The translations under genes and the position numbers were made by a program. DNA of 32,000 nucleotides from Alkanindiges illinoisensis DSM 15370. Its GTDB lineage: Bacteria; Pseudomonadota; Gammaproteobacteria; Pseudomonadales; Moraxellaceae. Below are positions 1 to 32,000 of this stretch, piece after piece (position 1 is the stretch's first letter; each line of letters starts with the position of its first letter). The stretch is from contig NZ_JHUX01000007.1 in the NCBI RefSeq assembly GCF_000619845.1, positions 154,562 through 186,561 on the forward strand, in the 5' to 3' direction. The notes beneath the pieces were generated by a model that ran no database searches, was not told the origin of the DNA, and saw only the letters and a list, made by a program, of their open reading frames with translations.

Positions 1-2
1 GT

Positions 3-374
3 TTGGCTAAACTTGTAGAAACCCTAGATTTAACGGACAGAGTAATATTTACTGGAAAAATTAGTAATCCAATTCAGTGGTTTGCTAAAGCAGATATAGG
101 GATAATTTCATCCGAAATAGAAGGTTTCCCGAATGTGCTTATTGAGATGATGGCCTCTGGATCAAAGCAAATTATTACGACACCGTGTACAGATGGGGTT
201 AATTCTATACCTTATATATCTATTACACAGGATTGTTCAATTGAAGCTATTGAAACGTCACTGAGGGCAAACTTAAAAAACCCAATAGATAATTCTTTCA
301 ACAATAAAGAATATATTAATCAAAACCGCTCTGTAGAAGCTTTTTGGCAAAAAGTTGAGGAACTTATTAAATAA
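3..374 (+). CDS. Glycosyltransferase family 1 (GT-B), C-terminal part; 5' end lies outside the window
   Basis: The ORF is open at the window edge, and the leading M in the track is a translated TTG rather than a real start. EGFPNVLIEMMASG...IITT matches the GT1 C-terminal donor-binding signature. The stop overlaps the next start (TAATG). Confidence 0.6.
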   Translation: MAKLVETLDLTDRVIFTGKISNPIQWFAKADIGIISSEIEGFPNVLIEMMASGSKQIITTPCTDGVNSIPYISITQDCSIEAIETSLRANLKNPIDNSFNNKEYINQNRSVEAFWQKVEELIK

Positions 375-1516
375 TGAAATTTCTCTTAATCGCCAGCTAT
401 CCAGCTTCTATCCTAAAATTTCGCGGTGCCTTAATTAAAGCTCTGCAAAACGCTGGCTTTGAAATTCATATTGCTGCGCCAGAATTTAATCATTTCCCTG
501 AAGAATTTAATGCTTTAAAGGCATTGGGCTACGCTGTCTATGATATTCCCATGCAGCGTACAGGCACTAATCCCATTGCAGATGCAAAAACCTTATTTGC
601 TCTATACCACTTGATGAAAAAGATTAAGCCGGATTATGTGATGGGCTATACCATTAAACCGGTTATTTATGGCGTATTGGCGGCAACTTTTGCTCGCGTC
701 CCCAACCGGTTTGCCCTTATTACGGGTTTAGGCTATGCCTTTCAGGGTGCAGAAGAATTAAATTATAAAAAGACTAATTTGCAACGCTTGGTTCATCAGT
801 TATATGCCACAGCATTATCCTCGACAAAAAAAGTATTTTTTCAAAATCCTGATGATCAGATGTTATTTAAAAAAATGGGAATCTTAAAAGATTCAGTTTC
901 AAGTTTTGTCGTGAATGGATCTGGTGTAAATGTATTTGAGTATGCCGTAAAACCTTTTCCTACGAATAATAATCTACCCACACCAAAGTTTTTATTAATT
1001 GCCAGATTATTGGGTGATAAAGGCATACGTGAATATGCACAAGCAGCTAAAATTATTAAAAATAAACACCCACAAATTCAATTTGATTTGGTTGGGTGGA
1101 TTGATGATAACCCTAATGCAATTCGGCAAGATGAGCTTGACGGTTGGATCAGCGAGGGGCTATTTCACTATTGGGGCAAGTTGAGTGATGTTAAGCCCGC
1201 TATTGCTGCTAGTTCCATTTATGTTTTGCCGTCTTATCGTGAAGGCACACCGCGGACTGTACTTGAAGCAATGGCCATGGGCAGACCAATTATTACTACG
1301 AATGCTCCCGGCTGCCGTGAAACGGTGATTGATGGCTACAATGGTTATCTCATTCCTATAAAATCCGTCAGTGAGCTGGCTAACGCTATGGAAAAATTTA
1401 TTCTTAATCCTGAACTTATTTATAAAATGGGTGCCGCTTCACGTAAATTTGCAGAAGAAAAGTTTGATGTTAATGCAGTCAATCAAACCATGCTAAGTGA
1501 AATGGGAATTTTATGA
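374..1516 (+). CDS. PglA-like GT4 glycosyltransferase, probably adding the second sugar to the Und-PP-bacillosamine-type primer
   Basis: 380-aa ORF resembling Campylobacter PglA-type enzymes along its length as I recall them (ILKFRGALIKAL, RFALITGLGYAF, LLIARLLGDKGIREY, VLPSYREGTPRTVLEAMAMGRP). It has an ATGA start/stop overlap with the next gene. Confidence 0.7.
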   Translation: MKFLLIASYPASILKFRGALIKALQNAGFEIHIAAPEFNHFPEEFNALKALGYAVYDIPMQRTGTNPIADAKTLFALYHLMKKIKPDYVMGYTIKPVIYGVLAATFARVPNRFALITGLGYAFQGAEELNYKKTNLQRLVHQLYATALSSTKKVFFQNPDDQMLFKKMGILKDSVSSFVVNGSGVNVFEYAVKPFPTNNNLPTPKFLLIARLLGDKGIREYAQAAKIIKNKHPQIQFDLVGWIDDNPNAIRQDELDGWISEGLFHYWGKLSDVKPAIAASSIYVLPSYREGTPRTVLEAMAMGRPIITTNAPGCRETVIDGYNGYLIPIKSVSELANAMEKFILNPELIYKMGAASRKFAEEKFDVNAVNQTMLSEMGIL

Positions 1517-2124
1517 TTAAGCGACTACTGGACATCATCATTGCCTCAACCGCTTTGATTATCCTGTCACCTCTCTACATCTATGTAGCTTATAAAGTTA
1601 AAAAGAACTTGGGTTCACCAGTCTTATTCCGGCAAATTCGTCCGGGACTAGATGGTAAGCCCTTTGAAATGATTAAGTTTCGTACCATGCGTGATGCAGT
1701 GGATACACAGGGCAATCCCTTGCCAGACAGTGAGCGTTTAACGCCATTTGGTCAAATGCTGCGTTCTACCAGCCTTGATGAAATGCCAGAACTGTGGAAT
1801 GTCATTAAAGGTGATATGAGTGTGGTCGGCCCGCGCCCACTACTCATGGAGTATTTACCGCTTTATAATACTGAGCAGGCCAAACGCCATAATGTGCGTC
1901 CCGGTATGACTGGCCATGCACAGGTTAATGGCCGCAATGCCATTGGCTGGGATGAAAAATTTAAGCTGGATAGCTGGTATGTTGAAAATCAGTCAACATT
2001 ACTCGATTTTAAGATCATGTTTAAAACCGTACATAAAGTGCTGTCAAAAGATGATATTAGCGCTGAAGGCGAAGCAACCATGAGCAAGTTCACGGGTTCA
2101 AATCCTGAGCAAAAAAATGATTAA
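1513..2124 (+). CDS. Initiating phosphoglycosyltransferase, small bacterial sugar transferase family (PglC / Acinetobacter ItrA type)
   Basis: 203 aa with one N-terminal hydrophobic helix, followed by PVLFRQIRPG, FEMIKFRTM and DEMPELWNVIKGDMSVVGPRP. These are the hallmarks of the PglC-type monotopic transferases. Confidence 0.85.
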   Translation: MIKRLLDIIIASTALIILSPLYIYVAYKVKKNLGSPVLFRQIRPGLDGKPFEMIKFRTMRDAVDTQGNPLPDSERLTPFGQMLRSTSLDEMPELWNVIKGDMSVVGPRPLLMEYLPLYNTEQAKRHNVRPGMTGHAQVNGRNAIGWDEKFKLDSWYVENQSTLLDFKIMFKTVHKVLSKDDISAEGEATMSKFTGSNPEQKND

Positions 2125-2128
2125 TACT
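2080..2128 (+). repeat. Left copy of a 49-bp degenerate direct repeat covering the transferase 3' end and the ATGAnTAA junction
   Basis: By hand alignment it matches 3216-3264 at 41 of 49 positions with no gaps. It encodes MSKFTGSNPEQKND-stop and a dead ATGATTAATACT start. Confidence 0.85.
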
Positions 2129-2159
2129 TTTTTATATTTGCCTGATTGCCTAACCATAA

Positions 2160-3260
2160 ATGATGACTGATAAAACGCATGCTGCATTAGCAACGCCACA
2201 GTTAACACATGAAGTAATTGAGTTAATTCATGCTGCCAAGCGACAAGCTGCCATAGCCGTTAATGCTGAGCTAACCCTGTTATATTGGCAGGTCGGGCAG
2301 CGGATCAGACAGGAAATATTGCAGGGTAGCCGTGCAGATTATGGCAAACAGATTATTGGCAACTTATCCAAAAATTTAACTGAGCAATTTGGTAAGGGCT
2401 GGAGTAAGGCTCAACTGAATTATTGTGTAAGATTTGCAGAAATATATCAGGATAATGAGATTGTTCACGCAGTGCGTGAGCAGTTAAGCTGGACTCATTT
2501 TAAAACGCTTATATATATTGATGAGCCGCTAAAGCGTGACTTTTATTTAACGATGGCAATACAGGAACGCTGGTCAACCCGGACTCTGGATGAGCGCATT
2601 GGCTCAATGCTATTTGAACGAACCGCTATTTCTAAACAACCAGAACAAACGATTATTCACGAACTCGCACAATTAAGACAATCCGGTCAGGTTAACCCGG
2701 ACTTGCTGCTTAAAGATCCCTACATTCTTGACTTTCTTGATTTAAATGATCGTTATCTTGAAAAGGATCTGGAAGATGCAATTTTAAGGGATATTGAACA
2801 ATTTCTTTTAGAGTTGGGTTCAGGATTTACATTTATTGCACGGCAAAAACGTATCCAGATTGACGAAGATGATTTTTATATTGACTTGTTGTTTTATAAC
2901 CGCAAATTAAAACGCCTGATTGCTATTGACTTAAAAACAGAAAAATTTCGACACTCCCATAAAAGTCAAATGGAACTGTATTTGCGCTGGCTTGCCAAAT
3001 ATGAACAGGAAAAAGATGAGAATCCACCGCTAGGGATTATCTTGTGTTCATCTAAAAAGCATGAGCAAATTGAATTGCTGGATTTGGAACAATCGGATAT
3101 CCATGTGGCGGAATACCTCACAGTATTGCCATCCAAGGATATATTGCAACAACGCCTGCATCTCGCTATAGAACGTGCCAGACAACGTCTTTTACCTCAG
3201 GAGAAAGACACCATCATGAATAAGTTTACCGGTTCAAAGCCTGAGCAAGACAATGACTAA
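2160..3260 (+). CDS. YhcG-like DUF1016 protein with a PD-(D/E)XK nuclease domain; its last 14 aa derive from a duplicated transferase tail
   Basis: 366-aa ORF with a helical YhcG_N-like N-terminus (LTLLYWQVGQRI, YGKQIIGNLSKNL). The C-terminal nuclease core is FYIDLLFYNRKLKRLIAIDLKTEKF. It is AT-rich (21/60 G+C in nt 2701-2760). Confidence 0.75.
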   Translation: MMTDKTHAALATPQLTHEVIELIHAAKRQAAIAVNAELTLLYWQVGQRIRQEILQGSRADYGKQIIGNLSKNLTEQFGKGWSKAQLNYCVRFAEIYQDNEIVHAVREQLSWTHFKTLIYIDEPLKRDFYLTMAIQERWSTRTLDERIGSMLFERTAISKQPEQTIIHELAQLRQSGQVNPDLLLKDPYILDFLDLNDRYLEKDLEDAILRDIEQFLLELGSGFTFIARQKRIQIDEDDFYIDLLFYNRKLKRLIAIDLKTEKFRHSHKSQMELYLRWLAKYEQEKDENPPLGIILCSSKKHEQIELLDLEQSDIHVAEYLTVLPSKDILQQRLHLAIERARQRLLPQEKDTIMNKFTGSKPEQDND

Positions 3261-3264
3261 TACT
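3216..3264 (+). repeat. Right copy of the 49-bp degenerate direct repeat
   Basis: It encodes MNKFTGSKPEQDND-stop as the tail of the YhcG-like ORF. It also contains the live ATG (3253) of the acetyltransferase in an ATGACTAA overlap. Confidence 0.85.
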
Positions 3265-3915
3265 GTTTATGCCATTTATGGGGCATCTGGTTGTGGCCGC
3301 AGTTTAATGCCAGTGGCACGCGAGCAATTGCAGCGAGAAGGACTTAAAGCAGAAATTTATTTTATTGATGACAGCTTGGAACAACCCAAAGAAATTAATG
3401 GACATACTGCATTAAATTATGCCGCGTTTAAAGTTTTAGAAGCACAAAATAAATTTGTCCAGATTGCCATTGCCAATAGTCATATCCGCCAAAAGTTAGC
3501 CCAGCAGCTTGAGCAGGATGGCATCCAATTATGGCAGGTTAAAGCCAGCAATGTAGTCATTATGGATCAGGTGGAAATTGGTGCAGGAGCAGCACTAAGC
3601 CCGTTTGTCACCCTGACCTCCAATATTAAAATTGGCAAATGCTTTCATGCCAATTTGTATAGCTATGTTGAGCACGACTGCATTATTGGTGACTTTGTGA
3701 CTTTTGCACCGGGAGTAAAGTGCAATGGCAACATCATCATTGAAGACCATGCTTATATTGGAACAGGGGCCGTCATTAAACAGGGTACACCAGATAAGCC
3801 ATTAATTATTGGTCAAGGGTCAGTTATTGGTATGGGTGCAGTAGTCACCAAAAGTGTGCCTGCTGGTATCACGGTGGTGGGAAATCCAGCCCGACCCTTG
3901 CGGAAGGAAGGTTAA
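3253..3915 (+). CDS. PglD/NeuD-family hexapeptide-repeat sugar N-acetyltransferase
   Basis: 220 aa with an N-terminal Rossmann-like YAIYGASGCGRS segment. The C-terminal half is left-handed beta-helix repeats (IGDFVTFAPGVKCNGNIIIEDHAYIGTGAVI...IGMGAVV). Confidence 0.8.
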   Translation: MTNTVYAIYGASGCGRSLMPVAREQLQREGLKAEIYFIDDSLEQPKEINGHTALNYAAFKVLEAQNKFVQIAIANSHIRQKLAQQLEQDGIQLWQVKASNVVIMDQVEIGAGAALSPFVTLTSNIKIGKCFHANLYSYVEHDCIIGDFVTFAPGVKCNGNIIIEDHAYIGTGAVIKQGTPDKPLIIGQGSVIGMGAVVTKSVPAGITVVGNPARPLRKEG

Positions 3916-3944
3916 TGTCAGGTTCTGACATCCTATGGCACTAA

Positions 3945-4760
3945 ATGGCTTTTACATTATCGCATATGGCAGCAGCACTTCCATTTTACCGCTATCGACG
4001 ATGGATTAATTTTGAGGCATTACTCCTTGGCACTATGCTGCCGGATTTGCCATATTTTTTAAATAGTTCCCAAGCTGTATCTGAGCAATCACATTCATGG
4101 CCTGGGTTGCTAAGCTACTGTCTACCTTGGGGGTTGGGCCTATTCATGCTGTGGCACTGGCTATTAAAACCGGCGGCAATAGCATTACTGCAGCCGTGGT
4201 TAGCTATTACCGCCTTAGCGTCACCTCATGAGTTTCAGCAATGGGGGAAATCTGGTATTACGATTATTTTAGGCTTATTGCTGGGTTCCATCACACACTT
4301 AATCTGGGATGGCATTACCCATCCTGATGGCTTTATTGCCGAGCGTATTTTCTGGTTACAAGTCTCTATTCGCTTGGATTATCTTGGTGATATGTCATTG
4401 GCTCGACTTTTGCAATATGCCAGCTCCACGATGGCACTGGTCTATTTAGGCTGGTTTATCAAGACTAAGGCAAAGCAGGTGACTTGGCAAAAAGTAGCAT
4501 TCGCCAATATACCGATTATTGTACTAAAATCGTGGGTTAGTTTATTAATTATCTCTATTGTGTGCGCGGGTTCGCTGTTTTGTGCAGTGCAGGCCATGCT
4601 AAAATGGCATAGTCTGATGTTTCATAATACCTACCTGTTTTTAGCCAAGGTGTTGGTAGGGTTGCTTCAGGGTGCGATTGGGCTGTTTGTTATTTATGCA
4701 TTAGCCTATCAACTGTTATATTGGTTTTTCTATGCAAGAAGCCGCTACACCCGTAAATAA
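3945..4760 (+). CDS. DUF4184-type polytopic membrane protein, resembling YdjM-like metal-dependent hydrolases
   Basis: 271 aa. The N-terminus MAFTLSHMAAALPF...LLLGTMLPDLPYFL and the HLIWDGITHPDG histidine motif match my memory of DUF4184. It has several hydrophobic helices and no obvious Shine-Dalgarno sequence. Confidence 0.55.
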   Translation: MAFTLSHMAAALPFYRYRRWINFEALLLGTMLPDLPYFLNSSQAVSEQSHSWPGLLSYCLPWGLGLFMLWHWLLKPAAIALLQPWLAITALASPHEFQQWGKSGITIILGLLLGSITHLIWDGITHPDGFIAERIFWLQVSIRLDYLGDMSLARLLQYASSTMALVYLGWFIKTKAKQVTWQKVAFANIPIIVLKSWVSLLIISIVCAGSLFCAVQAMLKWHSLMFHNTYLFLAKVLVGLLQGAIGLFVIYALAYQLLYWFFYARSRYTRK

Positions 4761-4939
4761 TCTCAGGCTGACTCATCATCAATTAGTGCATTAAGGGCTA
4801 TTACACCAGTACTGTTTCGTTGTATTGACAGACATCAGATGACTGTCCTGAATTTTAAAAGGGATATAAGAAGCTGTGATGCAGTTTTAATCCATCAGAG
4901 TTTGCCAGTAATCCAGTTTTTTTCATTAAGATAAATATC

Positions 4940-6142
4940 ATGCTCAATACTGCTTTTCAACCATGGCCCTGTTTTACCCAGCAAGAAGCGGATGCCGTTG
5001 CCAATGTATTGCTGTCTAATAAGGTGAATTACTGGACAGGGCAGGAATGCCGCGAGTTTGAGAAAGAATTTGCTGACTGGGTGGGCGTGCCACATGCCAT
5101 TGCCCTTACCAATGGTACGGTAGCGCTGGATCTGGCCCTAAAGGCGCTGGGTATTGGCCCGGGTGATGATGTCATTGTCACGTCACGCACTTTTCTGGCC
5201 TCGGCAAGTTCAATTGTCACAGCTGGTGCTAATCCGGTATTTGCCGATATAGAAGCTGATTCACAGAACATCAGCTTGCGTACCATTCAGGCAGTCATCA
5301 CGCCGAATACCCGCGCCATTATTTGTGTGCATCTGGCAGGCTGGATGTGTGACATGGACCCGATCATGCAGTTTGCCAATGCGCGTGGCATTTATGTGAT
5401 TGAGGATTGCGCACAGGCGCATGGGGCATATTATAAAGGTCGTGCTGCCGGTTCAATTGGGCATGTTGGCGCATGGTCATTTTGTCAGGATAAAATCATG
5501 ACCACGGGTGGCGAAGGTGGCATGGTCACCACCCATGATGAGCAGCTTTGGCAAAAAATGTGGTCTTACAAGGACCATGGCAAAAGCTATGAAGCAGTCT
5601 ATCAGCGTCAGCATGCACCGGGTTTTCGCTGGGTGCATGAGTCCTTTGGCACCAATTGGCGCATGACCGAGCTGCAGGGCGTGATTGGTCGCATCCAGCT
5701 GACCTATATGCCTGAGTGGCATCAAAAGCGAACTGCCCACGCCCAGGCTATTTTAGGGGCTTGCCAGCAGGCAGGTATTTTTGAGGTACCCCTGCCATCC
5801 AGTGATTTTCAGCATGCCTATTATAAAGCCTATGCCTTTATCAAGCCTGAACAACTGGCTACAGGCTGGACGCGTGATCGGGTGATTGAGGCAATCAATG
5901 CACTGGGCGTGCCGTGTTTTAGTGGCTCATGTTCTGAGGTCTATCTGGAAAAAGCATTTGATCACACGCCGTGGCGACCAGCAGAACGTTTGCCTGTGGC
6001 CAGGCAACTGGGTGAAACCAGTGTGATGTTTCTGGTACACCCGAGCTTAAGTACGGAAGATATTGCAAAAACCCTGCAAGCCATTGCAACTGTGGCTGAG
6101 CAGGCGCGTAAACCCTCAGGTGTTATTAGCGCGAGTGAATGA
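4940..6142 (+). CDS. DegT/DnrJ/EryC1-family (PglE-like) PLP-dependent sugar aminotransferase
   Basis: 400 aa with family motifs: YWTGQECREFEKEFA, ALTNGTVALDLAL, VIEDCAQAHGA and SFCQDKIMTTGGEGGM, the last containing the PLP lysine region. Confidence 0.85.
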   Translation: MLNTAFQPWPCFTQQEADAVANVLLSNKVNYWTGQECREFEKEFADWVGVPHAIALTNGTVALDLALKALGIGPGDDVIVTSRTFLASASSIVTAGANPVFADIEADSQNISLRTIQAVITPNTRAIICVHLAGWMCDMDPIMQFANARGIYVIEDCAQAHGAYYKGRAAGSIGHVGAWSFCQDKIMTTGGEGGMVTTHDEQLWQKMWSYKDHGKSYEAVYQRQHAPGFRWVHESFGTNWRMTELQGVIGRIQLTYMPEWHQKRTAHAQAILGACQQAGIFEVPLPSSDFQHAYYKAYAFIKPEQLATGWTRDRVIEAINALGVPCFSGSCSEVYLEKAFDHTPWRPAERLPVARQLGETSVMFLVHPSLSTEDIAKTLQAIATVAEQARKPSGVISASE

Positions 6143-6146
6143 TTTC

Positions 6147-8066
6147 ATGCCTGCCAACAAACTGATACGTGGAACGCTAAAAAGCCTGTCAAGTTTGCCA
6201 CGCTGGCAAAAGCAGCTGATTATCATGTCCAGTGATCTGGTCATCATGGTCTTTATCCTGCATTTCCTGATGGCCGCGCGCTTATTGTCGCTGGACTATT
6301 ACCTGCCGCTGCAAAGTCAGGTAATTATTTATATGCTGTCTTTTGTGTTTCTGGGGCTCAGTGGCCTGTACCAGGAAATTCTACGTTCCTTTAATGAGAA
6401 TTTGTTTAAATCAGTGCTGCTGGGCCTATTTTTACTCAGTCTGGTGATCTTCAGCATTAATTCCATGCTGCTGCATATTCCGCGCTCAGTACCGTTACCT
6501 TATGTGTTTTTGCTGTTTATCTGGCTCTGGACGAGCCGGATTATGGCGCGTTTTGTGCTGCGTCACCGGCAAATTATTTTAACGCCCACCAAGAATATTC
6601 TGATCTATGGGGCAGGGTCAGCCGGCATTGCCTTATTTAATTCCCTGAGAAATCATGCCTACAAGCGAGTGGTCGGTTTTGTGGAAGATGACCCGCTGCT
6701 GGTTGGCGGACGTATTGCTGGGGTTAAGGTTTACAGTAGTCAGGAACTGGCTCGCGTAATTCCCAAACGTCAGGTACAAAAGGTACTGTTGGCCTTGCCA
6801 TCCATTACCCGTAGTAAACGCCGCCAGATTATTGAAAAACTGGAACCTTTGATGGTGAAAGTCCAGTCAGTACCGCCAATTGAAGAGCTGGTGAATGGTC
6901 GCCTGAAAATTTCTGATATACAGGAAGTGGATATCATGGATTTGCTGGGTCGTGACCCGGTGCCGCCCATTCCCCATTTTCTTAAGGCCAATATTGAGCA
7001 AAAAGTGGTAATGGTGACGGGTGCTGGCGGATCGATTGGCAGTGAATTGTGCCGTCAGATTATCAAGCTTAACCCGAAGCTATTGATTCTGCTGGAACTG
7101 TCGGAATATGCGCTGTATGCCATTGAGCAGGAGTTAAAAGCCGCCGCACCGGATTTATGCATTATTCCATCGCTGGGCAGCGTGCTGCACCAGGCCAAGC
7201 TGGAACAGCTGATGCGCAATTATCAGGTTGATACTGTTTATCATGCAGCGGCTTACAAGCATGTGCCGCTGGTTGAGGTCAATCCCTTTGTAGGCCTGAT
7301 GAATAACAGTGTGGGCACCTATCGCTGTGCCAAGGCTGCCCAGAATTCCGGGGTGGATACGTTTGTTCTGATTTCAACGGATAAGGCAGTACGTCCCACC
7401 AATGTGATGGGCGCCTCCAAGCGGATTGCCGAGCTGGCCTGTCAGGCACTGGCTGCCCAGCCGGATTGTAAAACCCAGTTTAGTCTGGTGCGCTTTGGTA
7501 ATGTACTGGGCTCATCCGGGTCTGTGGTGCCACTGTTCCGCAAGCAAATTGCCGAAGGCCTGCCCATTACTGTAACCCATCCGGAAGTGACCCGTTATTT
7601 CATGACCATTCCCGAGGCCGCCCAGCTGGTCATTCAGGCGGGTGCCATGGGTAAGGGTGGCGATGTATTTTTGCTGGATATGGGTGAGCCGGTTAAAATT
7701 GTTGATCTGGCCAAGCGCATGATTTTTTTAAGCGGTCTGACGCCACGCGAACCGGGAACCGAGCATGGCGACATTGATATTGTATTTTCCGGCCTGCGCA
7801 ATGGTGAAAAACTGTATGAAGAGCTGCTGCTTGATGATGCCAATGGTGAGCGGACTGAGCACAGCCTGATTGTGCGGGCCATTGAAAAACAGTATAGCCT
7901 TGAAGAAGTTGAAACCCTGTTGCAGCTGATTACTAATAATGCCCGTGACCTGCATGGACTGGATGAAATCCTGACCCAGCTTGAGCATTATGTGGATGGT
8001 TATCATCGCAGTCAGGTGTTTTCTCAGCCTGAGCAACTGATTGCCAATTGCCCCAAGTCAGCCTGA
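6147..8066 (+). CDS. PglF/WbpM/CapD-like membrane-anchored UDP-GlcNAc 4,6-dehydratase
   Basis: I chose the ATG at 6147 because the track start at 6063 overlaps the previous gene by 80 nt. There are about four N-terminal TM helices and two Rossmann motifs (ILIYGAGSAGIAL, VMVTGAGGSIGSEL). YHAAAYKHVP and ISTDKAVRPTNVMGASKR are also present. Confidence 0.85.
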   Translation: MPANKLIRGTLKSLSSLPRWQKQLIIMSSDLVIMVFILHFLMAARLLSLDYYLPLQSQVIIYMLSFVFLGLSGLYQEILRSFNENLFKSVLLGLFLLSLVIFSINSMLLHIPRSVPLPYVFLLFIWLWTSRIMARFVLRHRQIILTPTKNILIYGAGSAGIALFNSLRNHAYKRVVGFVEDDPLLVGGRIAGVKVYSSQELARVIPKRQVQKVLLALPSITRSKRRQIIEKLEPLMVKVQSVPPIEELVNGRLKISDIQEVDIMDLLGRDPVPPIPHFLKANIEQKVVMVTGAGGSIGSELCRQIIKLNPKLLILLELSEYALYAIEQELKAAAPDLCIIPSLGSVLHQAKLEQLMRNYQVDTVYHAAAYKHVPLVEVNPFVGLMNNSVGTYRCAKAAQNSGVDTFVLISTDKAVRPTNVMGASKRIAELACQALAAQPDCKTQFSLVRFGNVLGSSGSVVPLFRKQIAEGLPITVTHPEVTRYFMTIPEAAQLVIQAGAMGKGGDVFLLDMGEPVKIVDLAKRMIFLSGLTPREPGTEHGDIDIVFSGLRNGEKLYEELLLDDANGERTEHSLIVRAIEKQYSLEEVETLLQLITNNARDLHGLDEILTQLEHYVDGYHRSQVFSQPEQLIANCPKSA

Positions 8067-8086
8067 CCGATCAGGTGACCTATAGC

Positions 8087-8118
8087 AAAAAGCCCGATTG
8101 ATTCGGGCTTTTGTTTTT
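8087..8118. terminator. Bidirectional rho-independent terminator between the convergent dehydratase and aidB-like genes
   Basis: The sequence is aaaaAGCCCGAttgatTCGGGCTtttgttttt. A perfect 7-bp GC-rich stem is extended by A/T pairs, with a T-run on the + strand and TTTT on the - strand. Confidence 0.75.
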
Positions 8119-8153
8119 CAGCATTTTATTGAAGTTAAAACTGGCTGTTGAAT

Positions 8154-9896
8154 TTAAACATGATAAGTGCGCTGAATAATGGCTTTGGCATCCACTTCTA
8201 CAGGGAGGCTGCCATAATTATGCATGCCTTGCTGGCCCAGACGCGACAGACAAAATGCAGTAGCCACATAATCCGGAGCATGCTGGAGCAGTAAAGCTGC
8301 CTGTAATACTACTGCCAGCTGGTCGACCACATTGCGGGCACGAAATTCCAGATTTTCCCTATTTTGAAATTCTGCCTGCAAGCGGCTTACTGCCTGGTCA
8401 AACAGCGCATGTTTGCCTAGCGCTAAACTGACTTCTTTAAAATAAGCCTCCACGGTGGCCGGGGTTTTGGTCATGGCGCGTAGCACATCCAGACATTGCA
8501 CATTGCCTGAACCTTCCCAGATGGTATTAATAACAGCTTCACGGTACAGGCGTGGCATGGGGCTGTCTTCCATCACGCCACTGCCGCCAATCACTTCCAT
8601 CGCTTCATAGCTATGATTCGGTGTCCGCTTGCAAATCCAGTATTTGCCAATGGCAGTGGCAAGCCGGGCCAGCAGGCTTTCATGCGAATTCCCTGAACTG
8701 TCCTGTTCTTTTTGATCCAGCGCACGTGCCATACGCATGGTGAGTGCCAATGCCCCTTCATATTCCAGCGTCAGGTCGGCCAGCAGATTTTGCATCAGTG
8801 GCTGGTCAATCAGTGTTTTGCCAAAGGCTGCCCGTTGCCGGCAATGATGAATCGCCTGAATCAGCCCCATGCGCATAATGGCGGTTGAGCCAGTCATGCA
8901 ATCAAAGCGGGTTAAACTCACCATTTCAATAATGGTAGCAACACCACGGCCTTCCTCTCCCACCAGCCAGCCAAAGGCACCGCGAAACTCCACTTCACTG
9001 GAGGCATTGGACACATTGCCCATTTTATTTTTGAGGCGGATCACCTGCAGGCTATTTTTGCTGCCATCTGGTCGCCAGCGCGGCACCAAAAAGCAGGAAA
9101 CACCAGCATCGGTTTTGGCCAGCACCAGAAACAGGTCACACATGGGCGCGGACAAAAACCATTTGTGTCCGGTAATTTCATAATCTTCGCCCGGCCCACG
9201 CTGATGAATTGGAACAGCAACGGTAGTATTGGCGCGCACATCGGAACCGCCCTGTTTTTCGGTCATGCCCATGCCAACGGTCAGGCCGTTTTTCTGGCAA
9301 GCTGGCAAATTCCGTGGGTCATACACCGGACTCAGGATTTTTTCTTCCCACAGCGCGGCCAGTTTCGGTGTGGAGCGAATGCTGGGAATACAGGCGAAAG
9401 TCATGGTGGTGGGGCAAATGTGTCCCGCTTCCACCTGAGCCTGCATTAAAAATTTGGCAGCCCGTGCCACATGCGCACCCGCTACCGGATTAACCCACGG
9501 CAGCGAATGCAACTGGTTGGCAAAGGCTGAACGCATCAGTTCATGATAAGCCGGATGATAATGCACTACATCCACACGATGACCAAAGCGGTCATGGGTA
9601 TCCAGTTCCGGCTTGTATTTATTGGCCAGATAACCTAAGTACAAATAATCACGCGAGCCCGTGAGTGCGCCAAACTGTTTTAAATCATCAATGGCCCAGT
9701 CTGCACCTTCACGTTGTACGGCTTCCTGCAGGGCCAGATCACTGTCAAACAGGTTGATGTCACCCAGCTCAGACGATACATTAAACACCGGATGGGTTTC
9801 AGCCTGTGCTGGGGATTGAACACTCACATAGGGGTAAGCAACCGTTTGGTCTGATCCGGATGCCGGAGTGTTTAAAGTCGGGTTTGGTGGATTCAT
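8154..9896 (-). CDS. aidB: AidB-like acyl-CoA dehydrogenase
   Basis: It resembles E. coli AidB along its length as I recall it (GMGMTEKQGGSDV, GHKWFLSAP, NKMGNVSNASSEVEF, RLYREAVINTIWEGSGNVQCLDVLR). I took the ATG at 9896 because AGGAGG lies 6 nt upstream. The track's first codon is a GTG only 3 nt after that Shine-Dalgarno sequence. Confidence 0.8.
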   Translation of the reverse strand: MNPPNPTLNTPASGSDQTVAYPYVSVQSPAQAETHPVFNVSSELGDINLFDSDLALQEAVQREGADWAIDDLKQFGALTGSRDYLYLGYLANKYKPELDTHDRFGHRVDVVHYHPAYHELMRSAFANQLHSLPWVNPVAGAHVARAAKFLMQAQVEAGHICPTTMTFACIPSIRSTPKLAALWEEKILSPVYDPRNLPACQKNGLTVGMGMTEKQGGSDVRANTTVAVPIHQRGPGEDYEITGHKWFLSAPMCDLFLVLAKTDAGVSCFLVPRWRPDGSKNSLQVIRLKNKMGNVSNASSEVEFRGAFGWLVGEEGRGVATIIEMVSLTRFDCMTGSTAIMRMGLIQAIHHCRQRAAFGKTLIDQPLMQNLLADLTLEYEGALALTMRMARALDQKEQDSSGNSHESLLARLATAIGKYWICKRTPNHSYEAMEVIGGSGVMEDSPMPRLYREAVINTIWEGSGNVQCLDVLRAMTKTPATVEAYFKEVSLALGKHALFDQAVSRLQAEFQNRENLEFRARNVVDQLAVVLQAALLLQHAPDYVATAFCLSRLGQQGMHNYGSLPVEVDAKAIIQRTYHV

Positions 9897-10048
9897 CACG
9901 GGCCTCCTGATTGCTGGTTACTGATTTTCTGTCATTAAATATCGGTCAAGCCTAAGCCAAGGCCACGTTAAACCCAGTGGCAAAAACTGACATTGACCGG
10001 ACAGTCAGCAGATTACGGACATTATTCAGAAGATTGAATTCATAAAGT

Positions 10049-10657
10049 TTATTGTTCAGATTCAGCCTTAATTGTCCCAAATGCAGGTTCAGCCAGCCGT
10101 TGTACATAGTTACGCAGGTCGGTTGGCCATGGCTCGATATAGCGCAGGAAATCTTCTTTCTGACCGGTATATAATGCCCGTGCTGCTGCTTCGTATCCGG
10201 GTGCATTGCCAAGCATGGCATTCATAAAGCGGTCAGTGGCTTCCTGTGCCTGTCTTACTGCAACAGTTGCCTGATCCTGTTTGCGGGCCTGCTCCACCAG
10301 TTTACGCAAGGTCGCTGATGCACCACTGGGCTGGGTTGCCAGCCATTCCCAGTGCCGGGGTAACAGGGTCACTTCGCGTGCTACCACGCCCAGCTTTGGC
10401 CTGCCTGCGCCACGCAATGCTTCGGGTACTGCTGTTTCATTAACCGCATACTGGGTTTGCAATTGAGCCATGAGTGCAGCAGGGCTAATGGTTAAGTCAA
10501 TATCGACCATGCGACCCGTCTGATCATCAAAAATATAAATATTCTGACCCGGCTGCTGTTGCAGGGCACGACTCACTACTACAGCCACATCCCAGGGATC
10601 ACCACTGGCAAATTGCTGGTGATCTTGGAAAGCAGTCCAATGGGTTAAGGTATTCAT
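10049..10657 (-). CDS. DUF2239-family protein of unknown function
   Basis: 202-aa ORF. The segment GRPKLGVVAREVTLLPRHWEWLATQPSGAS matches my recollection of DUF2239, with no other recognisable motifs. Confidence 0.5.
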   Translation of the reverse strand: MNTLTHWTAFQDHQQFASGDPWDVAVVVSRALQQQPGQNIYIFDDQTGRMVDIDLTISPAALMAQLQTQYAVNETAVPEALRGAGRPKLGVVAREVTLLPRHWEWLATQPSGASATLRKLVEQARKQDQATVAVRQAQEATDRFMNAMLGNAPGYEAAARALYTGQKEDFLRYIEPWPTDLRNYVQRLAEPAFGTIKAESEQ

Positions 10658-10688
10658 GTTGTTCTCATTAATTTTTGAGGAAGCTTGC

Positions 10689-10739
10689 TTAATTTACCCG
10701 GATAAAAATAAATAATCAATATTACCCGGGTTAAATTAA
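10689..10739. promoter_or_regulatory. Imperfect inverted repeat, also readable as a direct repeat, in the divergent DUF2239/ADH promoter region; candidate operator
   Basis: TTAATTTACCCGG (10689-10701) pairs with CCCGGGTTAAATTAA (10725-10739). The arms are complementary apart from a single-base indel. AT(T)TACCCGG also occurs twice in direct orientation. Confidence 0.35.
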
Positions 10740-10830
10740 ATAAATTATCAAATGAAAATGTTTAAAAGTTTATGCACAGCAACTGTACAGAAAATCTACT
10801 TATCTAATGCAGGCTTGATGGAACACTGGC

Positions 10831-11976
10831 ATGCAACGAACACATTGGATAATGATCATGCGTGCAACAGCAGCCCTGTTTGAGCGTTCACTTGTTTCCC
10901 TGTCGCGCTATCCCAAAGTCAAGCTGGCCAAAATTGAGCTGGATGAACCACAAGAGTATGAAGTACTGGTCAAAATCAGTAGTTGCGGAATTTGTGGCAC
11001 TGACCATGAAGTCCTCAATGGTGACTTGCCCACAGGCAAACCCTGCGTATTGGGGCATGAAGGCGCAGGCATCATTGAAGCCATAGGCAGCAAGGTGAGC
11101 CAGTTTAAAGTCGGTGATCGTGTCATCATTAGTTTTCCCTCCTGTGGCAAATGCCGCAATTGCCTGCGCGACCAGCCACGCTATTGTGAGCTGGCAGGCC
11201 CGCTATCGTTTGGTTTTCAGCGGCTGGATGGCTCACATGCCATTAGAAAAGCCAATGGCGACAAGCTGTATGGCAATTTTTTCCAGCAATCCAGCTGGTC
11301 AACCCATGCCATTACTCTGGAGCGCAACCTGATTAAAGTGCCTGATAGCATTGATCTGGATTTGATGGGGCCACTGGGGTGCAGTATTACCACTGGTGCA
11401 GGCGCGGTACTCAATGAATTGCAGCCACAAGCGGGCAGCAGCATTGCTATTTTTGGTGGAGGCTCTACCGGACTGGCGGCAGTGATGGCAGCGGTGGTGC
11501 GCGAATGTGAAACCATTATTGTGGTTGATCCCAACAGCAACCGCTTGAAGCTGGCCAAAAAACTGGGTGCTACCCATGTGTTTAAATCGGAAAAAGAAGC
11601 CATTGCGGCCAAGATCCGGTTGTTGACCAAAAACCGGCTGGATTACAGTCTGGATTGTACGCTGGGCGGTAAGATGGTGCCTGCTGCCATGGAATCTCTG
11701 GGAATTCTAGGCGTCTGTGGCATGGTGGGTGGCGGCTCGCCCGTGCATACCTTTAAGCTGAATCATGCCGATACTTTAAATGGCAAGCGATTAATTGGCA
11801 TTGTAGGCGGCGGTGGCAAAACGCCAAATGCGCATCAGCACATCATGCAACTGCATGAGCAAGGCAAGTTCCCGCTGGAAAAACTGGTCAAGTTTTATCC
11901 GTTTAAAAAGATCAATGATGCCATTCGTGACAGTTTTAGCGGCAAGGTGGTCAAGCCCATTTTAAAAATGACCTGA
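10831..11976 (+). CDS. Zn-dependent medium-chain alcohol dehydrogenase of the aryl/benzyl-alcohol dehydrogenase (XylB-like) type
   Basis: Motifs seen are CGICGTDHEV, GHEGAGIIEAIG, the structural-zinc CGKCRNCLRDQPRYC and the NAD fold IFGGGSTGLAAV. The true start may be the ATG at 10852 or 10858 (MRATAALF...). Confidence 0.8.
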   Translation: MQRTHWIMIMRATAALFERSLVSLSRYPKVKLAKIELDEPQEYEVLVKISSCGICGTDHEVLNGDLPTGKPCVLGHEGAGIIEAIGSKVSQFKVGDRVIISFPSCGKCRNCLRDQPRYCELAGPLSFGFQRLDGSHAIRKANGDKLYGNFFQQSSWSTHAITLERNLIKVPDSIDLDLMGPLGCSITTGAGAVLNELQPQAGSSIAIFGGGSTGLAAVMAAVVRECETIIVVDPNSNRLKLAKKLGATHVFKSEKEAIAAKIRLLTKNRLDYSLDCTLGGKMVPAAMESLGILGVCGMVGGGSPVHTFKLNHADTLNGKRLIGIVGGGGKTPNAHQHIMQLHEQGKFPLEKLVKFYPFKKINDAIRDSFSGKVVKPILKMT

Positions 11977-12008
11977 TCAGGCTTGATATTGAAGATAGCT
12001 TATGGCTA

Positions 12009-12059
12009 AGCCCTGTCCAGAGTAATTTTCAGGATAGGGCTGTTATGCCAAATTTTTTT
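12009..12059 (+). terminator. Probable rho-independent terminator of the ADH gene
   Basis: AGCCCTGTCC (12009-12018) pairs with GGATAGGGCT (12032-12041), including one G-U. The loop is 13 nt and a TTTTTTT run follows about 10 nt downstream. Confidence 0.5.
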
Positions 12060-12158
12060 ATCTCACTTGCCGTTACCATAAACATCATAAGGCTCAAATG
12101 TTTTAACAGACAAACATGACATACTTTTCAATAAGTTAATCACAATAGCTATCACATA

Positions 12159-12839
12159 ATGCATAGCCTGTTAATCCACTGGAAAGGTCTAAAACTGTTG
12201 CCTTCAGCATGGTTGCTGTTTTTGCAGTTATTTATTTTCATTTTATCGCCATTGACCACCAAAACAATGAACAGTAACGCGCTGTCGTGGTGCTTGAGTG
12301 CACTGGCTTTGTTGCTCATTGCTGCAATTATCCGGCGCAGTCCCATTTATACCGTCGTAGGCCTGATTTTGGTAATAGCTGCCTTAATCCTGTCCGGCAT
12401 TATTTTATTTGGTGGTGGAACACCGCATATTCAGGTCGCTGCCAATGTCATTGAAGCAGCAGCTTATATCTATGGTGCGTCAGGTTTGCTGATGTATATG
12501 TTTGCTGATAAATACGTTACCCGCGATGAGCTTTTTGCCGCAGCAACTGTTTTTACCCTCTTTGCCTGGGCTTTTGCTTTCTTGTACAGTGCCTGCCAGA
12601 CTCTATTTCCAGCCAGCTTTGTTGCTTTTCATGGTCAGGCCTCAAGAACTTGGCTGGAATTATTATTTTTAAGTTTTAGTGTGCAGTCTGGCACAGGGTT
12701 AAGCGATATTATTCCTGTTTCGTCTGCAGCACGGGTGCTGGTTTCATTGCAGATGTTTGTGGGGGTGATGTATCTAACGCTGGTGGTATCGCGAGTGGTA
12801 ACACTGCAATATATTAAGCATGCACCCAAACGCGATTAA
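12159..12839 (+). CDS. Ion-channel family membrane protein (Ion_trans_2-like pore) with a degenerate selectivity filter
   Basis: It is a multi-helix hydrophobic protein. LFLSFSVQSGTGLSDIIPVSSAARVLVSLQMFVGVMYLTLVVSRVV has the same layout as the prokaryotic K+ channel pore helix, filter (TxGYGD) and inner helix. An alternative start lies at 12267. Confidence 0.55.
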   Translation: MHSLLIHWKGLKLLPSAWLLFLQLFIFILSPLTTKTMNSNALSWCLSALALLLIAAIIRRSPIYTVVGLILVIAALILSGIILFGGGTPHIQVAANVIEAAAYIYGASGLLMYMFADKYVTRDELFAAATVFTLFAWAFAFLYSACQTLFPASFVAFHGQASRTWLELLFLSFSVQSGTGLSDIIPVSSAARVLVSLQMFVGVMYLTLVVSRVVTLQYIKHAPKRD

Positions 12840-12858
12840 TCGTGATAATGCCCAGTCG

Positions 12859-13221
12859 TTAGGCGGTGGTTTCTACGATTACATAATATTTTTCTACCGG
12901 TTCCAGCACTTCAAACATACCGATAAAACCGGGTGGAATAATGCCAGCCTGACCTGCATGAATTTCCACAAACTGACCTTGCGCGTCGTGCAGGCGAACT
13001 GTCCCTTTGATCAGCTGAAAAAACTCTTGTTTGTTGCTGGCAAATACAATGCGCCACGCACCCACTTCACACTGCCAAATGCCACAGCTCATGTTGGGAT
13101 GTTCATACAGGCTAGTAGTCAGCCGTTTTGGATTACCTGCAACAAGACGCTCCGGGCGCGGATAATCTACCGTTGCCGTAGCGTGTACCAGGCCTTGTCC
13201 TGCAATAAAAATGTCTGCCAT
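12859..13221 (-). CDS. Small cupin-fold protein (DUF861-like)
   Basis: 120 aa with a single-domain beta-barrel pattern (GIWQCEVGAWRIVFASNKQEFFQLIKGTVRLHD...GQAGIIPPGF). It starts 17 nt after the trmA stop, so co-transcription is likely. Confidence 0.55.
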   Translation of the reverse strand: MADIFIAGQGLVHATATVDYPRPERLVAGNPKRLTTSLYEHPNMSCGIWQCEVGAWRIVFASNKQEFFQLIKGTVRLHDAQGQFVEIHAGQAGIIPPGFIGMFEVLEPVEKYYVIVETTA

Positions 13222-13238
13222 TAACTTACTATCACCTT

Positions 13239-14324
13239 TTAAAGCTTTTCCAGTAATACCCCGGATTCTACGTGATGGGTATAAGGAAACTGGTCAAACA
13301 AGGCAAACTGGCTAATACGGTGCGTTTGGCTTAATGTCTTTAAGTTGTCGTGCAGGGTGTCCGGGTTACAGGAAATATAGATGATGCGCTCAAACCCTTG
13401 CAGCAGTTTTAAGGTGGCGTCATCAATCCCTGCGCGTGGCGGATCAACAAAGACCGTATCGAAATCATAAGTTTTGAGGTCGATCTTGGCTTCCTGCAAA
13501 CGTCTGAATTCACGCTCACCGTGATAGGCCTGGGTAAACTCTTCTGCGGATAAACGTGCAACCTGAATATTATCAATCTGGTTTTGCGCAATATTCCATT
13601 CAGCCGCATGTACCGATGATTTTGCCAATTCGGTTGCCAATACTTTTCTAAATCTCAACGATAAAGGCAGGGTAAAGTTACCGTTGCCGCAATACAGTTC
13701 CAGTAAATCTTTATCTGAATGTCCTGCCACGCTGCAAGCCCAGTCCAGCATGTGCTGGCACACTTGCGCGTTAGGCTGGGTAAAGCTGCCTTCCACTTGT
13801 TTGTAGATAAATTCCCGGCCTTGAACCTTGAGCTTTTCCACCACAAAGTCATTGCCAACCACCAGTTTTTGACCGCGACTGCGCCCGATAATGCTGATAT
13901 TCAACTGCTCGCCCAATGCTTTGGCGGCTTGTTCCCAGTCTGCGTCCAGCTTGCGGTGGTAGATAAAACTGACCAGCATTTCGCCACTTAAGGTTGCCAA
14001 AAAGCCCACTTCAAACAGGCGTTCTGCTAACACAGGCACAGCTTTAATGGCTGCCAGTAGTTTTGGCATTAAGCTGTTGATGCCTTGGTCTGCAATGGGA
14101 AATTCATCTATACGAATGACTTTCTTCTGCTTGCCATCTGCACTGCGTTCAAACATGGCATAGAACAGGTCATCTTCAATATGCCAGATGCGAAACTCCG
14201 CGCGCATGCGATAGTGTTGTTCTGGGGATTCAAACACTTGCAGGGCAGGCGGGTTATAATCAGCAAATTGCGCGCTGATGCGGTCAATTTTTTCTTGAAG
14301 TTGCAGTTGGTATGGCGAGGTCAT
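13239..14324 (-). CDS. trmA: tRNA (uracil54-C5)-methyltransferase
   Basis: It is similar to E. coli TrmA over the full length ([56 protein letters not shown]). Confidence 0.9.
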
Positions 14325-14472
14325 AAGGCCAAGATGTCGAGCAGAAGTTAGGCGGCGAATGGTAGCAAATAAATACGTAACACGCGATAAACTGTTTACT
14401 AAGGCAATGGTATTGAGCGAGGTATCTGCTTTTGTATAAGGCCCGCCAAAAGATATTTTCTACCTGTTTAGG

Positions 14473-14510
14473 TTTACTGACCTGACTGGTCTTTCCTTAG
14501 GTCAAGTAAA
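14473..14510 (-). terminator. Hairpin immediately downstream of the catalase-family gene; possible terminator
   Basis: TTTACTGACCT (14473-14483) pairs with AGGTCAAGTAAA (14499-14510) to give an 11-bp stem with one bulge. No clear T-run follows on the - strand. Confidence 0.3.
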
Positions 14511-14520
14511 ATTACTGTCA

Positions 14521-15699
14521 TTATTCAGGTTCCTGACGAACTACAGAATTAGCCTGATGTCTGACCCGGCTGATATGGTCATAAATCACCTTACGCATCC
14601 GGTTGGTTGCGCCTAAAGGCCGATGCTCAGGTAGCGCATGCCAGGGTGAGAATGACAGGTTTTCACAAAACTGGTTTTGCGCTGGTGTGTCAAATGTTTG
14701 CTGTGGAATGGTCAGGGTTGCCACCTTATAAAATGGCGCATCACTTTCTTTCCATTCGGTCATCGAGTCTTCCACGGACAGCGCAGTAGACGTGCGCGGC
14801 TGCACCAGAAACTCCATGCACACATCAGCATTATTCAGGCTTTGCTTTAAGGCACCGCGCAAATAGTTGTGGTCTGGCTGTGCAGGAATGGCGTCCTGCT
14901 TGGCAATACAGGGCCGTACTGAATACTTCACGGCATTTCGGTTTGCACCTGTACCCAATTGATAAGGCACCATTGACCAGTAACGGGCTTGCAGCGGATT
15001 GGCAATTCTGGAACGGGTGGTTTGAAAGGCAATCTTGCTGCCTTTAAAGCCCAGTGAAAAAGGAATCTGGAGCTTTTTTAAAAAACCGCCATTAATATCT
15101 TTCATCAACGCCAGATAGCGCTCGGGTTCATTGGCAAAAAACACCGGATGGTTAATTAAAATAAAATCCTGCGTGCTGGCCTGTGCTTCATCTTCCAGTA
15201 GTTTTTGCCCCGGAACATTCATCACCTTAATGGCCATGCCGCGTGCATCGCGCTTGATGTCGGCACGATCCGGTTTTGGCGAGCCATTGGAAAACCGGAT
15301 CCATGCTGGATAGCTGTGCCCCGGTTTAAACATGCCCTGACTTAACGACACAGGCAATTGATCTAGCACCTGAAATTGTGCCTTAACGCAGCCATGGGCT
15401 TTGGGGTGCACATCACGATGCGCCTGTCCCTGGCTATCGCGTTTACGGATCAGCTTTTCAAGCTCCATGCCAATTTGCTGGGCATAATCGGCTTCATGCG
15501 GATAAAGCATTTCACCCAGTTGCGCGTCGGCAACCGGATAGGGCAAGGGTGATGTGGGCGTTATTGCTTGGCTTGCCCCAGTTTCCAGTTTGTTTTCTGC
15601 TTCTATAGCAGCATAGCTTAGGCTACTGGCCATCAGGCTACAAAACGGTAAGGATAATATAAACGCTGAGTAAAATCGGACTTCCCTGCGTGTAAGCAT
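14521..15699 (-). CDS. Secreted catalase-related haem protein (short catalase-family protein)
   Basis: There is an N-terminal signal peptide (FILSLPFCSLMASSLSYA|AIE). Catalase-core-like motifs include the RDVHPKAHGCVKAQF distal-His region, IRFSNG...RDARGMAIKV and a proximal RKVIY tyrosine motif. GGAGAAG lies upstream of the ATG. Confidence 0.7.
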   Translation of the reverse strand: MLTRREVRFYSAFILSLPFCSLMASSLSYAAIEAENKLETGASQAITPTSPLPYPVADAQLGEMLYPHEADYAQQIGMELEKLIRKRDSQGQAHRDVHPKAHGCVKAQFQVLDQLPVSLSQGMFKPGHSYPAWIRFSNGSPKPDRADIKRDARGMAIKVMNVPGQKLLEDEAQASTQDFILINHPVFFANEPERYLALMKDINGGFLKKLQIPFSLGFKGSKIAFQTTRSRIANPLQARYWSMVPYQLGTGANRNAVKYSVRPCIAKQDAIPAQPDHNYLRGALKQSLNNADVCMEFLVQPRTSTALSVEDSMTEWKESDAPFYKVATLTIPQQTFDTPAQNQFCENLSFSPWHALPEHRPLGATNRMRKVIYDHISRVRHQANSVVRQEPE

Positions 15700-15846
15700 T
15701 TTTCTTCTCCATATTGCTGTGTTCAGCTGCCCTGATTAATGTCTTTACAGGGGCATTTATTGTTGCAATATAAGTGAAAAACCTGAGCTAAGTTAAAAAC
15801 TTACAGAATTGATGCATGAAACAACAAAAAGTCTTTTTAGATATTC

Positions 15847-15879
15847 ATAAAAAACGACTCAAATTTAAGCTTGAGCCGT
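15847..15879 (-). terminator. Rho-independent terminator of the DsbC-like gene
   Basis: The minus-strand RNA is ACGGCUCAA-gcuuaaau-UUGAGUCGU, a 9-bp stem with one G-U. UUUUUUAU follows it. Confidence 0.6.
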
Positions 15880-15993
15880 TAAGCAAAATGCCTTGAACCA
15901 GAAACGACTGGCAAAAATTTGTTGGTAGGTGAGCAGACTGCGACGTTTAATCAATAGTGTTGTAACAGCTGCTAGCCGCACTTTTTAGTCTAT

Positions 15994-16449
15994 CTAATCC
16001 AGTAAAGGATCAATATCCTCAGCAGAAGCAGCGCCTGTTATTAATTTGCCGCTGGACAGTATCAGGGTGGGTGTGCCATTGACACCCAGCGCTTGACCAA
16101 GTTGCAGATTGGCTTCAACTGGAGTATCACAGTTTCCGGCATTGTCTGGCTTAAGCTGCTGGGTCAGATAATCACGCCAGGCGCTGGTCCGATCCGGCGA
16201 ACACCATATTTTACGGGTAATTTGTTCTGCTTTTGGATGCAATTGCGTCAGGGGAAACGGAAAAACATGGATAGTGACATCGTCCAGTTTGGCCAGTTCA
16301 AGTTCCAGCCGTTGGCAATAAGGGCATTCAGGGTCACTAAACACGGCAAGTTGTCGTGAACCATTGCCTTGTTTAAATTCAATGGCATGTTGAAACGGTA
16401 GCTCATTAAAGTTCATGGCTGAGTACATCTTATTGGAAAAAGGAAGCAT
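15994..16449 (-). CDS. DsbC/DsbG-type thioredoxin-fold domain protein lacking a signal peptide and the N-terminal dimerisation domain; possibly a truncated gene
   Basis: The CPYC active site, a second Cys pair (WCSPD...GNCD) and the cis-Pro region GTPTLIL are all present. It corresponds only to the C-terminal catalytic domain of E. coli DsbC. An in-frame TAA lies at 16486-16488, and the next gene is only 155 bp away. Confidence 0.6.
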   Translation of the reverse strand: MLPFSNKMYSAMNFNELPFQHAIEFKQGNGSRQLAVFSDPECPYCQRLELELAKLDDVTIHVFPFPLTQLHPKAEQITRKIWCSPDRTSAWRDYLTQQLKPDNAGNCDTPVEANLQLGQALGVNGTPTLILSSGKLITGAASAEDIDPLLD

Positions 16450-16607
16450 CAAGTAATAAGGAACGAGGCTAACATTGTCAAAACCTTAGGGTAATCTTTT
16501 GTTTTGAATTGTACGGGTTAATATCAGCACTCGGCACCGCATTAATGAAGTCATTAGTTTTAAATTTAAAAGCATTAACTTGCTTTTTTCTTTTCTAGAA
16601 CATTGAT

Positions 16608-17312
16608 ATGGACAAAACTGAACAGCTAAAAATTTATGCTGAGCTACAGCAATATGGAACATTATGGCAGTGTATTGCTAAAGATTCGGGGGAACATCAA
16701 AAAGAAGATATTGAAAATGAAGCTTTGATTTTTGTTATTACAGAATGGAAAGTAGCAGTACTTGGTTCATTCGATATTAATAATGCAGAACACCGGAAAT
16801 ATTTGTACGGTGCAATGCATAAAAAGTTTGTTGAATATTCTGAGAAAAATATTAAGTACGCAGCAAGGATAGATCAACCATTGCGTAACAACCCAGATGC
16901 AACAACACACCCTATCTTGCTGCAAGCAAAAGCTTCGGATGCACATGAACCATTGCAGCAATTGCTTGATGCTGAGGACAATCTGATCACAGAGAAAATA
17001 CAAATCAGGCAGATTGCAGAAAATAGCTTTTCAATGGTATTGGCATATATTGAATTGTTTGAAAGGCTTAAATCTAAAACAGACAAACATACTTATTTGA
17101 ATATTGCGGCAGAGCTGAAAATGTCTTATTCATGGCTGCGTAAATGCTTAAATCGGGCTGATAAATTTTTGAAAACACAACCCTCTTTGTTTGATGGCAT
17201 TGAAAGTGTACTTGTCACAGATAAATTAGAAAGCTGGCGCAAAGTTAAAATCATCAGAGATTCTAAATCGGCGCCAGTGGTTCTACATGCACAACTCAGC
17301 TTATTTCAATAA
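16608..17312 (+). CDS. AT-rich orphan protein; tentative divergent sigma-70/ECF-like fold (regions 2 and 4) with a C-terminal extension
   Basis: 234-aa ORF in very AT-rich DNA (17/60 G+C in nt 16681-16740). [15 protein letters not shown] and [26 protein letters not shown] resemble sigma region 2. [27 protein letters not shown] resembles the region 4.2 HTH. No Shine-Dalgarno sequence is visible. Confidence 0.5.
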
Positions 17313-20129
17313 AGGCTTCAAAAACTGCCCTGTAAATGATTTTTTCACCTTCACTACTTCTTCCGGTGTCCCTTCGGCAATAATCAAGCCACCGCCAGAA
17401 CCACCTTCCGGGCCCAAGTCCACAATCCAGTCTGCGGTTTTCACCACATCCAGATTGTGCTCAATCACCACAATACTATTGCCCTTGTCGCGCAGGTGAT
17501 GCAGGATTTCCAGCAGCTTGGCAATATCATGGAAGTGCAGACCAGTGGTCGGCTCATCCAGAATATACAGCGTCTTGCCAGTATCCCGTTTGGCCAGTTC
17601 ACGCGCCAGTTTCACCCGTTGCGCCTCACCACCGGATAGCGTCGTAGCTGCCTGACCCAAGCGAATATATCCCAACCCCACATGAATCAGGGTTTCCAGC
17701 TTGCGATGAATGGCCGGAATGGCAGAGAAAAACTCGGCAGCATCTTCCACCGTCATTTGCAGCACATCGGAAATATTCTTGCCCTTGTAGTTCACTTCCA
17801 GCGTTTCACGGTTGTAACGCTTGCCATGACAGGCATCACACGGCACATACATATCCGGCAAGAAATGCATGGCCACCTTGATCATACCGTCGCCTTCGCA
17901 GGCTTCACAACGTCCGCCTTTCACGTTAAAGCTAAAGCGTCCAGCCGCATAACCGCGAGCCTTGGCTTCCACCGTTTGCGCAAACAGTTCGCGAATCGGG
18001 GTAAACAATCCGGTATAAGTAGCCGGGTTAGAACGTGGGGTACGGCCAATCGGGCTTTGGTCAATATCGACCACCTTGTCCAGATGTTGTAAGCCATCAA
18101 TAGTGTCAAATTTTTCCGGCGTGAGCGTACTGGCACCATTCAATTGTGTAGCTGCCAGTGGCAACAAAGTGCGGTTAATCAGCGTGGATTTACCTGAACC
18201 GGACACACCAGTAATACAGGTAAACAGGCCCAGCGGAATACTTAAATTCACCTTTTTCAGGTTATGACCACAGGCACCATTAAGATGCAGCATCTTGTCC
18301 GGCTGTGGCGCATTGCGCTGCTTCGGCACTTCAATTTTCAACCGACCCGACAGATACTGCCCAGTAAGGGAATCGCTATGCGCTTCAATTTCCTGAAACG
18401 TACCTTCGGCGATAATTTCGCCGCCATGTACGCCAGCACCCGGGCCAATATCAATAATATGGTCAGCGGCACGAATCGCGTCTTCATCATGCTCAACCAC
18501 CAGTACGGTATTGCCCAGATCACGTAAACGGATCAGGGTTTTAAGCAGGCGGTCATTATCACGTTGGTGCAGACCAATGGATGGCTCATCCAATACATAC
18601 ATCACGCCCATCAAGCCCGCACCAATTTGTGAGGCCAGCCGGATACGCTGTGCTTCACCACCGGACAGGGTATCGGCAGAGCGCGACAGGCTCAGATAAT
18701 TCAGGCCAACGCTCACCAGAAAATGCAGGCGCTCGCGGATTTCCTTGAAAATCTTGTCGGCAATTTCACCCTTGGCCCCTTCCAGTTTAAGCGATTGGTA
18801 ATAGCTTTCTGCATCACCAATCGACATCTTGGTGACTTCAGGCAGAGTACAATTGACCACTTTCACGTTGCGTGCCAGTTCATTCAGGCGGGAGCCACCA
18901 CAGGCATCACAGGCGGCATTGGACAAATACTGCGCCAGATCATCGCGTACCAGATTGCTTTCAGTTTCCCGGTAACGGCGATCCAGATAGGGTAGTACCC
19001 CTTCAAACACCATTACCCGATGCTGCTTGCGGCCACGTTCATCCACATAGGAAAAATCAATTTTTTCCTTACCCGAACCATTCAAGACAATGTTTTGCTG
19101 GTTTTTGGGCAAGGTGTGCCACGGCGCATTCATATCAATATCATAATGCGCTGACAGCTTGGTAATAAAACCAAAGTAATACGGACGCTGGCGATCCCAG
19201 CCTTTAATCGCGCCCTGATTCAGCGACAGTTCAGCATTGGGAATCAGTTTTTCGGCACTAAAGTGACTGCGTACACCCAAGCCATCACAGACCGGACAGG
19301 CACCAGAGGGATTGTTAAAGGAAAACAAGCGCGGTTCCAGTTCGGCCACTGCACGGTCACACTGGGGGCAACTGTGCTTGGCGGAAAACACCTGCTCAGG
19401 ATGACTGCCATCCAGCCAGCTTAAGGTGGCAATATCACCACCCAGTCGCAGGGCAGTTTCAAATGATTCCGCCAGCCGGTTGCCCAAGTCTTCACGCACC
19501 TTGAAACGATCCACAATCACTTCAATGGTGTGTTTTTTCTTTTTGTCCAACGTTGGTGGTTCATCCAGCTCAATAATTTCACCATCCACGCGCGCGCGCA
19601 CAAAACCCTGTCCCTGCAATTGTTCAAACAGGTGGGTATATTCACCCTTGCGCTCACGAACCACGGGCGCCAGCAACATTAGCGCTGCACCTTCAGGCAG
19701 GGCCTTAACGCTATCCACCATTTCAGACACGGTTTGTGCCACCATCGGCAAGTCATGTTCCGGGCAGTACGGTGTTCCCACGCGGGCATACAGCAGGCGC
19801 AGGTAATCGTAAATTTCGGTAATGGTGCCAACGGTGGAGCGCGGGTTATGGCTGGTGGATTTTTGTTCAATGGCAATCGCTGGTGACAAGCCTTCAATGC
19901 TGTCTACTTCCGGCTTTTCCATTTGCGACAAAAACTGCCGTGCGTAAGCCGACAGCGACTCCACATAGCGGCGCTGGCCTTCGGCATATAAGGTATCAAA
20001 AGCCAGTGACGATTTACCCGAGCCTGATAATCCGGTAATCACCACAAACTTATCACGCGGAATATCCAGCGAGATATTTTTTAGATTATGTGTTTTTGCA
20101 CCACGAATACGAATTTCATTTTGGCTCAT
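17301..20129 (-). CDS. uvrA: Excinuclease ABC subunit A
   Basis: 942 aa with two ABC ATPase modules ([18 protein letters not shown]; LSGGEAQR twice). CxxC zinc modules are present and the UvrA layout is canonical. Confidence 0.97.
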
Positions 20130-20441
20130 GTAAATCTCAGCTAATTGTGGATGAACAACGGTAACGCATGATCAAACGACTAAAAGGCAGTCCATCGCAG
20201 TCTGATGACCAGGACCTTCCGGCTACGCCATATACAGGTTAAAAGAATAATATTTAAGCCTAAATATGGTGATAATTTATGTAACTTCAAGTTGTCATCC
20301 CGTCGCCGTTACCAAAAAATTTTTTCAATCAGGCAGGGCTGTGCAAACGCAGCGGCTATGCAACAATCTGGCACATTAGTAAAATAAGCGTATACTGCTT
20401 AGCGTTTTCTATTGCATCATCCTTTACGGTTCAAAATTTTC

Positions 20442-21809
20442 ATGAATGCCACAGAACGCCGCTCCACGTTTGCTTTAGGTAGTATCTTTGCCCTGCGCAT
20501 GCTGGGCTTGTTCATGATCGTTCCGGTCTTTGCCATTGCAGGGCAGCAGTACAGTGGTGCGACCCCTGCATTGCTGGGTCTGGCTGTCGGTGTTTATGGC
20601 TTAAGCCAGGCTTTATTACAAATTCCCTTTAGCCTGTGGGCGGATTATGTATCGCGCCGTGGCCTGATTATTTTTGGCCTGATCCTGTTTGCGCTGGGTA
20701 ATGCAATTGCTGCCATGTCTACCGAGATCTGGCAGGTGATTATTGGCCGTGCACTGGCAGGCGGCGGGGCAATTTCTGCGGTGGTGATGGCATTACTGGC
20801 CGATGTCACCCGTGAGGAACAGCGCAGCAAGGCCATGGCCATTATGGGCATGAGTATTGGCGCATCCTTCATGCTGGCTTTTATTATTGGCCCATTACTG
20901 ACGGCACATATTGGTTTGTCCGGCTTATTCTGGTTTTCCAGCATTGCCGGTATTCTGGCAATTTTCCTGCTATTACTGGTGCCGCAGGTTTCGATTCAGC
21001 ATAAACAGGCCAATGGTCATTATCGGGAAAAATTTAAACTGGTATTAAATAATGCCAACTTAAACCGCCTGCATATTTCCATTTTCATGCTGCATTTAAT
21101 CATGACAGCATTGTTTGTTTTTATTCCAAGCCAGTTAGTTGAGTGGGCCGGTATTCCGGTAAATCATCATGGCTGGGTATATTTACCCCTATTATTAATC
21201 AGCTGCTTTTTTGCCTTTCCCAGTATTATTGTGGCCGAAAAAAAACAGCAAATGCGTTATATTTTTATGGCAGCGGTATTTTCCATTACTGCGGCATTAG
21301 TTGTTTTAAGCCTATTTTATACCACGCCATGGGGATTAATTTTAGGTCTGGCGCTGTTCTTTATTGCCTTTAATGTGATCGAAGCCCTATTGCCTTCATG
21401 GCTGTCCAAGATTGCCCTGCCTTCGGTAAAAGCTACGGCAATGGGTATCAATGCTTCCAGCCAGTTTCTGGGAGCGTTCTTTGGCGGTGTACTGGGCGGG
21501 CAGTTATTATCCAGCAGCAATACCACACTGGCCTGGGGCATTCTGGTTGCCCTGGCCACCATTTGGCTTGGCGTGAGCTGGTTTCTGGAGTCACCGCGCT
21601 ACCTGTCTACTCTAACTGTTGACTTGCCATCAGATCAGATTAACCTGAGCAACTGGAGTGCTCAAATCCTTGAAGTACAAGGGGTTGAGGAAGTTGCTAT
21701 CTTAAAACAGCAGGGCATTGCCTACATTAAAGTAGACCCAAAAGACCTGAATGATGAGGCGCGACAAAAGCTGTCGCTATTGGTGAATCAACCTGTAGCC
21801 TTTTCATAA
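20442..21809 (+). CDS. yajR: MFS transporter of the YajR type with a C-terminal cytosolic YAM domain
   Basis: It is collinear with E. coli YajR as I recall it (ERRSTFALGSIFALRMLGLFMIVPV, GRALAGGGAISAVVMALLADVTREEQRSKAMA). The C-terminal tail matches too (EVQGVEEVAILKQQGIAYIKVDPK versus ETEGIKEVLIAEEEHSAYVKIDSK). I took the ATG at 20442 because the track start at 20412 is a TTG. Confidence 0.8.
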   Translation: MNATERRSTFALGSIFALRMLGLFMIVPVFAIAGQQYSGATPALLGLAVGVYGLSQALLQIPFSLWADYVSRRGLIIFGLILFALGNAIAAMSTEIWQVIIGRALAGGGAISAVVMALLADVTREEQRSKAMAIMGMSIGASFMLAFIIGPLLTAHIGLSGLFWFSSIAGILAIFLLLLVPQVSIQHKQANGHYREKFKLVLNNANLNRLHISIFMLHLIMTALFVFIPSQLVEWAGIPVNHHGWVYLPLLLISCFFAFPSIIVAEKKQQMRYIFMAAVFSITAALVVLSLFYTTPWGLILGLALFFIAFNVIEALLPSWLSKIALPSVKATAMGINASSQFLGAFFGGVLGGQLLSSSNTTLAWGILVALATIWLGVSWFLESPRYLSTLTVDLPSDQINLSNWSAQILEVQGVEEVAILKQQGIAYIKVDPKDLNDEARQKLSLLVNQPVAFS

Positions 21810-21859
21810 AGACTAGTTTACAGTCAGCATATCAAAAAATTAAACATGAGGAATAATCC

Positions 21860-22393
21860 ATGCGTGGTGTAAATAAAGTCATTCTTGTTGGCACTCTGGG
21901 CCGTGATCCTGAAACCAAAAGCTTTCCAAACGGTGGTTCACTCACACAGTTTTCCATTGCTACCAGTGAAAGCTGGACGGATAAAAACACAGGCGAACGT
22001 CAGGAAATTACTGAATGGCACCGCATCGTATTAAATAACCGTCTGGGTGAAGTGGCTCAGCAGTATTTAAAGAAGGGCAGCAAGGTTTATATTGAAGGCA
22101 GCCTGCGTACCCGCAAGTGGACTGATAAAGATGGTCAGGAACGCTTTACTACTGAGATCCGTGGTGATTCCATGCAAATGCTGGATGGCCCGCGTGGTGG
22201 TCAGGGTGAAGGCAGCCAGAATATGGACTATGCACCCTATAGCGCCCGTTCTGGTAATGGCCAGTCTGGTAATAATTATTCGGGCAATAATCAGTCCGGT
22301 GATAATCAATATTCATCAGGTCAGGGCAGAAATACTGGGGCAACCAGCAGCCCGCAATATAATACCGATCTGGATGATGATTTACCGTTCTAA
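21860..22393 (+). CDS. ssb: Single-stranded DNA-binding protein
   Basis: It has an OB-fold N-terminus ([18 protein letters not shown]...TEWHRIV) and a Gly/Gln/Asn/Ser-rich linker. The acidic tip is DDDLPF, and GAGGAA lies upstream. Confidence 0.95.
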
Positions 22394-22394
22394 T

Positions 22395-22424
22395 CCTTAT
22401 TCCTATAAACTTTAAAGAATAAGG
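22395..22424 (+). terminator. Hairpin just after the ssb stop; possible terminator
   Basis: CCTTATTC (22395-22402) pairs with GAATAAGG (22417-22424) as a perfect 8-bp stem with a 14-nt loop. There is no T-run. Confidence 0.3.
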
Positions 22425-22504
22425 TGACACACTCTCACGATTATAATATGATCAGCCCATATTGTTTAATATAACAATGGTTATTTATATTCGTGGGAGT
22501 GGTA

Positions 22505-22831
22505 ATGAAACCTGATATTAGTAGTTTATCAGTTGCTGAACTGAAAAAACTGACCGATGAAGCCGAAGCACTAATCGAGTCAAAAAAAGAACAAGAGCTT
22601 GATGCAGCGTATGACAGAATTATAGAAATTGCTGCGTCTGTGGGTGTAACACTGGAAGAACTGGTTGCCCGGGGTAACAAGTCCAGCAAGAGTACAAACC
22701 GCAAGCCCGTTGCACCTCGCTATCGCAATCCGGAAAACCAGCAGGAAACCTGGACTGGCCGTGGCAAGCAACCACGCTGGCTGGCCGCTAAACTGACCGA
22801 TGGCGCCAAGCTGGATGATTTCTTGATTTAA
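22505..22831 (+). CDS. hns: H-NS family nucleoid-associated DNA-binding protein
   Basis: I took the ATG at 22505, which is preceded by GGGAGTGG. The N-terminus is a coiled coil (LSVAELKKLTDEAEALIESKKEQEL). The C-terminus carries the H-NS DNA-binding motif (ETWTGRGKQPRWL). Confidence 0.8.
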   Translation: MKPDISSLSVAELKKLTDEAEALIESKKEQELDAAYDRIIEIAASVGVTLEELVARGNKSSKSTNRKPVAPRYRNPENQQETWTGRGKQPRWLAAKLTDGAKLDDFLI

Positions 22832-22849
22832 AGCTTCTTAAAAAAACGC

Positions 22850-22881
22850 AAGCCAGTGGTGTGCTTTGATATTACTGGCTT
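22850..22881 (+). terminator. Hairpin downstream of hns; possible terminator
   Basis: AAGCCAGT (22850-22857) pairs with ACTGGCTT (22874-22881) as a perfect 8-bp stem with a 16-nt loop. No T-run follows. Confidence 0.3.
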
Positions 22882-22996
22882 AAAGCGTGATGAAAACTTA
22901 ATATAAAACGCTTTTCGTTTGCAGCAGTTTTGCGCATAATGAGCCATCATGCAGGCACATGGCCACTGGTTAAAACAAATGATGGTATTTTAACAA

Positions 22997-23740
22997 ATGA
23001 CAGTAAAACAGCCGGGGAAGGGCTGGTGGGTCTTTGCAGTTTCTCTATTGCTTTTATTCATTGTATTGCAGCTACCAGCAGCCTGGATCATTGCACGTGT
23101 TTCCCCCAATAACCCCTATATTGACAGCATCAGTGGCAGCATCTGGCAGGGTCAGGCTGACTGGCACATTGAGCAGGTGCAGGGTGTGGTTTCATGGAAA
23201 TTGCGCCCGTGGTCACTGCTATTGTTAAGAGTAGGCGCTGACGTTGAGCTGAGAACTGGTGATACCCGTCTGGATGGTAAAATGGCAGTGGGTTTTAACC
23301 AGCGTCGCATCGAGCAGTTTAATGGACAAATCAGCACCCAAACTTTAAGCAGCCTGTTTCCGTGGCAGTGGCCCAATAATCCAATCCAGTTACGTGATCT
23401 CAAGGTGATTTATCACAAGCAGCAGGGCTGGGAGGATGCCGAAGGGCAAATGAACTGGGCCGGTGGCATGCTGGGTTATCCTTTTGAAGGGCACATTGAA
23501 CGTGCGAATCTGCCGCCACTGGTGGCTCACTTAAGTGCACCGCAGGGCAGATTGCAACTTAACCTGACTACCGGACAAAACGAACGCATGGGTGATATTT
23601 ACTTGTCCAAGGATCAAATGCTGGAAGTTCAGTTAACCCAGCGCTTATTGCTGACTGTTGCAGGCTACCGGGGACAGGCCGGACTGGATACCGCTGTCGT
23701 GTCGACCCGTCAGCCCCTATCGAGTTTGCGAGCGCCATAA
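22997..23740 (+). CDS. gspN: Type II secretion system protein N
   Basis: 247 aa with a single N-terminal TM helix (WWVFAVSLLLLFIVLQLPAAW). Its size is typical of GspN, and its stop overlaps the gspC start (TAATG). Confidence 0.65.
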   Translation: MTVKQPGKGWWVFAVSLLLLFIVLQLPAAWIIARVSPNNPYIDSISGSIWQGQADWHIEQVQGVVSWKLRPWSLLLLRVGADVELRTGDTRLDGKMAVGFNQRRIEQFNGQISTQTLSSLFPWQWPNNPIQLRDLKVIYHKQQGWEDAEGQMNWAGGMLGYPFEGHIERANLPPLVAHLSAPQGRLQLNLTTGQNERMGDIYLSKDQMLEVQLTQRLLLTVAGYRGQAGLDTAVVSTRQPLSSLRAP

Positions 23741-24564
23741 TGCGTCAGTATTTTTCACTTAAAACGCTGGATCAAACCGCACCGTGGCTCTTGTTTGTTT
23801 TAATTGTCTGGCTATGCTGGAAACTGGCTGCCCTGATCTGGCTGGTACTGGCGCCGCCACAGCCGCCAGTTGCGCGTGACATTCCGCTCAGCTATAACCA
23901 GTCCACGCAAGTGCCCAACATTAGTGGTTTTTCTTTGTTTAAGGAAAACCGGGTGGATTTACCCTCTGGGCAAAGCCCTGAAGCGCAGATCCCGCTGAAG
24001 CTGGAAGGAATTTTTCTGGGCAGGCCAGCGCGCAATTCAGCGGCGGTGATTCGTGCCAATAACATTTCTAACCGCTACCGTATTGGCCAGCAGATTGAAG
24101 GCACCAGCCAGCGTCTTGTTGCTGTGGCCTGGGATCATGTCACACTGGGCTATGCAGATGGCCGTGAAGCAACTCTGTATTTTGGAGATGAAGGCGCAAT
24201 GGCTTCCGGGCCGGCTGTTACTTCCACAGCAGCAGCGTTGAATAATCCTGTTAATCAGGCTCAGCAAGCCCAGAATGCGCTGGGTGATGCCATTCAGCAG
24301 TTGCAAAGTAATCCCAGTGGCTATTTAAGCCAAATGGGCGTACAGCCCACCAGTCAGGGTTATGAAGTTTCAGCAACCGCACCTGCTGAAATCCGCAATA
24401 AGCTAGGCTTGCGTCCGGGCGACCGTATTGTGTCACTTAATGGCCGGCCACTGGGACAAATCCAGAATGATATCCGGGCGCTGCAACAAATTCAGCAGCA
24501 GCGCAATGCACAAATTGAAATCCGTCGTGGTGAGCAAACCATGACCATTCAACAAAGTTTTTAA
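23740..24564 (+). CDS. gspC: Type II secretion system protein C
   Basis: It has an N-terminal TM helix and a central HR-like region (LKLEGIFLG...AVI). A C-terminal PDZ-like segment is present (LGLRPGDRIVSLNGRPLGQI). The gene lies directly upstream of the secretin gene. Confidence 0.75.
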   Translation: MRQYFSLKTLDQTAPWLLFVLIVWLCWKLAALIWLVLAPPQPPVARDIPLSYNQSTQVPNISGFSLFKENRVDLPSGQSPEAQIPLKLEGIFLGRPARNSAAVIRANNISNRYRIGQQIEGTSQRLVAVAWDHVTLGYADGREATLYFGDEGAMASGPAVTSTAAALNNPVNQAQQAQNALGDAIQQLQSNPSGYLSQMGVQPTSQGYEVSATAPAEIRNKLGLRPGDRIVSLNGRPLGQIQNDIRALQQIQQQRNAQIEIRRGEQTMTIQQSF

Positions 24565-24647
24565 TGCCTCGGTAGGTCAGCACAATGCAACGCAATCGTG
24601 TCCACGTCTCCGGGCTTGTCAGAATTTGAAAAGGATGTAGGCAACAC

Positions 24648-26924
24648 ATGGCAAACTTTGCTCATAAACGCTCTGCTTATGGTGTGTTCATGGCGTTACC
24701 ATTACTGGCTGCGCTGGCATTTCCAGCCAATGCCCAGACATGGAAAATCAATCTGCGCGATGCCGACCTGACGGCTTTTGTGAATGAAGTCGCGGATATC
24801 ACGGGCAAGAACTTTGCTGTTGACCCCCGGGTAAAGGGCACGGTCACCGTGATTTCCAATAAGGCATTAACACGTGATCAGGTTTATGACCTGTTTCTGG
24901 GCGTATTGAATGTTAATGGCGTGGTGGCAGTTCCTTCAGGTAATACTATCAAGCTGGTGCCTGATACCAATGCCCGCAGTAGCGGTACACCATTTGACAG
25001 CCGCAACCGCATTCGGGGTGAACTGGTTGTTACCCGGGTCATCTGGCTTGAAAATACCAATCCCAGCGACATAATTCCGGCTATTCGTCCGTTAATGCCG
25101 CAATATGCCCATCTGGCGGCTATTCCCGGCACCAATGCGTTGATTGTGTCTGATCGTGCCGAAAATATTGAGCAAATTGAAAAGCTGGTGCGCACGCTGG
25201 ATGGAACCGGTGATGATGACATGGAAGCAATTCCCCTGCGCAATAGTCAGGCCGAAGAAATCATTGGGCTGGTTGATGCCATGAGTGCTACTGGGACATC
25301 ACGCGATGTGCGGGGTTCGCGGATACGCCTGATTTCTGATGCACGCAGCAACCGCCTGCTGGTTAAGGGCGATGCGGCAAGCCGCAAGCGTATTCGTGAA
25401 CTGGTACAAATGCTGGATGTCGCCCCTGCGGATCGTCTGGGTGGCCTGCGGGTATTTCGCCTAAGACATGCCAGTGCCAAGAATCTGGCGCAAATGCTGC
25501 AAGGTCTGGTGACTGGCCAAAATACCAGTTCCAGCAGTAATTCTACTTCTAGCAACAATAGTTCATTTAGCAATAGCAGCAACAATACAACGACGGGGAC
25601 CACCAGCAATACGGGCAGCAGTAGCTCATTGGGTAATGGCGCCAGCGTGAACCTGACTAGCTTGGGTAGCAATGGCAACAGTAATAACAATCAATTAAGC
25701 ACCTTTAGTGCAGGCGGGATCAGCATTATTGCCGATGAAACCCAAAATGCCCTGATTGTGAAAGCTGAGCCGGCATTAATGCGTGAAATTGAATCCGCCA
25801 TTGATCAGCTGGATTCACGTCGCTCACAGGTGCTGATTGAAGCAGCCATCGTGGAAGTATCTGGCTCAACTGGTGAACAACTGGGTATTCAATGGGCACT
25901 GGGTGATTTAACCAGTGGTGTGGGGTTAATTAACTTCACCAATGCAGGGGCAAGTCTGGCAAGTATTGGTGCTGCAGTGGCGGCTGGGGGTACGACAGCA
26001 GCCACTGCAGCCAACAGTTTAAAAGGCGTAGCACTAGCTCTGGGTGATGTTCGAGAGAAAAATGGCAAGACTAATTTTTATGGTGCATTGATTCAGGCAC
26101 TGGACAGTAACTCCAAGGCCAATTTATTGTCGGTTCCTTCAGTACTTACGCTAGATAATGAAGAAGCGCATATTGTAGTTGGCCAGAACGTGCCCTTTAT
26201 TACTGGTTCTACCACGCTCACCAGCGGCGGTACAACTTCACCTTATCAAACTGTTGAACGCAAGGATGTGGGTTTAACCTTAAAGGTAATTCCGCATATT
26301 GGCGATGGCGGTACCATTCGTCTGGAAGTCGAACAGGAAGTATCAGCTGTAGTCCCTAATTCGGTTAGTACAACTGATATCACTACCACCAAACGCTTGA
26401 TTAAAACTGCAATTCTTGCTGAAGACCAGCAAACCATTGTACTGGGGGGCTTGATTCAGGATGATGCAACAGATAGTACCCAAGCAGTGCCCGGTCTTAG
26501 CAAAATTCCGGTAGTGGGTCGTCTTTTCCGTTCTGATAGTGGTACCCGTGAAAAGCGCAACCTGTTGGTGTTTTTGCATCCTACCATTATCCGTGATGGC
26601 CAGTCTGTCAATGACCTGACTCAAAAACGCTATGGTCAGGTGCGCGGCCTGCAACTCATTCTGGATCCCAATGGCAATATCACCCGTTTGCCTGAGCAAA
26701 TTGACCGGATCTATGGCGATAGCACCACGGACGCCAGCACCAATCCCAGCATGAACACTATTGATAAAACCCCAGTGGCTGTTCAGCGTGCAGTTACAAC
26801 ACCCGTGATAAATCCACCTGTTGTTGTGGTGCAGCCTATGGTAGATGTAAAGCCGATAACACCAGTCACCAATACCACGCGTGATGGAAATACCGTCATT
26901 CAAACCACCATTCGTTCAGAATGA
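24648..26924 (+). CDS. gspD: Type II secretion system secretin
   Basis: The signal peptide is ALAFPANA|QT. N0-N3 domains are recognisable (INLRDADLTAFVNEVADITGKNF; three repeats of the xLxxAxAxxL pattern). The secretin core includes VPFITGS and GGLIQD...VPGLSKIPVVGRLFRS...NLLVFLHPTII. Confidence 0.92.
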   Translation: MANFAHKRSAYGVFMALPLLAALAFPANAQTWKINLRDADLTAFVNEVADITGKNFAVDPRVKGTVTVISNKALTRDQVYDLFLGVLNVNGVVAVPSGNTIKLVPDTNARSSGTPFDSRNRIRGELVVTRVIWLENTNPSDIIPAIRPLMPQYAHLAAIPGTNALIVSDRAENIEQIEKLVRTLDGTGDDDMEAIPLRNSQAEEIIGLVDAMSATGTSRDVRGSRIRLISDARSNRLLVKGDAASRKRIRELVQMLDVAPADRLGGLRVFRLRHASAKNLAQMLQGLVTGQNTSSSSNSTSSNNSSFSNSSNNTTTGTTSNTGSSSSLGNGASVNLTSLGSNGNSNNNQLSTFSAGGISIIADETQNALIVKAEPALMREIESAIDQLDSRRSQVLIEAAIVEVSGSTGEQLGIQWALGDLTSGVGLINFTNAGASLASIGAAVAAGGTTAATAANSLKGVALALGDVREKNGKTNFYGALIQALDSNSKANLLSVPSVLTLDNEEAHIVVGQNVPFITGSTTLTSGGTTSPYQTVERKDVGLTLKVIPHIGDGGTIRLEVEQEVSAVVPNSVSTTDITTTKRLIKTAILAEDQQTIVLGGLIQDDATDSTQAVPGLSKIPVVGRLFRSDSGTREKRNLLVFLHPTIIRDGQSVNDLTQKRYGQVRGLQLILDPNGNITRLPEQIDRIYGDSTTDASTNPSMNTIDKTPVAVQRAVTTPVINPPVVVVQPMVDVKPITPVTNTTRDGNTVIQTTIRSE

Positions 26925-27009
26925 TGTCTATTCGACATTGGTGTTATGGCAGAATTAAAGCAGTATGAAATAGTTGCATCTTTTCGTTTTATAGCCTTGA
27001 GGAAACACT

Positions 27010-27564
27010 ATGGCCTGGAAAATTAAAGCCGTTGCCGGCCCATTTGTTGGACAGGAAATCATTATTGATCAGGACAGGATTATTGGCCGTGATCAAAGTG
27101 TGGATATTGTGCTTCAGGGTGGCCATGTGTCACGCCGGCATGCTGAGCTGTCGGTACGCGATAATAACTTATGGCTTAAAGACTTAAAGTCCTCCAACGG
27201 AACCTTTGTCAATGGCGCGCGCATTGATGAGCAGCAACTGCATGAAAATGATGAATTCCAGATCGATGTGGTGCGTTTTCTGGTATTAAACACGCTGCAT
27301 GATGCCTTACGTGGAAAAACTACGGAATCAGTAGTACTCACTGATGAAGGTCGTCCTGCACAGGTTTCCATTCCAAAACCAGCGCCTATACCTTCGGTTA
27401 CGCCTACCATTCAGGCGCAAGCAGCGCCGTCAGCAGTACAGACTAATTCTTCTGTACCGCAGCCTGCCCCCAAATCAGGCATTAAAAATACCCTGCCAGC
27501 AGCACTGGCTATGGCGATTCTGATTTTACTGGTGCTTATTTCAATCTGGTATTTTATTGGTTAA
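27010..27564 (+). CDS. FHA-domain protein with a C-terminal transmembrane anchor
   Basis: The canonical FHA residues are present (IIGRD...VSRRHAEL...LKDLKSSNGTFVNG). A Pro/Ala/Gln-rich linker follows. The C-terminal helix is LPAALAMAILILLVLISIWYFI, and GAGGAA lies upstream. Confidence 0.8.
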   Translation: MAWKIKAVAGPFVGQEIIIDQDRIIGRDQSVDIVLQGGHVSRRHAELSVRDNNLWLKDLKSSNGTFVNGARIDEQQLHENDEFQIDVVRFLVLNTLHDALRGKTTESVVLTDEGRPAQVSIPKPAPIPSVTPTIQAQAAPSAVQTNSSVPQPAPKSGIKNTLPAALAMAILILLVLISIWYFIG

Positions 27565-27586
27565 AGCCAGTAATGATGATTTAAAG

Positions 27587-27631
27587 CCTGCTTGTTATGC
27601 TTGCTAATAGGCCGCTAGGCAGCAGGTTTTT
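27587..27631 (+). terminator. Probable rho-independent terminator after the FHA gene
   Basis: CCTGCT (27587-27592) pairs with AGCAGG (27621-27626), and TTTTT follows. The loop is large and possibly structured. Confidence 0.5.
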
Positions 27632-27675
27632 AGTACCCAGTTACGCCCACGCTTAAAATAACTCTAAGGTGTGTC

Positions 27676-28386
27676 ATGAAACTTGCTGAACTTCGAGACT
27701 TACGCGCTGTATTTTTTGATCTGGACGGCACGCTGGTTGACTCTGCCATTGATATTTACCATGCCATGAATGCAGCGCTAGCCACGCTTGGCCGGCCTGC
27801 TGTTAGCGAAGCACAGGTGCGCTGCTGGGTAGGTCGTGGTGCCCCACAACTGGCCTATTGTGTAATCAAGCACCAGCATGAGCAGGGGATTACTACAACA
27901 GTACATGGCTCACGGCCACAGGCGCATGATTCATTGCAGGAACAGCAGCACCAGTTGCTTGAAGCGTTTTTAAATCATTATGAACGGCATGTTTGTGTGG
28001 AAAGCCGGATTTATGCGGGGGTTGAAGCTTTTATTCAGGCTTGCCAGAATCAAAACCTGAAGCTGGCCTGTATTACCAATAAGCCCTATCAGCCTGCCCA
28101 TGACCTGCTGCAAGCCCTTGATTTGCTGTCGCCCTTCCACTTGCTGCTGGGTGGCGATAGCGTCACCCATAAAAAGCCGCATCCAATGAGCCTGCAACAT
28201 GCGCTGCATTGTTTTGAGCTTGAGCCGCATCAGGCCCTGATGATTGGCGATTCACGCAACGATGTGGAAGCTGCCCATGCCGCTGGCATGCAATGTGTTG
28301 CACTGACTTATGGTTATAATCACGGTGAACCTGTTGCTGACTGCAATCCTGATCTAGTACTTGATTCGCTGCAACAATTGCTTTAG
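27676..28386 (+). CDS. gph: Phosphoglycolate phosphatase (HAD superfamily)
   Basis: HAD motif I is FFDLDGTLVDS, motif II is CITNK and motifs III/IV are HKKP...MIGDSRNDVEAAHAAG. AAGGTG lies upstream. Confidence 0.75.
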   Translation: MKLAELRDLRAVFFDLDGTLVDSAIDIYHAMNAALATLGRPAVSEAQVRCWVGRGAPQLAYCVIKHQHEQGITTTVHGSRPQAHDSLQEQQHQLLEAFLNHYERHVCVESRIYAGVEAFIQACQNQNLKLACITNKPYQPAHDLLQALDLLSPFHLLLGGDSVTHKKPHPMSLQHALHCFELEPHQALMIGDSRNDVEAAHAAGMQCVALTYGYNHGEPVADCNPDLVLDSLQQLL

Positions 28387-28596
28387 CGTTACACTTTACC
28401 TGTCACACTGTTTCGAGTTTTCTATGTGCTTTTATAGCTCAATGTCTGTTTATTGCTGCTCACGCTGGCGTCACTCATAACAATAATGTCCGGTTTTACT
28501 AAATACCGGTAAGTCTTCGGCCTGAATTTTTGTCTAGTTTTTACTGAAATGCAGGCGCGCCGTTTGAATAATAAATGCAAGTGTGGTGAGAACAGC

Positions 28597-30087
28597 ATGA
28601 TTGATCAGCAGCAATTTGAGCAATTTAAAGCAGCAGGGTTTAACTATATTCCGGTTTTTCGCCGTCGTCTGGCCGATACGGATACGCCGCTATCGGTTTT
28701 TGCCCGTTTACGTCAGCACCAGCTGGCTTATTTGTTTGAATCCGTGGAGGGTGGCGAGCAATGGGCACGCTTTTCCATGATTGGCGTGGGGCAGGATGCA
28801 GTCTTAGAGTGTAACAATGGCATCATGCAATTGCAGCAAAATGGCCAGTTGCAACGATTTTCCTGTGCAGATCCATTTGCCTATATCCAGCAGTTTCAAA
28901 GCCAGTTTAAGGTGCCCGGTGCTGACCTGATTCCAGCATTACCGGTGTTTACAGGTGGTTTGGTCGGCTATTTTGGCTACGATGCAGTACGCTACATTGA
29001 ACCCCGGCTTAAAAATCCGCCTGCGAATGACGTGCTGGGCTTGCCCGACATCTGGCTGATGCTGTCCAGAACCGTGGTGGTATTTGATAATTTAAGTGAC
29101 ACCCTGTTTTTGATTACTCATGCCGATACCCAAGAAGAAAATGCTTTTGAGCAGGCTTGCCAGCGGCTGGATGAACTGGAGCAATTACTGGCTCAGCCCA
29201 TCAGCCTGCAAGCCAAGCCACATACCGCGCCCATATTTACTTCTTTAACCGGACAGGACAATTACCTGAACACAGTTGATGCCGTGAAGGAGTATATTCG
29301 CGCCGGTGACGTGATGCAGGTGGTACCTGGTCACCGTATGGTGTCAGACTTTGATGGCGATCCGCTGTCGGTTTATCGGGCCTTGCGGCACTTAAACCCT
29401 TCCCCTTATTTGTTCATGGTGCAGGGCAGTACACTAGCTGATCAAAATCCCTTTTACCTGATTGGTTCCTCACCTGAAATCCTGTCAAGACTGGAAAATG
29501 GCATTGCCACTGTGCGGCCACTGGCAGGTACGCGGCCCCGTGGTAAAACCCATAGTGAAGATCTTGCACTAGAGCAGGATTTGCTCAGTGACACCAAGGA
29601 AATTGCCGAGCACCTTATGCTCATTGATCTGGGCCGTAACGATGTAGGACGGGTTAGTAAAATTGGCAAGGTAAGGGTCACCGAGCGCATGGTAATTGAG
29701 CGTTACTCGCATGTGATGCATATCGTGTCCAATGTTGAAGGCGATGTGCGCGATGATGTCACTGCCATGGACGTGTTTAAAGCTACTTTTCCAGCAGGCA
29801 CATTATCCGGTGCTCCAAAAATCCGTGCCATGGAAATCATTGATGAGGTAGAACCCGTCAAACGTGGTGTATTTGGTGGTGCTGTGGGCTATCTGGGCTG
29901 GCATGGTGAAATGGATACCGCCATTGCGATCCGTACTGCAGTAATTCGTGATCAGCAAGTGCAAGTGCAGGCGGGTGCAGGGCTGGTTGCCGACTCAGTA
30001 CCGCAAGCAGAATGGAACGAAACCCTGATAAAAGCTCGCGCAGTGATCAAAGCGGTTGAATTATCGGCAAACGGACTGGATATTTAA
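28597..30087 (+). CDS. trpE: Anthranilate synthase component I
   Basis: I took the ATG at 28597 (MIDQQQFEQF...), preceded by GGTGAG. The sequence is collinear with TrpE (YLFESVEGGEQWARFS, PSPYLF, LAGTRPRG, HLMLIDLGRND, TLSGAPKIRAMEII, GAVGY). Confidence 0.92.
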   Translation: MIDQQQFEQFKAAGFNYIPVFRRRLADTDTPLSVFARLRQHQLAYLFESVEGGEQWARFSMIGVGQDAVLECNNGIMQLQQNGQLQRFSCADPFAYIQQFQSQFKVPGADLIPALPVFTGGLVGYFGYDAVRYIEPRLKNPPANDVLGLPDIWLMLSRTVVVFDNLSDTLFLITHADTQEENAFEQACQRLDELEQLLAQPISLQAKPHTAPIFTSLTGQDNYLNTVDAVKEYIRAGDVMQVVPGHRMVSDFDGDPLSVYRALRHLNPSPYLFMVQGSTLADQNPFYLIGSSPEILSRLENGIATVRPLAGTRPRGKTHSEDLALEQDLLSDTKEIAEHLMLIDLGRNDVGRVSKIGKVRVTERMVIERYSHVMHIVSNVEGDVRDDVTAMDVFKATFPAGTLSGAPKIRAMEIIDEVEPVKRGVFGGAVGYLGWHGEMDTAIAIRTAVIRDQQVQVQAGAGLVADSVPQAEWNETLIKARAVIKAVELSANGLDI

Positions 30088-30117
30088 GCTTTTTTTGCAA
30101 AAAATTCAAAAAAGCAC

Positions 30118-30145
30118 TTGTGTCACCCTTTGTTTTTGTTAAACT
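30118..30145 (+). promoter_or_regulatory. Candidate sigma-70 promoter of the tRNA-tuf operon with an upstream A-rich UP-like element
   Basis: TTGTGT (30118-30123) is followed by a 16-nt spacer and TAAACT (30140-30145). AAAAAATTCAAAAAA lies upstream. A GC-rich GCTGTCCGC discriminator-like stretch follows. Confidence 0.4.
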
Positions 30146-30179
30146 GCTGTCCGCTTCACTTGATGCGCTAAAACGTAAC

Positions 30180-30255
<76 letters not shown>

Positions 30256-30305
30256 GTTTTAAGAAAGCTAAAATCAGGTAGGCGATGTGTGAACTAACAC
30301 ACAGC

Positions 30306-30389
30306 GGTGGGATTGGGGAGCGGTCAAACCCAACAGACTGTAACTCTGTCGCGAAAGCTTCGAAGGTTCGAATCCTTCTCCCACCACCA
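30306..30389 (+). tRNA. tRNA-Tyr (anticodon GUA), long variable arm
   Basis: The acceptor stem is GGTGGGA/TCCCACC and the anticodon arm is ACAGA-CTGTAAC-TCTGT. The T arm is GAAGG-TTCGAAT-CCTTC, and CCA is encoded. Confidence 0.92.
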
Positions 30390-30412
30390 TATTTTGTAAT
30401 TCACCCTCAAGT

Positions 30413-30488
30413 GCGGGAGTAGCTCAGTTGGTAGAGCGTCAGCCTTCCAAGCTGAATGTCGCGAGTTCGACCCTCGTCTCCCGCTCCA
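30413..30488 (+). tRNA. tRNA-Gly (anticodon UCC)
   Basis: The acceptor stem is GCGGGAG/CTCCCGC and the anticodon arm is TCAGC-CTTCCAA-GCTGA. The T-loop is TTCGACC, and CCA is encoded. Confidence 0.92.
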
Positions 30489-30506
30489 AGTGAATACAGA
30501 TTTTCA

Positions 30507-30581
<75 letters not shown>

Positions 30582-30721
30582 GATATTGTACCAGATGGTA
30601 TAGCAAGTTCTGTGGTTGTAAGTGCCACAAAGGCAGGCATTAAAGCCTGCCTAAATTATTGTGTTGGTGTTCAGTGCGTGCTTTAATAGGCGGCTGAGCA
30701 AATCAGGTCATCAGACCAAGC

Positions 30722-30771
30722 GTCGTAGACTAAGTTTACTTATCTTAGACAGGCTTACAGGTCGTAGACTA
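30722..30771 (+). repeat. Two exact 11-bp direct repeats (GTCGTAGACTA) in the tRNA-tuf spacer
   Basis: The copies lie at 30722-30732 and 30761-30771. A related CTTAGAC sits between them at 30744-30750. Confidence 0.7.
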
Positions 30772-30828
30772 CGTTTAATAATAGTGTGCGGATGTCAAAG
30801 GCATTCGACGTGGACGAGGAATGACATC

Positions 30829-32000
<1,172 letters not shown>

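Follow-up and report, generated by a model that had tools for sequence, protein, structure and literature searches.

Gene content and layout of the locus

The 32-kb stretch of Alkanindiges illinoisensis DNA analysed here (hereafter the window) carries an itrA-qhbA-qhbB-gdr module. All four gene families are present in this order, and the arrangement is syntenic with 70 Moraxellaceae loci. Judged by this gene content, the module is assigned to a putative pathway of QuiNAc4NAc (bacillosamine-type) surface-polysaccharide synthesis. The gene names come from the D-QuiNAc4NAc K locus of Acinetobacter (itrA1-qhbA-qhbB-gdr, PMC9676051), whose four sugar genes are found in identical order in the window and are 50–90% identical. 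In contrast to that K locus, two extra non-sugar genes, encoding a YhcG/DUF1016 protein and a DUF4184 protein, are interleaved in the window, which also has an aidB-like gene adjoining the locus instead of galU-ugd-gpi. The coordinates of all features are summarized in Table 1.

The transferase is 77–90% identical to its ItrA relatives in 80 Moraxellaceae loci, and the acetyltransferase matches the NCBIfam NeuD/PglB/VioB family (174.6 bits, cutoff 160.8). The acetyltransferase gene overlaps the end of the nuclease gene by 8 nt, at ATGACTAA, and its MTNTVY start is homologous to the start of the small remnant ORF found upstream. This anatomy (transferase, nuclease, acetyltransferase start, overlaps and dead start on the left) is the one described in the first-pass annotation of the same DNA. 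The DUF4184 gene is specific to the Alkanindiges lineage: it occurs in the window and in the related loci L001, L003, L024 and L058 and is missing from about 70 Acinetobacter/Psychrobacter loci. No flanking repeat was found around it in the window. The true start of the dehydratase probably lies downstream of the listed TTG, its relatives being 640–642 aa long. The operon ends at a strong terminator-like hairpin, to which no comparable site was found between itrA and the acetyltransferase gene. A scan for promoter and terminator signals inside or beside the insert returned nothing above chance, so that the nuclease gene is presumably transcribed with the operon.

Table 1. Features of the glycan module and of its inserted nuclease gene (positions in the window).
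Feature	Position	Strand	Evidence or remarks
ItrA/PglC-like initiating sugar-phosphate transferase, 203 aa	1513–2124	+	Pfam Bac_transf, E = 3.5e-62
Left repeat copy	2079–2132	+	itrA tail, ATGATTAA start/stop overlap, first codons of the displaced acetyltransferase start
Remnant ORF of 17 codons (MINTFLY...)	2117–2170	+	Begins at the displaced acetyltransferase start codon; its stop lies 8 nt beyond the nuclease ATG
YhcG/DUF1016 PD-(D/E)XK nuclease gene (predicted), 366 aa	2160–3260	+	Pfam, PADLOC, NCBI protein, dN/dS
Mosaic segment of the N-terminal domain, two allelic types	2300–2500	+	Identity profiles
Predicted catalytic motif: D242 (2883–2885), D257-L258-K259 (2928–2936)	2883–2936	+	Homologue alignments
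Right repeat copy	3215–3268	+	Last 14 codons and stop of the nuclease ORF; live acetyltransferase start overlapped at ATGACTAA
QhbA/PglD-like N-acetyltransferase, 220 aa	3253–3915	+	Pfam PglD_N and Hexapep
DUF4184/Zn_dep_PLPC-like gene	3945–4760	+	Pfam; second non-sugar gene of the module
QhbB/DegT-type aminotransferase	4940–6142	+	Pfam DegT_DnrJ_EryC1, E = 9e-93
Gdr-type 4,6-dehydratase (Polysacc_synt_2)	6063–8066	+	Pfam; last gene of the operon
Strong terminator-like hairpin	8088–8112	+	10-pair stem, then T run; operon end

The inserted gene encodes a predicted YhcG-type nuclease

Membership of the YhcG/DUF1016 family was defined by scores above the gathering cutoffs for both PF17761 and PF06250. 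The product of the inserted gene, which is 100% identical to an NCBI protein of Alkanindiges illinoisensis, exceeded both by far, with DUF1016_N at approximately 2211–2621 (E = 1.7e-45, 154.9 bits, cutoff 32.8) and YhcG_C at approximately 2706–3155 (E = 3.6e-47, 160.6 bits, cutoff 32.5). NCBIfam gave no model for it, and a sequence search of the PDB found no homologue with a solved structure. D242, L258 and K259 do not vary in alignments of 11 and of 67 sequences, in which residue 257 is either D or E. An AlphaFold model was built on the 67 sequences with a modest mean pLDDT of 65 (only 57 with the 11 close homologues). It places the catalytic residues on predicted beta strands 237–247 and 252–259, within a predicted alpha-beta-beta-beta-alpha-beta core (H196–218, E223–234, E237–247, E252–259, H265–281, E288–296; pLDDT 72–80). 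The top Foldseek matches were all PD-(D/E)XK nucleases (Cas4-family, AdnAB, MGME1 and NucS), with marginal E-values of 3.7e-4 at best. The 14-residue tail is predicted to be disordered (pLDDT about 35). Values of dN/dS between 0.04 and 0.18 indicate that the gene is under purifying selection. Pfam domains, intact D...D-x-K motif and recovered core thus all agree with the initial assignment, and the protein is a YhcG PD-(D/E)XK family member whose nuclease activity is predicted.

A duplicated junction brackets the nuclease gene

The nuclease gene had been described as bracketed by a degenerate, gapless duplication of 49 bp. Indeed, positions 2080–2128 and 3216–3264 match at 41 of 49 positions with no gaps, and no other pair of 49-mers in the whole window reaches 41 matches. 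Local alignment extended the repeat to 54 nt (83% identity, no gaps), with a score of 63 as compared to a mean of 16 and a maximum of 24 for shuffled sequences. The left copy consists mostly of the last 14 codons of the transferase plus its stop, and native junctions from empty sites align with it (alignment A4); homologous right copies lie at the 3' end of the nuclease gene in L001, L003 and L024. In related loci the left copy reaches about six codons into the acetyltransferase gene (MNSAMY versus MNNAIY), which makes the duplication somewhat longer than 49 bp. The "spacer" of L001 and L024 aligns as a decayed right copy.

Only in the window lineage does the nuclease gene lack a stop codon of its own, as had been claimed; in L001, L003 and L024 it ends at a TAA within the right copy, read in another frame. 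The missing stop is due to a 1-nt frame difference and is therefore a secondary feature of the window lineage. As a result of this difference, the nuclease would read through the right copy, gain its 14 disordered residues and end on the ATGACTAA overlap, where ribosomes would be handed to the acetyltransferase. The nuclease gene would be both co-transcribed and translationally coupled with the operon. On the upstream side, the 17-codon ORF may serve as a translational relay from itrA to the nuclease. The details of the small ORFs between the two genes are not conserved across lineages, and a general role of such ORFs in relaying itrA translation is speculation.

The insertion slot is empty in most related loci

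In order to place the insertion among relatives, 80 species-level loci with an ItrA relative (Moraxellaceae) were compared. The transferase and acetyltransferase genes are directly adjacent or overlapping in 70 of them, as anticipated in the first-pass annotation; eight have no PglD homologue at the slot, and the remaining two, both Alkanindiges-type MAGs, carry YhcG. The uninterrupted loci include that of Alkanindiges hydrocarboniclasticus, whose empty site reads ATGAATGA. Besides the window, L001/L002/L011, L003 and L024 have the nuclease gene in this slot. It was only seen in Alkanindiges-type loci, constantly in the same slot and constantly with the right-hand copy of the transferase tail. 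These data show that the nuclease gene is an insertion into the normally overlapping itrA|qhbA (PglC|PglD-like) junction. The insertion is old, common to at least four lineages and not confined to this genome.

Alleles are exchanged at the junction and within the nuclease gene

Among L001, L003 and L024, dS is 0.2–0.46 for YhcG as compared to 0.5–2.0 for the flanking itrA and degT genes. In L003, an extra junction copy joined at ATGA leads into another PglD allele, and the identity profile of L003 and L024 has its breakpoint exactly at this join. Recombination breakpoints thus fall at the repeats, and the exchange between diverged alleles that had been proposed at first is visible at the junction itself. 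Nor is the repeat a fresh target-site duplication, in agreement with the initial argument from the divergence of its copies. A mosaic segment lies within the N-terminal domain (2300–2500), where two allelic types are common to K-locus and restriction-modification (R-M) contexts. In this segment the window resembles L001 (79–91%) and not L003/L024 (60–70%), L001 is 58–77% identical to L003/L024 as compared to 90–98% downstream, and the proteins P0004 and P0009 also differ.

Homologues in restriction-modification operons and candidate function

The nearest homologues outside the slot lie between hsdS and hsdR in Type I R-M operons, with the order hsdM-hsdS-YhcG-hsdR in Acinetobacter, Plesiomonas and Aeromonas. 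The immediate upstream neighbour of YhcG is HsdS in 17 of 64 cases and HsdM in 9 of 64, and the immediate downstream neighbour is HsdR in 10–11 of 57. Close homologues also occur in R-M operons together with GmrSD. The R-M proteins of the three genera match the window nuclease over their full length (70–79% amino acid identity) and share its two-domain architecture and motif, and their genes are likewise promoterless, with ATGA overlaps to neighbouring genes. They differ in that the host operon of the window would make a surface sugar and does not restrict DNA, that the C-terminus of the window nuclease is borrowed from the upstream gene, and that the long junction duplication is absent around the R-M copies, where only 11–12-nt matches at control level were found (L004–L008, L089–L146 and others).

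The nuclease also matched PADLOC defence candidate PDC-S02 over its full length (PDLC04807, E = 1.5e-132). No defence gene neighbours it in the window, where it adjoins sugar genes. Because its closest outside relatives sit in Type I R-M operons and its family is a PADLOC candidate, a DNA-targeting conflict or defence nuclease is the function that we consider most likely, although at slightly under even confidence. An anti-phage role in particular, for which the PDC-S02 match and the R-M homologues speak, is plausible but unproven. The single tested representative of PDC-S02 gave no protection against T4, T5 and T7 in E. coli B (bioRxiv 10.1101/2024.09.26.614923). Our literature search yielded no capsule or glycosylation locus with a reported DUF1016 or RhuM gene; a Legionella paper mentions a DUF1016 gene outside the O-antigen cluster.

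An independent insertion with a similar scar in Aliarcobacter

In a flagellin-glycosylation operon of Aliarcobacter, an independent YhcG gene separates neuB from neuC, with a duplicated junction of 32–38 nt on its flanks. In the same operon, a duplication of the neuC tail flanks an insertion of formyltransferase and PIG-L genes in locus L169 (score 49, shuffle maximum 37). Since the same scar surrounds an ordinary sugar-gene insertion, it reflects the entry of genes into such operons and is not a property of the nuclease. A second Aliarcobacter YhcG gene showed a 17/21 match over the start of the downstream gene, which is not significant in that AT-rich DNA, and no flanking repeats were found around the RhuM and KilA-N insertions of Aliarcobacter.

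Origin of the insertion

The reading that we favour, with somewhat better than even confidence, is that recombination brought an accessory YhcG/DUF1016 gene into the itrA|qhbA junction, where translation is coupled, and that the repeat is the original junction, displaced. The repeat would then represent the itrA 3' end plus the acetyltransferase start region. The left copy would keep ItrA full-length with its stop and the right copy the native start context of the acetyltransferase, which suggests that both were kept by selection. The most likely source of the scar is recombination of diverged alleles, with an anchor in the conserved flanking gene at one end and an illegitimate join at the other, a process that would resemble homology-facilitated illegitimate recombination (HFIR). 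As far as its citation in PMC5361080 goes, HFIR is documented in Acinetobacter (de Vries & Wackernagel 2002). The same paper attributes to HFIR the orphan, displaced 3' ends of Rhs/CDI/T6SS effector-immunity arrays. The parallels with the process proposed here are that a conserved gene upstream anchors the incoming DNA, that the resident 3' end survives in a position further downstream, that the copies represent diverged alleles, and that scars are of variable length. In contrast to these arrays, the displaced piece of the window is only about 50 nt long and is kept for the start of the next gene instead of an immunity gene, and the cargo is a nuclease or sugar enzyme and not a toxin module. 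The two marks of a displacement scar were both found: what is duplicated, in allelic copies, is the 3' end of the conserved gene that flanks the insert, and an unrelated cargo bears the same scar in a comparable operon, namely that of L169. Given the displaced-junction anatomy and a scar that is both shared and generic, the repeat is best read as a recombination scar and not as a transposon footprint. Anchored recombination fits the later spread and allele swaps better than the founding event, in which the first YhcG gene, coming from a non-glycan context, would have had no itrA anchor.

Alternatively, a single ancient insertion through a staggered break or short tandem duplication could have left two initially identical copies, whose 16–17% difference would simply measure age. 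This account further assumes vertical inheritance and, in A. hydrocarboniclasticus, precise excision of the gene through recombination of the two copies. Slot and right copy are indeed common to all four carrier lineages, and the window YhcG gene is about as diverged from the others (72–78% nucleotide identity) as the flanking genes (77–85%), a range that includes the left-right identity. However, L003 has acquired a junction copy from another allele, YhcG is far less diverged among L001, L003 and L024 than its flanks, and we know of no mechanism that makes staggered cuts of 32–66 nt. The two copies of the window are also more alike (83%) than either is to the copies of other lineages, which means that gene conversion is needed if orthologous copies are to be explained in this way; this mutual likeness could also reflect a duplication identical at time zero, and 54 nt cannot decide between the two. 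On balance, a single ancient insertion appears possible but rather unlikely.

We consider it distinctly unlikely that the gene is a selfish, homing-like and promoterless hitch-hiker spreading into operon junctions (R-M, glycan, glyQS) with no defence benefit to the host. YhcG genes do occur between operon genes in many unrelated contexts (hsdS|hsdR, neuB|neuC and, in Mannheimia, glyQ...glyS) and are exchanged among lineages faster than their flanks. Their transfer is very wide, with 68% identity to cyanobacterial plasmid copies and matches in 518 plasmids; phage genomes gave distant homologues only (<40% identity). However, the junction is duplicated and not destroyed, which would leave a homing target on either side of the gene, and the L169 scar makes a nuclease-specific mobility unnecessary. 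Strong purifying selection and conservation across phyla moreover suggest a cellular function.

It is very improbable that this function lies in the glycan pathway or its regulation. A nuclease-family protein co-opted in this way could be expected to be kept under purifying selection within sugar operons of two phyla and counted as translationally coupled to sugar enzymes, as YhcG is, but the same module exists without YhcG in about 70 related loci, the catalytic motif is intact and near-identical family members sit in R-M operons. To our knowledge, the PD-(D/E)XK fold has no sugar chemistry.

Although a direct repeat brackets one foreign gene, a target-site duplication or att pair from a transposon, integron cassette or integrase element is the least credible origin, as a scan of the insert borders found no terminal inverted repeats, neither border showed attC-like palindromes, the nuclease is the single ORF of the 1.1-kb insert, which has no transposase or integrase, duplication lengths differ between events (32, 54 and about 66 nt) and the repeat is the exact coding junction of the flanking genes.

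Implications for receptor-specifying operons

Accessory genes nested in this way recall the PrrC/RloC-type genes of Type I R-M loci, in which an accessory enzyme lies within a host operon and has its expression, and perhaps its activity, linked to the system around it. PrrC is an anticodon nuclease embedded with the Type I R-M system EcoprrI; it has no sequence relationship with YhcG, and nothing in the window points to latency or phage triggering. A bold and rather doubtful generalization is that YhcG/DUF1016, RhuM and KilA-N constitute a class of promoterless, operon-embedded conflict genes recruited into the coupled junctions of R-M and receptor-glycan (capsule and flagellin glycosylation) operons. 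Such genes could be wired to host expression as second-line sensors or effectors, as PrrC is for EcoprrI, or could instead help such hypervariable loci to diversify by recombination.

Phage receptors are determined by capsule and flagellin-glycan loci and DNA-level immunity by R-M loci, and in two phyla accessory genes of the DUF1016 and RhuM/KilA-N families are spliced translationally into operons of either kind. This suggests that defence-candidate genes also ride in receptor-specifying operons, where island-based searches miss them. Should the nuclease turn out to have no effect on phage and foreign DNA, what would be left is a neat case of gene gain by recombination. The junction-duplication scar is a searchable signature of the addition of single genes to tightly coupled operons whose neighbours stay intact, and it could help to follow and date the acquisition of genes by K, O and glycosylation loci.

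Insertion of YhcG into an itrA/acetyltransferase junction

Re-reading the ORFs and domains of the window returned the same genes as the first-pass annotation (see table). That annotation had also described a 49-bp degenerate duplication at both ends of the gene encoding YhcG, a DUF1016 PD-(D/E)XK protein. The duplication is genuine: the segments at 2080-2128 and 3216-3264 agree at 41/49 positions without gaps and are the sole such pair in the 32-kb window. Local alignment lengthened it to 54 nt (2079-2132 versus 3215-3268, 83%), with a score of 63, whereas 300 shuffles averaged 16 and peaked at 24, and the 8-nt ATGAnTAA start/stop overlap was seen in both copies as claimed. The proposed length needs amending: the left copies (at the itrA 3' end) take in some six codons of the acetyltransferase gene, which brings the duplication to roughly 54-66 nt.

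A scan of the ItrA protein against species-representative genomes gave 80 loci. The itrA and acetyltransferase genes directly adjoin or overlap in 70 of them (projected gaps -19 to +6 nt), a PglD homologue is absent from the junction position in 8, and YhcG occupies the junction in only 2, both Alkanindiges-like MAGs. In Alkanindiges hydrocarboniclasticus H1, whose downstream genes are 91-92% identical to those of the window, the junction is unbroken (ATGAATGA). The nearest YhcG homologues (83%, 76% and 74% amino acid identity) come from metagenomic/MAG contigs with the gene order of the window, namely Bac_transf, YhcG, PglD, DUF4184, DegT and dehydratase; an aidB-like gene comes next in L001 and L003, whose sequence reaches that far. 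These results show that the YhcG segment is an insertion at a place where two sugar genes normally overlap, as first proposed.

Features of the window surrounding the YhcG insertion
Feature	Position	Remark
GT4 glycosyltransferase	374-1516
ItrA/PglC-like Bac_transf	1513-2124
17-codon ORF 3' of the left copy	2117-2170	stop 8 nt beyond the nuclease ATG
DUF1016_N + YhcG_C protein	2160-3260	366 aa
PglD/QhbA-like acetyltransferase	3253-3915
DUF4184 gene, then DegT aminotransferase, then Polysacc_synt_2 dehydratase		3' of the acetyltransferase gene
Terminator-like hairpin	8088-8112	strong
Cluster of four tRNA genes	30180-30578	+ strand

The DUF4184/Zn_dep_PLPC-like gene (3945-4760), between the acetyltransferase and aminotransferase genes, is present in every Alkanindiges-type locus, including L058, which has no YhcG, and is missing from about 70 Acinetobacter/Psychrobacter loci. 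It is strongly diverged (51-61% amino acid identity), and no duplication was found flanking it. With the TTG start listed for it, the dehydratase ORF shares 80 nt with the aminotransferase gene (6063-6142); as its relatives have 640-642 aa, the true start probably lies further 3'. In one related polysaccharide locus (L003, 6042-7257), two ParE/ParD-type toxin-antitoxin pairs lie between the last glycosyltransferase gene and itrA.

Junction copies in related loci

When all junction copies were aligned, the right copy was found at the YhcG 3' end in every carrier. In L001, L003 and L024, related metagenomic/MAG loci, it has decayed to ATGA(C/T)TAAATTTATTTATTTTAGCCTTGGGCA(A/C)AAG(C/T)ATGA, which in the ItrA frame still translates to MTKF...GQKHE*, and YhcG ends within it at a TAA one frame off the ItrA frame. 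In the window, an upstream 1-nt length difference sets YhcG in the ItrA frame and leads to read-through to the right copy's own stop. The absence of a stop codon belonging to YhcG, reported in the first-pass annotation, therefore holds for the window but is secondary and not an original trait. L003 contains an additional complete junction copy, joined at ATGA and running on into a different PglD allele, of the type also present at the L058 empty site.

A second case in Aliarcobacter

In Aliarcobacter skirrowii and A. cryaerophilus, YhcG (58.5% identical to the window protein by global alignment, 61% by tblastn) lies between neuB and neuC of an operon for nonulosonic-acid flagellin glycosylation; Maf and flagellin genes are close by. 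It is bracketed by a 32-38-nt direct repeat (NeuB tail KDYKEDELI*, ATGA overlap, ATGAAA), indicating that its start and stop are both borrowed. In the Aliarcobacter locus L169, a duplicated neuC tail (9170-9202 versus 10774-10806, 31/33 nt, score 49 versus a shuffle maximum of 37) flanks a formyltransferase and PIG-L pair 3' of neuC. Since these are ordinary sugar genes, the junction-duplication scar marks gene gain in such operons in general rather than that of the nuclease in particular.

The flagellin-glycosylation operons of L169-L172 hold further genes of this kind (~4600-5440 and ~9200-11830). In L169 and L172 there is another DUF1016 gene, which shares only 35% identity with the first. 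Between degT and the PglD-like gene, RhuM is found in L170 and KilA-N in L169 and L172, while L171 is empty; RhuM, KilA-N and DUF1016 families are reported in or beside Type I R-M loci (PMC9881135 for DUF1016/RhuM). The metagenomic contig L156 contains a 2.3-kb direct duplication (1626-3973 versus 6099-8446, 100% identical) that truncates the neuC start after YhcG and probably reflects strain variants joined during assembly.

Origin of the scar

The repeat pattern matches an anchored displacement, in which incoming DNA would pair with a conserved neighbouring gene, its other end would be joined illegitimately and the resident 3' end would be displaced. Selection would then retain both copies, one completing ItrA and the other holding the acetyltransferase start context. 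As cited in PMC5361080, such a process is documented in Acinetobacter as homology-facilitated illegitimate recombination, and it has been proposed as the origin of T6SS and Rhs orphan ends, which resemble the window scar in that a resident 3' end would be displaced by DNA anchored in a conserved neighbour. The founding YhcG capture, however, had no anchor and falls outside this explanation. Alternatively, the junction may have been duplicated with two copies identical at time zero; the choice between this and diverged alleles rests on 54 nt. Transposition or integron capture is disfavoured, as no inverted repeats were found at the insert borders, no recombinase is encoded within the insert, duplication lengths differ between insertion events and what is duplicated is precisely the coding junction. 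The original observation is confirmed and its interpretation supported in part.

Selection and exchange of YhcG

YhcG evolves under purifying selection (dN/dS 0.04-0.18). The window gene is 72-78% identical in nucleotides to other carriers, a divergence about equal to that of its flanks; among L001, L003 and L024, by contrast, YhcG dS is 0.2-0.46 versus 0.5-2.0 for itrA and degT. Sliding-window comparison revealed a high-identity tract from the itrA stop through to the right copy, an L003/L024 identity breakpoint exactly at the repeat, and an internal mosaic segment (window ~2300-2500) of two allelic types, both also present among R-M-embedded Acinetobacter homologues. This DUF1016_N segment of about 55 residues exists in two sharply distinct forms (homologues P0004 versus P0009), which are exchanged by recombination between proteins that are nearly identical elsewhere, in K-locus and R-M settings alike; it may be a specificity module.

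YhcG protein and family context

An NCBI entry for Alkanindiges illinoisensis matches the window protein at 100% identity. Homologues usually have 338-355 aa, and the window protein exceeds them C-terminally by 14 residues encoded in the right copy. Across 67 aligned sequences, residues D242, L258 and K259 do not vary, while position 257 holds either D or E. Of two structure models, the first was of poor quality; the second (mean pLDDT 65, core 72-80) shows an alpha-beta-beta-beta-alpha-beta core, with the borrowed tail disordered. All its Foldseek matches, with marginal E-values, are PD-(D/E)XK nucleases (Cas4-family ACE1, AdnAB, MGME1, Can2 and NucS/EndoMS), in agreement with the nuclease identity first assigned. 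A PDB sequence search found no relative.

The next closest homologues lie in hsdM-hsdS-YhcG-hsdR arrangements with overlapping stops and starts in Acinetobacter, Plesiomonas and Aeromonas; the Acinetobacter one (79% identity) adjoins GmrSD and an integrase. In a set of 80 metagenomic relatives, the gene directly upstream encodes HsdS in 17/64 cases, HsdM in 9/64, an Eco57I-type methylase in 8/64 and NeuB in 4/64, and the one directly downstream encodes HsdR in 10-11/57. In Mannheimia haemolytica (L175/L176, 4698-6877), YhcG and two small ORFs separate glyQ from glyS, a pair that usually makes up a single operon. YhcG matches were found on 518 plasmids (identity up to 68%, cyanobacteria); phage matches were distant ones only. 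Some Type I R-M loci carry DUF1016 or RhuM-domain genes between core genes (PMC9881135). The window YhcG matches the PADLOC candidate PDC-S02 (E 1.5e-132), of which the one assayed representative gave no protection against T4, T5 and T7 (bioRxiv 10.1101/2024.09.26.614923). The function of the window nuclease gene is one that we infer. The gene already has an annotation and belongs to a known family, and the context in which it lies is new and recurrent.
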